Origin: Eledone cirrhosa | Lineage: Eukaryota | Length of the DNA: 64,000 bases | Reading direction: 5' to 3' | Assembly (NCBI GenBank): GCA_964016885.1 | Contig: OZ024742.1 | Coordinates: forward strand, 319,548,001 to 319,612,000 | Shown: piece by piece, positions 1 to 64,000 of the stretch | How positions within the stretch are numbered: position 1 is the first letter of the stretch | Layout of the letters: each line of letters opens with the position of its first letter | Notes under the pieces: generated by a model | What the model was told of the DNA's origin: nothing | Seen by the model: the letters and a program-made list of their open reading frames with translations, nothing else | The model's database searches: none | Translations under genes and position numbers: made by a program

Positions 1-77
1 TATATTATATTTATATATATATATTATATATATATATATATATTATATATTATATATTTATATATATATATTATATA

Positions 78-108
<31 letters not shown>

Positions 109-117
109 ATTATATAT
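1..117. repeat. (TA)n-rich microsatellite
   Basis: Pure A/T dinucleotide run. Confidence 0.95.
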
Positions 118-451
118 ATCATCATCATCATTTCATTTTACGTCCACTTTTCCCTGCTTCCAAGGGTGGGGCGGGAACTGATTCTGGCTTGATTTCTACA
201 GCTAGATGCCCTTCCTAACACCAACCTCATTTACAGTGAGTGCCGGGTGCTTTTTTTGCTGTGGCACGTCCACTGTACAGTGGAATGATATGGACCCCAG
301 TCCCTATCATCTCATTTCTACAGCTGAGTAAACTGGAGCAACGTGAAATAAAGTGTCTTGCTCAAGGAAACAACACATCACCCAGTCTGAGAATTGAACT
401 CACAACCTTTCGATTGCAAGGCCAATGCTCTAGCCACTGAGCCATGTGCCT
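118..451 (-). mobile_element. tRNA-head SINE with RTE-type 3' tail (family S1)
   Basis: Minus strand begins AGGCACATGGCTCAGTGGCTAGAGC (A box), then GAGTTCAATTC (B box), and ends in (GAT)n. Near-identical to the + copy at 52427-52774. Confidence 0.85.
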
Positions 452-3400
452 GTATATACCTCCATAACATAAGGCATGTGTCAAAACTCAACGATGCTTA
501 AACTTATTTCTATGCAAAGTATATCACGATTTGGCGATATATATTATTCTGAATAATAGTTTGTTTACAAAAATTTATATATATATATTATATATCATCT
601 GAGAAATTTATGTATTGATTTGAGAAAGTGTTTTGAGGAAATACATAAACTGTTAAAAGATGTCTCATAAAATGATTGGTATTTAAGAATAAATAAAACA
701 TGTTGCTGCTCTCGGTTTTATATGTAGATTTAATCACCATTCTGATATCAATCTACCAGGATTACTTCTATGGTTCAAAGTTGTTTGTTTTAAAATCTTC
801 ATATTTAATTTTAAATCATAGGTTTAGGTAAGAACTTTTGTTAAATTATGCACCAAACACCAGCTTAATAATGAAAAAGTTTGTAACATTACTAATTCTC
901 TTTAAATTCTTCATTTGAAAATCATAGGCAGTTTGTTTTATTAGAAGTATGGTAGAAAAAGAGTTAAGTGGAATCATTTTTCAAATTGTATTTAATGCCT
1001 GAACAACTCTGTAAATTCACTAGCTCAATAAAAGTTTGGAATTTTATGTAAGAATGTCTAAATTACGGAAGCTGTACCTAGAAATATCATGAAAGAATAT
1101 GAAATGATGTAGTTTTTGTGCATGTGTCCATCATATCAGAGCCCCGAGCACAGCTTGAAGGGTGGAACTAGTAAAATATCTAATTAGTTTAATATCTTGA
1201 CTGTCCAAGCTATTTTTAAAACAATGAAGACAATGGACACTTAGCTTTTAGGCGGTTGCTTTTATAAACCAATATACAACACCATTTTTTAAAGTAGATT
1301 TGTTTGACCAGTCATTTTCTCTGCAATAGTCTGAAGGATGGATGTTGTAGAATTATAAAAGAATGTAATTAAATATTTTCTACAAGCAAATCTTTTGTAT
1401 AGATTCCCCTTGCTGTTTCTTTCATACACTTTGTTCAAGAGTCCCAAAATAACCATAGCAAATAAGACAGACTACATTATTTGGTCTGATAGAAAATCAT
1501 AATTTGATGGAAGTGAAGCATTTTCCTGTAAATATCGCTACTTTTCATAATGATCAAATTATATGAATAAAACCATTTGCAAGTCTATATTCTTGTGATC
1601 ACCCATATTAACACTTTCTATTCCCTCCCTAAAAGTTTTCTTTGTTACAAGTAATCTCTTTTTCTTTCTCTTTCTCTCATTCATTTTTAGTCTGTTAACT
1701 TTAATAAATGGTTCCAGCAACCATTCATGTACTTAATGGTTTCATTTTTATTTTGTCTACAGTCATTTTAATAGGAATTGAACTTCCATTTTCTTCTCAA
1801 TTTTTAATATTGTTTTACAAGTTTAACATACACGCACGCACATGTAAAAACAAATTCTTCTTCTTCCTATCTGTAAATTAGAAAATCTTATTGTATTTAT
1901 AAAGGGAAAAAAATCTTAAAACCAAACTTTTGTTTTGGAAGAAAAATAAAACTATTTATTTCAACAGTAATGCATTTTATCTGATTTATCTCTGTAAATA
2001 ATTTGATTTTTAATTAGAACATATCACACATATGCATGCACACACGATAAAACGGGTTGCAGTTAAATGTTTCACAGCTTGTTTGCTGTTACTCTAAAAA
2101 AAAAAAAAAAATACCTTTATCTTTCAACCCATAAAGAGAACTTATAGCAATCTGGTATTTATGCCAAACATAAACCAAATATTAACAGAAATGACCAATC
2201 TGCTTAGCAGCATAATTAATTGAATAATGCACAAATAATACTTATGCACAACATATATTAAAATATTTAAGATAGATTTAAACTAGTCATTCCAGTTATG
2301 TTCTGGTTTGTTTTTGACATAAATGGTAATTTGCTACATGTTCTTTATGTAAGTGCAATGAAAAGGTTACTTGTATTTTGATGAACAACCAACTAGCTTG
2401 AAACAATCTTATGTTTTCTGTGAACGAAGATAAAAAATCTGTTTACACTTGTTTTGACAAGGCCTATAAATTAAAATTCTAATTGGGCCTCCATATGTAC
2501 TTAAGTCAAGTCCTTGCAACCTTTCTATCTTGTTTTTTTTGTGTCACTTATGTAAGTTTAGCTGGACTCTTACAAGTTAGCATCTCGTAGGGGGTTTCTA
2601 AGATATTTTAATGATAGGGGCCCCAGTCCTATCATGCTTTTTTGTCTACTCTATAATAACATTAATAGTGTCATAGCTGGCTGAATGGGATGAAAGACAC
2701 TAACTTTCTGCTCAATCCCAATTCATATGCCATTACCAACTCTGTACTTTGTCCCCAAGAAAGACATATAAGAACAGATTACTGCTACTGTATGTTAAGG
2801 ATTTTATTATTTTGCAACAGACGGTTCAAATTTAGTATTCTAAAGAGAGATATGCTTCACAAATTGTCTAGCGCTTTGAACAGTGTTACAAACATTGTGA
2901 AAGTTGATATAATAATTTGAGTGAAGTGAAAGATTAGGGAAAAGGCTTCTTGCTTAGTTTGGAAGGTGTAACACAATTGAGAGAGCAAGAGTATTTTAGA
3001 ATATCTTTATTAGAAAATACATTGTTTTTAATAGTGGTAAAAGAGACAGAGAAGGCTATTAGTTTTAAAATATTGGTGATTGTAGACTTGCTTATTGGTT
3101 TCGTTGATTTTGCTTAGATACAGCAGTTTAGTGTGTGTGCGCGAGTGCATGTATGCGTGTTGGGATTGTCTGGTTCAAGATTGTCTATTACCTTTTGCTC
3201 TATCAAATAAAGAAATTTCTAATGTTGCAGTTGCTTTGCATTTATTTTAGGGTCATAGTTGACTGAAATTTTGTCAATAGATATGACTTTTCTTTGTAAT
3301 ATTTCCAATTTATAAATTCTTTTTTTTTTTTTTTTTTTTTTAATATGTAAAATTCAAATGAAGTTCAATCTAGTTTTTTTCCTTTCCCCCCTTCCAGGCA

Positions 3401-3639
3401 ATATTAAAATTTCTTCTAACATTTCCTGGCTTTATCCCAACACTGCATAATCAATCTGTTGCCTGCACATTCCCCCTTTTCTATTCTATACCTTTCAGGA
3501 ACCATCAAGTAAAAGTGTGTAGTTTTATGGTTAGAGTGTTGGATCATAAGGTCTTGTTTACTTCCTGGATTGGGTAGCTCATTATTTCCTGGAAAAAGAT
3601 ATTTCATTTCATGATGCCCCAGCCCACTTGAAGCTTATA

Positions 3640-3880
3640 AAGCCTGTCTCAAGCCCAGGACCTCTTCAAACTGGAGTTTATCCTGATCTCATAGGCATTA
3701 AGCAGCTTGGAGTACAAGACCTCTTCTTGGACAGAACACCAATCCATCACTTGGTTGGTTAACATTCAGCTACTGCTGCTACTCATTTTCATCTGAGTTG
3801 ATAGGAGCCACATGAAATAAAGTATTTTAGTCAAGAACACAATGTGTCATTCATTCAAGGAATTGAACTCACACCTTAAA
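3640..3880 (-). mobile_element. Degenerate SINE
   Basis: Shares the GGAGCNACATGAAATAAAGT...CAAG...GAATTGAACTCACA block with S1. A similar copy lies at about 34810-35070. Confidence 0.55.
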
Positions 3881-4929
3881 CAGGCTAAAAATAAATAAAA
3901 AGATAAATTAGTCACAAACATCTATTAATTACAAATAATTGTGATAAGATTCTGTGTATCCGTATTTAAAACCAGTTTTTAATAATTCTCACCATTTTGG
4001 TGATTGTTGTCATTGTTATCTTACTATCTCTTTTATGACAGTCTTGGAGTTAGATGAGTCAACACAGACAGTATATATATATCCATCCATGTTAGAGCAA
4101 TATTGTTGATCACTATGGTAATAGAAACATTTTATATAGTTCTGTTACCCCCCCCCCCTCTTGCCAACATAATTTTAAACAAATAAGGTTCTGTTGTTTT
4201 TTGTTGCTGTTTCTCTCTCTTTTAATCTTGGTTGACAAAATGAACGTAATGCTCATCAATTAGACAATGTATATTAGGTTAAAGAGAAAATCCCCCTTCC
4301 TCTCACAAACACAACAGTAGAGATTCTTATTAAATTGTGTATCTTAGCTGAAATATTCATTTTATTATTACATTGTCTCTTTCTATAAAGTTTTATTAGA
4401 ACTCTGTCAGTCTCTTTGATGATATACTAATCTGAATAAACAAATTGCTAAAATGTATACATATAACCCCCCCCCCCCCCCCCACACACACACACCCATC
4501 GTTTTGCGTCTATTTCTTTGGGTTTAAGGAAAAGATGCCAAGTTGAATTTGTTTTCATCAGAAACACATTTGAGAATTGTTTTTATTGCTTCTTAGACAG
4601 ACTTGCTTATCTGAAGCATTAGTATGCATTGTTTAACCTCTCAGAAACCAAAATTGTATTTAATAGAATTTCTACTTGTTTAATATGTATTACTCTAGGT
4701 AATAGAAGCATCTTAGCCAGTGTGGTAATGAAAATGTCAAATCTTGTCATACCCATTACTCAGTGTTTTTACTAGGTGAAAGCATTTGGTCTAGTAGTCA
4801 TGACCCACAATGGATTTGATTTCTGGGACAGGTCACCAATTGTGTTCATGTTGATTTTCATGATATGCCTGAAACCCTAAGAAACCTCTTATAGGAGGAC
4901 AAATAACTAAGCAAAGGTTTGAGTTATAA

Positions 4930-5790
4930 ATTTCATTAGAGAAAGGGTCAAATTAGATGAGATGCAGTTTGGTTTTGTGCCTGGGAAAAGTACAACAGAT
5001 GCCCTCTTAGTGAGATAACTAAAGAGAGGTTCTTAGAGAAGAACAAGCCACTATACTTAGCTTTTGTTAACCTAGAGAAGGCCTTTGATAGAGTACCCCG
5101 ATCTGTCATCTGGTGGCCCCTAAGGAAACTAGGTGTAGAGGAATGGCTTGTGAGGACAGTGCAAGCTATGTACAGGGGTGCTGTTAGTAAAGTGAGAGTA
5201 GGAATGAGTTTAGTGAGGAATTCCAGATACAAGTAGGAGTGCATCAGGGTTCGGTCATCAACCTGCTCTTGTTCATTATAGTCCTCCAAGCCATAACAGA
5301 GGAGTTTAAGACTGACTGGCCATGGGAACTTCTCTATGACAATCTGGTACTTATAGCAGAATCAGTAGAGCTAGAAAATAAATTCTGACTATGGAAACAG
5401 CAGTTGGAATCAAGAGGACTGAGAGTGAACCTAGCTAAGACTAAAGTGTTGATAAGTAGAAAAGAGGACAAAACTCTGATTCCATCAGGGAAATGGCCAT
5501 GTTCGATATGTAGAAAAGGAGTTGGCATAAATTCTATAAAATGTACACAATGCAGTACGCAAGAGATATAGTAGCAAAAAATCCCAGAAGGAAGATGCAA
5601 TAGAGGAAGACCACGGAAAACATGGGCGGAGGTGGTGAGAGCTGACCTCTTCAGATTGCTGAAGCTCACGGAGGAGATTACGAAGGGCTATGACGAATGG
5701 AGAGATGTTGTGCTGAATAGGACCTGTCCCACTCTTGCAAGCAAGGAAAAATGGACGTAAAATGATGATGATGATGATGATGATGATGAT
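4930..5790 (+). mobile_element. RTE LINE fragment: 5'-truncated, internally deleted, (GAT)n tail
   Basis: Degenerate EMQFGFV, LYLAFVNLEKAFDRVPR and CSICRKGVG segments match the RT at 55856-57190. The sequence then jumps to GRPRKTW and the tail GGACGTAAAA(TGA)n. Confidence 0.88.
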
Positions 5791-7109
5791 TCCAGCATTC
5801 TGTTCTCTCAGTTTGAATCCACTCAGGGTCAGCTTTGCCATTAATCATTCAGAATCGATAAATTAAGTACTTGTCCAAGATAGTGGATTGGTAGAATTGT
5901 TAAAGTGTTGGGACACAATACTTTGCAGTATCACTTTTTGCTCTTTGCAATCTGAGTTTGACTGAGATGTCACTGGCACCACACTGTACCAACTCATGTC
6001 TTACCATTCCCTTGGATAACCTCAGTGATGTGAAAAGGGAAGACTTACATCTGCCACCTGTTAGTCTTTCACACAACAACAAAAAAAAAAAAAGTAGGAA
6101 TTTGGCACAGAAATGCAGTGGGCTAGATAAATAGTTCTCAATGAGTTTTGATTTTTGTCCTTCTTAAAATAGTGGTCTACTTGACAGTCTTCATACTCAC
6201 CACGAGGTTCTTTTTGAGGCAATGTTTTATGACCAAGTGTCCTAGAAACCTTGCCAAACAAAGAGTTGGGAGGACCATTCAGTTGAGAACAATATCTTAA
6301 CATCAGTATGAGTGGCTGGTTATGGACGGTTTGAAATGCTAAAGGGTTAAAGATGACAGCTTGCTTCTGAGAAACATTGCTGAAATCATAATGAGATAGG
6401 AAAGCTATTTTTATTTTGCACACTGTTAGAGTGGCTATTTTATATTAGTGAAACAAAATCAGTGTTATTCTGCTGGTGGCTGCTACTAAACATATACTGA
6501 TGCTATCTATATAAAGAACAAGTTAACCTGCCAAATCTTTAAAAAAAAAAAAAGTTCTTCTGTTCCAATCTGGTAGTCATAGCATTCACTTTGATATTTC
6601 TATTATGCCTTTCTTCTCTTCCATTCCCACTTGCAACAGCACCCTATCTAAATACTCTTCTTATTTGGAGTGGTATATTCTTATAATCCGGCTTGTATAA
6701 AGTTTGGTGTTTTCATATAAAACAAAGTTAAATTTAGTGCTGCTTTGTTGAACCCAAGTTTACATAGCTTTGTTTTATCAGAATATTTTAAATGTAAGAA
6801 AGTAGACACTGGATGAGTTAATATTTTTCATAGACATGTTTCTACATCATTTTACCTTCCTCTGTGTATTTGTAATGCCTTCCCATCTATCTGAATCTGC
6901 AGTTTGTTTAAGGAAAAACAAAACCATGAACAGTAGAAATTGCAGTTTTTAGCCTAAAACCGTGTTTTTTTTTTTTTTTTTTTTTTTTTTTCCCCTTTGG
7001 TAACTAAATTATGTCTAGAAATTGACTTGAGAAAATGTCTGCTTTAATTCCTTTTTTTTCCCCCTTTGCAATTTGGACAGTAATATACATTCCACTTTAT
7101 ATATATATA

Positions 7110-7154
<45 letters not shown>

Positions 7155-7810
7155 TTACTGGCAGTGTTGGTTAGAACATTTACAATAACATTTCACTGTG
7201 GATCTGAACATAGTTTCTTTACATTAGGAATGATTGAGAATTGGCATTCTTAAAGTTTATTGATGTAGTTGTATTTCAAGTAACAAAGTGGAATATAAGG
7301 GTAAAAGGTGGCAGTTATCTCTTGATATAAGAGAAAAGAAGAGTTAAGAAGTCAGATTGATTCACTATAGTTAATAATTGTGAATCTGACATTAAATAGT
7401 TTGTATATTGACTATAAGGATTTTGTCTACTTTCATTCTCATATTTAATCTGAAGTAGAAAGGTCAGTGACCACAGCCTTCATGGCATGCTTTCTTAACT
7501 GGGAAACAACTACATATAATGACTTTCAACTATTTACTTAGACAAGCATACCTACCTGTATCTTCAGGTTTTATAGAGGTTGTGGCTTGTTGGATGCAAT
7601 TAAAATTTAAACACATCAAAGACTTTGAAACTTATTAAATTCATAGAAAGTAAAGGTGTAAGACCTATTTGTTAGTGTTAGACTATCAATCAGCTTCTAC
7701 ATCTGCTGTACAGTTAACTCCTGAAATGGAGTGGTGTCTTTTCATAGGAAGCCAGATGAATCTCCATGGTTGTGAACTGTAACTTGTGCCCCCCCCCCCC
7801 TTCTGTTATA

Positions 7811-8088
7811 CTATCAGGCCTCAAATAATGCCCCCACAACACCCCACCCCATCTCTGGCAAAATTTGATTTTAAGTCGGAATGTTCCTGTGACACTTGAT
7901 TTTCCTTATACATAAAAGGGGGGGGGGGTATTACAAGAAATCTCACATTATAAAATGAATAGGATGGGTTGGGATCTCTATGTAAAATAAACGGCTAAAT
8001 CTGGTTTTCAAAAAAAGTCGAGGGAAACAAACTAGAAAAATTACTGATTTTCCAAGCCCCCCTCCCCCCATTATTTGGAACCTGAGAG
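7811..8088. mobile_element. MITE with ~20-bp imperfect TIRs
   Basis: CTATCAGGCCTCAAATAATG vs reverse complement of the right end CTCTCAGGTTCCAAATAATG (16/20). Flanks are TA and TG. Confidence 0.55.
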
Positions 8089-9289
8089 TGCCTCTTTCGT
8101 TTGGTTGTTTTTCATGTACAGAGGGAGAATGCTCCTGTTGTTTTTTTTTTGTTTTTTTTTATTGTTTTCCTACATTGATTCTTACTAATGTTATTAAGCT
8201 TGAGTAATTATTACCCCTCTTTTTATAATATAGATATGGCATCCTGGTTAAAAATAGGGAGCTGGTGAGAAGCTGTATTAAAATATTTTCCATTTGGGAT
8301 TGGTGGTTTTTTTTTTTTTTTTTTTTTTTTTTTGGTCATTGATATGTAAGATCGTAATTTCTTTTCATTCATCCTTCTCATATAATTTATAGTTTTTCTC
8401 TCACCTTTTCTTCTCTTCCCCTCATTTCCCACATGGAGATTTTTAATGAAAGCAAAATATTGAAAACTTTATGGGGTCTTTCCTAGATTAATATGCCAGA
8501 CAAAAAAAAAAGAAAAAAAGAAAAGAAAAAAAGAAATTCTCTTATCTCTTCCATTGTCGCGAAGAGATGAATATTAGGTTTTTCACTCAGTATGGTTTCT
8601 CCCTATTATTTTCTAACTGACTAGTTTAATTAACTTGGCTTCATATTTATAGTAAATGTTAAAAAAAAAAATAAAAAAAAAATGCTAACTTTGCTGTTTG
8701 TCTTATTTTTCAATATGTGTGTGGTTTTTTTAAAAATTCTAACCCAGTATGGCTTCGATAGCAGTGCTAAGTTTAGCACATGTTTCACATGTGTGGATGT
8801 TCTAACAAAATCCAACCTCAACTAGATTTATTCACCACTATGAATGTTGTAGTTTCTATACAGTTGATAAGCCAACTAACTATAATAACATAATGAAGTA
8901 CTAGTGTCATAGTTTAAACCTAGGATCTTTCATTTGCATCTCAGTACTTTGACCATTCAGCTTCTACACCGTTTATCTAATAAGCTATTTATTATATTTA
9001 TATATTTTGAACCAAGAAATCCTATGATTTCAATTGGTTAATTACCATGTTTTTCATTTTTTATTGATTTTATATATAGTTTTGAATTTACCATACATGA
9101 AGGGCTAGGTCATTTAATTTCAGCTAATGGGGGAAAATACCATTTCATCAACACCAAATAGTAACATTTTAAATGTATTATTTTGTTAAATATTAAAGAT
9201 GCTTTTTGCAGGGGACTGGTTGTCCTTGCGAATTTTTATATTCTATGACCTGATTCTCATAACAGAATCTGTTCTGTTAAGCTGCAGAA

Positions 9290-10000
9290 AACATTCTCAA
9301 CCTAGAAGAGTCCAAAGGTCAACTTGATAAATATTAAACTGTTAGTTGCAAAACATATCCAAGTTGCCATCTGGGAGATGGCTTTGATCTACATATAGTA
9401 AAGGTAAGAAGGTGATACTGTTTACTCAGTGCATACTATGTGCAGGGGCATCTGCTCAGTAGACTCACCCGAAGTAGTTGATAGTTTTGTGAATTAGGTG
9501 GCTTTAGTGAAAGCTTAGTTAGAGTAGAAGTTGGAAGAAATCTAAGGAGCTATTGCCTCTGTTGGCAACTGAAGAATATTTTCTCTATCTCTCTGAAGTG
9601 TGCTGTTACATGGTCATGAACTGCAGAAGTGTGGTGGAAAGACTAAAGAGAAATGAAGTAAGTTAACACTACATATTTAACAAAGCATGCTCTGTTAGAC
9701 ATTTAGTGTTAACTTGCACAAAATGGCAGAGCACAAGCCAGCAAGTGAACTGTGTATTAAAAGCATCTGTTTATGTGTGCAGAATATGTGATTGCACTGG
9801 AATGGACATGTGATGTGAATGAAAACTAGGTACTGCATGCTGTCAGGAGATAGTATTTACCACAAAAGAAAACTTAGAGGTGAAAAGTCAGATCTTAAGA
9901 TATTGGTTTTCACAAGAGAGCAATGGATCAAGAGAAGTGTTGATATGTTATATGGTAGACTTGTTCAACTTGTGCTAGCATAGAAAAACTATCACGAAAA
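9290..10000 (+). mobile_element. Highly decayed RTE LINE RT 3' portion
   Basis: Recognisable remnants: GTTGGAAGAAATCTAAGGAGCTATTGCCTCTG (cf. GWKKFRELIPL) and TGGACATGTGATGTG (cf. GHVM). Confidence 0.65.
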
Positions 10001-10984
10001 AGACATTTTTTATTAATATTATTTCAAAGCCATATTATTATTGCTATTGAAATTTGCTTCTTTTGATCTTATCAAACTATTATTCGTCCCTGACTTCAAT
10101 AGAAAATATGTATTGTTATTTATTTGGAGAAATTTGGTAGATATTTGAACTTTGGTAATGCGTTAATACAAATTAGTAGATCTAGTAGGAATGTATATGA
10201 ATATTTGTTTTATGTTTTATAGATACAAAATTTGCTTCACTGTTGCCCAACACATGGGATTTGATGGAGAATATTCTTCAGTGCTGTAAACATTTGTAGG
10301 TACTAAATTTTTGAGATGTGTTCATATTGTGAATTATTTCATTTGAAGAATATTAATGTATCTTTATTTTCACTTAATTTTATTTGTCTACCTTTGTAAG
10401 CTTCATTAGGTATATAATGTCACTTTAGTGTCTTTACCATATCAAATCTGAGGTGAACTTTGCCTTTCATCCTTTCAGGGTTGATAAATAAAGTATCGGT
10501 CAAGTGTAGTGGGTTTGCAGAACTGTTAAAGCTTTGGGAAAGATGGGATGTCCTGCAGTATTTGTTCCAACTCAGTGCATTCTGAGTTTGAATCCTCCCC
10601 CGTATAACTGGAAAAATTGTGACATGATAAGGCTGGGGCTCCTATCATTAAAATATCCGAGAGACCTCCTATAAGTTGCAGGAAACTGGCTAAACCCACA
10701 TAGGTGTGAGCCATAAGAACAACCATATCTGATCAGTTTATATTATTGAACCTTTTTAAAGATATCTAGCTTTGATAAAAAGTGTGGGTATTGGAATTTT
10801 TTTTTCCACCACCACCTGTTTCTGCTGTGAAATATGATTACTTAGGATTTAGTGGAATTTATGGCAGATTTTCACTACAATGTTGAACACTCTCATCACC
10901 TTGCCATGAACCCACCCCTCAGCTCCAGACGACTATGCAAACCATCCTTATTTCAGGAATGGAAACCAATTCCTTCTTCCATAA

Positions 10985-11298
10985 AACTTTAAAATATCAG
11001 AGCTGTGGCTGTCAACATAGACACTATGCAAGGAAGATCAGGTGAGATTGTAGAAATGTTAGATCGAAAGAGAGTCGACTTGCATTGTGTACAAGAGACT
11101 AGGTGGAGAGGAGGATCAGCTAGATTTATCATTGGTAAAGAACATGCCACACATTTTTCTGTGTGGAAAATGATTATGGGTTGCATGGAGTAGGTATTCT
11201 GTTAGAAAAATAGGCAGATAATGTCATCATGACAATCATTGAATTCATGATGGACCTAGGTAGAACAGCTGTCACTATTATATCTGTATATGCACCGC
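10985..11298 (+). mobile_element. RTE LINE APE-endonuclease 5' fragment
   Basis: [39 protein letters not shown] and TVTIISVYAPQ-like segments are homologous to ORF 54087. Confidence 0.85.
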
Positions 11299-11303
11299 AA
11301 TTG

Positions 11304-11785
11304 AGACTTCTTCTTCGCCCACTTATTCCTGAGAGGGGTTGTGGGAGCGGTCCTCAAACACTCCCTCCAGCGAGTTCTGTCAGAAGCAGCCATCTCCAAC
11401 TTATCTGGCTGGATCTCCAAGTGAGACCAGCCAAGTTCGTGGATGCAATCCAATCATCTTTGCTTACGGTTTGCTCCTGGATCTCCTGCTCGTTGATTTT
11501 GCCTGTAAAATCTGTCTAGCAATTCTTTTTTGAGACAGTCTAACCACATGCCCATAGTAATCGGAACTGTGATCTCTCAATTCAGAGAAGTAGTGGCTCT
11601 ACATGGAATGACTATCTAATCTTTGAGCTACGCACTCTATTGAGTAACCCCATTTCGGCCGCTTGTATTCGCGATTGTATTCTTTCAGTCATTACTCTAG
11701 ATTCAGGACCATAGGTAAGAGTTGACATGAACACAGAATTGAAGATAACATGTTTGGCTTTTACACCTACCTCCCTTCTTATTAC
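11304..11785 (-). mobile_element. 3' end of a second RTE family (family B), antisense, inside the RTE remnant
   Basis: Minus-strand LEMAASDRTRWRECLR with a GAAGAAG end. Same family as 46970-48577 and 50085-50860. Confidence 0.8.
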
Positions 11786-11786
11786 A

Positions 11787-12168
11787 TTAGGAAACTAGGG
11801 GTGGACAAGTAGCTTGTGCGAGTAGTACAAGCCAAGTACAGAGGCATAGTCAGCAAAGTTAAAATTAATAATGACTATAGTGTGGCGTTTAGCATGCAAG
11901 TTGGGGTCCACCAGGTGCCTGTCCTTGGCCCTCTACTGTTTATTATCATCTTCCAGGCTATAACAGAAGAGTTCAAAACCGGGTGCCCTTGGGAACTCCT
12001 GTATGCTGATGATCAAACTCCCATAGCTGAATCTATGGCAGAACTAGAGAAAAAGTTCCTGACCTGGAAGCATAACCTAGAATCAAAAGTTCTTAAAGTC
12101 AACTTTGCAAAGACCAAAGTTCTAGTAAGTAGTAAGGAAAAATGGACATTAAACGGTGATGATGATGA
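11787..12168 (+). mobile_element. RTE RT core fragment joined directly to the (GAT)n tail
   Basis: GVHQ...LLFIII..FKTGCPWELLYADD..NFAKTKVL followed by GGACATTAAACGGTGATGATGATG. Confidence 0.88.
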
Positions 12169-13027
12169 CAGTAGTTATAATTTTAATTATTTCATGAATT
12201 ATTTTTTTCTTAAATTGTCCTAATGCTTATTTTCTGCATATCTGTAAACTCTTATAAGTATACCCTACATAAAAATAATTAACCCGCAAGGAATACTTGG
12301 AGATATTCTTTCAAAGAAATTATACTCTCAACCCTTGTAATAACCCTAATATGCAAAAAGTGAAACAAGCTGCCTTATTTAAGATTAGATTGGAAGATCA
12401 TTTCTTTTAAAAACTTAAAAATGAGGCAATCAAGAATGACTGAAGGGAGGAAAGGAACTATTTACCATTATAGAGAAAGTTTCCTTTCTATAATTGACTG
12501 AAATTTCTAGTGGAAACTGCAAAAAGTGTCGAGAGAACAGGATATATTGCTGAATTAACAGTTTAATCTGTAGAATTCTCACAGAATTTACCATCATTTG
12601 GGAATGTGACTGAAGGAATGGATATGATATATATATATATATATATATATGGGTGGACTGCCTGCATCTGCATGTGCCACACCAGTATCTACTTAATTAT
12701 TAAAGGAAGTTATAAATTCTGGTCTGCATTATTATTAGTTTTCAGAATATAAAATCCCTTTTTAAACCAAACCACCTGAAACTGACCTTAAATCTACCAT
12801 ACTAAGCTGTTAGTTTTAAAGTGTATATATTTATCTAAAATCCTTCCATAATAATTTATATAAGAGCCTTTGAAATGTTAAAAAAAAAATCATGGGAGTT
12901 GTATTTATTGTTATATTTGTCTTGGATAGTACTTGTATTTTACCAAACCAACAGTTAATTCATTCAGTCTGGATGAACTATCTGATGGCTCAATGAAACT
13001 CTACTATTAGTTAATCAAGATACATAC

Positions 13028-13195
13028 ATCATCATCATCATTTTACGTTTGCTTTTCCTTGCTTGCAAGGGTGGGATGGGTTCTCTTTATCACAGCATCT
13101 CTCCTTCATCTCCTCCGGGAGCTTCTGAGATAACTCTCACCACCTCCGTCCATGTTTTTCGTGGTCTTCCTTCCACTGGGATACTTGGCACGTCT
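13028..13195 (-). mobile_element. RTE 3'-end fragment
   Basis: (ATC)n, then TTTTACGTT..CTTGCTTGCAAG, then the reverse complement of GGAAGACCACGAAAAACATGG (GRPRKTW). Confidence 0.7.
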
Positions 13196-14044
13196 TCACC
13201 CAGAGGTCATCTTCCATGCACATCATATGAGCACAACATATATAACATAAATAGTTTTATATAACATTATGTTCATAAGATAACTAATTTATAGCGTTGT
13301 TAGTTTCAATCAATAATGGTTAGTACCTAGTATTGTTAGGTTGACTTTTTTTCTTCTTCTAATTTTTACAAAACTGAAACAGAACTATAATGTAGGCTGC
13401 TGAACAAAAAGTAAAATAAAACAAAAACTCTAGTTAAAATATGATACCTATATATAACTATCATTAAAATATATATGGTAGTTTGTGCTCTAAAATATGT
13501 TTGTGTTGTAAATATATCAAATGTTCAACACATGTGTGAGGGATATAATAAAAAACAAAAAAAACAACCCCATAAGAATAACTGATGGAGAAATATCAAA
13601 GGACTATATTAAATATTTGCAATTAAAATATGAACCAGTTTCATGCAATTTGAATGAATGAATCAGTCCAGCAAAGCTGGTTTCAAATGTGTAATATGTA
13701 CTACACAGAGTAACAGTCTGAGCTGTGTACAGGTCATAGTTTCACTTTTAAAATATATTCTAGTTTAAAAAGAAAAAAAATAGTGATTGTATTGAATCTT
13801 TTGTCACACTACATTCTCATGAAAATTGTTCTGAAATTTTCATTTAGAATTCATAGAATACAAATGTAAGAGAAAATGAACAAATGTTGAAAAATGTGTT
13901 TCCTTCAACAGTGTTGTTATTCTGTTCTCTCTGGATGTGTGTGTTGTGTGTAACATTACTTTATGAATCTTTAGTAACACCTTATTTCTGTTGATTCTGG
14001 TTCCATGAGTATTTCTAAGTTTGTCCTGTTACATTTCACTATAA

Positions 14045-14450
14045 CAAGCATTATAAAGCAGGAATTAGTCGTGTGGGCCTCCATGGCAAGCTTCTCCATT
14101 TTGTCCTGCCGTCTGCATTCCCCTTCACCAATGCTCTGGCTTTCATTCCTCTTCCATCATTTTTAGTTGTCTTTTTTTATCTTCCTTTTCCTCTGCTTCC
14201 TTCCACATTCATTTCCATCATTCCTCCCATCCAGCCACATTCATCCCTTCTTAACACATCATTTTCCATTTCTCTTCACAACATCAGTGACTCTATTCCC
14301 ATCACTCCTCTCACCCAGTGACTTTCATTCTTTTTCAACACATGACTCAAACCTCTCATTCTATTTCTCTTCACAACATTCATCACTGGCGCTAGCCCCA
14401 ACATCTTCTGTAATTAATTGTTTGTGTTTGTTTTCCTCCTCTCAGAACAA
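14045..14450 (-). mobile_element. Decayed RTE-clade RT C-terminus
   Basis: Minus-strand translation VLRRDECGWMGGMMEMNVEGSRGKGR resembles the GHVxR...VEGxRxRGRP end of RTE ORFs. Confidence 0.55.
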
Positions 14451-15946
14451 TACTCCACTTATCCACCAAACCATTATCATTTCCATTCATTTCACTGTTA
14501 AGAACATTTTTAGTCAAACATTTTAATTCTGTGCATGTAATTCTTACATATTCTTACATGTGTGTGTAATTCTTACATATTTTCTTCACAAGACTGCTTC
14601 AGATATTATTTTTTGTCTATCACAGCAAATAAAATTTGTATCTGTGTTGGTAGATTCAGTCATGATAAATGGAATATGCTCAGAAGTTCACCTCTTTGTA
14701 TTGTCAGTAGGGGCTTTTTTTGATCATTTGTATTATTGCTATTGATTTCATTTAGCTACCATTGCTGCCAAACTGTCCACATAACTGAATATCTCTTTTC
14801 AATTCCAAATAGCATCTCATTGAATGTGTATGTGTGCGTGTTGTTACATTGTGAAGAACGATGGTGAATGTTATAAATTCAAAGATTTTGGCAGTGAAAG
14901 TGTTAACATTATTCTTGTGTAGACATGCTAGTGCTTGCAGTTTGTTCATGCTATGTCATGCAGCAATGAAGAATGTTGTGTTATTGCATAATAGTTGCAG
15001 TTTTAAGAGTGCACATTTTAGTGACATTGTCAGTTTGTTCAAAGTCAAAATTTATCTTGATAAATAAGCTTATTTTTTTCATTGAAAACAATTTTCTATT
15101 TTTCTTATTGTTACACAAACTCACACACATGTAAAGTATTCTATTCAGATGTGTTTTTTTCTTCTTTTAATTAATTTTCTTGTTCGTAGAAATGAAAATT
15201 AAATTTCCATTAGGTTATGTTATTATCGTGTAATTCTTGTTTAACAAGCTTTTTAATATTTCAGTTCATTACTCTCTCTCTAGCCATATCTGGTATGTTT
15301 AGAATTCATTCAAATCTAATTTAAAATGCATTTCTCTATTTATTATCTCCTCTGCATTAACCTCCACTCTTGTTTGTTCAATTTATTCCATACACAAAGG
15401 AATCTTGGGAAATTTCCATACTATCTGGCAATACCAAACCCCTGGTTTTACGGTACAAAACTGTTTATTTTAAGGTGTTTATATTTAGTTTAAAACCTTC
15501 CATCATGATGAATAATGAGAAAGTTAATTATAATTACTAAATCCCTCCAATTTCTCGATTATTTTCAAAATGATGTGAAAATCATAGGCATTGTCTTTCA
15601 TTAGAGATATGGTTAACAAAAAGAGTTAAGTTTCTTTTTTGTTAAATTATATTCCAGTGTATATGACATTTTATTCCTAGTGTTTATTCAGTAAATGACC
15701 GAAAGAAAACTCTAGAAGTTAATTTCTGAAATAATTTTTATTCATAACTAACTGCTATGTACAGTAGGGTTTTTGCAATTCTTTTGTTTGGTAATTGCTT
15801 CTTGGCTTCTCCCATTGCTATCTCCTGCTGTCTGTCTCTTCACCTTCTCTATTGCATAATCGTTTCTTTTTAGTATTTTTATATTTAGTTTTTTGTTTGC
15901 TTTTATTTTTGCACCTTATTTTTTTTTTATCATTTCTTTTCCTAGA

Positions 15947-16366
15947 TGCAGGCATGGCTATGTGGTTAAGGAGTTGACTTTGCAACCACATCGTTAGGGG
16001 TTGAGTCCCACTGCGTGGCACCTTGGGCAAGTGTCTTCTACTATACACTCAGGTTGACCAATGCCTTATGAGTAAAATTTGGTAGACAAAAGAACACCCA
16101 GGCTACTCTATAAGGTGGTTGTGCTGGTGAAAGGACAAAAGCACCTAATCCACCCTGTAAAGTGGTCTTGTTGGTGTCATGTCAAAAGGTACTCAGTCCA
16201 CACTGTAAGGTGGTTGTGCTGGTGAGAGGATGAAAAAGTACCCAGCCTAACCTTTCCGTTAGTCATTTTGGTGCAACGATAAAAAGCACTCAGTCGACAC
16301 TAAATGTGGTTGGCATTAGGAAGGGCATCCAACCATAGAAACCAAGGCAGAAACAGTTTTGTATGA
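15947..16366 (+). mobile_element. SINE 5' part (tRNA-like head plus ~45-bp subrepeats), split by piggyBac; 3' part at 17839-17925
   Basis: Head GCAGGCATGGCTATGTGGTTAAG...GGTTGAGTCCCA, followed by TTAGGAAGGGCATCCAACC. The tail resumes after the piggyBac with GCTAGCATGGGAAATGGACACCAAACG. Confidence 0.75.
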
Positions 16367-16628
16367 TTAACCCTTTAGTGTTCAAACCGCCCGAAACTGG
16401 CCAAAAATAATTCCCCTTCATCTGTTCAAACCGCTCGAAACCGGCTGATAACACCCACACTAAAATATCGTTCTAGAAATAAACAAACCATCATTAAAAT
16501 CTCGCCAATTCGAGATTACTGCGAGATTTGGTCCTTACCACAAAAATTAACACTTAAATAGTGAAACAACTTAAAACAACATGTGTTTTTTTTTTGTTGA
16601 AAGTAGAACAGATTTTTTGTGTATCAAC

Positions 16629-17120
16629 ATGGCTTGTGAAAGTAGCGATACCGACTTTGAAAGTTTTACACACGACGACATTCAGAATGAACAAGAATCA
16701 AAAGATAATATTAGTGATTTATCTTCAAATGAATCAGATGTTTACATTTCTGAAATTTCATCCGACGATGATTGTTGTTTTGAAAGTGAAAACGAAATAG
16801 ATCTCCAGGACGCCATTGAAAATATTACAGCAACGAGGTTGAAAAATACCACACCAATATATGTTCCCGATTTTATTCAAAATACTGGTCCACAACACAC
16901 ATTAGCTCCCGATGCTAAAGCACTGGATTATTCCTTTTTGTTTTTACCACAAACTTTCTTCAAAGTTGTGGCAGAAGAGATTAATCGATATGCCCAACAA
17001 CAGATTTCAAATCGAGGAAAACCCGATCTGTTTGGCGACTGACAGATGCTGCGGAAATGCAAGCATTTTTTACCATAAATATGATGTTCAGTATAAAACA
17101 ATTTCCAAGACTGTGGAAAT
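16629..17120 (+). pseudogene. piggyBac transposase N-terminal remnant (frameshifted, truncated)
   Basis: Acidic N-terminus MACESSDTDFESF.., then DYSFLFLPQTFFKVVAEEINRYAQQ. After a frameshift: TDAAEMQAFFTINMMF. No DDD core. Confidence 0.78.
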
Positions 17121-17372
17121 TACTAGAGCACTGATATAAGGTTTAGTGATCTTTATATATCAAGTATTATGCCGAAAACAACGTATTTAAAATTAAACCA
17201 ACGCCTGGTTGATACTTCAAATGCCCATAAAAGTCAAATTTGACCAAAAAAATCAGGTAAAATTATATAATTGTAAATTATTGATATTTAAACATCTGAC
17301 AAAATTTCAAGCCTGCACATAGAAAATTAAGAAAATTACAAACAAATAAAATTGATAACCCTCTTGAGTATG

Positions 17373-17786
17373 ATTAACTCAAAATAATTGTTTCTACTTT
17401 AGGCACAAGGCCAGCAATACCCAGTTCATTACTGGTACTTTATTTTATCGACCCCGTAAGGATGAAAGGCAAAGTCAACCTCGGCGGGATTTGAACTCAG
17501 ATCGTAAAGGGACGTAACTATGCTGGAAAGCATGGCGTCCGACCCTCTACCGATACCGCCAATCCACCGCATTAACTCAAAATAATTGTTTCTACTTTAG
17601 GCACAAGGCCAGCAATTACCCAGTGCATTACTGGTACTTTATTTTATCGAACCCGTAAGGATGAAAGGCAAAGTCAACCTCGGCGGGATTTGAACTCAGA
17701 TCGTAAAGGGACGTAACTATGCTGGAAAGCATGGCGTCCGACCCTCTACCCATACTGCCAATCCACCGCCATTAACTCAAAATAAT
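17373..17786 (-). mobile_element. Tandem dimer of a tRNA-head SINE (family S2) with a triplicated 16-bp flank
   Basis: Two near-identical ~198-bp units. ATTAACTCAAAATAAT occurs at 17373, 17571 and 17771. Minus-strand B box GAGTTCAAATCC. Confidence 0.88.
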
Positions 17787-17925
17787 GCGAACAGATAAGC
17801 ATGACATTTGAAAATTAATGCGAATGTTAAAGGGTTAAAGCACGGTCACCTGATCTGACTTGTCTCACAATGGGACAATCCATCTAACTCCTGCTAGCAT
17901 GGGAAATGGACACCAAACGAGGATC

Positions 17926-17930
17926 TCTGT

Positions 17931-18009
<79 letters not shown>

Positions 18010-18022
18010 CTCTCTCTCTCTA

Positions 18023-18110
<88 letters not shown>
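17926..18110. repeat. (CT)n microsatellite
   Basis: Direct observation. Confidence 0.95.
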
Positions 18111-18115
<5 letters not shown>

Positions 18116-18584
18116 TTTCCTTGTATGTGTTCAAGTTTGTCTTGGTTCAACAATTAAAAATCAATAAAATAAATACCAGAGGTGAAAAACATACACTGGG
18201 GTCGATATGATTAACTAAATCTCTTAAAGGTGGTTCCACAGCATGATCACAGTCTCACTGAAAAAGTAAAAGAATACTATGATTCTGCTTTTAGTTCTGT
18301 TGGCTATTAAATTTATTTATCATTAATACAATAATCCGTCATTAGAAGTACCTACATCACATGTAAGGTTAACTGCTGTTTCACATCCAGCTGGTATAGG
18401 AGACTTTTCTGAAGTGCCATATTTCTCCATTGCTGTCATTAGTATTACTGAGTAGATAGATACTGACACTCAGAGCCATTTATATTATGAATAATTAATA
18501 ATCACTAACTGAATAGCTGAGTTTTGTTATATAGTACAATGTTTATCAGCAGGCTATTTCTCTCTTACTCTCTCTCCACACACA

Positions 18585-18662
18585 CAAGGTATCCCCAAAA
18601 AATGTTTACTCACTTCAACAGCATTGTAATCAAAGTGTGTATAGATTTTTAGGGACACCCCG
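18585..18662. mobile_element. 78-bp Tc1/mariner-like MITE made almost entirely of two TIRs
   Basis: CAAGGTATCCCCAAAAAATGTTTACTCACTT vs reverse complement of the right end CGGGGTGTCCCTAAAAATCTATACACACTT. Confidence 0.6.
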
Positions 18663-18674
18663 TGTGTGTGTATG

Positions 18675-19550
18675 CTAGCAGAATGGCCCGGCGTTGCTCG
18701 GGCTTCTAAACATAGATTGGCATGTTTATCCCTCCTTTCTGAAACAGTACAGAGAAGTACGGAATACCTCAGCCTGGGGATGGTGTCTACATTTTGTGCT
18801 TAGGCAAATAATTTTCCATTAAGATTTTTCAAAAGCATGTAATTGTGTTGTTGTTTCTGCTGCTGTTGGTGTGATAACAGCTGTTGGTCGTACTACTAAC
18901 ACAGTCTCGTCCTTCTTCTGCCTCGTCTACCTAAACAATGATTGTAGCACCTCCTTGTACACAATGTTCCTTGTTCTTCCGTGTCGGGCATATGCAAAAA
19001 GAGATTTGTCTTGCTTCCCACTCTTGAGCAGCCAACGTATAGTTGCCCTTGTGAAAAACATGACTCTTCCAAAAGAAGACCAGCAACAGCCAGGGTCTGA
19101 CCCTGGGATTTGTTGATAGACATTGCAAAGCTGACACGGTTCGGCGAATGGTTCGTTGGTTGTCTGTTCAAGTGCTCTTCAGGTGGCAGTACGTTCAGCA
19201 TCTTGCGACCGTCAAATAGCAGATTCCACTGACGATTCGTTTGCCCGTCTTGTTCCTTTTCTTGCCGCTTTTGCAGTATTTCGGCCAATGGAGTATATCT
19301 TCCTTTGAGGCATGACCTAAAAGCAGGACGAAGTACAGTAAGACTAACTAGTAGAGTAAGGAGTAAACTCACCAGTGATACATGTGATTTCCGAATCGTT
19401 GACTATGTAATTGCTGGCCTTGTGCCAAAAGGGACTTTTTGGGTGGCATATCGGCAATGACGATGAGCCGTCTGTGCTTTTGTGAAATAAATACATTTGT
19501 TTATATTTTGTTTTTGTGTATGCAAAAATATCTGTACACGAATATATAAT
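18675..19550 (-). mobile_element. Non-autonomous Helitron (3' end defined, 5' end not located)
   Basis: Minus-strand 3' hairpin GCCCGAGCAACGCCGGGC (18686-18703) followed by terminal CTAG (18675-18678). PIF1 helicase C-terminal motifs are present. Confidence 0.88.
18940..19313 (-). pseudogene. Helitron Rep-helicase remnant: N-terminus fused to PIF1 C-terminus
   Basis: SFAMSINKSQGQTL and CFSQGQLYVGCSRV are PIF1-family motifs V/VI. An upstream frame reads MPQRKIYSIGRNTAKAARKGTRRANES from ATG 19313. Confidence 0.8.
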
Positions 19551-19965
19551 TATATATATATATACCCCCTGACCCCAAGCACACGAACACACACACCCTC
19601 TTACACCACCCACTCTACACACCCTACCACCACTGACCCCCACTCACACCCGCATTCAACCCTTTCTCCACCTCCAGTATACTAACACCCCACTAACACC
19701 CCCTTCACCACACACACACACACACACACCAGTACACTCCACACCCTTCTCTCCCCGCACCACCCACACCCTTTCTCAAACACTCAGACATCCCACTAAC
19801 ACCTCTACTAATACACCCCCCTCACTCCAACTTTCACATCTACCCATCCTCTCCCCTGTCCACCGCACCTCCGCACACACTGACACACTTACTTTCTTCA
19901 CTTACCATTCTACCCTACTGCTGCTATGCCTCTCTGACCACCTCCCCGCACACACAGACACACAA

Positions 19966-20277
19966 CCCTCCTCCTGCCTTGACCTTCTGACCACTTCCTG
20001 TTGCGCGCGCACCCCACATCTCCCCTCTTCCGACCAATCTCTTCCCTCCTCCTGCCTTGACCTTCTGACCACTTCCTGTTGCGCGCGCACCCCACATCTC
20101 CCCTCTTCCGACCAATCTCTTCCCTCCTCCTGCCTTGACCTTCTGACCACTTCCTGTTGCGCGCGCACCCCACATCTCCCCTCTTCCGACCAATCTCTTC
20201 CCTCCTCCTGCCTTGACCTTCTGACCACTTCCTGTTGCGCGCGCACCCCACATCTCCCCTCTTTCGACCAATCTCTT
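19966..20277. repeat. Tandem repeat, 4 x 78 bp, almost perfect
   Basis: Units start at 19966, 20044, 20122 and 20200. Confidence 0.95.
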
Positions 20278-20857
20278 CACGGATTACACATATGTGAACC
20301 TTGATCTCGAGAATCTACCGCATCCCAAGGATTTTACTCAGCATTCCACCACATCTTTTTACGGAATTACCTTTACGACTCACCCCCAGACATACACCCC
20401 AAAAAAATTTTTTTCCCACACGCCACCTACATCCACAACACGCATAAACACTACACACACGTGCGTACCACCACATATTTACACATTCAGCCTCCGGAAT
20501 CCTCTCCCCCCCCCCACCCCTCTATCCACACACGCGCACACACTCCGACCTACACCCCACCCCACACACACCTCTTCCTGAACATGCAACTCCGTTCTCC
20601 CCCCAACCCTTGCTTTCACATACACACACCACCTTCAGTCCTCCCCGCTCAGACACCCCGTCTCTTTCTCCCCACTCCACCCGCCACCACCCCTACACGC
20701 CCCACATCCTTCCACCACCTGTTTTACCCCATTTTAATTTTATTTTGATCATGCCTTTATTTTTAATTTCATTTGCACCGTTTCCTCTCACCCCCTTTTT
20801 GCTATATGTCTCTCCACCACTCCCCTACACACCCTTTGAACTCTCTTCCCACACACT

Positions 20858-20927
20858 TTTCACCTGAAGAAGGGCTTATGCCCGAAACGTCGTTCCCCAC
20901 CACCACCCCACTCTCAAGAACGTGAAA
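20858..20927 (+). ncRNA. Minimal type I hammerhead ribozyme candidate
   Basis: CTGAAGA-A-GGGC-TTAT-GCCC-GAAAC-GTC. Stem III is the palindrome ACGT. TTTCAC can pair with GTGAAA at 20922. Confidence 0.7.
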
Positions 20928-22321
20928 TTAATAAACCTTTGTTCGTACTGCCTCTCTGTTTTGTTCCCGTTCAATTTTTCACTATATATATATATATATA
21001 AAAAAAAATAAAAATAACAGATTAAAGTTTAAGCAAAGAATTGCTGCTTTCACCCTTAACGGGATCTTCTGAAACTAAAAAAATCAATCTGTGAACGCAG
21101 AAGTAAATATTTTGAAAAACGTTGCAACTGAAGGAAAACAGGAAGACAATACTTTGGTATGTGAAGACGTTCCCTGGCAATGGACGGAAAATAGCGAAGA
21201 TAATACATCAGCAATGAGAACAATGTTGAAACAGAGTTAAATATGAAAGATATTTACTGTAGAATTACTATTATATCAGAAAACATTAAATTATACGGAG
21301 TGAATATAAATATATTGATGTCTAAATTGTTAAAGAGATAGGCATATAACATAAACACATACATTTAACTGTGTATGTATACTTCAACTAGTACTTAATC
21401 TCACCTTAAATTCATAATAATGTAATAATCTGTCATTAGTCTCCCACATTTATATATACAGATGGCATATTATACAGATACATTATTAACGCAATATATT
21501 GATTTATTTAATACAGTATATTATCTTATCTAATCTCCTTTAGGTTTGACCTTAATATTTCACTATTTCAATATAATTACTATTGATATTTCATTTTATT
21601 AATTTTCTTAAATATCTCTCACACATATATCTCATTGCCATGTATAAGATAAATATTCATTAGATAAGTATATATGATAAATACATATTAATTCAACCGT
21701 ATATACTTTGCAATAGTATTTAGATATCGCAAAATAAAAAATATAATTTGTAACTTTAACACTGTATAATCCTTTGAATTACTTCTCTTACTTTAATATT
21801 TTTAAGGTGATATTTATTTCTTAATCCTATTCATCATCATCATCATCATATTTATATCCATTTCCCCATGCTGGTATAGTTGGGTGATACTTTTTGAGGC
21901 TGTATTCCACAGCCAGTTGCCCTTCATGATACCAGCAGTTTTTTTTTTGTTTTCTAAAGCAAGGTACTGCTGATCTTTCCATGCCAAACAGCTGAGTTGT
22001 GGCAGTGAAATATAAAACAAATGTCACCGATATTGATGTCAAATGTGACATGAAGACACACACACAGTGTCCGTCTACTAATTTCCCTCACATCTGCATT
22101 GGTTAGCTAGAGGCTATAAGCACCCAAGGTGCCATGTAATGGTATAGAGCTTAAAACCTTGTGAAATAAACTTCTTAACCACCTAAGTTATAACATGCCT
22201 AAGTTACTGAATACTCCCAAATTTTTAATTATTTTAAAAATTAATTTTAAAAAATCATAGGCAATGGATTTCCTTTAAAATATGGTCACAAAAAGGTTAG
22301 GGGTAGATAATAATTTGCATG

Positions 22322-22571
22322 TTAATTCTTTTGATATCAACCCACCCGAAACCAGCTATGCTTCTATGAAACTAAACCACCTTTTTAAAGAATTTCTATT
22401 TCCATTAAAATCCTTTCACATAATTTTATGTAAGAACATACCATTTTAACAAGGGAAAAAAAAAAATCATAATTTTAGTAAATCTCTCCAAATTCTTCAT
22501 TGATTAAACAATAGTGTATTTCATTAGAAATATAGTAACAAGAACATAAAATGTAATAACAAAAGGGTTAA
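22322..22571 (+). mobile_element. piggyBac-type (TTAA) MITE, abundant ~240-bp family
   Basis: TTAA.CTTTTGATATCAACCCACCCGAAAC at one end and TTTCATTAGAAATATAGTAAC...AAAAGGGTTAA at the other. Confidence 0.65.
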
Positions 22572-23870
22572 GTTTATATTTCTTTTAGGTAGGTACGCAT
22601 TACAAGGGGAGTGCAGAGATTATAATGCTTACTTACCAAGAAGAAACACAAACTCCTTTTCCCAGGACAGGAATCTAACTTAATTTATGCCAGTTGTTCA
22701 ACTCTACCTCACACTCACTCACCAAGGTATTATTTTGATTGTGGAATGTAAGAGAATGAGAGAAGCAGCAGCTGAGCAACAAAAACATACACTACCGAAG
22801 AGTAAACATTTGTCTGCATTAATTATTGAGCATCAGAGCTAGCTCATTCTTGCCTTGTCTGTCTCCAAAAAAGGGCACTGTGGTGATACTGAGGGAGCTG
22901 AATCAGAGGTAAACACACTTTCTTTGCCTTGTAATGTTGTCATGGGCATGTAGGTCAACATGGATTCTGCTATAGAGCATAAACCATTATTATTATATGA
23001 ATGGCTGGCTTGCGCTAGCACTCACTTATCTTTTGTGCAGCCTGTTAAAATACAAATTAATGTTGGAAAGAGGGAGGGAGGAGGTCACACAAGTGTCCTC
23101 TTCATCTCTTTCATATACACAAATGTTGTTTGGTAGGTTTTGTTATTGTTTACCCCCTTCCTCCTCCTCCTTTCTGTTGTCTGTCTCACAGCTGAGAGGT
23201 TGGTATTGTCATTCAATACACACCCATCCTCTATCTATCTCTCACACACACACTAATGCATTTACTTTTATACATTCATAAGTATCAACTGTCAATATTT
23301 GCTGCACAGATATTTTCTGCTGCATTTTCTTTCAATTGTTATTTTTTCACTACTAATGTAAAAAAATCTTTCAATTATAATGTTTTTTTTATTTATTTAA
23401 GGTACTATATATTTAAAATTTATTAACTTGGATTTTTTAGTGTATTTGCTTTTCTTTCTTATATCTATCTATCTATCTATCTCATGGAAATTTTAAAACA
23501 CCTAAAAACAATTCATATATATTTGTGACATGATTACACACACAGACATACACATATTATTATTGTAGCTGTTAAGCTATTCCAGTGAATTAAACACCAG
23601 GAGTTTTGTGCTTAGGTGCTTTCTGGCCGTTGAGTCACCAGTATAACTTCACATCTATAATAATAATTTCAACCCCCCCATTGTTTATAGTATTTAGTTT
23701 CCGCCCAGTACTTTTTGATTTTATATCTTCAGAGCCACCTTTGCCTTCAATGACCTGGCAGTTGATAGAATTTTAGTAATATAATGAGATCAATTCAATT
23801 CACTATTCCCACACTTTAAGGGAGTGGGGATGTCATCTTGATTTCAGTTAAAAGAAATTGTGTGTGTGTG

Positions 23871-23993
<123 letters not shown>

Positions 23994-24339
23994 AATTTGC
24001 ATTTAAGGTAGATCCCCTTTTTTTCTCGTTGCAACTTTTGTAAATATGGTCTGGACGGCACAGGCTTCCTTTCCCAGCTTGAGCCAGCAGGGCTGGACCA
24101 AAGGGACGGCAAAAGGCCAGACAGCACCACAAACTTCCTGTTCTGCTGGGGGTAAGTACACATCTGGGATGCCGCATGCAGTGACACCTACTCAAGTGGC
24201 AACTTGGTGTGTTTGGCTATGAGCCTTGCGAGATGGAGTGGCTGTCCCAAGCACGCCTCCCTCGCTGTCCTCCGGGGCAATTGGTCGTTCCAGACTTTGC
24301 CAAGAGAATGTGAATGGACTAGCTGATTAATTAAATTGA

Positions 24340-24341
24340 TA

Positions 24342-24427
<86 letters not shown>
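24340..24427. repeat. (TC)n(TA)n compound microsatellite
   Basis: Direct observation; reverse complement in type of 23873-23992. Confidence 0.95.
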
Positions 24428-26120
24428 GTAATAATAATAAATTTGAAGACTAAAATCCAAAGAGGGCTTGATAAGGGTAATTATATATCAAATATATAAG
24501 AACCGTAGAGCAAATATTTATGTTATTTTAATAAATATATATATATATATAAGCGAGATAAAAAGAGATTAACACAGATAAGCGATGCAGTAGGATTTAT
24601 TTCTAGCATTTACTCTATTGCCTAATAGTTAATTGCAATTATCTCAAGATTTTTCTTCTTAAATAAAATATATTCACCACAATCTAAATCCTGCTGTTTT
24701 ATGTGCACATGTAAGAAGAATATGGGTGTAGGGGGATGTAGATCTTGCACACACAACATGCATTTACTTATGCTTATTCTAATCAGAAAGTTCTAAATGA
24801 AGAGCATGCAAAAGAATCTGAATATTTATGAACAACCGATATTATTTCCACATTTTCTCTGCCTGGAACTATAGGCATGTGTTTTCCATATGAGTACGCA
24901 CACACACACTTGTATTACACATATGCACACTTCCAAATAAGTTGAATACCCACTATAGAATTATTAAACTTTCGGTGTAATTCAGAAGTGTTAGAGACAA
25001 TAATAATGCCTACCTTTTCTATTATTTTGAATTCCTTTCCTTACTGAATGGTTGCTGTAAAGTATGATCAACTCTAGAGATTATACTATCTACATCTAAC
25101 CCAAAGACTCCATAGCTAAGTTTTCTGCTTATGATTTCAATTGGTATCTCATCTTGTTGATTAGAAGTTTTCTCTCTGTGTTGATGGTCTCTCTCTTTGA
25201 CTTCTACTCTATCAACTCATTTTTTTTTTTTAAAGGTTGCACTTATGTCTTTCACATTTTTTTCAGTACATAAATAATCCCCTTGTTGTTACCAATAACC
25301 ATACACTTGTGTATAGATGATGCCTACCTGTACTCCTCCTTAAAAATTTGCACACAAGAATCAATTATATGCAACCAAAGCACCTTCCAGATATGCAATA
25401 ACTTCTAGGAACTGGTAACCTAAAAGCATTATACAATGAGAACAAACTAGTTTTATCCAACATCAATGCCTTCCAATGTCTAATGACTTTTTATGGTGAC
25501 CATATATAACACAACCAATGGCAAATTGTTTCTTTAGGACTAGAAGATACTTAAAAATACTAATTTCAATTAATGAAGAATTTTGAGGATTTACTAAAAT
25601 TATTAAATATATTCATTGATAAGATAGTAATTTAATATATAAAATTATGTTGGAAGATTTTAAATTTAAATGGGAACCTTTTAACATGAGTGATTTTGTT
25701 TCATTGAACTACATAAAATTATTGTTGTTGTTATTTTATGTAAAATAAATACAAGTCAAGTACTGACGTCAATATAATTGACTGTTTCCTCCATACAAAA
25801 TGTCTGGCCTTTTGCCTTTGTAAGAAATATTCATTATATTAAAAAAAAAAAATCTGAACATCAGTGATGTTAAAGCACTAAATCTTATAAGCACTATTTC
25901 ATCTTATTTGATAATACTGTACCCTACAACTAAAAACAAAAAATGTCTAATATTAAGATATGATCATTGTTGTTAAACTAGAGATGACTATGATGAGGGA
26001 GCTGGTGGAGCACCAGTCTAAGTACATTAGAGTATTTAGTTTCATTTTGTCATTCTTGGATCTGTATTCAAATCTTGTTGGAAGAGCCACCTGTGTGTGT
26101 GTGTCAGAGAGAGGACAGAT

Positions 26121-26340
26121 TGATGAAATAAATAATTGTTTCTACTTTTGGCACAAGGCCAGAAATTATCCCAGTGTATTACTGGTACTTTATTTTATTG
26201 ACCTCGTAAGGATGAAAGGCAAAGTTAACCTCGACGGGATTTGAACTCAGACCGTAAAGGGACGTAACTATGCTAGAAAGCATGTCGTCCAACCCTCTAC
26301 CGATACTGCCAATTCACCATCCTATGATGAAATAAATAAT
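26121..26340 (-). mobile_element. SINE family S2 with 16-bp TSD
   Basis: Same body as 17373-17786. TGATGAAATAAATAAT occurs at 26121 and 26325. Confidence 0.88.
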
Positions 26341-27110
26341 GTGCTGAGGTTGGGACAATTGACTGAATGTTTTCTTTTCAAAAATTTATATATCTTATTA
26401 ATAAGGAACTACTACTTCTGCTGCTACTACTATTACAATAGCCTCTACTACTACTACTACTACTACTACAGATTGCAAGAGTTAATAATTTTGCTGCATT
26501 TGTGTGTATCTGTTACTTTGTTGGAATGGGGAACATAAAACAAAAGGTTAATAATAAGAACTTTTGGTTTATAATGTTTAGAATTTATTTATATCAGTAA
26601 GAGAGCACACATTCCCACATTGGCATTTTATCTGTTCTTGCCTTTTGAGAAAATTTGAACTAAAATTAAGGGCAAAAGAAAATAGAAAAAAGAATGGGTT
26701 ATATTATACATGAGTACACCTTTTCAGAAATGTTTACTGAACTCGAAAACATCCATTTCAAACGGCAAGGTTGCAAATATGTGTTGATAACAACATCCTG
26801 TTGTTTTATATTCTGTAATGTCATGTGAAACTGAATATTGTAGTGAAATATATGTTTGCGATTGAATTTTGATGAATAACGACACAAGTTTACAAAAAAA
26901 TTTACACCAACATGGCTATACTCAGAGGTTGTATTATATTTATTCCATCTTTTTCCCTTATACACAAATATGTACATTCCTGCTATTTCAAGCTTAAACT
27001 AATATACTCCTTTCATATACTGTACCGTTTGTGTTATTTCTGTTTGCCTTTTACACACAGACACACTCACACATGCATAACTACGCATGCACACACACAC
27101 ACACAAAGCG

Positions 27111-27310
27111 TAAGGCTGGATTCGAAATACTCTTTTAAAGTGGCAAAATCATAATACGTATTTTCTATGAATCTATTCTCTGTTTATGTTTGCTGTAATC
27201 CTGTAATTGGTTACCTACACTTTGCAATTTACACCTGATGATGTAGCCAGGCCATAGAAATACATATTGTGATTTTGTTACATTAAAAGAATATTTGGAG
27301 TCCAGCCTTA
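27111..27310. mobile_element. MITE with ~58-bp imperfect TIRs
   Basis: TAAGGCTGGATTCGAAATACTCTTTTAAAGTGGCAAAATCATAATACGTATT vs reverse complement of the right end TAAGGCTGGACTCCAAATATTCTTTTAATGTAACAAAATCACAATATGTATT. Confidence 0.8.
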
Positions 27311-28116
27311 TGTTTCCTTTTAGATATTTTACTCTGTTCTTACACCAACCAGGAAATACCATATCTACAATGGATAATTTGCATAACATTATGTACTTCA
27401 GCATATTACATCATGATTTGCTAACCGGGATGACCAGATCTACGTATATGTTAAGCCATCTTACATAAATGGTGTTAGGAAGGGCACCCAATTGTAAAAT
27501 ACCCAGCCAAATTTAGTCCTTGCCAGAGTAAGTTGCGGTACATGGCCAACCCTGGCCAGACTTGACTCTTGGTGTGGACATCCTGTCTAACTCATGCAAG
27601 CGTGGAAAAAAATTGACGTTAAAACAGTGATTTTTATGTATGTATATATATATATATATATATATAATCAAAATTCTAAACTTGTTTAGTGCTTTCAGGT
27701 ATGCTATATATCATTACACAGTTAGTTAAAAATATAATTTTACAATTAACATGTGCAAATAAAGAGAAAAGAAAAGGAAGATTATAGTATAACATCATTG
27801 GAAGCAGCAAAAAAAAAAAAAAAAAAAGAAAAGTATAAATATTACAAAATACACTAAAACTAATTCCTGTATGGCAAAACTGGAGGTTCCGTAGTGTTTC
27901 CAGATGTAGTTCTATAACCATTTTTGTATCATAGAACCAAGGATGGTTTTAGGCAGTTTGGTATCAAAAGGGATAGTGGCCAAGTTCTCCTCCCAGATCA
28001 CACTCTTCTATCTGTAAGAACATATTTGATAATGTAATCTTGTATGTACTAAAAAAAAATAGTGTATTCATGGTTAAAATGTCTTTGAATATAATGTCCT
28101 TTCAACTTGGAATTAA

Positions 28117-28302
28117 CCTTTTAGCATTTACATTATTCTATATTTACTATTGCATATTGATGGTAAAGTCTATGAGATTTTGATGATGCTATTGTTTATT
28201 TTAAGAACGATATCTTAACATCAATGTGAGCTGCTGGTTATGGCCTGTTACAAAAAGAGGAAAGAATTCTGGCTGGATACAGCTGGTTTAAATGCTTAAG
28301 GG
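28117..28302. mobile_element. piggyBac-type MITE
   Basis: TTAA|CCTTTTAGCATTTA ... TAAATGCTTAAGGG|TTAA. A related end occurs at about 6298-6350. Confidence 0.72.
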
Positions 28303-28633
28303 TTAAACAACTACAACTCCCTTTCTTGTAAAAGTTTGACTCTAAAAATATATGTTACGGAAATAGATATTGTAAACGATCTAACCTAGCTGCCTACCCA
28401 CTGCAAAAATACCTTTGATGTTATTGATGATGATCCATGCCTTGCCTTACATAAAACATGAAAGAGAAACATTCCTTGTATCTTGCTTCCCTAAGCCCAC
28501 ATCAGCACTACAGAGAAATATAGGGTTTAATGCTTCCAACTGCATTAGTAATTAGTATATTTTTTCTTCTTTAGTTACTATGTAATGAACCAAGGTCTCT
28601 CTCTCTCTCTCTCTCTCTCCTCACACACATATA

Positions 28634-29395
28634 TGAGGCTTGTCCTAAAAGTAAGGATACTGATGTTTTATTTAAATGTATATTAGACGTACATGAATTT
28701 ACAAGTTATCTCTTTCAAAATACGATGGTTCCAACGTTTTTTTCTTTTTCTTCCATTAATTGTAGCAATACTGAAAGTCATTTTCTATGAGTGTCTTTAT
28801 CTTGCCGGTTACAATTTTTTGTATGTTTTCCACTGTCCCAAAATGATGACCTTTTAACTTCAATTTCAACTTAGGGAAGAGGTAGAAATTGCACGACACT
28901 AGATCTGGGCTGAAGGGAGTATGTGGAAGAGTGGGAATGTTTTTCTTCACCAGAAATTTTCTAATTGAAAGTGTTGTGTGAGCAAGTGTGTTAACGTGGT
29001 GCAGTACTCAATTTCCTGCAATGTCTTTTTGGACTAGCTGAACCTGTTTTCAAAATTGTTTTAAGACATCTTTGTAGAAGGTGCGATTAACTGTTTGCCC
29101 AGGGGGTAAAATTTCTTTGTGAACACACGGCTGTCAAAAAAATAATGATAATCATTGTTTTCACCTTGAATCTGTTCATGTGTGCTTTCTTTGGTCATCA
29201 CCTATGATTCATCTTTATCCAAGAAATTTGGCTCAATTTCTAGCAAATCCTGATAAATTTCCAATCAGTTCGCTTTTAGCTCCACAGACAAGTTTTTGAA
29301 CATAAGTTTTACACAAATTTTTCACATGTGCAAATGGTCTGTTAAAATTCTATGAACAGCATTTTTATTCAAGCCTGTTCGACAATCATCCTTAA
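28634..29395 (-). mobile_element. Decayed mariner transposon (3' half)
   Basis: LPHTPFSPDLVSCNFYLFPKLKLKLKGHHF is a YSPDLAPxD-type motif. TIR-like TGAGGCTTGTCCTAAAAGTAAGG follows a TA. Confidence 0.8.
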
Positions 29396-30382
29396 CTTTA
29401 TATATATATAAAGGTAAAATGCAGATTAACACAGATAAGCGATACACCTCTGTATGCTGAAATAAGCCTCGTTATAGGATATTCTACCCTGTACTTGGAA
29501 AACCCAAAACGATATATACTCATGCTAGCATGGAAGATGAACGTTAAACGATGATGATGATATATATATAAAATAGTGCTAGTGCCTCAATAAATGCTCC
29601 TATTATGCTCTGTAAAGTGAACAAGACGTGTTTCCTTCAGCCTGTCTTGTCTCGAACTATAACTCATCCACCTTATGGCACCTTATAATGATGGTGATGA
29701 GGATATATATATTTATTGTGAGTTCATTCTGTAAGAAATTGTTTAATTATAGAGAATGGCCTGTCCATTCAAAATGACTTGGGAATTCATTGATAAATTT
29801 CCTACCGAAAGACTTTGAACTTTGTATTTAATAGTAAAATATTCCACTTTGATCTTCGCCAAAAGGCAAATAATTAATAAATGTGATTGTGTACGTTGCT
29901 TGCTAAAAATGGTGGGTCACAACGCTTTATATAAGTACTTAGACACTTCTGCTGGCAAAAATGACAGCTTTTAAACTTATATATAACATGTTTTTGATTG
30001 GTTCACTGAAAGGTTGGCACACCGATCTAAAATGAGGAGGCATCAGTTTAATTGTTGTTTACTTTAAGTATGGAAAGATATTGAAGTGATAGCTGAGATG
30101 TAAATAATTTCATTATTGAATACTTTTGTTCTGTCAATGCAAACATATATTTTGATAGTGATGAGTATCTTTGAAAAGCAGGTTCGTTTTTAAGTTTATG
30201 TGATGTCAATAATTTGGTCAAGCTGTTGTGTTTTGTTTGTTTTATCTGGTTTGTATAATATCATTTTCTTTATAACCAAAAAACTACATTTTATTCTTAA
30301 TTTTCTTAAGAACTAATTTGAAATAATTTTAATATTGATAGCGTGATCTTAATTTCTTTTCTCTTTTCTTTTTCCTTTCAAG

Positions 30383-30695
30383 GATGAGGTCGTTGTTGAG
30401 AGCACAGAGTCGTCATCGCCGGTGGTACAGCAGTCAGTGCCGGCATCATCATCATCTACATCATCATCTACATCGTCATCATCATTATCATCATCATCAT
30501 CATCATCATTATCACCTCCAACACCACCACCACCACCACAACAACAGCAGACAAACCCTACAGTTGATTGTAGGGAACTGCATGTGGATGAGGTAGCATT
30601 GCTGTCTTCTGGTGCTGCCATCATTAAAGATGGTGAGACTCCAGAAATGGCACTGCTGAAGGCAGCTATTGGGAAGGACAAGAAGAAAGACAAAG
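30383..30695 (+). CDS. Internal coding exon A of an unidentified host gene (Ser/Pro/Gln-rich), phase 0 to phase 1
   Basis: Long polypyrimidine tract with TTCAAG| acceptor. Open frame DEVVVESTESSSPVVQQSVPASSS..VDCRELHVDEVALLSSGAAIIKDGETPEMALLKAAIGKDKKKDK. Donor AAG|GTGATT. GC-richer than its flanks. Confidence 0.75.
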
Positions 30696-30738
30696 GTGAT
30701 TATTATTATTATTATTATTATCATTAATAAAGAAATCA

Positions 30739-30740
<2 letters not shown>

Positions 30741-30783
<43 letters not shown>

Positions 30784-31455
30784 TTTGAGTCTCAGTAATT
30801 GATGTTCTTTAACTGGAAAGTTTGTTCAAATGAATATCAAGCCGCTACCTGCAGCCTCAGATATTCAGGATGTATCAAAGGGTTCTTGCTGTTCCCAGCA
30901 AGTATGCCCTTTGAAGTGTTCCAAAAAAATGGGGCTGGACTAATGTTCTTTAACCATCCTTGAAAACTCTTTGAGATAGTACCTAGTGCTCCTATGACAA
31001 ATCCTTTTTAACTCCCACTTTAAATCCTGGTATCGGTTAATTTTCTCCTTCTCATCAAAGGGGCAGGCTACATCTTCAATCAGGCATGATATTTTTTCCT
31101 TGTCAAAAACCACCAGGTCAGGCCTATTGTGTTCTAATTTCTTGTCCGTCTGTATCCTGAAATTAGATAATTTTCTATCACCGGCTCTGGCTTACGCTCA
31201 TACCACTTCTCAGAATGTAATAAATTGTTTAGTTTGCATAAATGCCAGTGAATCACCTTTCCTATCACATCATGTCTCCAGCCTTTATAGTGAGTCCGGG
31301 CTAGGTGTTTACACGCAGATATGATATGAGCCACAGCCTCCTCTCTCTCTCCACAGATCCTACACAGTGAGCTACTTCCTCCTTGTCAATATGGTGTTTC
31401 ACCCTCTTCGTTCTGAGGGCTTGCTCTTGTGCAGCCATTAATATTCCTTCTGTAG
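30741..31455 (-). mobile_element. RLE-type non-LTR retrotransposon 3' remnant (R4/Dong- or NeSL-like) with (AAT)n tail
   Basis: MAAQEQALRT, CCHC knuckle CRICGEREEAVAHIISAC, RHD motif, and endonuclease IQTDKKLEHNRPDLVVFDKEKISCLIEDVACP. Confidence 0.88.
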
Positions 31456-31457
31456 CT

Positions 31458-32660
31458 TTTTTATTATTGTTATTATTATCATCATCATCTCTTATTTCTA
31501 TTGTGTCACATCAGTGCATTATCAAGCACAGCTCTGTGTGCCTTGGGTATGTGCAGTACTGTTTTTGATGGCATTGTTTCTATTGTATTGAGAGTACTCT
31601 TCATAATGTGGGTGCAGTGTCTAGTGGTGCTATTTTCTGTATATTGTATATATTTGTAAGTCCTGGGATTTTGGTTATGTATCTGTCTGTGTGTTTTATA
31701 TATCATTCCCAGAGCACCTATTATTATAGGGCTTGTTTCTGCTTTTATGATCCACATTCAGGCTATTTCTATCTTCATATCTTTATATTTGGATAATGTC
31801 TCCATATGCTTGATTGATATATTGCCATCTGTGGGGACTGATATATCAATTAGAAGATATGTTTTTCTTTGTTGTCTTTGATTATAATATCTGGTCAGTT
31901 GGCTTTCATCTTCCTATCTGTGTGTATTAGCTTATTCCAGAGTATACTTGCTTTGCCATTCTCTGACATATTTTCTGAAGTGTGTTTGTACAACATTTTT
32001 CTGTTGGTATTTCATAGTGTTTGCATAATGTCTAGTGTATGTCAATCCCAACTCTATCATCACTGTGGATGTATTCTTTTTTGGCTGACTGGGTAACCAG
32101 AGACAATGTATTTGTTTCTCCCCCACCACAACATATTCTGCAGTTACATACTGTGTTTTTCTTCATTATGTACTTTTGATCTTGTGCTGCAATTCTTTTA
32201 GTCTAGCACTTCTTGGCCATTTTGTGAGTTTTGCTTATCCACTTCCTCCCTATTCAGCTTTTTGGGGTATTGGCCATGCAGGGGCTTTTCTTCCCATCAT
32301 TTTAGCATGGCCTTCTGAAGATCTGTTTTCAATTTAGATTTTACCTTTTTAACAATTTCTGTTGTTTCTTTGTTTTATTTATATTTTACCACTGTATTTA
32401 TTTTCCATTATTCTTCATTAGATATTTGTGTAGTCATACAGTGGTTATTTTGTAATAGTCTAGTTGCACAAGGTCCCTTCCTCCTTTTGTTCATGATAGG
32501 TATACTTTTTCTACATTTGTTTTTGGTGTGGTTTATTTAGAATGCACTCATTATTATTTTTTTTTTTTTTCATATTCTTCTGTCTAGTCCTTGATAGTTC
32601 TTTTAGTTTCCAATTCAGAATATTAAAACTTTAGTTTATTACTGAGATCACTAGAGTGTT
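31458..32660 (-). mobile_element. Second RLE-type non-LTR remnant, different subfamily
   Basis: IHTDRKMKAN*PDIIIKDNKEK, LIDISVPTD and PIIIGALGMI segments. Tail is (GAT)/(AAT) at about 31460-31490. Confidence 0.85.
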
Positions 32661-35407
32661 GTCGGCTATAACCTTATTTATGTTTATTATTTATTTATTT
32701 ATTTATTTATTTATCAATCATTTACTAACCCAGGTGTTACCTTCTGAGCCTGAAAAGTTTAACTCCATTTTTCTTGTCTATTACTGTTTCTCATATTTGA
32801 TATCTAATTTAATTACTCTTATGGAATCTGATCCTTTGATATTTTCTTCCATATTGGCAGAATTAGCAGGGTTGTTAGAACATTGGACACAAAATGCCTT
32901 TGTGGTAGTTGGTCTGACTTTCTGAACTTAGTTCAAATCCTGCTGAGGTTAACTTTACCTTTCATCCTTTTATGGTCAATAAAATAAAGTACTAGCCCAG
33001 GGAAGTAGATTGATTGTGGCCTTCTTAGGTGGTAAATTTAAGCCATTGTCTGGTTTAATACCACCACCACAAAGCTTTTAGGTGTCTTTAACACTTTGTA
33101 TATTTGTTCTTGCTCTTTGCATTTTGAGTTAAAATTCCACTGTGTTCTACTTGGATAGTAGATTTAATATGTTGCTTGGTTTAACATCGGCATCTTGAGT
33201 ACCTTGTTGAAAATACTTGGGTTAGGGCTTTGGCTTGGGAATAACCTTTCTTCCTCTCAACAACCTCAGTGACTTTGAAAAGAGTCAGAGGAACTGTCCT
33301 TCACCTCTTTACTTTTTTTTTTTTTTTCAGTATTAATAATTTGTACAAGATTTCTATTGTTTCTCTGCAAAAAGATTTGTTTTTAAACAAAATTATTCCT
33401 GACTTATAACATTGTTAATCTACTAATAAATCTGCCATATTTAGTATGAGTAACAATAGTAATCCTGCTAGAAGCACATACATATGTAAACAAACACATA
33501 AACCATTGACAAACTTGACAATGTTATCTGACTGAGTTTCCATTGTTCCTTTCTTTCTTCCTTTCCTTATTTCCACCTCCTTTATTTATTGTAAAGAATG
33601 TTACTTAAAATTGCTTTAGTTTTAGTTTACAATTTGATTTCAATGCAATCCATTGTACAGCTCATCATGTGTGAAAACACTACATCCCTCCCATTATTAT
33701 GCTATATATGCTAATGTTAAAATTTAGTGTGAATTTGATCTAAACATTTAATTTCAATTTCACATGTTACTGAAAGTAAATTAAAGAAAAAAATTATCTC
33801 TTACACATTCTTTTATTCTTTTACTAATTTTAGTCATTGAGCTTTGGCTAGGCTTCGGTACTGCCTCCAATGATTTTACCTGATTTTATTGTCCGTGACA
33901 CTCACCCTCCCTTTCTGCTCATAACTTGGTATTTGTTTCAATAAAAAATAAATAAATAAATAAAAGGCAAGTCATCCTTGATGTAAAGAGAGATAACTTG
34001 GTCAGACCTAAATACTTTGGTGTATTTGTTCGACACATCAGTGTTTATCATTCTTTGGTAATACATAATACATGCGTATATACACACATGCTTTATGCTC
34101 AGTTTCTGTCCGTCAGATTTCACTCACTAAATATTGACTGCTTCAGGTTTATATTAGAAGATAGTTGCTTAAGGTGTCATGCAATGGGACTGAACTCAAA
34201 AACAAGTTGCTCTAAAACAAACTTAGCTATATGGCCATGCCCATAGGTAATTAAAAAAAATTGCATAGCCAGAAAATGATGTTGAAATACATCAGGTTGT
34301 TCTGTGTAAATCTAACTTTCCTTTTCAGTAGGAAATAACCACCACCACCACATAGTGGTTAATACTTACTCTTAACTCACTCCCTACACCGATTTATCTT
34401 CTCCAACATGTTCTGTGCAAAACTCTCCTGCTTTCAGTTCAGTGTTAAACTCATTTCCATTATCGGTTACTCTTAATATTCTGCACTGCATGAAACCAGA
34501 TTGTTGAAAACCAGAAGCCAAATTGTTGAAAAGAACAAAGTAGCACTACAACTAGCTCACAATAAACATTAAAGTCTTAAGTTTACTGCAAATGTTTGCA
34601 ATGGTCTGTCCACTAGTAAAGATACTACAAAATTTTGAAATAACAACCCTGTCTTTAAATATTTTCTATGAAATCATTTAAATCATTACAGGACGTTAAG
34701 AGTTCAGTTTTCTCTCTTCTATTGACCTCTATCTGTCCTTCAAGTGCTAATTTCCAGTGTCAAGCTATTTCTTCTGTTCAGTTTTAAATTCATTGAAACA
34801 TTGAAGTTAAAGGTTAAACTGTTTCCAAGCCCAGATGCTTATAAGAATGGAGTTTATTCCAGTTTCATTGATGTTACAGAACTGAAAGTACAGGCCTTTC
34901 CCTAGATGGAACAACAGTCCATCTCAAGGTTTAACCCCCAGCTTATGAACTGGAACAACATGAAATAGTATCTTGCTCAAAAACATAACCAAATTGCTGT
35001 CTGATTCAAGTATCAAACTCATGACCTTACAGATGTGAGCCCAACACCCTAATAACTATGCTATATGCCATTCAAAATACAACACTTAATCCTTGTAGTT
35101 AATACTATACCTAATTCACACATTGGCAGTAGATACTTGGAATTTTTTTAATTCTCCCAATAATTTGTGTAAAATATTTTCATTAACTACCGTATGTGAA
35201 GATACAAAATAGGTGCAATAAATAAAATAAGGTAGCCTGCCAAAGTTGTTAGATTATTGGATTGTATGCCTTGTGATATTTATTCCAGTTCTTTGAGTCA
35301 TGAGTTCAAATCTTAATTTGGTCACCCAGTTTAACTCAAGTGCCTGGCTCTTGGGCACTTTAACCAGCAGAGCCCACTCTGCTGATTAAGGCCAGATCTC
35401 CAGTTTG

Positions 35408-35532
<125 letters not shown>

Positions 35533-36451
35533 GTTTTCTGAAAATTTCCATGTGTATTGTTTTTCTCCTGAGTAAGAAAGGAAATATTTATGCAATAAGA
35601 ATAAATTCTTGTTTTACAAGCATTTGTAATAAACGCATTAAACATGTACTGAATGAAAAGACTCATAAAGGGACTGTTTATTTCAAATAAGATTTGTAGA
35701 AGTTTCCCACTTATCAAAACAATAAGAATATGTAGTTATCATTAGTTGGGGAAAGTTAGTACAATACAAGCTAGAATACAAAAGTATGTATGTGTGTGTG
35801 TGTGTGTGTGTATGAGAGAGAGAGAGAGAGAGAGAAAACTGCTTTTTCTTTTGCAAAATTGGGAGGTCTATACTTTAACCTTTTTCATATCAAACCACAT
35901 GAAGCTTTAATCCTTTTTGACACCAACCTACCCAAAACCACTTCTTGTTCTATGAAACAAAACCATCCATTTTAAAGGGTTTCTATGTAAAATAAAACCT
36001 AACATAATTTTATTTTTGTTATGTTACAAATACCATCTTAATAATGAAATAATTAATAATTTTTGTAAATACCTCCAAATTATTCAGTAACTGATTGAAA
36101 TACAGTATATTAGAAATACAAAGTGTTTATTATTTTTCTAAAAACCATCAGTCACAATTATATGCAAGCGTGGAAGATGGACGTTAAACGATGGTGATGA
36201 TGAATACTTAAAAGCATTCTATAACTTATGCTCCAAACATCAGCTTAGTAATGTGAAAGTTACATTATTAAAATCCTCTAAATTCTTGATTATTTTCAAA
36301 ACTATTTGAAATGGTAGGCAGTGTCTTTCATTAGAAATACGGTTATAAAAGGATTAAATATAAAATATCTTATGGTGAAAATATTCATCTACCTGACATG
36401 TATTAGGTATTGTTGGTGGATCACATTTTCCTTCAGATCAGTTATTTATTA

Positions 36452-37335
36452 CAATGGTTGGCTGAAAAGTTCATAGGCTGACCAAGACGCTCTCATAGAA
36501 TATGACCAAACAAAGTTTATTTTTCAGCATCGCCCCCCCCCCCCCCCCACCCCCAGTCCACACACTTCTTCCATCACTGTTGCAGTTTTTGGATCCCATT
36601 GGTGAAAAAGCTTTCATCCTGTGGTAAAAAAAGTCATCATCAGCAGATATGGCATCATCATCATTGCGACACTGGTTCCCAGCCAAGTGTGTTTTTTTCA
36701 TATCTGGGAACAAATGATAGTCAGATGGGGCCAAATCAGGAGAGTATGGAGGGTGATCAACTAGTTCAAAGCCACAGTCACACACAGTAATCCTTGAAAC
36801 CAAGAACTTGCTGGAACATTGTCCTGATGAAACAAGACACTTTTCATCAGTTATCCTGGGTGTTTGGTTTTGATAGCTTTTCTTAACTGCCTCAACAAGT
36901 TGGCATAGTACTCTCCAATAATAGTGTGGCCCGTTTGAAGATAGTCAATAAACACAATGCCTTTTGTATCCCCAAAAACTAAGCCTATCACTTTCCCTGT
37001 AGATGAAACGACCTTGGCCTTCTTTGAAGAGGGCTGTTTCTACTGTATGGATTGTCTTTGTCTCTGACTCAAGTGATGAACCCAAAACTGGTCCTGGGTT
37101 AGGAAATGTTCAAGGAATCCAGCTGGATCTGCCTCAAACAATGTTAGATTTTCCCGTGATGTGATCAATCTGTTGCACTTTTGATCAGGTGTCAGAAGAC
37201 GTGACACACACTGACCAGAAACCTTCGTCATGTCAAGTTCATCGTACAGAATATTCACAACTCTTTCACGGGATATGCTAATGACATTAGCTATTTGATT
37301 TATTGTTAATCGCCTGTCATCCATTACCATGTCTT
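36452..37335 (-). mobile_element. Decayed mariner transposon
   Basis: DRRLTINQIA..ISRERV..IL, CVSRLLT (cf. WVPRLLT) and HPPYSPDLAPSDYHLFP. TIR-like CAATGGTTGGCTGAAAAGTTCATAGGCTGAC follows a TA. Confidence 0.88.
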
Positions 37336-37934
37336 GCATCAACTTTCCATGTAAGCATGAGTTGGACAGGTTGTTATAGTCAAAGTTAGTTAATGCTTTC
37401 CTAAATGGGTTGGAGGGCCATGCCCCCACTCATAAGTTCCTAGAAATAAAATATGAAAAATGGCAGTTAGATATAGCAACATTAAGATAGTTATTCATTT
37501 TGTAAAAGCATCTTTACCAATAAGTTGGGCAGTATCATTTTGGAAGAAAGTTAATCTATCAAAATAAAATTAAATGAAATACAAGTGTGAATATTTAGAT
37601 ACAGTTTAATAGGTGGCTGAGTCGAGTGTCTTGTGGTATTTATTCATATCTAACTTCAAATCCCCATCATGGTTAACTTTACCTTTCATTTTTTCCAAGT
37701 CAATAAAATAAAATAAAGTACCAATTCAAAACAATATATTGGTAGATTCAAAGACTAAGATATTTTTTACTATTAATAATCTACAGATACCTCAGCTAGT
37801 GCTTTTCTATTTCGTATTTCTCACTATTGAAAAATATAGCTTCAGAAGATAGAACGGTTGAGTTGATAAAGTATTAGTCTTGTTACATGTGACTTTGTAT
37901 CTATAGTACTCATGTAGGCAAGTTTTTAAGTAAA

Positions 37935-38200
37935 TCATCATCATTCTCAGTCATTATCTGCCACTGCAAGGCAGAAGGTTCCCCAAACCAGTGCTAATTG
38001 TGTCTATCTTATCCTACTCTCATTCATGTAACACCCATAAACTTGTCTATCTCATCTCTTCATTTCGTCTTCTGTTTTTCTTGATGTTGTGAACTTGTCC
38101 TTCTTTGTCTTCCTTATGTACATAGATTTTTTTTCCATCTGCTATCATTCATTCGTGCCACATGCTCTGCTCACTTCCAGTTTCCTTAATATGTTGTATT
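37935..38200 (-). mobile_element. Decayed RTE-clade 3' end with (GAT)n tail
   Basis: Minus strand TGGAAGTGAGCAGAGCATGTGGCACGA resembles WKWAGHVAR. ATCATCATC marks the end. Confidence 0.5.
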
Positions 38201-38774
38201 TTTGTTTACTTTCTTATTCATTGACAAAGTTTTTTGTCCATTTTAATTATTCCTAACATATACCTTTCTATACTTCATGTTGTTTTAAGCTTCTACTCCA
38301 TGTTTTTAGTCATCTACCATTAAGCAGGATATTTCACCCTTTTGATAACAAACTACTTGGAACTGCCCCACCCCACCCCAGTTTTACAAACATTTTAAAG
38401 AAAACAAAGCTGTTTATTTTTAAATATTTATATTTATCTGAAAACCTTCCATCATAGTTTTATGTAAGAGCTTTTTAGTTGTTCCAAACACTAGATAAAT
38501 AATAATCACACCAACATAATTTCACAGGTGCTAGTTTTCTATATTTATATTAAATACCACCATGTCAATATAATTTATCAAATGTAAACTGGAATAATAC
38601 ATAGACTGGATGTAAATGAGTTGAGAAAGTAACAGGATATAACAGGTAACAGTTGTTTATTAATGTTGTTTAGCCCCAAGTCATCTGGGATAGAATTAAA
38701 CCTATAATCAAAGACATTCCAACCATGAGTGTTTAGTCAGCAAATTGTGATGAGGGAGATTTGATTGCTATTTG

Positions 38775-38989
38775 CTAACCCTTTGTAACCATTTTGAAAA
38801 TAATCGAGAATTTGGTGGCATCTAGTAAAATAACTAACTTTCTGATTATTAAGCTGGTATTTGGAACATAACATAAAGGTTCACACATAAAATTATGGAA
38901 GGTTTTTAGATAAATATAAACCCTTTAGAATAAACAGCTTTGTATCATATTAGGAACAGTTTCAGGTAGTTTGGCATCAAAAGAATTAA
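38775..38989 (-). mobile_element. piggyBac-type MITE copy (same family as 22322)
   Basis: Reverse complement of the family body; CTAACCCTTT at one end and AAAAGAATTAA at the other. Confidence 0.6.
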
Positions 38990-39381
38990 AGCTGTTTTTA
39001 AATCTGAATGGGAAGCAAGCACATTGAGGCTGGATCTATATGACACTACACAGAGTAGTAAGAGCTTAGCAGTTCATATTCTTTCTTCTAAGCCAAATTG
39101 TGACTTGAACTTTTTTTTATACAAAACCCCTTGAACCCCTTGGTTCTGTGATATGAAGCTGTTTGTTTTGAAATGTTTATATTTATTCAAAAACTTTGCA
39201 TCATTTCTTGTAAATAATTAAGTTCCAAACATAACCTTAATAATGAGAAAATCATATTACTAAATCTCTCAAAATTCTTGATTATTTTCAAAATCATTTG
39301 AAAATTATACACAGTGTCTTTCATTAAAAATATGGTAGTGAAATGGTTAATGAATAAACAGTTTTCAGCAGCTGACTCTTC

Positions 39382-39543
39382 CATACATTGTAGGTTGTGT
39401 AGGTCTTTGCTGTAAGTAGAAGTAAGACTATAAAATCCTCTACATGCTGTAGGTATTTGCTGTAAATAAAGTAATACTCTAAAGCCCTTCACACATTGTA
39501 GGTAGTGTAGGTATTTGCTGTAAGAGAAGTAAAACTATAAAAT
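39382..39543. repeat. Three diverged ~50-bp tandem units
   Basis: TGTAGGT(C/A)TTTGCTGTAA...AAGTAA.ACT.TAAA repeated three times. Confidence 0.75.
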
Positions 39544-41097
39544 TTAAAATTGTGTTGAATGGTTAAAAAGCTTGCTTCACAATCATGAAGTTTGAAAAGC
39601 CTCAGGTCAATCCAAGCATTTGGTTAACAGAAACTGCTTGGAAGCCTGTCCTGGATTATACCTCAGATCCAAAGGATCAGCCTTGTCTCTTTGAATTTCC
39701 TCAGAGAATTATGCTAATCCTCTGGTTCTATGAAACAAAGCCAACCATTGAAATGGGTTTCTATGTAAATTAGAACCTTCCCTATAATTATATATAAGAA
39801 CCTTTTAGGTTATGTTTAATACTACCTCCTTAATAAAACAATTCTATTAGTAAATCCTTTTAAAATTTTCATTAATTAAATGGAATACAGTGAATATCAT
39901 TAGAAATGTGCTCACAAATACCCACATTAATTTAATGAGTAGGATGCTCCATTGATTGTTTAACTGGAACACTCCTCATTGAAATTGATAGGGTCCATTT
40001 ACCTACAGTTCTACTCTTCCTCTGATTATATCTGACAGAAATTGCAGGAAGGAGTATCTGTGCTTAGACATCATCATCATGCATTGGATGGCTCATCACT
40101 CTCTAATTAGAGGGGTCAGTGACTTCATCTTGCTCATGCATTCCATATTTGGCATGGTTTCTCTGACTGGATGCCCTTCATAATGTCAGCTACTTAACAG
40201 AGTGTACTGGATGTATTTTATTGTGGCATCAGCACTACCACTATACAGAGTGTACTACGCACATTTTATCATGGCATCAACAATAGGCAGGTTGTTACAT
40301 ACATGCTCTGCCAGACTGGAGAGTCCCCTCTACCGTGTGCACTACATAGATGACACTATGAACATTTTTTTTTTTTTAATTTTTTAACGTCATTCATCCA
40401 CTTAATGTCATTCATCCATTCTATTTAGTGGAGAGTTTTTATTTTGTTTTATGGATGCCGAAGATGTTAAGAAAATTTCTTCAGTTGTGTGAAGGACATG
40501 GCAATTTTCTTTACTGGTGCCACAAAAAATGCACCCACTTCACTCTGTAAATTGGTTAGCATTGGGAAGGGCATTCAACTGTAGAAAACTTGCCAAACAG
40601 AGCTGAGAAGACTCTTCAGTTGTGTCAAAGTATGAAAACCTCCCTAGTGCTAATGCCACAATAAAATGTACCCAATATATTCTGTGAAATGTAGGAAGAT
40701 ACGTGAGCAAGATGTGATCCACAGCCCATCTGTGAATTCTGATTGTGTACTGATTTAGTCTATGTCCACCTGTCCAACCTATATAACATGGAAAAGCAGC
40801 CATTAAACGATGATGATGTTGCAATCTTTTTCATGTTCGAATTTAGCAGCAATAAATATCTTTAAATGTTTGCTTTGCTCTAATTTGTGCAGCCACTGCT
40901 ATTTATTACCTAGAACTTCACTTTCATCTTTTCTCTTAAAAAGCTATAACAGAACAAATTGGCTTCATACAAATTAAACAGAAGGAAATTAATGATCAGT
41001 TGAAAATATAGCTGTTTTTTGGTTGTTGGAAACACTCTATTAAGAAAGAGAACAAAATTATTGAAACCAATTATTTATCTTTGTAAATTGACCATTT

Positions 41098-41234
41098 AAG
41101 CATGGCTGTATGGTTTAAGAGTTAGCTTTGCAACCACAGGGTTTTGGGTTTGGTCCTAATGTGTGGCATCTCATTGTCATGAGTTGACTAATACCATGTG
41201 AGTGAAATTTTGTAGACAGAAACTGAAGAAGCCT

Positions 41235-41299
<65 letters not shown>

Positions 41300-41480
41300 C
41301 CATGTCTCCCTGTATGCTTGTGTTTATGTTATATGATGTAGCTTGACAAAAAGAGATAGATAAAATAAATACCAGGCTTGAAAAACAACTAAATACTAGG
41401 GTTGATATGATCAACTAAATCTCTTTGAGATAGTGTTCCAGCACAGCCACAGTCTAATGATTGAAGCCAGTAAAAGAATA
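41098..41480 (+). mobile_element. Degenerate SINE with internal (TG)n(AG)n
   Basis: Head GCATGGCTGTATGGTTTAAGAG..TTTGCAACCAC resembles the head at 15947. Confidence 0.6.
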
Positions 41481-43896
41481 AAAAAAACTAAGAAATACAA
41501 TCTATCATTTAACAAGATTGTCTCACCTCACATTACATGCACAAAACATATTTGGAATCATTTTATGGAGGATTAGCTGCACACAATGGAAGGAAATATT
41601 TTTCATTTATATTATAAAATGCACCCAGTACACTCTTCAAAGTGGTAGTGCTGGTGCTACAATAAAATGTACTCACTATACTCTGCAAAATGGCAATACT
41701 GATGCTATGGTAAGACTACTCTGTAATTGGTTGTGCTGGTGTATTGGTAAAATGTATTCAGTACAGTCTGAAAAGTAGTTGGCATAATGAAGGGTATCCA
41801 ACCAAAGAAACAATGTCAAAATCTGGAAGGCATAGGTCTCTGACCTGTCTAGTCTTAAACCATGACAACCTGTTCAACCCATACCAGCATAGAAAATGGA
41901 TGTAAGATAATGATGATTTACCTAGGGTTTAGATTTTTCATATATACCTTTTGATACCAAAATGGCTGGAAATGCTACTGGTTCCATGATACAAAGCTAT
42001 TTATTTTAGTGCTTATATTTAAACACATGATAATATTCGAGAACCATTATGTCTCAAACACTGGCTTAATAATGAGAAATTTAGTTATATCCCTTCAAAT
42101 TCTTGATTTTCAAAATGATTTGATAATCATAGGCATCAGAAATATGGCAATGAAAGTGGTAATAAATAAATAAATAAATAACGGTTTTCTATATTCTCAT
42201 GTGATGATATTGAACTATCAAACAAAACATTAGTATTTATGACGGCAGATACCAATTGAATGTTTGTTAGAATATTGGCAAAAACCAAACAACAACAATT
42301 TATTCCTATAGCAATGAAACATGTTTCTGTGATGTTGCTATTGCTATTTCTCATTAATTTTTAGCTATTACTTTCCCCTTCTCTACCTCAGTTTAATAGT
42401 ATAGTTATCTAAGGAGGGTTTGTGACTAGAGTGTTGGGCTTACAGTCTTTATGTCATCACAGGTTTGATTCCTGGACCAGCTGCCATGTATTCTTGAGCA
42501 AAAGGTCTTCAGTTTATATTGCTCCAGTCAACTTAGCTTAGTATGAGCACCAACAATAGCTGGGATTTAATCCTGCAGTAGACTGGCTTATATTCTTAGT
42601 CACTTAATGCCAATGAAATTGGGATAAGCACTGACTTAGACAGGCTTTAACCTTTTAATTCATGTAATAGCCAATGTCCACCCACTCACTACAATGTCTA
42701 CATTTCGCCTATCATTCATTGTGGATGGGATAGCCATTATTTTAATCACACACTCTTATGCATGTGTGCGTATCGTGTTGTGACATGTTGAGTTGGTGAA
42801 ATGTTACACATTCACAGACTTCTGTCTTCCTGGTGCTATTTGATTGGAGGGAAGAATGATGCAAAAATTAATGTCTAAGGGAGGTAATTCAAGTAAGCTC
42901 TCCCATTTCAATAAACTTCAAATAAATTAAAGTGCTTAGAATAAATAGAAATTACTGCATTGTTTCTCCACCATTCTTCATAACTTTGATGATTTTCTGT
43001 ATTGATTTGAAAATAAATTTCAGGTTAACCCTTTTGGTACCAAACTGCCCGAAATTACACTTAGTTTAATTATAAAAGAAACTGTTCCATCATCAATTTA
43101 AGTAAGAACCAATGTTAAATTATGGCTCCAAATACAAACGTAACTCTTTGTTACCACATTTCTAATGAAATGTACTGTATTTGAATTAAATTTTAGCACC
43201 CTGTAAGGATTTGGCAGAAAATGTCTGAAAACGTTATTGGGCATCAGTGTGGACATTTGCAGTATTAGAGTAAACACATTAATGTGATACAATCATGGTG
43301 CTGTTTTGTACTTTTCAAGAATGTATTTATAATGCTGTTTCTTGCAGTACAGAACATTGAGTTAATGATGATTTGGAGGAATATATGTTCCAAACATCAG
43401 CTTAATAATGAAAAATCAATTAATTCTTGATTATTTTTTTTAATGGAAAGTGTGTGGAAGCCTGTCACAATGCATGTGTTTGTGTTTACATTTACCGGTG
43501 TCTTGTGATTTAGCAGTTCAACAAAATAGAAATTAATAAAATAAGTACTAGACTTGAAAAAAATAAGTACTGGGGCCAATATGATTGACTTAATTCCGCC
43601 AAGGCAGTGTCCCAGCATGGTCAAAGTCTTATGGCCAAAACTGGTGAAAGAATGAAAGAAATGTGTATCACCTTAGATAAAGGTTCCCAGCCTGAAGCAA
43701 ATTTTGACTACTTGGGGATAAATTTGCTATTTCTGGATTTGTACATATTTTTGTTTTCAATTATAATTAAAAATAATCTAAAGTTGAATAAGAAATTTGA
43801 AGTATACCTATTTTTTTTGTCAAAATACTAATTTGTTTTCTTTCAACTGTTTCACACTTACTGATCTTTATGTGTCTCATCGACTGACATATTCAC

Positions 43897-44003
43897 ATTG
43901 GCTAATTGTATATAGTCCTAGTACCAACATCTGTTCATCATTAGTTGTTTGTATTGACTAATTGTATTCAGTCCTAGTACCAATATCCGTTCACCATTAG
44001 TTG
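43897..44003. repeat. 56-bp-period tandem duplication (2 copies)
   Basis: ATTG(G/A)CTAATTGTAT..AGTCCTAGTACCAA.ATC.GTTCA.CATTAGTTG at 43897 and 43953. Confidence 0.85.
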
Positions 44004-44306
44004 ATGGAGGTAAATTTACCTTTGAAAAGTTACCACGAGGTAACCCTCCCCCAACCTCAGATAATATTCTTGGAAAATATAACAATATTAGCATCTTTTG
44101 TTTTTCCTTAGCTTTTGCCCCTTTGACAGATTTTTCTTATGTCAGAAAAAGGTTTGACAAATCAGGTTGTCACATGTTGACATTTCAAGATGATATATTT
44201 TTCTGAGAACATTTAATCCATGTTTCCATAGATTATCAGCTTCCAGATTTTATCAAAAGACGGTCACCCATTGTTGTTGTTTGTTTTTGTTTTTTTCTTC
44301 TTACAG

Positions 44307-44684
44307 TATGTGGAGGAGGTGGAGGTGGCGGGGGAGAGGGAGGAGAAAGTTTAGCCAGTACTGATAGTCAATCTCAGGAAGTCCTAGTCCAGCAGCTGCC
44401 TGTGACCACGTCTCCCGTTTTGCAGCAGTCGAATGGGGAACAGCCGGTTCAGGTGGCTGGTACTGAATCCAAAGATGTCGTTTCCTTGGGTCCAGCCAGC
44501 GTGGTTACTACCATGTCCAACGTGGAAACCTCTAGCTCGATCTCCACAGTTCCCAGAACTTTACCAGCCAGCACAGACAGAGGTGATACTGTGAAGGAAG
44601 CAGCAATTCCAATAACAAGCACCCCACCTGTGTCAGACATCCCTGGCAGACGAAATATCAGGCAGGCTTTGCGACCTAAGCGAT
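44307..44684 (+). CDS. Internal coding exon B of the same host gene (Gly/Ser/Thr/Pro-rich), phase 1 to phase 1
   Basis: Polypyrimidine tract with TTACAG| acceptor. Frame CGGGGGGGGEGGESLASTDSQSQEVLVQQLPVTT...IPGRRNIRQALRPKR. Donor |GTAAAT. Phase matches the end of exon A. Confidence 0.75.
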
Positions 44685-44792
44685 GTAAATATTCCAATTA
44701 TTTTCCATTTTTTTCTTTGATCTTTTTGTGGCTATAAAACAGAACCAGCAGCCTCAGTCTTTACGCGTTTGTTTATCTTTTCCCTCCCCAGA

Positions 44793-44816
44793 AATATATA
44801 TATATATATATTATAT

Positions 44817-44869
<53 letters not shown>

Positions 44870-44907
44870 TATATTATATTATATTATATATATATTATAT
44901 ATTATAT

Positions 44908-44940
<33 letters not shown>

Positions 44941-44962
44941 TATATTATATTATATATTATAT

Positions 44963-45025
<63 letters not shown>

Positions 45026-45057
45026 ATATATATATTATATATATATTATATATATAT

Positions 45058-45088
<31 letters not shown>

Positions 45089-45205
45089 ATATATATATAT
45101 ATATATTATATATATAATATATTTATATATATATATATAATATAGTTATATATATATATATAATATAGTTATATATATATATATAATATAGTTATATAAT
45201 ATATT

Positions 45206-45236
<31 letters not shown>

Positions 45237-45333
45237 ATATATTTATTTATATATATATATTATATATATATAATATATTTATTTATATATATATATTATA
45301 TATATATAATATATTTATTTATATATATATATT

Positions 45334-45399
<66 letters not shown>

Positions 45400-45605
45400 A
45401 TATATATATATTATATATATATAATATATTTATTTATATATATATATTATATATATATAATATATTTATTTATATATATATATTATATATATATAATATA
45501 TATATAATATATATATATTATATATATATAATATATTTATTTATATATATACAATATATATATATTATATATATATAATATATTTATTTATATATATATA
45601 ATATA

Positions 45606-45637
<32 letters not shown>

Positions 45638-45777
45638 ATATATTTATATATATTATATTTATATATATTATATATATATATATATAATATATATATATTA
45701 TATATATTATATATATATATATAATATATATATATATTATATATATATAATATATTTATTTATATATATATAATATA

Positions 45778-45809
<32 letters not shown>

Positions 45810-45921
45810 ATATATTTATATATATTATATTTATATATATTATATATATATATATATAATATATATATATTATATATATATATATATAATATATATATAT
45901 ATTATATATATTATATATTTA

Positions 45922-45963
<42 letters not shown>

Positions 45964-46085
45964 TATATATAATATATATATTTATATATATTATATATAT
46001 TTATATATATATATATAATAAAATAATTGTATTATATATATTATATATAATAAAATAATTGTATTATATATATTATATTATTTAT
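44793..46085. repeat. ~1.3-kb almost pure A/T low-complexity tract
   Basis: Direct observation; contains internal short duplications. Confidence 0.95.
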
Positions 46086-46641
46086 AAAATTCAGTCATCT
46101 TTTTTTTATTTGTTCTATTATTTTTTTTTATATTATGGTGAGAATGTTTGATACTAATCATGATTACAGACAGTGGCAGTTATTTTGTTTGAATGCAGTT
46201 TGGCTTATAATACATCCAAGTCTCAACATTAAATTTATTGTTCTGTCCCCCCCCCCCCCCCCCCCCCCAACTATATTTCTGTGCCCCCCTTCCTACCTCC
46301 ATTCCTCTGTCTTTCTCTCGCTTTTGTAGGTTTACTACTTGCCAACAAATAACAAAAACAAAATTAATAAAATAATTCACTTTATCTTATATTGTATTTT
46401 CTCGAGCTTAGACTATCTTATTTAATCTTCCTTATCTGGCACATGCATGCATGTGCACACGCACACATCTTTACACACACACGTGTGTGTGGGTGAGTAA
46501 CAATACTCGTTTTTCGCTTATACATGTACATATATACACTTTTCAACTTACATAACTTATGTGGTTTTGCAAAGTTAGCTATTTATTATTGAGACCTATT
46601 TGAAAATAGATTTTGGTGAGGTTAATATGTATGGTTTAAAC

Positions 46642-46918
46642 CAGGGGTTCTCAACCTGTGGACCACCTAAACTTTGAACTCTTTTGTAATAGAACTGCTA
46701 TTTATAAGCATCAGTAGATGTTTTTTTTTTTCAATGAATTAGAAAATGCTATTATGTCGCAGTGCCTAAAAATCTACGCAAATAAACAGCTGAAGTCATA
46801 CTTATGCGAAGAATAAGAACAGCGCTTTAAGTCAAATGCATGGATCAAAAAAGAATTTGCTATTGAAAATTTTCTGTGGACCACTAGTGGTCCACATGAA
46901 CCAGGTTGAGAACCCCTG
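46642..46918. mobile_element. hAT-type MITE (277 bp)
   Basis: Perfect 17-bp TIR CAGGGGTTCTCAACCTG. Perfect 8-bp TSD GTTTAAAC at 46634-46641 and 46919-46926. Confidence 0.92.
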
Positions 46919-46969
46919 GTTTAAACCGATCACAGTCAACTACTGTTTTATTGTTCATAATTATTCTGT

Positions 46970-48577
46970 TTCTTTGGAACCATCAATAGCACTCCCTGAG
47001 CAAACTGGAGACGTTGTGACAGAGTTTAGATGGTTCAACATAGCAGTTTCTGCTTCACCTGTCAAATACTGTGGGTGAAAGAAGCTTGGCTTAGAAATAT
47101 GTCCTCCTTCTTGCATTTGCAGTACAAGCAGGCATGAAAAATTGCAGCAGAGACAGTAAAGGCATCCAAAGTTTAGACATAGAAGGACTTTGGAGTTAAG
47201 CTAGAATCCAACTTCAGACCAGCAAATAAAGTGTTCTGGCAGACCATCTGCTGACTTTGTAATAAGAAGCCCTGCTCTACACTTGCCACCAGAAACACAC
47301 CAGGATTCTACTCTCTTCAGAGAAGTGGATCTTCTCGAGGTTGAGAGAATACTTTGCTGAAATCTTAAACCTGATCACAACAGCATCTGATGTACATGCA
47401 GGAGTAGTGACTAATCTCTTGAGGCTGAGCTCACAAAAGCAGTTGAGCTCAAATGTGGCAAGGTCGCTGGGAAAAATGAAATCCAACCCAAGATATTAAA
47501 ATTCTTAAATAAAGAAGGTATTCTTTGGCTGACTAGTGTGTGCTGAGTGGCCTGAATCTCTGGAAAGGCACCTAAGCAATGGCAACCAGGAAGTGCTGTG
47601 GAAGTTCTGCAGGAGTATGGGATCGAGGGTCGGCTCCTTGCTGCCCTGATGTCTCTATACGAATGGCCGCATATTTGTGTTCTGATAAATGATACTAAAT
47701 TGAAACCAATGTGGGAGTCGGACTCTGCCAAGGATGTATACTGTCACCTCTCCTGTTCATTATTTTCATGAATAGTATTGACATGCGCAACCAGATTGGA
47801 AGTGGTGTCACAACTGGCAGGTATAAAATCAGTCGGCTGAATTTTGCAGACGGCATGGTGTTACTTAACTCGACAAAAGGTGTTCTCCGACTTGCACTTG
47901 ATAGGTTTGATGCCGAGTGCTGCATGGCTGGAATGAAAATCAGTGCTGCAAAAAATGAAATACTCGTCCTCTAAGGAAGTCTGTGCAGTGCACTTTACAT
48001 GTGAATCAGGTGGAGAAGTTCAAATATCTCAGGGCTGTGTTCACAAGTGATGGAAGGCAGGAGGCTGAATTAAGTACAAGAATTGCAAGAGCTGGTGCAG
48101 TAATGTGCTGGCTTCAGCATTCAGTAATCAGAAGGGAGGTAGGTGTAAAAGCCAAACTTGTTATCTTCAATTTGGTATTCATGCCAAAATTTACCTATGG
48201 TCACGAATCTTGGGTAATGACCGAAAGAATATCATCGCAAATACAAGTGCTTCTGAGGGGTCTTTGTAGTAACATTACTCGATAGAGTGTGTAGCTTGGA
48301 GATCAGAAAGTCACTGCAGGTAGAGTCCTCTTTCTCTAAATTGAGAGATCACAGCTATGATACAATAGGCATGTGGTTAGAATGTCTCAGGAAAGAATCG
48401 CTGGAAGATTTTACGGACAAAACCAACTAGCAGGAGACCCAGGATAGCCTCCGAGCAAGATGGTTGGATAACATCCATGAACTTGGCTTGTCTCGCTTGA
48501 AGATGGTTGCTTCTGGAAGGAGTGTTTGACGACTCTGCTCTCACGACCCTCTCTGGAATACTCGGGTGAAGAAGAAA
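46970..48577 (+). mobile_element. Decayed RTE-clade LINE (family B)
   Basis: VGLCQGCILSPLLFIIFM, LNFADG, QVEKFKYL and TYGHESWVMTER. 3' end GGGTGAAGAAGAA. Confidence 0.88.
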
Positions 48578-50084
48578 TTTTTGCTTATATATATTTTTGT
48601 TATTAAAAAGGGAGCAATTAATTGCAATGTGCCCTCATATTCAAAAATTATTTATAAAACACTCCCTGATTGGTTTAAATTAAAAAATAGTTTCCTAATT
48701 CATCCAATCATTGAGTATTTTACATCCAATCACTGAGTATCTCACAGACCACGACTTTAGTTCTGTTTCAACTATGAAATGAAAACAAACGACTTTAATG
48801 TCATGACTAGAGCTGTAGTTAGGTAGCAAAGGTTTTAACAAATTTCTTCTGAAATTGTGATGGAAGGTTTTTTAGATAAATATAAACACTTTAAAACAAA
48901 CAGTTTTTTTTTTAATCGTAGAACCAGGGCCAGTTTTGGTCAATTTGATATAAAATGAGTTGACGGTAGTTGTTGTTTCTACAAACCTTGAAAACATTTT
49001 GCAATGAAGCCATGACAATTTAGTCTCATTCAACAGTACCAAATCAAGGAAACACTCACAGCACCACATCCTTCCTACCCATCAATGAAGTACATTTAAA
49101 AAAACTACAAATCCTTGTGATTTTTCATGATGATGCATCTATAACATGGACAAAATCACATCCCCAAATCTGAGTTTTCTATACAGGACTGGTGGCCACT
49201 TGAGCATAGTCAACTATATGAGGCACACATGTATTCTACACCACTATCTTGATTATACACCTAGAATAGTTCATCTACCACATGTATCTGTTTGGACTAC
49301 ATACATAAAATAGGCTGTTTATTTTATAAGTACACCACAGTCCACCAACACGTAGTAACCTCTTTATCTTTTCAGTTGCTAATACAATAACTTCTGCTCT
49401 TCTGAACTAGTCAAAACTCACTTCATATACTTAACACTTCTCTATTTGCTGCTGCTACTAACCACATAACAAAGACTACCACTGTAGAATATTTTCCTTA
49501 CTTCTAGTTTCCTTTCTAACACCAAGCTACAGAAGTTCAAACTAATTCACAACCAAGCTACCTTTACCTTTCAATCTAATGGAACGTATGCAACCTGTAG
49601 ATTTAGATGATCTAATAAAACAATGATACAGAAAATCAGTATTTTGCCGTAATAGATGTTTAGAAAATTTGCTGAAGTGCTTCATCTTCAAGTCATTTTG
49701 ACAGTGATATCTCTGCCATTGTCTTTTAAGCTTAATTTATTTCAAACTTCCAAAAACATCTTTCTACAATTGAATAACAGAAATAATACAAAATATTAGT
49801 CGAGAAAGTTGTTTTATTATGCTTGTTGTTTAACCAATCCTTTTCATACTTTCTAATGAAAGGCACCACTTTCAAAGCATTTTGAAAATAATTAAGAATT
49901 TGGAGGGATTTAGTGAAATAACCAACTTCATTATTTATCTGATGTTTGGAGCATAGTTTAACAGAGGGTCTTGCATAAAATTATGACGGTAGACTTTTAG
50001 ATAAATATAAACACCTTGTTCATAATCTTTATAGACAGGCTTGACATGCACAGCCGGGTTGGAAGTCGTATCAAGACTGGCAGA

Positions 50085-50860
50085 TATAGGATTAGTCAGC
50101 TGGAATTTGCGGACAACTTCACTTGTCAGGTGATCTCCAACATGCACTTGATAGGTTTGATGCCAAGTGCTGCATGACAAGAATGAAAATCTGTACTGCA
50201 AAAATTGAGACACTGGTCTTCTCAAGGAATCCTGTGCAGTGCACTCTACATGTAAGTGGGGTTCCACTGAAGCAGCTGAAGAGGTTCAATTATCTCGGGG
50301 CTGTGTTCATGAGTGATGGAAGGTAGGATGGTGAATTAAGTGCAAGAATTGCAGTAACTAAGAAGGAAGTTAGCTGTAAAAGCCAAACTTGCTATATTCA
50401 ATTTAAGTATTTGTGCCAACCCTTACTTATGGTCATGAATCTTGGGTAATGACTGAAAGAATACAATCATGAATACAAGGTCGAAATGAGGTTCCTCCGA
50501 AGGGTGCTCAGAGTAACATTACTCAATAGAGTACGTAGCTCTGAGATAGAGAGTCATTTCAGGTAAAGCCGCTACTTCTACAAATTGAGAGATCGCAGCT
50601 CCTATATTGCAGGCATGTGGTTAGAATGTCTCAGGAAAGAATTGCTGGACAGATTTTATTGGCAAAACCAACTGGCAGGAGATCCAGGGATAGACCCTGA
50701 GATGTTTGGATAACATTCAGGAGTTTGGCTGATCTTGCTTGTGGATGAAGTGGATCAATTGGAGACTGTTGTTTCTGACAGGACCCACTGGAAGGAGTGT
50801 TTGAGGACTCTGCCTCCACAACACTCCTAGGGAATAAGTGGATGAAGAAGGCGGATGAGG
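50085..50860 (+). mobile_element. RTE family B 3' fragment
   Basis: DLQHALDRFDAKC..CTLHVSGVPLKQLKRFNYLG; same 3' end as the 46970 copy. Confidence 0.85.
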
Positions 50861-50937
50861 AGAAATTATTTATCTAAGAAAAGAAAAATAAAGAATGGAA
50901 AAATCACTTGGCTGTTAAAAAGTCAAATACAAAGCAG

Positions 50938-51172
50938 TTTAGCCTTTTCTATACCAAACTGCCTAAAACTGTCTTTGGTTTTAAAATACAAAGTTATTTA
51001 TATTCATCGAAAATCTTTCTATTATAATTTTATGTAACAACTTTTGCAAAGTTATGCTCCAGACACCAGAAAGTTAGTTGCATTACTAAATCTCATCAAA
51101 TCATTGGTTATCTTCAAAATTAATTGAAAGACATAGTGTCCTTCATTGGAAATATTGTAATGAAAGAGTTAA
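50938..51172 (+). mobile_element. piggyBac-type MITE copy
   Basis: TTAGCCTTTTCTATACCAAACTGCCTAAAAC at one end and TTCATTGGAAATATTGTAATGAAAGAGTTAA at the other. Confidence 0.6.
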
Positions 51173-52113
51173 TATATACATATGTACTCAGTTGCCTTCA
51201 AAACCTCGTGTAATTCTGTATTGCACTAGTAATTGAATCAGTTGTTAAATTTTCCTATCTCTAGGCACAAACTTGAATTTATTGTTAATGTGTTCACCTT
51301 GTAGTGTATTTCATTAGAAATATGGTAATGAAACAGTATTGTAGCCTCAATGAATCATAGATATGTATATTCTTTAGAGTAAAGGTGTAAATGTTTGTGT
51401 GAATCTAAGTTACTGAACTATTGATTGCACAATCTTTGTTTTAGTAATTCTAAGCCAGACACCAATTTACCTGCTAGTTTACTGCCTAGCTGTAAAACTA
51501 GGTAACACTTTTGCTTTACTTTTTGATATTTATCATTAGGAAAAATAACCCTTTTCATACTAATCTGCCTGAAGTTGTTTATTGGTTCTATGACATAGAG
51601 CTGTTTATTTTGCAAATATGAGCTTTATAAGAAGAAAGTTATTTTATTAAATCTCTGAAAATCTTGAACTGTCTTTCATTAAAAATATGATACTGAAGAG
51701 GTTAAAGCTAATTTTTTTTTTTTTAAATATGCAAATATCCAAATTTCTAACTGGTATTAACCCTTTCATTACTATATTTCTAACAAAAACAGTACCAATA
51801 GTCCACCCTTTACTACCCTTCTTAATGACCATAAGCCATGTGACACTTTTCCCTTTCAAAAATTTGATTGGCAACGATCAGTTCGAGAATTTTTTTTATT
51901 CTGAGAGGTCTCTTCAAAAGCCATTAGTCGCACAGCTATAACTGAACTTTAGCTGCACACCATTCAGCAAAACTGCAGTTGGCACATTGAAGTAAAATTA
52001 GGTAAATTTCTATTTATTATAATGCTCGGTTTGTTTGTAAACAAACATCCCAAATTAAGCCGTACAGTGTTGAAGCAACCATCGTTGCCCTTTTGTTCAA
52101 CACTGACAAAGGA

Positions 52114-52156
52114 ACGATGTACTAGTTTCAAGCTTATTAGCTAGCGTCAGCACCGT
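52114..52156 (-). ncRNA. Degenerate minimal type I hammerhead ribozyme candidate
   Basis: Minus strand ACGGTG-CTGACGC-T-AGCT-AATA-AGCT-T-GAAAC-TA-GTA-CATCGT. Stems I, II and palindromic stem III are present; the core deviates at A9 and the 10.1/11.1 pair. Confidence 0.6.
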
Positions 52157-52384
52157 ATACCTTCTTGCATTATAATAAATGTTCGGTTAATCCATACGTA
52201 CATATATATATGTGTGCATGTATGTATATATATATACATACTACTGTACGTCTATATACATATATGTATGTACGCATACATACTTATATTTAAGTAACAG
52301 CCGTACTAAGAGTGAGAAATGAAATTTTGTTTCATTTTTTCCATATATATATATATACACATACATATACATATATATATATAC

Positions 52385-52426
<42 letters not shown>

Positions 52427-52774
52427 GGAGGCACATGGCTTAGTGGTTAGAGCATTGGCCTTGCAATCGAAAGGTTGTGAGTTCAATTCTCAGACCGGGT
52501 GATGTGTTGTTTCCTTGAGCAAGGCACTTTATTTCACATTGCTCCAGTTTACTCAGCTGTAGAAATGAGATGATAGGGACTGGTGTCCCTATCATTCCAC
52601 TGTAAAGTGGTCGTGGAGGTGCCACGGCAAAAAAGCACCCAGCACTCACTGTAAATGAGGTTGGTGTTAGGAAGGGCATCCAGCTGTAGAAATCAAGCCA
52701 GCATCAGTTCCCATCCCACCCTTGCAAGCAGGGAAAAAGCGGATGTAAAATGAAATGATGATGATGATGATGAT
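52427..52774 (+). mobile_element. Full-length SINE family S1
   Basis: A box TGGCTTAGTGG, B box GAGTTCAATTC, internal 11-bp hairpin ATGATAGGGAC-TGGT-GTCCCTATCAT, RTE-like tail and (GAT)n. Confidence 0.9.
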
Positions 52775-52786
52775 ATATATATATAC

Positions 52787-52857
<71 letters not shown>

Positions 52858-52928
52858 TATATATACATATATATATATATACACACATATATATATATAC
52901 ATATATATATATATACACATATATATAT

Positions 52929-53063
<135 letters not shown>

Positions 53064-53071
53064 CATATATT

Positions 53072-53360
53072 CTAAGGCGTGTAAAATTCCCGAGATCTAT
53101 GGACGAGTTCTCTCCAGCGGTCTCTGTCCCTCATTATCACTGCTATGTTCTGCGTCTCCAACAGACCAGTGTCTGTCCTTAGGGCATCAACATACGTTAA
53201 CCTTGGTCTTCCTCTTCTAGTGTGTCCATGTAGGGGCTCCCAAAGGAGCACTGAGTGCAATGTCAACTCTGGATGTCGGTGAGCATGTCCAGCTAACCTC
53301 AGTCTCCTCTGTGACACTTTTGGGATGCTCCCATACAGCTCTGAGTTTTTCATCCTCAGT
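53072..53360 (-). mobile_element. 3' end of a third RTE family (family C)
   Basis: [47 protein letters not shown]. Confidence 0.85.
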
Positions 53361-53410
53361 GTAGAAGGAGCAACATGAAAGAAAGTGTCTTGCCACACGC
53401 CTTCACTTAC

Positions 53411-53865
<455 letters not shown>

Positions 53866-53926
53866 CATATATATATATACATTTACAGGGAATAACGACG
53901 GCCTATGCCTCCGTTAATTTATCGTG

Positions 53927-53978
<52 letters not shown>

Positions 53979-53979
53979 G

Positions 53980-54060
<81 letters not shown>

Positions 54061-54075
54061 GTATATATATATATG

Positions 54076-54149
<74 letters not shown>

Positions 54150-54151
<2 letters not shown>

Positions 54152-57100
54152 AAACTTCAGAGTTGGTACCATAAATGTAGGCACCCTAAAGGGTCGCGCT
54201 AACGAGGTTGTAGAAATGCTTGAACGTAAGGAGGTCGATGTTTGTTGTATTCAAGAGACCAGGTGGAGGGGTGGGTCTGCTAGATTCATTGGGGGTAAAC
54301 GATGTTATAAGCTTTTCTGGGTGGGAAACGACGATGGGCTGGGTGGAGTAGGAATCATGGTAGCAGAAAAGTGGGCAGATAAGATAATAGACGTAAATAG
54401 AGTGAACGACAGAATAATTAAAATACGACTTGTCCTCAATAGAACTACGGTGACAGTAATATCTGCGTACGCACCCCAATCCAGCCTGCCCGGCACTATA
54501 AAAGACAGATTCTATGAGACACTGTTGCTAACTACCTCCCAAATATCTGACAGTGACTATATAATTATTGCAGGCGACCTAAATGGTCACGTTGGACAAC
54601 ATTGTGACGGCTACGACGAAATCCATGGAGGCTATGGGTTTGGTACTAGAAATGAGGAAGGCTCCAGAATCCTGGAATTCTGTGATGCAAATAACCTAAC
54701 TATCTGTAACACTAACTTCAAAAAACGTGACAATCACCTGATCACCTATAGATCCGGGGAACACACAAGCCAGGTAGATTATATCCTTACCAGAAGACGT
54801 GACAGAGTGTCTGTTGTAAACACTAAATCCCTCCCCCATGAAGAATGCACCTCCCAACATAGACTGATAATTAGTGACCTCATAGTCAGGACGAGACGTA
54901 CTCGACAGCAGAAGAGGACTATCCTCAGGAGAAAAATATGGAAGCTAAAGGACCCCACAGCCAGAAATAAATTTCAAAGCATATTACTTGATGCTTTCGA
55001 CAGTAAGGAAGAACATTTAGAGTCGGACAATATAGAGGGACAGTGGGAATTTCTGAAAGCAAACCTGCTGTTGGCGACAGACGAAGTCTGTGGCTGGAGC
55101 AGGCCTGTAGGCAGGAGGAGAGTAACATGCTGGTGGAACAGTAAGGTGGAGGAGTCAATTAAGGCCAAAAAGCAGGCTTGGAAAGTATGGCGGGATGGGG
55201 GAAGTAGAGTAGACTATCAAGTGGCCAGGAGGGAAGCTAGGAGAGAAGTGTACTTAGCAAGAAGGGAAGCTGAGGAAAGAAAGTTCAAGCATGTTCTACA
55301 ACGCGATTACCAAAAACGTGAGGTGTTCAGGATTGCTAGGCAATGCGTCAAGGAAAACCGTGATATTGTCGGGGAGAAGTGTGTACTTAACGATGATGGC
55401 ATACTTGCCATCACCGACACTGATAAGAAGGTAGCTTGGAAGTGTCACTATGAAAGGCTACTAAATGAGGAGAATAAATGGGAGAAAGACAGTCTCCCCC
55501 ATATCGACCCAATAGAGGGACCAGCAGTGTTAGTCGAGGGGAGTATAATAAGTAAGGCAATCAAGGATTATGAAGACGGGTAAGGCGGCTGGGCCTTCGG
55601 AAATAGTTGCTGAGATGCTGAGGGCATCTGGCACGGTGGGACACACCATGGTCACCCGCATAGTTAACCAAGTCGTACAGAATGGGGTTGTTCCGAAGGA
55701 CTGGCATAGCAGCATCATCGTTAACTGTTATAAGGGTAAAGGGGACGCCCTAGATAGGAGTAACTATAGAGGCATTAAATTAATCGACCAGGTCATGAAG
55801 GTCACGGTTAAAAGTAATAGCGCAACGAATCAGAGAGAGAATTGACCTAGATGAAATGCAGTTCGGGTTTGTGTCAGGCAAAAGTACCACAGACGCTCTT
55901 TTCATAGTACGACAACTACAGGAGAAGTACCTAGCTAAAGGTAAACCCCTCTACTTAGCTTTTGTCGACTTGGAGAAAGCCTTCGACAGAGTCCCCCGCT
56001 CCATTATCTGGTGGGCTCTTAGAAAACTAGGTGTTGACGAATGGCTTGTGAGAGCTATACAAGCCATGTATAAAGAAACAGTCAGCAAGGTTAGAATTAA
56101 CAACGAATATAGTGAAGAGTTTAGCGTAAAAGTTGGCGTCCATCAGGGCTCTGTTCTCAGCCCCCTACTATTTATTATTGCCCTTCAGGCTATAACAGAG
56201 GAGTTCAAGACAGGCTGCCCATGGGAACTCCTATACGCAGACGACCTGACACTCATAGCGGAATCAATGGCCGAGCTAGAGAAGAAATTCCAAACATGGA
56301 AGCACGGCCTAGAGTCAAAAGGACTTAAAATTAACCTGGCTAAGACCAAAGTTCTAGTTTGTAGGAAAGAAAACCAGGCGGCAGTCCCTTCTGGGAAATG
56401 GTCGTGCTCGGTGTGTAGGAAAGGCGTAGGTAGAAACTCCATTTTATGTCCTAAATGCAAAGTATGGGTGCATAAAAGATGTAGTGGGATCACAGGTAAG
56501 CTAACTAAGAACATAGATTTTACATGTGGCCGGTGTTCTGGTGCAATAAGTAGCAGCAAGTGCCCACAAAATACTAGCTCTTTCAATTGCGCAGAGGGTT
56601 CTATAGAAATAGTGGACAGCTTCCGTTACCTGGGCGATAAAATCAGCAGTGGGGGAGGGTGCTCTGAAAGTACTGTAGCTAGAGTCAGAACTGGTTGGAA
56701 AAAGTTCAGAGAGCTTATACCACTATTAGCTGCTAAAGGGTTCTCCCTAAAAATGAAAGGCAGGTTGTACGATGCCTGCATACGAACAGCAATGTTGCAT
56801 GGCAGTGAGACCTGGGCATTGTGTGCAGCGGATATACGCAGACTAGAGAGGAACGAAGCTTGCATGCTCTGCTGGATGTGTAACAGTAATATACGTGAAC
56901 GGCAAAGCATAAACGAACTAAGGAAAAAATTAGAGATAAGAGGGATCAGATGTTGTTTACTCGAGAGAAGGCTACGTTGGTATGGACACGTGATGCGCAT
57001 GAAAGTCGATAGCTGTATAACAAAGTGCAGGGCAATAAAGATAGACGGTAGTCATGGAATAGGCAGACCTAGAAAAACCTGGGACGAGCTGATAAACTCC

Positions 57101-57190
57101 GACATCACACACTTACACCTCTCCAAGACAATGTCACTGGACCGAGACCTTTGGCGGTACTCAGTAACAGAGAAGACCCGCCTTACCTAA
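54150..57190 (+). pseudogene. APE endonuclease-reverse transcriptase ORF, split into 54150-55583, 55570-55845 and 55856-57190
   Basis: Comparison with copy 2 shows single-base insertions near 55568 and 55808. The start codon is lost into (TA)n. Confidence 0.92.
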
Positions 57191-57576
57191 ATATATAGTA
57201 AAACCTACTCCAGCCAGTAGGCATCTCTAACAAAATACACCCCGTCCCACCACCACCATCCCATCCACACCGCCCCCTTCTATGTAAAGTTATGTTGGTG
57301 CCACACCATCCAGGCCGAAACAAATGAGATCGTGTAGGTGTCACGACAAAAAACACACAGTCCACGCTGTAATGTGGCCGTGTAGGCAACACGGTAAAAA
57401 CCTCCCAGACCCACACTGTAAATGTGGTTGGTGTTAGAAAGGGCATCCAACTGTAGAAAACCTGCCAGACAGTCCTATGCGAGCAAGACAATCACTCTTG
57501 CCTCAAGTGGGAATACCCCCGTCCAAACCCATGCAAGCGTGGAACACGGACGTTAAACGTTGATGATGATGATGAT
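54150..57576 (+). mobile_element. RTE LINE copy 1, near full length, two +1 frameshifts
   Basis: APE domain (GTINVGT, CIQET, AGDLNGH, SQVDY, SQHR), RT (YADD), 3' UTR with subrepeats and a (GAT)n tail. Confidence 0.95.
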
Positions 57577-57612
57577 ATATATGTATATATGTATATGTAT
57601 ATATATATGTAT

Positions 57613-57816
57613 ATCATCATCATTTTCATTTCATTTAACGTCCACTTTTTCCCTGCTTGCAAGGGTGGGACGGGAACTGATTCTGGCTTGATCCTAACAC
57701 CAACCTCATTTACAGTGAGTGCTGGGTGCTTTTTTGCCGTGGCACCTCCACGACCACTTTGCAGTGGAATGATAGGGACCCCAGTCCCTATCATCTCATT
57801 TCTACAGATGAGTAAA
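57613..57816 (-). mobile_element. 3' half of SINE S1 between the two LINEs
   Basis: Matches 118-331; truncated into (TA)n. Confidence 0.88.
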
Positions 57817-57840
57817 TATATATATGTATATATATATATA

Positions 57841-62561
<4,721 letters not shown>

Positions 62562-62565
62562 TATA

Positions 62566-62606
<41 letters not shown>

Positions 62607-62654
62607 GTATATATATGTATATATGTATATATGTATGTATATGTATATATATGT

Positions 62655-62694
<40 letters not shown>

Positions 62695-62783
62695 GTATAT
62701 ATATATGTATATATATGTATATATATATGTATATATATGTATATATATGTATATATATATATGTATATATATGTATATATATG

Positions 62784-62814
<31 letters not shown>

Positions 62815-63021
62815 GTATATATGTATATATATGTATATATATATATGTATATATATGTATATATATATGTATATATATGTATATATATATGTATATATAT
62901 ATATATGTATATATGTATATATATGTATATATATATGTATATATATGTATATATATATGTATATATATGTATATATATATATGTATATATATGTATATAT
63001 ATGTATGTATATATATGTATA

Positions 63022-63064
<43 letters not shown>

Positions 63065-63209
63065 GTATATATATGTATATATATGTATATGTATATGTAT
63101 GTATATGTATGTATATGTATATATATGTATATGTATGCATATGTATATATATGTATATGTATATATATATGTATATATATGTATATGTATATATATATAT
63201 GTGTATATG

Positions 63210-63258
<49 letters not shown>

Positions 63259-63267
63259 GTGTATATG

Positions 63268-63320
<53 letters not shown>

Positions 63321-63500
63321 GTATATGTATATATATATATGTGTGTATATATATATATATGTGTGTATATATATATATATATGTATATGTATATATATAT
63401 GTGTATATATATATATGTGTATATGTATATATGTGTATATGTATATATGTGTATATATATATATATACATGTATATATGTGTATATATATATATATCCTG

Positions 63501-63532
<32 letters not shown>

Positions 63533-63558
63533 CACATATATGTATATATATTTATATG
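62562..63558. repeat. ~1-kb (TA)n/(TATG) microsatellite
   Basis: Direct observation. Confidence 0.95.
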
Positions 63559-63575
63559 TAATAGGAACGAGTAGG

Positions 63576-63671
63576 ACCCCGACGGCTGAGCTCAAGCCGT
63601 TTCGACGGCTAATTCTGGACTAAATGAAAATTTTTATCCTGGTATATGAATAGCCGAGCTTCTCAGGGGGT
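63576..63671 (-). ncRNA. Type I hammerhead ribozyme candidate with extended stem II and variant core
   Basis: Minus strand ACCCC-CTGAGAA-G.CGGCTA...TAGCCG.C-GAAA-CGGCT-TGAGCTC-AGCCG-TC-GGGGT. Three stems close around the core with a GUC triplet. Confidence 0.7.
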
Positions 63672-64000
63672 AATTCTATATATGGTAAAAGTGATTGTAA
63701 CAAGGATTGGTCAAAAGTTTGTTGTTGAGACAAATAATTCTATCATGGCAATTTGTGGAAGGAAGGGGTAGCTGAATCTGCCAGTAGAAGAAAGGGGGAG
63801 AGGGGGTGGAGGAAACCCAGTCGTGCGTTGATAGTGCCAACTACAGCAGGGCAGGAGGTCAAGGAAGTATACTAGGGAGGGGGAGGAAGTCGAAACAATA
63901 AGTAAAACAATATGGGGTAAATATATAGAAAAATACTGAGAATGTTAAAAAAACAATTTAATATAAAAAAAACAAAAAAAAAAAAAATTTCTTTTTACTA

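Follow-up and report, generated by a model that had tools for sequence, protein, structure and literature searches.

The C-rich island described here represents the 3' terminus of a Penelope-like retrotransposon (PLE) of 4.8 kb, apparently of the Neptune type, and likely arose when a (TA)n tract was nicked and reverse transcriptase (RT) stopped about 1.25 kb into the copy; we assign this reading a probability of roughly 0.9. The island lies in a 64,000-nucleotide stretch of the Eledone cirrhosa genome (contig OZ024742.1), hereafter the window, and its features are listed in Table 1. As the first-pass annotation had noted, it is strand-asymmetric and sits between (TA)n tracts: the plus strand contains 45% C and 8% G, and the GC skew in 20001-21000 is -0.63. 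The island is 1.4 kb long, has neither an ORF nor an upstream repeat, and gave no Pfam match in four of its frames. The family unit is 4818 nt, with the ORF stop at unit position 3209, and the window copy begins at unit position 3573; i.e., the island is the last ~1,245 nt of the 1,609-nt 3' UTR/pseudo-LTR (pLTR) together with a 78-bp expansion. Four 78-bp units are found in the window copy versus one in 20 of 29 and none in 9 of 29 other close copies, and the three extra units are private to this insertion among the close copies. The match to the tandem junction of a longer copy (L136) extends to 20986. The AATAAA reported near the 3' end is present, and it was also found in 29/30 close copies, 21/30 position-sampled copies, and 1/30 sister-family loci; an A8 run occurs near the end of one of the 30 close copies, which otherwise have no poly(A) tail. 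The window copy was likely dead on arrival.

Table 1. Features of the island and its surroundings in the window.
Feature	Position	Strand	Basis
Host repeat, left part	18671..19564	-	Helitron-like 3' hairpin and CTAG (18675-18703); helicase C-terminal fragment (18896-19402)
5' part of (TA)n target	19551..19564	.	Sequence; empty sites in other host-repeat copies
5'-truncated Penelope-like element copy, probably Neptune-type	19565..20982	+	~90% alignment to L136 4199-5445
78-bp unit, four copies	19966..20278	+	TRF, 99% matches
5' arm of hammerhead stem I	20857..20863	+	Sequence; varies between subfamilies
Minimal type I hammerhead	20864..20891	+	Core search; genome matches versus control
3' arm of stem I (2 bp, catalytic register)	20892..20893	+	Same register gives 3-4 bp in sister families
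Downstream motif AGCGT(G/T)AA	20919..20927	+	134/139 hammerheads from five groups, one mismatch allowed
AATAAA	20930..20935	+	Candidate poly(A) signal
3' (TA)n target	20983..21000	.	Initial four bases shared with the tandem junction of the element itself
Host repeat, right part	20983..21227	-	Contiguous with left part across (TA)n in 12/19 other copies

When the last 166 nt were used as a query, 1,637 candidates were found in the 3.0-Gb genome, and all 40 that were scored are at least 98% identical to the query. The 30 closest copies share one 3' end, located 89-96 nt past the GUC and followed by (TA)n, and their 5' ends are scattered from unit position 1 to 4607 of 4818 (15 of them, picked for a far-upstream match, were extended to 8 kb, and the other 15 were viewed for 1.5 kb). 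A fixed 3' end with variable 5' truncation, together with a hammerhead motif in the pLTR, is the arrangement of endonuclease-containing (EN+) PLEs. (TA)3 or longer follows 30 of 30 close copies and 28 of 30 position-sampled hammerheads, compared with a background of 0.20, and such a microsatellite insertion bias is a mark of Neptune elements; TA repeats were also found in the left flank of 22 of the 28 close copies in which that flank is visible. In contigs from three runs of one sample, loose TA ends occur at the element 3' end; this may be the source sample itself, and we do not count it as support.

The longer copies recovered by this search, which the first-pass annotation had proposed, bear out the Penelope-like nature of the island. 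They encode PLE-type RT motifs, an RT thumb, the linker CSRPRCNTC (CX4CxxC) followed by VYG...YVG, and a GIY-YIG domain with a CxxC in its core (VYGLRCTECSATYVG), i.e., a single ORF with a C-terminal GIY-YIG that is broken by frameshifts and stops and is absent from the window copy. Pfam gave RVT_1 (E 1.7e-5) and GIY-YIG (E 0.004), both under the curated cut-off, and nothing in three frame-shifted ORF pieces. A protein database search returned 135 proteins at E <= 1e-20, the best with 55-61% identity, which carry RT and often GIY-YIG Pfam marks; those that are named come from sea anemone, tick, and springtail. The linker pattern is present in 114 of the 120 matched proteins listed, and the endonuclease was aligned to one database protein at E 7e-54. 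Compared by eye with the rows of Fig. S2 in the supplement of PMC8557442, the linker spacing and RT motif 4 match Neptune and not Nematis, Poseidon, or Hydra; a CX2-5CxxC linker between RT and EN and a CxxC within the GIY-YIG core, which that source gives for Neptune, are also found. The placement in the Neptune clade thus comes from motifs rather than from a reference tree, and we regard it as probable. The locus L035 (oriented 1-4500) additionally contains, beside a C-rich copy and on the minus strand relative to it, a Penelope-type RT that is unrelated to it, richer in AT, and carries an insert rich in Asn and Thr.

The hammerhead CTGAAGAAGGGCTTATGCCCGAAACGTC is the sole match to the core in the window, and none was expected in 100 shuffles. 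It consists of CUGAAGA, an extra A, a 4-bp stem II, GAAA, and a palindromic ACGU, and the predicted cut site is after C20891. The core pattern has 5,101 matches in the genome, a count that takes in sister families, versus 4 for the reversed control, and a change of G-C to A-U in stem II gives 203 matches versus 0. A Penelope-type minimal hammerhead near the 3' end, as first described from the window alone, is thus confirmed and conserved among copies. Rfam reported no hammerhead match in the region; its three weak miRNA matches are noise. Folded as a single strand, the motif region has an unremarkable z-score of -1.1. In the dimer calculations, the energy of the catalytic fold exceeds the predicted minimum by 10-32 kcal/mol in all subfamilies, which therefore cannot be ranked by the energy model. 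Pairing of the ACGU palindrome with a downstream GCGU was considered and rejected; its probability is at most 0.02 in all copies folded, and it would place a G at position 17.

L158-L185 belong to a second hammerhead family, which is less C-rich, has a stem I of 4 bp, and carries an A-U pair in stem II; its 3' ends often enter (CA)n or (TACA)n, and also (TA)n, and PLE coding sequence lies upstream in two of these loci. Coding sequence was found within 1.5 kb upstream of 3 of 30 sister-family hammerheads, and most of these are therefore tied to PLEs by the 3' motif alone. Small elements embedded in (TA)n occur near many copies (L038, oriented 2780-2940; L023; L024; L042, oriented 4500-4690), among them several that contain long palindromes and one in which CTGACGAG lies within a long inverted repeat; these are possibly further hammerhead families.

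In the catalytic register, stem I of the window copy has two pairs next to the GUC (C20863-G20892 and A20862-T20893), as had been stated in the first-pass annotation. The distal complementarity that it proposed, between TTTCAC (20858-20863) and GTGAAA (20922-20927), is also present. The inserted hairpin CGTTC (20891-20895)/GAACG (20918-20922) exists in the sequence, but it shares G20922 with the distal arm and its outer pair uses the cleavage-site C, so that at most four of its pairs can coexist with the distal stem. Moreover, it takes a private substitution of the window copy, the G-to-A change at 20920 in the downstream motif, to make the hairpin perfect; GAGCG is found instead of GAACG in 28 of the 28 other close copies listed, from which L014 is left out, as its core did not match.

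Stem I was compared among 139 hammerheads of five groups, all from the E. cirrhosa genome and labeled by a rough rule under which a few rows are mis-sorted. Next to the cut, stem I measures 2 bp in 50/58 copies of the window's subfamily, 4 bp in 12/21 and 3-4 bp in 6/11 copies of the sister groups, and 0-1 bp in 30/30 copies of an older subfamily. The first pair is U-A or C-G and the second is U-A in the sister groups, versus C-G and A-U, respectively, in the window's subfamily, and different base pairs at the same positions support the proximal register. The distal pairing extends over six contiguous bp in 51/58 copies of the window's subfamily and 4 bp in 17/19 copies of a derived group, and has at most one contiguous pair in 27/28 older-subfamily and in 9/9 and 20/20 sister-family copies. 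The downstream AGCGT(G/T)AA is kept whatever the 5' arm reads and can pair with it in the window's subfamily only, and was therefore probably kept for another reason than pairing. Followed by TAATA, it is located 11-32 nt past the cut in all groups compared (20919-20935 in the window), and AGCGT(G/T)AA/TAATA is possibly a promoter, protein-binding, or 3'-end signal.

In a midpoint-rooted tree of 37 natural copies (40 were chosen and 3 were dropped as too short), which has some long branches, the 4-bp group falls outside, the 0-1-bp group comes next, and all copies with a UCAC arm form one clade (100/98). The distal pairing had a single origin, out of the catalytic register, and was eroded later. 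Folding predicts the hairpin with a probability of 0.46 in the window copy and 0.09 in a typical one, against 0 in the other subfamilies folded; for the distal pairing, the probability is 0.53 in both the window copy and a typical sister copy, 0.05-0.96 across related young subfamilies, and no more than 0.01 in the older groups (the row S2 L157, a neighboring copy of another subfamily, is left out). The long distal helix in most of the window's subfamily, these probabilities, and the coincidence of the UCAC arm with one supported clade would all suit a selected switch, in which UUUCAC:GUGAAA, with or without the hairpin, keeps the hammerhead off until a partner or an element protein refolds it. 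We consider such a switch unlikely: there is no compensatory change, as the 5' arm varies opposite an unchanging distal arm; the pairing is nearly absent from the older subfamily and sister families; the clade derived from the window's subfamily has returned to 4 bp; the U-to-A change behind this return also brings back proximal pair number two; and the perfect hairpin is private. For the same reasons, namely the private hairpin and the distal arm without covariation, the originally suggested branched stem I is not supported as a conserved gate. Because the distal pairing takes C20863 from G20892, it could only inhibit; folding predicts it as a real possible fold of the young clade, without covariation, and it is possibly an inhibitory fold limited to that lineage.

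The tandem layout of the family bears on what the hammerhead does. Seven of 20 long copies are bounded by two hammerheads, 4,714-4,861 nt apart. There are 124 matches to the first bases of the unit, of which 100 were examined (several are local duplicates), and a copy of the 3' end, from ~20 nt to >700 nt in length, lies upstream of 93 of these 100 unit starts; one of the starts scored without it, L269, has it when inspected by eye. PLEs are described as having such a partial-tandem layout with pLTRs (PMC4209133, PMC8557442). In 30 junctions picked by likeness to one such junction, the sequence reads TATA-CAATAC in 21 and TATATA-TAATAC in 9; since TATA or TATATA is present in all 30, the RNA likely carries a short UA run exactly at the common end of the copies.

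Relative to the cut, the 100 junction starts number 7 in the bin from -7 to +7 and 4, 7, 6, and 5 in the next 15-nt bins. A single start coincides with the cut, and 63 are located upstream of it by more than 7 nt; i.e., there is no pile-up of 5' ends at the cut site in the 100 tandem junctions, but a smooth decay. A role proposed for the hammerhead in the literature is to cut tandem transcripts into linear RNAs of unit length, which would serve as insertion templates (PMC4209133, in the sections available), and 5 of the 30 junctions of our first set indeed began -4 to +15 nt from the cut. This apparent cleavage footprint was rejected on the larger set, however, and linear cut RNAs are not the main template, as there is no excess at the cut and 63 starts are upstream; the subfamily with 0-1 bp in stem I (30/30 copies) also spread. 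We regard linear templates as refuted and their use as very improbable, and cutting followed by re-ligation into circles is possible. The RNA that served as template had likely stayed uncut or been re-ligated, or else copying jumped from one template to another. Uncut tandem RNA agrees with the finding that hammerhead mutants of Poseidon from Anolis carolinensis still insert in vitro, uncut RNA being the main template there (PMC11167929), and re-ligated circles agree with the published circle model.

The first-pass annotation had taken the island for a non-autonomous element. A dedicated unit of ~1.4 kb, PLE or retrozyme, mobilized in trans, would fit the non-coding window copy, the 16 of 30 close copies that begin inside the 3' UTR, and the one internally deleted derivative known; nevertheless, we hold it to be largely refuted and very improbable. 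The 5' ends are scattered, the nearest other start being 13 nt from that of the window copy; the same 3' sequence runs on into the ORF for RT and GIY-YIG in 13-14 of the 30 copies (one is borderline); and there is one hammerhead per 4.8-kb unit rather than short tandem monomers. A fixed non-coding tandem monomer, as in non-LTR retrozymes or non-autonomous PLEs, was accordingly rejected for the family. The island is instead a 5'-truncated copy of an element that is autonomous in design, of which there is no working master among the 20 long copies, none having an unbroken ORF (longest 557 aa). The deleted derivative, L011 (G000:C3:158566476-158569641, oriented 340-1700), has lost the endonuclease, its ORF passing from the zinc linker straight to the 3' UTR at a short shared C-rich stretch. 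Two near-identical insertions, L138/L139 (G000:C2:338242200-338255000), are separated by 5,816 nt, share their 5' flank, and are a local duplication, not an element tandem.

The flanks of the island, 18671-19564 and 20983-21227, are the two halves of one abundant repeat with 3,310 candidates, which we take to be Helitron-derived from its terminal hairpin with CTAG and its helicase fragment; Pfam gave no match for this fragment. The island was first thought to adjoin a Helitron remnant, but the empty sites place it inside the repeat. Since 12 of 19 other repeat copies join the halves across a short (TA)n without the island, and relatives of the island occur in unrelated flanks, its being internal sequence of the repeat, as the repeat on both sides might suggest and as had been named as a possible refutation, is itself refuted and has next to no probability. 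The same (TA)n of this repeat holds other insertions (the 3' flank of L018, L123, L194, and L195), with Penelope ends in the opposite orientation in L123 and L194, and is a recurrent landing site.

For the truncated Neptune-type end, we propose the following course. The element's own endonuclease would nick the (TA)n tract, and the nicked strand would anneal to UAUA(UA), about 91 nt downstream of the hammerhead, where copying would be primed; priming at this position would explain the fixed 3' end. In the window, RT would then have stopped after about 1.25 kb. As copying runs past the unit start and the cut site, the template would be longer than one unit, i.e., an uncut tandem transcript, a re-ligated circle, or the product of a template jump. 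To judge from published work, cleavage by the hammerhead would require a dimer and probably also protein help, and with stem I down to 0-2 bp, cutting is likely weak and possibly dispensable in the window's lineage. Annealing of the UA run to nicked (TA)n is the simplest reading of the junction sequences, and TATA at the junction could instead be a relic of an old target; this annealing step was absent from the PLE literature searched. A more elaborate scenario, which seems doubtful to us, is that stem I shrank from 4 to 0-1 bp with the core intact, that in the later, very successful clade out-of-register pairing with the conserved downstream motif keeps the ribozyme off until an element protein or partner RNA frees it, and that the cut RNA becomes a 4.8-kb circle copied from UAUA annealed to (TA)n.

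Other repeats and frames were observed elsewhere in the window. Two nested or tandem RTE-like LINE copies are located at 53928-60762 (+), their endonuclease and RT frames measuring 551, 463, and 798 aa, and an unbroken 357-aa Tc1/mariner-like transposase frame lies between (TA)n tracts at 61364-62437 (+). A 199-bp unit at 17373-17786 (2.1 copies, 97%) is presumably SINE-like, and an acidic 155-aa frame at 16575-17042 (+) resembles what we take to be the start of a piggyBac-like transposase. The GC-richer stretches 30349-30727 and 44207-44737 contain related Ser/Pro/Gln-rich frames and are possibly paralogous exons of a host gene.

The island is of a known kind, a 5'-truncated Neptune-type PLE end with a known minimal hammerhead, real but ordinary, and its annotation is routine, as it is one of thousands of Penelope ends in the genome. 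The C-rich family was absent from the literature searched and is possibly already catalogued in Repbase or Dfam. The family is nonetheless material for asking whether the mobility of a PLE depends on cutting by its hammerhead: stem I lengths of 4, 0-1, and 2 bp form a natural series on one core in one genome, and the junctions indicate that copying passes the cut site unhindered. The presence of UAUA at the fixed 3' end hints that target annealing is part of the (TA)n preference, unlike in the one PLE studied in vitro. If the scenario of an intact core, a shrinking stem I, and a gate were true, the family would be a natural experiment on why Penelope elements keep the hammerhead.

In the available parts of the descriptions of known systems, several likenesses and differences stand out. 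Poseidon (PMC11167929) shares the tandem organization and AT-rich targets, and its copying begins inside the RNA ~85-92 nt past the cut, a distance that corresponds to 91 nt here; uncut RNA, its main template, likewise fits the junctions here. It belongs to a different clade, however; its start site in vitro is not homologous to the cut DNA, whereas the start site here reads UAUA; its hammerhead overlaps the start codon, whereas the candidate ATG here is ~420 nt into the unit; its copies have an optional tail, whereas no such tail of 30-40 nt was found in the 30 closest copies inspected. Compared with other Neptune-clade EN+ elements (PMC8557442), the sense strand is strongly C-rich (48% C over the coding part) and the 3' UTR is 1.6 kb, neither of which may be unusual for the clade. 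Animal non-LTR retrozymes (bioRxiv 10.64898/2026.07.22.740005) are likewise non-coding, with a type I hammerhead and kinship to PLE pLTRs, but they are short tandem monomers with a hammerhead each, whereas the island is the single truncated end of a coding element. With the minimal PLE hammerheads of PMC4209133, the motif shares the CUGANGA core, the extra base between A9 and 10.1, the G10.1-C11.1 pair, and the palindromic 15.2-16.2 without loop 3, and in metazoans these are mostly single motifs in truncated copies, as here. The helix I of ~4-5 bp beside the cut that is found in the Schistosoma motifs is replaced by 2 bp in the window's subfamily, for which the Drosophila virilis Penelope with 2 bp is a precedent, and by 0-1 bp in the older subfamily; similar stem I variants may be present among the supplementary hammerhead drawings of that paper.

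Follow-up and report, generated by a model that had tools for sequence, protein, structure and literature searches.

A head-to-head hammerhead repeat in Eledone cirrhosa, a likely retrozyme insertion probably made with the enzymes of a Penelope-like element

Within a stretch of 64,000 nucleotides of the Eledone cirrhosa genome (assembly GCA_964016885.1, contig OZ024742.1, positions 319,548,001 to 319,612,000; hereafter the window), a pair of 14-bp inverted repeats encloses hairpins and a hammerhead motif. This raises the question of whether the enclosed 169 bp form a unit in their own right, as proposed in an earlier note which took them for a copy of a small mobile RNA closed by the inverted repeats. 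The inverted repeats, hairpins and minus-strand hammerhead could be read directly where that note had placed them, and the 169 nt (52012-52180) are indeed highly structured, folding far better than shuffled sequences on both strands (z -5.9 for the minus and -6.1 for the plus strand), which is partly a result of the closing inverted repeat. A search of the 3.0-Gb assembly with the 169 nt returned 1246 candidates, the best 40 of which were scored, giving 43 listed matches. Among these, the window alone spans query positions 1 to 169, which speaks against a unit bounded by the inverted repeats. Other long matches listed end at query positions 156-165, and the right-hand inverted repeat is absent from every other match listed. 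The flanks of 29 other fetched loci run on into a longer repeat on both sides, and contigs from three sequencing runs of one sample likewise show the family continuing past both ends of the 169 nt; none of the listed pieces spans the inversion junction of the window copy, an absence that carries no weight against the junction.

Positions 52012-52348 of the window represent a single head-to-head inverted copy of a non-coding repeat of about 420-490 nt, numbered here by a real 428-nt monomer (locus L017:1229-1656). Because both arms hold monomer positions 415-428, the 14-bp inverted repeat is, to judge by sequence, the scar of this copy's inversion and no terminal repeat. The closed 169-nt RNA thereby gives way to a monomer of about 428 nt, with the inverted repeat at the inversion junction of a single insertion. 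The two arms overlap by 2 nt at the joint (52167-52168). The copy is laid out as follows.

52012..52168, minus strand: inverted arm, monomer 428 to 273 at 96% identity; 5'-truncated and without the usual outer ~110 nt and (TA)n
52012..52025, unstranded: left 14-bp inverted repeat, monomer 415-428, outer end of the inverted arm
52029..52046, minus strand: small hairpin, 6 bp with a 4-nt loop in the computed fold
52065..52105, minus strand: bulged hairpin on the 3' side of the cleavage site; the family form has 7+5 bp, that of the window copy is longer via a private change
about 52108-52112 with 52160-52163, minus strand: distal stem I extension, from pair counts in the family alignment
52114..52156, minus strand: type I hammerhead motif, read directly from the sequence; predicted cleavage after GUA, between 52120 and 52119
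52144, minus strand: A9-to-C change in the catalytic core, private to the window copy
52167..52348, plus strand: forward arm, monomer 415-428 then 1-166 at 95% identity; includes the TA/CA-rich hairpin region
52167..52180, unstranded: right 14-bp inverted repeat, monomer 415-428, start of the forward arm
52290..52346, plus strand: 56-nt "tail" between two fixed 3' ends (about 110 and 166), containing a near-palindromic hairpin
52343..52425, unstranded: (TA)n-rich tract entered by the 3' end, the presumed target

The window hammerhead is composed of stem I (ACGGTG/CATCGT), the core CTGACGC, GAAA, an ACTAGT palindrome, and stem II (AGCT-AATA-AGCT) sitting on a U·U pair. Both hairpins described previously are present with altered dimensions. 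The 2-nt loop given for the small one is too tight, and for the bulged one part of the 10-bp arm is private: at 52071-52074 the window reads TGAAG where relatives have TTTAG-like letters, and a 7-bp helix remains in the family without this change. With the private change, the two hairpin arms become perfectly complementary, as happens when a quasi-palindrome is corrected. Two core substitutions had been taken as decay. A9C is private, with 4 exact matches in the genome compared with 10,046 for the intact core, whereas the U·U pair at 10.1/11.1 is common to the family and no sign of decay. No target-site duplication is visible at the window copy and its left outer end is non-canonical. Since its one hammerhead carries A9C, the upstream region is absent and the left end is abnormal, the copy is likely inactive, as the earlier note had supposed, and as a dead fragment is itself of little interest.

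The family behind it is of high copy number and has kept its hammerhead core intact. Searched exactly, the intact 31-nt core is matched 10,046 times in the genome (control 0), and 28,570 times (control 10) when position 7 and helix II are left free. By eye, the first 100 of these matches listed differ almost only at position 7 and in loop 2; helix II, though left free in the pattern, is preserved in about 97 of them. The same core is found in subfamilies that differ elsewhere. Tandem copies, which the earlier note had suggested looking for, occur as arrays with periods of 424 (7.5 copies, 99% matches) and 484 (5.2 copies, 97% matches), sister subfamilies having periods of 424, 466 and 484, and consecutive tandem units each carry a type I hammerhead. 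Six aligned units of one array (L192) are almost identical and show a period-2 alternation over five units, which fits a dimeric template or a DNA-level duplication. At another locus (L189, 2040-5830), different subfamilies are nested inside each other. On direct reading, the monomer is non-coding, with no RT/GIY-YIG ORF and no LTR, PBS or PPT; the only 80-aa frames over the copies are simple-repeat or chance frames. We thus see a high-copy hammerhead repeat of the retrozyme/Penelope-related kind, in keeping with the earlier proposal of a small non-coding, ribozyme-bearing mobile element. Newt satellite 2 and Schistosoma Sm-alpha are tandem hammerhead repeats like the present family. Satellite 2 has an snRNA-type promoter, of which a putative promoter of the repeat is reminiscent: an octamer lies about 90 nt upstream of the core and a TATA-like palindrome about 45 nt. 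The octamer also falls inside a predicted RNA hairpin. Our literature searches found no paper describing this repeat family; Repbase, Dfam and the supplements of PMC7229834 lay outside their scope and may list the host.

The family's motif has the type I core CUGANGA / GAAA / NUH with three helices, helix I being open. Its helix sizes are those which PMC4209133, in the part available, defines as the "canonical" metazoan type I (helix I 6 bp, helix II 4 bp, helix III 1-2 bp plus a palindromic loop), so that the previous label "minimal" does not apply. We aligned 26 copies from several subfamilies, 24 of which had been picked for an exact core, and drew the structure from the same sequences. Helices are paired in 97-100% of cells, with 97% of cells paired over the 63 proposed pairs. 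Covariation, proposed earlier as a check on the stems, was seen at a single stem I pair, which varies on both sides across subfamilies (U·G 10, A-U 8, G·U 5, C-G 1, unpaired 2; n=26), and for one cell in another helix; other changes are mostly one-sided wobbles. Stems II and III are invariant in the 26 copies, partly because the sampling of loci had fixed the core and these stems. Given this choice of copies and the origin of the structure in the aligned sequences themselves, support from covariation is modest. An Rfam hammerhead match, another check that had been proposed, was obtained neither in the window (E≤5) nor in an intact copy (E≤10).

For a single motif, the minimum-energy fold is an inactive register with z near 0, and a 420-nt monomer from cut site to cut site reaches z -7.1, to which the TA hairpins contribute. 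The inactive register is in line with PMC4209133, in whose available text a short palindromic helix III is said to require a dimer. An axolotl retrozyme hammerhead with a U·U pair shows weak cleavage as a monomer and better cleavage as a dimer in the portion of PMC7229834 at hand. By analogy with these two sources, the repeat's hammerhead would be expected to act as a dimer.

To characterize how copies end, we took the first 100 core matches on one contig (C1), which gave 80 loci after dropping 8 overlapping fetches. Pieces below 79% identity or shorter than 120 nt were dropped, as was one insertion cut by the locus edge, leaving 84 insertions: 48 in a single orientation, 35 inverted with 3' ends outward and 1 complex. 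They are 179-2147 nt long (median 592), and 66 exceed one monomer. Truncation is one-sided and its polarity agrees with the hammerhead strand. In hammerhead sense, the 3' end of single-orientation copies falls at about 110 in 18 cases, at about 166 in 26 and elsewhere in 4, which defines two fixed 3' ends 56 nt apart. Their 5' ends are ragged and spread over positions 10-423; a clustering at a start site near position 273 was considered and is not borne out in the 84 insertions. Two canonical ends are present in 25 of the 35 inverted insertions, and all 25 have one of each; were the ends independent, this would have a probability of about 1e-8 by hand calculation. The remaining 10 have one non-canonical outer end, as in the window copy. 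An inverted insertion of about 2.4 + 7.5 units matching at 97-99% (L194) again combines the two canonical ends. The top 29 matches to the window comprise 12 direct insertions, 13 one-of-each, 1 scored as 110/110, the window itself and 2 complex cases; the insertion scored 110/110 has a further piece reaching 166.

Insertion sites and joints were inspected as well. Read by eye, 25 aligned 166-ends are followed by (TA)3 or more in 22 cases (window background 6.5%), by (TC)n in 2 and by T-rich sequence in 1. At inversion joints, BLAST ends overlap by 1-6 nt in 24 of 53 cases, and the arms of inverted insertions overlap by hundreds of monomer positions. Where both arms hold a hammerhead (n=15), the two arms belong to the same subfamily block in 14 insertions, are alike at every diagnostic site read in 12 and have private variants in common in 4, again by eye. 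As the arms are nearly always of the same subfamily, both usually come from one RNA or source. One 9-bp target duplication was seen at a non-microsatellite target (L202); (TA)n targets would mask others.

These ends resemble those of Penelope-like elements (PLEs). According to the available text of PMC8557442, PLEs show partial tandems, inverted 5'-truncated copies, a one-sided tail of 30-40 bp and a bias towards microsatellites. In the part of PMC11167929 at hand, both strands of AT-rich DNA are nicked by a PLE protein in vitro and then extended, and reverse transcription starts at two internal RNA sites, the gap between them being the tail; hammerhead cleavage proved dispensable for insertion, and no difference between the strands was found in the start site. 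In the accessible portion of a preprint (bioRxiv 10.64898/2026.07.22.740005), animal retrozymes are argued to derive from PLEs as non-autonomous elements, on the grounds of co-occurrence and similar pLTRs and on a sample without molluscs. The preprint also reports cleavage in 1 of 9 predicted frog retrozyme dimers in vitro and none in the other 8.

PLEs are likewise present in E. cirrhosa. A search for GIY-YIG gave 10,596 first-look candidates, of which the best 150 were scored. Fetched PLE loci include RT + GIY-YIG ORFs with their own hammerheads, different from that of the repeat, and the hammerhead of a further PLE family differs as well; the clade names Neptune-like and Hydra-like used here are our assignments from sequence motifs. 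In a Neptune-like, ORF-bearing family (the L081 family), about 60 nt separate two 3' ends, and copies are flanked by (TA)n. Its inverted insertions have exactly one tail in 9 of 10 cases and two tails in none: 3 insertions with untailed ends were read directly and 7 were judged from exact motif matches, 6 of these being one-tailed and the seventh matching no tail motif. Members of this family (L081, L086, L089, L092, L149) carry a hammerhead-like motif with U3/A8 for C3/G8 and an ACCGGT palindrome, and similar variants are found in other PLE families of the genome.

Taken together, we consider it very probable that the feature in question is the inverted arm of one likely inactive non-LTR retrozyme insertion, which was likely copied in trans by a PLE RT/GIY-YIG protein. 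This reading rests on the two 3' ends with a tail on one side only (25/25 and L194), on 5' truncation, inverted 5'-truncated copies and microsatellite targets, and on the same one-tail asymmetry in the L081 PLE family of the same genome. Against it count the missing Rfam match, the inactive register of the minimum-energy fold, the single covarying hammerhead pair, the lack of a parent PLE among the loci described below and the fact that the hammerheads read in PLE loci differ from that of the repeat. Further counter-evidence is a 56-nt tail longer than the published 30-40 bp, the non-canonical outer end of 10/35 inverted insertions and of the window copy, and the 8/9 frog dimers that were not cleaved.

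Among other explanations, the repeat might be the detached pLTR of an autonomous PLE not yet found, its copies being mostly 5'-truncated pieces. Its end anatomy is the same as that of PLEs, an autonomous family of the genome often has short inverted copies that consist of nothing but the pLTR, and frog retrozymes resemble pLTRs in the available text of the preprint (bioRxiv 10.64898/2026.07.22.740005). Yet copies longer than one monomer continue into another monomer and none of the copies read continues into an ORF of its own; at the sole ORF junction found, the repeat has inserted into a PLE unrelated to it. We regard this origin as improbable. A SINE-like RNA moved by a LINE, such as the RTE-like elements in the window, with inversions arising by twin priming, is less credible still. 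RT-bearing LINE copies do lie at 53928-60762, and LINE copies, too, can have a fixed 3' end, a ragged 5' end, microsatellites alongside and an inverted 5' part. However, twin priming produces a variable internal start and non-overlapping arms, whereas the second start of the repeat is fixed and its arms overlap extensively, as in the PLE family of the same genome. There is equally little to recommend a DNA-level element (a MITE, a Helitron-like rolling-circle repeat or a satellite spread by recombination) with the hammerhead as a relic. Inverted copies in (TA)n resemble TIR elements and unequal crossover can yield tandem arrays, but repeat copies have neither the shared terminal inverted repeats nor the fixed ends of MITEs; their lengths vary widely, with truncation on one side and a polarity matching the hammerhead strand, and subfamilies that differ elsewhere keep the same core. 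Finally, a 169-nt RNA unit closed by the 14-bp inverted repeats, real as these are and well as the unit folds, can practically be dismissed, given that the right-hand repeat occurs in no other match listed and that both arms simply hold monomer 415-428.

Returning to the PLE-copied retrozyme, we looked for its helper. No parent PLE for the monomer was found among 40 GIY-YIG loci (of >10,000 candidates). These loci contain one unit copy in (TA)n behind a PLE and a second partial copy at a locus edge; other monomer matches, within the coding sequence of the RT, proved fortuitous. A candidate for the helper, though less likely than not, is the L081 family. Its candidacy derives from a similar tail length, the same targets, a 3' resemblance and one head-to-head chimera. 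The apparent resemblance covers ~28 nt of T-rich sequence and aligns the proximal end of the family to the distal end of the unit. In the chimera (L205, 660-1335), a Neptune-like 3' end with its tail is joined head-to-head with a retrozyme copy, with (TA)n on both outer sides; it could also be a nested insertion. Neptune-like 3' ends occur near unit copies with 9 matches in 8 of ~125 loci, compared with 18,951 matches genome-wide. By a rough hand estimate, this is a few times above the expectation from genome density, an excess that can be attributed to shared (TA)n targets.

The ORF junction at L202 was considered as a helper chimera and rejected, being an insertion with the 9-bp target duplication mentioned above. 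There (2800-5870), a unit array lies inside the ORF of a very abundant Hydra-like PLE (54,473 candidates), and the composite also occurs as an inverted arm, as if both had been re-mobilised together. In the flanks of six loci (L010, L031, L052, L091, L202 and L209), (TA)n tracts contain another abundant repeat, again non-coding and with inverted arms, that is possibly a further PLE passenger.

A mechanism can be outlined in which source copies would be transcribed as multimers, possibly driven by the octamer and TATA-like palindrome as a promoter. The hammerheads would then cut, probably best as dimers via the palindromic stem III, and the resulting RNAs may become circular. A PLE protein, which in the case of a lizard element is predicted to form a dimer, would nick both strands of a (TA)n target, and reverse transcription would start at two internal sites, one per strand. 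Should both cDNAs persist, their ragged ends would be joined by short microhomology to give an inverted insertion; should one persist, a plain 5'-truncated copy would result. A more far-reaching version, which we hold to be rather unlikely, is an active, self-promoted retrozyme whose monomeric and dimeric circles are copied in rolling-circle fashion by a Neptune-type dimer from two fixed starts, strictly one per strand. It is hinted at by the 10-unit inverted insertion (97-99%), the period-2 array and the one Neptune/retrozyme chimera. If true, a retrozyme and its helper would be identified as a pair for the first time, and two-strand PLE priming could be read out on the scale of a genome.

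The case for PLE mobilisation of animal retrozymes has until now been built on co-occurrence, on hammerheads common to both and on similar pLTRs. In the present genome, the PLE-specific two-site tail signature is seen at scale in a non-coding hammerhead repeat, and the strict one-of-each rule of its inverted insertions holds for an ORF-bearing PLE as well. The repeat thus appears, from its sequence, to be a further non-LTR retrozyme behaving like a non-autonomous PLE, and the structure of its ends supports the proposed retrozyme-PLE link with unusual clarity. It also offers a short, young and very abundant RNA substrate for the study of PLE priming and retrozyme circles.

With the metazoan non-LTR retrozymes of coral, mussel and axolotl, as far as the available parts of PMC7229834 and bioRxiv 10.64898/2026.07.22.740005 describe them, the repeat shares the U·U at the base of helix II (axolotl HHR_Amex2). 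Its monomer of 420-490 nt is at or above the top of their 150-450 range, it adds an internal TA/CA microsatellite, and it is known here from DNA sequence alone. Three traits of the repeat have no counterpart in the descriptions given by these texts: its targeting of (TA)n, its many head-to-head inversions and its pair of fixed 3' ends. EN+ PLEs (Neptune, Penelope/Poseidon, Naiad and Hydra, in the accessible text of PMC8557442, PMC11167929 and PMC4209133) are similar in forming partial tandems, in having an inverted 5'-truncated copy and a tail on one side only, in targeting microsatellites or AT-rich DNA, and in a hammerhead with a palindromic helix III. In contrast to them, the repeat has no ORF, whole-monomer tandems, a tail of 56 nt versus 30-40, a canonical instead of a minimal hammerhead, and no sequence parent found. 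Chlamys elements such as MRC1 are also non-autonomous PLE passengers with multicopy head-to-tail insertions. In the part of PMC8557442 at hand, however, these belong to a green-algal clade and have 3' sequence in common with autonomous families, whereas the repeat shows only the short T-rich, Neptune-like 3' resemblance.

The remainder of the window holds other mobile elements. A tRNA-derived SINE (52427-52770) directly follows the (TA)n tract, its tRNA model score of 28.1 bits being just below the cut-off. Two tandem LINE copies of ~3.57 kb, about 95% alike, occupy 53928-57190 and about 57500-60762. They contain an RT, a weak PHD-finger match and an endonuclease-like N-terminal frame; we take them to be RTE-like, and older relatives lie at about 5020-5340 and 11790-12090. 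An open 357-aa frame at 61364-62437 (plus strand) has the DDE_3 domain of a Tc1/mariner-type transposase, and 36471-37429 presumably holds mariner-like remnants, judging by motif. Frames at 18896-19402 (minus strand) and 16575-17042 (plus strand), without a Pfam hit at E 0.01, are assumed to resemble a Helitron PIF1 helicase end and a piggyBac N-terminus, respectively. Low-complexity segments at 30353-30727 and 44207-44737 (plus strand), also without a Pfam hit, are probable host-gene exons; the window element may be intronic, with its hammerhead antisense to the host gene. A 78-bp tandem repeat with near-identical central copies is found at 19888-20355.

What the first reader, a model, noticed from the sequence alone, without database searches (positions are those of the whole stretch)
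63559..64000. Minus-strand hammerhead with a non-canonical CUGAGAA core and long stem II at the end of an element abutting (TA)n
Seen: stem I ACCCC/GGGGT; stem III ACGGCT/AGCCGT with loop TGAGCTC; stem II G-C plus CGGCTA/TAGCCG, extended by ATTC/GAAT and an inner GGA-TAAA..TTTA-TCC hairpin; GUC at 63583-63581. The core reads CUGAGAAG, which is either G8 to A or loss of N7 from the CUGANGAAG variant seen at 20864. The upstream minus-strand sequence is pyrimidine-rich and runs off the window. Inference: this is the terminal repeat of a Penelope-like or retrozyme element. Its stable stem III suggests it could fold as a monomer, unlike the other two motifs. If the variant core is fixed in the family, it would be an unusual hammerhead.
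Basis: partly seen in the sequence, partly recalled or inferred. Interest (0 to 1): 0.75.

Follow-up and report, generated by a model that had tools for sequence, protein, structure and literature searches.

The report
Mismatched-core hammerhead in Penelope-like retrotransposon
This is the hammerhead ribozyme motif at the end of a truncated Penelope-like jumping gene; its odd core is a mismatch carried by about 1,600 genomic copies and repaired in the younger subfamilies, and tiny copies pile up at the predicted cut site, so the ribozyme likely cuts in living cells, probably only weakly in this mismatched form.

Summary
The motif is real. It is a type I hammerhead at the 3' end of a 5'-truncated Penelope-like element with Hydra-clade protein motifs, inserted in (TA)n. 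N7 is not lost: it varies freely across sister subfamilies. The core is C3·A8, in 1,628 copies, against 5,154 with U3-A8, a published variant. The family has used all four pyrimidine:purine states: C-G (oldest relative), U•G, U-A, C·A, then U-A again in the young, intact subfamily. The window's subfamily rarely folds as a hammerhead in silico (0.3%); the young one does (47%). Insertion 3' ends lie 17-19 or 98 nt past the cut, so their templates were uncut there. 5' ends pile up at two places: inside loop II (likely transcript start) and exactly at the predicted cut. The cut-site peak is about 15-fold over neighbours for U3-A8 copies and about 3-fold for the window's type. Best reading: slow, partial cleavage that transposition does not need. 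Cleavage is untested and no RNA run was available. This scan noted U3:A8 cores and cut-site or start-site pile-ups before in other genomes, with mixed verdicts.

The parts
63558..64000 (-). 3' end (3' UTR and pseudo-LTR) of a 5'-truncated Penelope-like element. It continues to about window position 64330, where an inverted piece of the same pLTR (from 5 nt before the cut to the +98 end) and (TA)n follow.
   Evidence: no ORF remnant in this copy (tblastn empty)
63667..63671 (-). Stem I, 5' arm (ACCCC)
   Evidence: GCCC/GGGC in the oldest relative
63660..63666 (-). Core C3-U4-G5-A6-G7-A8-A9: C3·A8 mismatch where canonical hammerheads have the C3-G8 tertiary pair
63648..63659 (-). Stem II, 5' arm (G10.1, mismatch/bulge, CGGCTA, TTC)
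63616..63647 (-). Long A/U-rich loop II with a weak inner hairpin; varies between subfamilies
63618..63624 (-). Conserved TTTAGTC (A at 63621, 41 nt before the cut): likely transcription start, inferred from the pile-up of 5' ends
   Evidence: no RNA data
63604..63615 (-). Stem II, 3' arm ending in C11.1
63595..63610 (-). Competing hairpin AGCCGU-CGAA-ACGGCU, which buries GAAA and excludes stems II and III (predicted)
63582..63603 (-). GAAA core half and stem III with palindromic loop (UGAGCUCA)
63580..63581 (-). Predicted cleavage site, between C17 (63581) and G1.1 (63580)
   Evidence: hammerhead numbering; genome-wide 5' ends peak here
63576..63580 (-). Stem I, 3' arm (GGGGT)
63558..63564 (-). 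Short insertion end, 17-19 nt past the cut; one of two family-wide 3' ends (the other is at +98)
62560..63557 (.). (TA)n-rich microsatellite target

Best explanation
The motif is the type I hammerhead in the 3' pseudo-LTR of a truncated Penelope-like retrotransposon, its C3·A8 core is a subfamily-wide mismatch that the younger subfamilies replaced with U3-A8, and it likely cleaves only slowly and partially, which transposition probably does not need. Shown: element anatomy; the core register; four states of the 3:8 pair in one family; a C3·A8 grade between older and younger U3 subfamilies; 3' insertion ends 17-19 or 98 nt past the cut; 5' ends peaking at -35 to -45 and at the cut. Inferred: most RNA starts in loop II, so its 5' end carries only the substrate half of the ribozyme. 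The RT starts at the two internal sites. It must copy across an uncut site to make any full motif, so efficient cutting of the 3' copy is selected against and a weak 3:8 pair is tolerated. A minority of RNAs are cut after C17, and their new 5' ends are recorded as tiny insertions starting at GGGGU, about three times less often in the C3·A8 type than in U3-A8.
For: Counts: 6,973 motif matches, of which 5,154 U3-A8, 1,628 C3-G7-A8 and 61 C3 with another N7. Tree on 514 nt upstream of the motif, 63 rows: C3·A8 copies form a grade between old and young U3 groups; AU test rejects one U3 clade, p 5e-71, 61 rows. Ages from inverted pairs fall from 0.083 (C3-G8, 1 pair) and 0.035-0.054 (U3•G8, 4 pairs) through 0.012 (window subfamily, 8 pairs) to 0.0016 (young U3-A8, 5 pairs). 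Predicted hammerhead fraction: median 0.003 in 35 of 39 window-type copies, 0.47 in 13 of 13 young copies. Of 178 motif ends, 84 stop short and 50 stop at about +98; none stops at the cut. 5' ends at offsets -6, -2, -1, 0, +1, +2, +4: 29, 66, 84, 896, 431, 172, 77 raw matches; 20 of the first 100 at 0 are an extra G and 69 of the first 100 at +1 are a lost G. Foldbacks with both arms at or next to the cut: 51 window-type, 126 U3-A8-type, against 7,414 and 6,954 read-through copies. 14 of 15 window-type cut stubs carry the tail letter that marks C3 copies. Papers: single mutants in this core region have low activity (PMC9901934, passages); hammerhead mutants do not impair insertion in vitro (PMC11167929, main text).
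Against: No cleavage assay and no RNA data. The peak at the cut could be partly made by junction microhomology: 16 of the first 50 window-type and 22 of the first 50 U3-A8-type foldbacks have no spacer and could form at the CG that spans the cut (hand tallies). The window-type peak is only about 3-fold, with a high +2 background. The tags lie on the substrate half, so a co-expressed U3-A8 RNA could have done the cutting. The distant outgroup did not root the tree and fell among C3 rows without support, so the direction rests on ages and shared letters. Older U3-A8 pairs span 0.004-0.068 and overlap the C3·A8 period. Covariation is weak: 4 pairs with two-sided changes, reached by 202 of 500 shuffles. 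Equilibrium folding ignores co-transcriptional folding and protein help.
Confidence: 0.62

Rival explanations
1. The C3·A8 motif is catalytically dead. The subfamily spread with a broken ribozyme, and window-type stubs at the cut come from microhomology or from cutting in trans by U3-A8 sister RNAs.
For: All single mutants in the C3/G8 region had low activity in one hammerhead (PMC9901934). C3 with G7 makes CUGAG complementary to CUCAG in stem III, and this trap is the best cofold. Predicted hammerhead fraction 0.003. Older U3-A8 copies overlap in age.
Against: U4, G5, A6, A9, G10.1 and the GAAA and GUC positions stayed essentially fixed through the C3·A8 period. About 17 of the first 50 window-type foldbacks have untemplated spacers between two arms that both start at the cut (hand tally). 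Cutting between molecules would need co-expression.
Confidence: 0.25
2. No subfamily cleaves in vivo. The motif is kept as a promoter and RT-binding structure, and the peak at +1 is an RT stall or template-switch hot spot at the G run.
For: The conserved block overlaps the likely transcript start and both RT starts. Zero-spacer foldbacks fit CG microhomology. No reads ended at the cut in the lizard element (PMC11167929).
Against: For U3-A8-type copies the peak is one nucleotide wide: about 358 at 0 against 22 at +1, 35 at +2 and about 44 at -1 after scaling (hand tallies). The G run is the same in both tags, yet the peak follows the core state. A stall at stem III should give -1 or -2.
Confidence: 0.08
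3. The C3 subfamilies use a slipped register: C3 pairs with G7 as if N7 were deleted, and the spare A is the extra base before stem II that Penelope minimal hammerheads carry. This would be an active, new core.
For: 1,628 C3 copies have G7 and only 61 do not. An extra nucleotide between 9 and 10.1 is typical of Penelope hammerheads (PMC4209133).
Against: The C3 subfamilies form one connected grade, so the link with G7 is a single event. No relative has the extra base. U3 came back while G7 stayed, and the cut-site footprint is stronger after that change.
Confidence: 0.05

Closest known systems
Type I hammerheads in pLTRs of Penelope-like elements, including the U3-A8 variant of Schistosoma mansoni Cercyon (Cervera and De la Pena 2014, PMC4209133; Results and Discussion read)
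   Same: Position in the pLTR, type I topology, G10.1-C11.1 pair, palindromic loop III, short stem I, U3-A8 core in most of the family, close inverted pairs.
   Different: Metazoan examples there are minimal or have a tiny stem III and no long loop II. This one has a 6-bp stem III like their fungal and protist variants, a loop II of about 30 nt and no extra base at 9.1. C3·A8 and U3•G8 as subfamily states are not in the text I read; the supplementary figures were not read.
Hydra clade of C-terminal-endonuclease Penelope-like elements (Craig et al. 2021, PMC8557442; section 11 and passages read)
   Same: Single ORF with RT then GIY-YIG-like end; RWR (their RWK), DKT, CxCX5C linker, late CxxC and CxH; (TA)n targets; tandem and inverted copies; hammerhead in the pLTR.
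   Different: Unit about 3.5 kb (theirs generally under 3 kb); tail about 80 nt (theirs 30-40); they report canonical hammerheads for the clade. No RT tree against their references was built.
PAc Poseidon element of Anolis carolinensis (Frangieh et al. 2024, PMC11167929; main text read)
   Same: Two internal RT starts that define the tail, AT-rich targets, hammerhead dispensable for insertion in vitro.
   Different: PAc has C3-G8 and overlaps the start codon, and they found no RNA reads ending at the cut. Here genomic 5' ends peak at the cut, and the ORF starts well downstream.
Natural hammerhead core variants (Perreault et al. 2011, PMC3088659; passages read, Figure S7 text not interpretable)
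   Same: U3-A8 covariation is described as natural and active.
   Different: No C3·A8 mismatch in the passages read.

Membership tests
Type I hammerhead ribozyme | Three-stem junction with open stem I | tested here: met
   (85% of cells paired; slid controls 21-50%)
Type I hammerhead ribozyme | U4 G5 A6, A9, G12 A13 A14 A15.1, U16.1, H17 | tested here: met
Type I hammerhead ribozyme | Watson-Crick pair between positions 3 and 8 | tested here: not met
   C3·A8 in the window and 1,628 copies; met as U3-A8 in 5,154 sister copies
Type I hammerhead ribozyme | Active fold favoured as a monomer | tested here: not met
   predicted fraction 0.003 for this subfamily, 0.47 for the young one
Type I hammerhead ribozyme | Match to a curated Rfam hammerhead model | tested here: not met
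   also no hit for the canonical-core relatives, so the long loop II probably defeats the models
Type I hammerhead ribozyme | Self-cleavage after H17 | not testable with these tools
   indirect only: genomic 5' ends peak at the site
Penelope-like element with C-terminal endonuclease | Single ORF with RT (YRDD) and C-terminal GIY-YIG-like domain in family members | tested here: met
   717-aa frame in L081, 93% identical to the C3·A8 copy L033; read from motifs, since Pfam gave no hit; top homologue carries PF01541
Penelope-like element with C-terminal endonuclease | pLTRs from tandem or inverted copies, optional tail, 5' truncation | tested here: met
Hydra clade | RWK-like, DKT, CxCX5C, CxxC and CxH motifs; (TA)n targets | tested here: met
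   against PMC8557442 section 11; RWR in place of RWK
Hydra clade | RT phylogeny within the clade | not tested
   no named reference proteins were on hand
Non-LTR retrozyme | Short non-coding tandem units, each with a hammerhead | tested here: not met
   tandem period about 3.5 kb with an ORF; the window copy is a single truncated insertion

The most novel reading that the evidence does not exclude
The element's promoter fires inside loop II, so each transcript begins with only the substrate half of a hammerhead, and the enzyme half at its own 3' end folds back to cut off the 41-nt leader: a split, end-to-end ribozyme. One retrotransposon lineage has walked the catalytic 3:8 pair through C-G, U•G, U-A, C·A and back to U-A, and its tiny insertions record how often each state cut in vivo, giving a fossil fitness series for a ribozyme core pair.
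Probability: 0.3. Interest if true: 0.75.

Novelty: new variant of a known kind. Interest (0 to 1): 0.52.

Why it matters
What Penelope hammerheads do is open: the papers read report low activity in vitro, no effect on insertion and no in vivo evidence. This family offers natural, age-ordered alleles of one catalytic pair on an almost constant scaffold, plus a genomic read-out (copies starting at the cut) that differs between alleles. That makes the question directly testable with a handful of natural sequences. It also shows that a mismatch expected to cripple the core did not stop a burst of more than 1,600 copies, and that searches requiring CUGANGA and a short loop II miss nearly all of these motifs.

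Tried and rejected
N7 deletion: rejected as the family register. Rfam: no hammerhead hit. Pfam and PDB sequence searches: nothing useful for the ORF. Sequencing runs: no RNA holder listed; four contig runs of unknown kind were laid and say nothing on expression or ends. First tree included truncated rows and the trait column and was replaced (78 of 169 rows dropped for incomplete upstream cover; 63 of the remaining 91 used; 2 sporadic rows left out of the AU test). Outgroup rooting was unresolved. First dating run ran into non-homologous flanks and was replaced. The breakpoint scan of loci already held showed only 2 ends at the cut among 44 listed near it, too few to judge; the genome-wide patterns replaced it. 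A splice-acceptor reading of TTTAG/TCC was considered and rejected: many ends keep the AG and no constant upstream exon is seen. A long pattern linking core and tail could not be run, so the link rests on 25 loci. Papers not held: Lunse 2017, Przybilski and Hammann 2007, Martick and Scott 2006, Nelson and Uhlenbeck 2008, Hammann 2012, so no measured rate for C3·A8 or U3•G8 was seen. Searches that found no report of a natural C3·A8 subfamily or of copy ends at the cut: (open-access library only). Supplements of PMC4209133 and PMC8557442 were not read and may show such cores.

Full report
Observation. It is the only complete type I hit in my scan of the window. On its own the strand folds no better than shuffles, and its best fold is a competing hairpin, AGCCGU-CGAA-ACGGCU. 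Rfam has no hammerhead hit here or in seven related loci.

The element. The window lies in a 3.0-Gb genome whose host I was not told. The 456-nt end had 2,883 first-look candidates, of which 40 were scored, most at 93-97% identity. The window copy is about 770 nt of 3' end, truncated near window position 64330, followed by an inverted piece of the same terminal repeat, with (TA)n on both sides. Longer copies with the same core carry a broken ORF (L033). A sister subfamily has many intact 784-codon frames and tandem arrays with a period near 3.5 kb. Its 717-aa protein is 93% identical to L033's and shows RWR, DKT, YRDD, CxCX5C, a GIY-YIG-like stretch, CxxC and CxH. These are the marks given for the Hydra clade of Penelope-like elements (PMC8557442, section 11). 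Pfam and PDB sequence searches gave nothing, 2,049 homologues exist, and no RT tree was built, so clade membership rests on motifs and anatomy.

The core. Of 6,973 matches to a pattern open at positions 3, 7 and 8, 5,154 are U3-A8, 1,628 are C3-G7-A8 and 61 are C3 with another N7. A slightly looser G8 pattern finds 63. Position 7 is G, A, C or U, which fixes the register: N7 is present and position 8 is A. U3-A8 is published for Schistosoma Penelope-like elements (PMC4209133, Results) and as an active natural variant (PMC3088659, passages). An older subfamily reads UUGAAGAG, a U3•G8 wobble: 22 motif rows in the 30 loci, against 2 with A8 (the query itself had G8). A much older relative has the canonical core: 8 of 26 aligned rows read CUGAYGAG exactly and most others differ by decay, with stem I GCCC/GGGC. 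That C·A+ resembles U•G in shape is recalled, not from a call.

Order of events. A tree on 514 nt upstream of the motif, with no ribozyme columns, places C3·A8 copies as a grade between older U3 groups and younger U3-A8 groups, both flanking branches starred (63 rows). Holding all U3 rows together is rejected (p-AU 5e-71). The distant outgroup did not root the tree. Divergence within inverted pairs gives 0.083 per copy for C3-G8 (1 pair), 0.035-0.054 for U3•G8 (4 pairs), 0.004-0.068 for older U3-A8, 0.012-0.013 for C3·A8 (10 pairs), 0.007-0.010 for later U3-A8 and 0.0016 for the youngest. The likely path is C-G, U•G, U-A, C·A, U-A. The first steps are inferred from age and shared letters; that C3·A8 was a transmitted state with U3-A8 descendants is well supported. 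Covariation across 19 copies is weak as a statistic.

Folding. With the junction enforced, the predicted hammerhead fraction is 0.003 for the window subfamily (35 of 39 copies could be scored), 0.012 for its U3-A8 neighbours (9 of 10) and 0.47 for the youngest subfamily (13 of 13), which also restored pair 10.2-11.2. In a full double-mutant scan of another hammerhead, all single mutants in this region had low activity (PMC9901934, passages). So the window's form is doubly handicapped.

Where copies end. Among 178 motif ends, 84 stop shortly after the motif (72 at +17 or +19) and 50 stop near +98; none stops at the cut. These match two internal RT starts like those shown for the lizard element PAc (PMC11167929). 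Every copy with a whole motif was therefore made from RNA uncut, or rejoined, at that site. 5' ends show two peaks. In the first 30 read-through copies of each tag, 23 (window type) and 16 (U3-A8 type) begin 35-45 nt before the cut and none between -46 and -117. This is inside loop II at a conserved YAGT motif (TTTAGTC in 143 of 204 motifs). I read it as the transcript start; Penelope of Drosophila has an internal promoter (PMC2377424, passages). Most of these copies are tiny foldbacks in (TA)n.

The second peak is at the cut. Patterns demanding three mismatches just upstream gave 29, 66, 84, 896, 431, 172 and 77 matches at offsets -6, -2, -1, 0, +1, +2 and +4 (the -1 and -2 patterns pass two-thirds as often). 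After removing G-run slips and splitting by tag (hand tallies, scaled from the first 100 rows where lists were cut), U3-A8-type copies give about 6, 39, 44, 358, 22, 35 and 14, a peak near 15-fold; window-type copies give about 20, 45, 57, 197, 69, 124 and 43, near 3-fold. Totals of read-through copies are alike (6,954 and 7,414). Foldbacks with both arms at or next to the cut number 126 and 51; those with a single A or T between arms are 14 and 6 of the first 50. The window tag is shared with a small U3-A8 group, but a tail letter separates them (21 of 21 C3, 4 of 4 U3), and 14 of 15 window-type cut stubs have the C3 letter. Against: zero-spacer foldbacks can form at the CG across the cut, several window-type junctions have microhomology, and a sister RNA could cut in trans.

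Mechanism. I commit to slow, partial self-cleavage that transposition does not need (0.62). RNA starting at -41 holds only GAAA, stem III, GUC and the 3' arm of stem I. It could be cut in read-through RNAs with a whole motif, or by the enzyme half at the RNA's own 3' end. That split hammerhead is the best cofold for the young subfamily but not for C3·A8, where CUGAG pairs with CUCAG (one copy each). This step is a prediction only.

What is known and new. Hammerheads in Penelope pLTRs, U3-A8, tails, inverted copies and (TA)n targets are published. I found no report of C3·A8 or U3•G8 as subfamily states, of a start site inside loop II, or of a cut-site footprint that follows the core state, in ten searches of an open-access library. 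Five key papers were not held and two supplements were not read. A 2026 preprint on retrozymes from these elements (10.64898/2026.07.22.740005, passages) did not cover it. PMC6765202, PMC2837043 and PMC3884650 were seen as passages only. Earlier notes of this scan, seen after my own tests, report a U3:A8 core and start-site or cut-site pile-ups in other genomes, some positive and some not.

Verdict: a real new variant of a known kind, interest 0.52.

Noticed in passing
window 20858-20895 (+): Minimal hammerhead CUGAAGA-A-G with 5-bp stem II, GAAAC and GUC, about 90 nt before (TA)n: the usual Penelope minimal type, from a different family. A 243-codon low-complexity frame lies upstream; no match to the two Penelope-like proteins tried.
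   Followed up: partly
window 55799-57187, 57816-58397 and 58366-60759 (+): Open frames of 463, 194 and 798 codons with LINE-like RT and endonuclease wording (DLEKAFD; SAYAPQ; recalled motifs); similar pieces recur in L031 and L042.
   Followed up: no
window 61364-62434 (+): 357-codon frame that looks like a Tc1/mariner-type transposase by recall; not tested.
   Followed up: no
genome-wide, e.g. L286-L345: Thousands of 100-250-nt foldback insertions made of two head-to-head terminal pieces (one to +17, one to +98) in (TA)n; they far outnumber copies with a whole motif.
   Followed up: partly
L081-L097: Young subfamily with intact 784-codon frames and head-to-tail arrays of up to four units; inverted pairs differ at 5 of 1,561 columns, so it was active very recently.
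   Followed up: partly
L030:2891-3037, L113, L200:2713-2749: Another related pLTR type (GATCTAGCTGTCGAAA...CCGGAGCTC) seen only as foldback stubs; its core half was not recovered.
   Followed up: no
L048:7972-8865: Frame of a different Penelope-like family with a weak Pfam GIY-YIG hit (E 6e-4).
   Followed up: no
L031:1928-2214 with 2345-2443 and 2816-3006: Inverted repeats at 96-97% identity just beyond the window's element, a possible MITE with a nested insertion.
   Followed up: no
genome-wide G run after the cut: Frequent gain or loss of one G (20 of 100 rows; 69 of 100); RT slippage is the simple reading, rejoining after cleavage was not tested.
   Followed up: no
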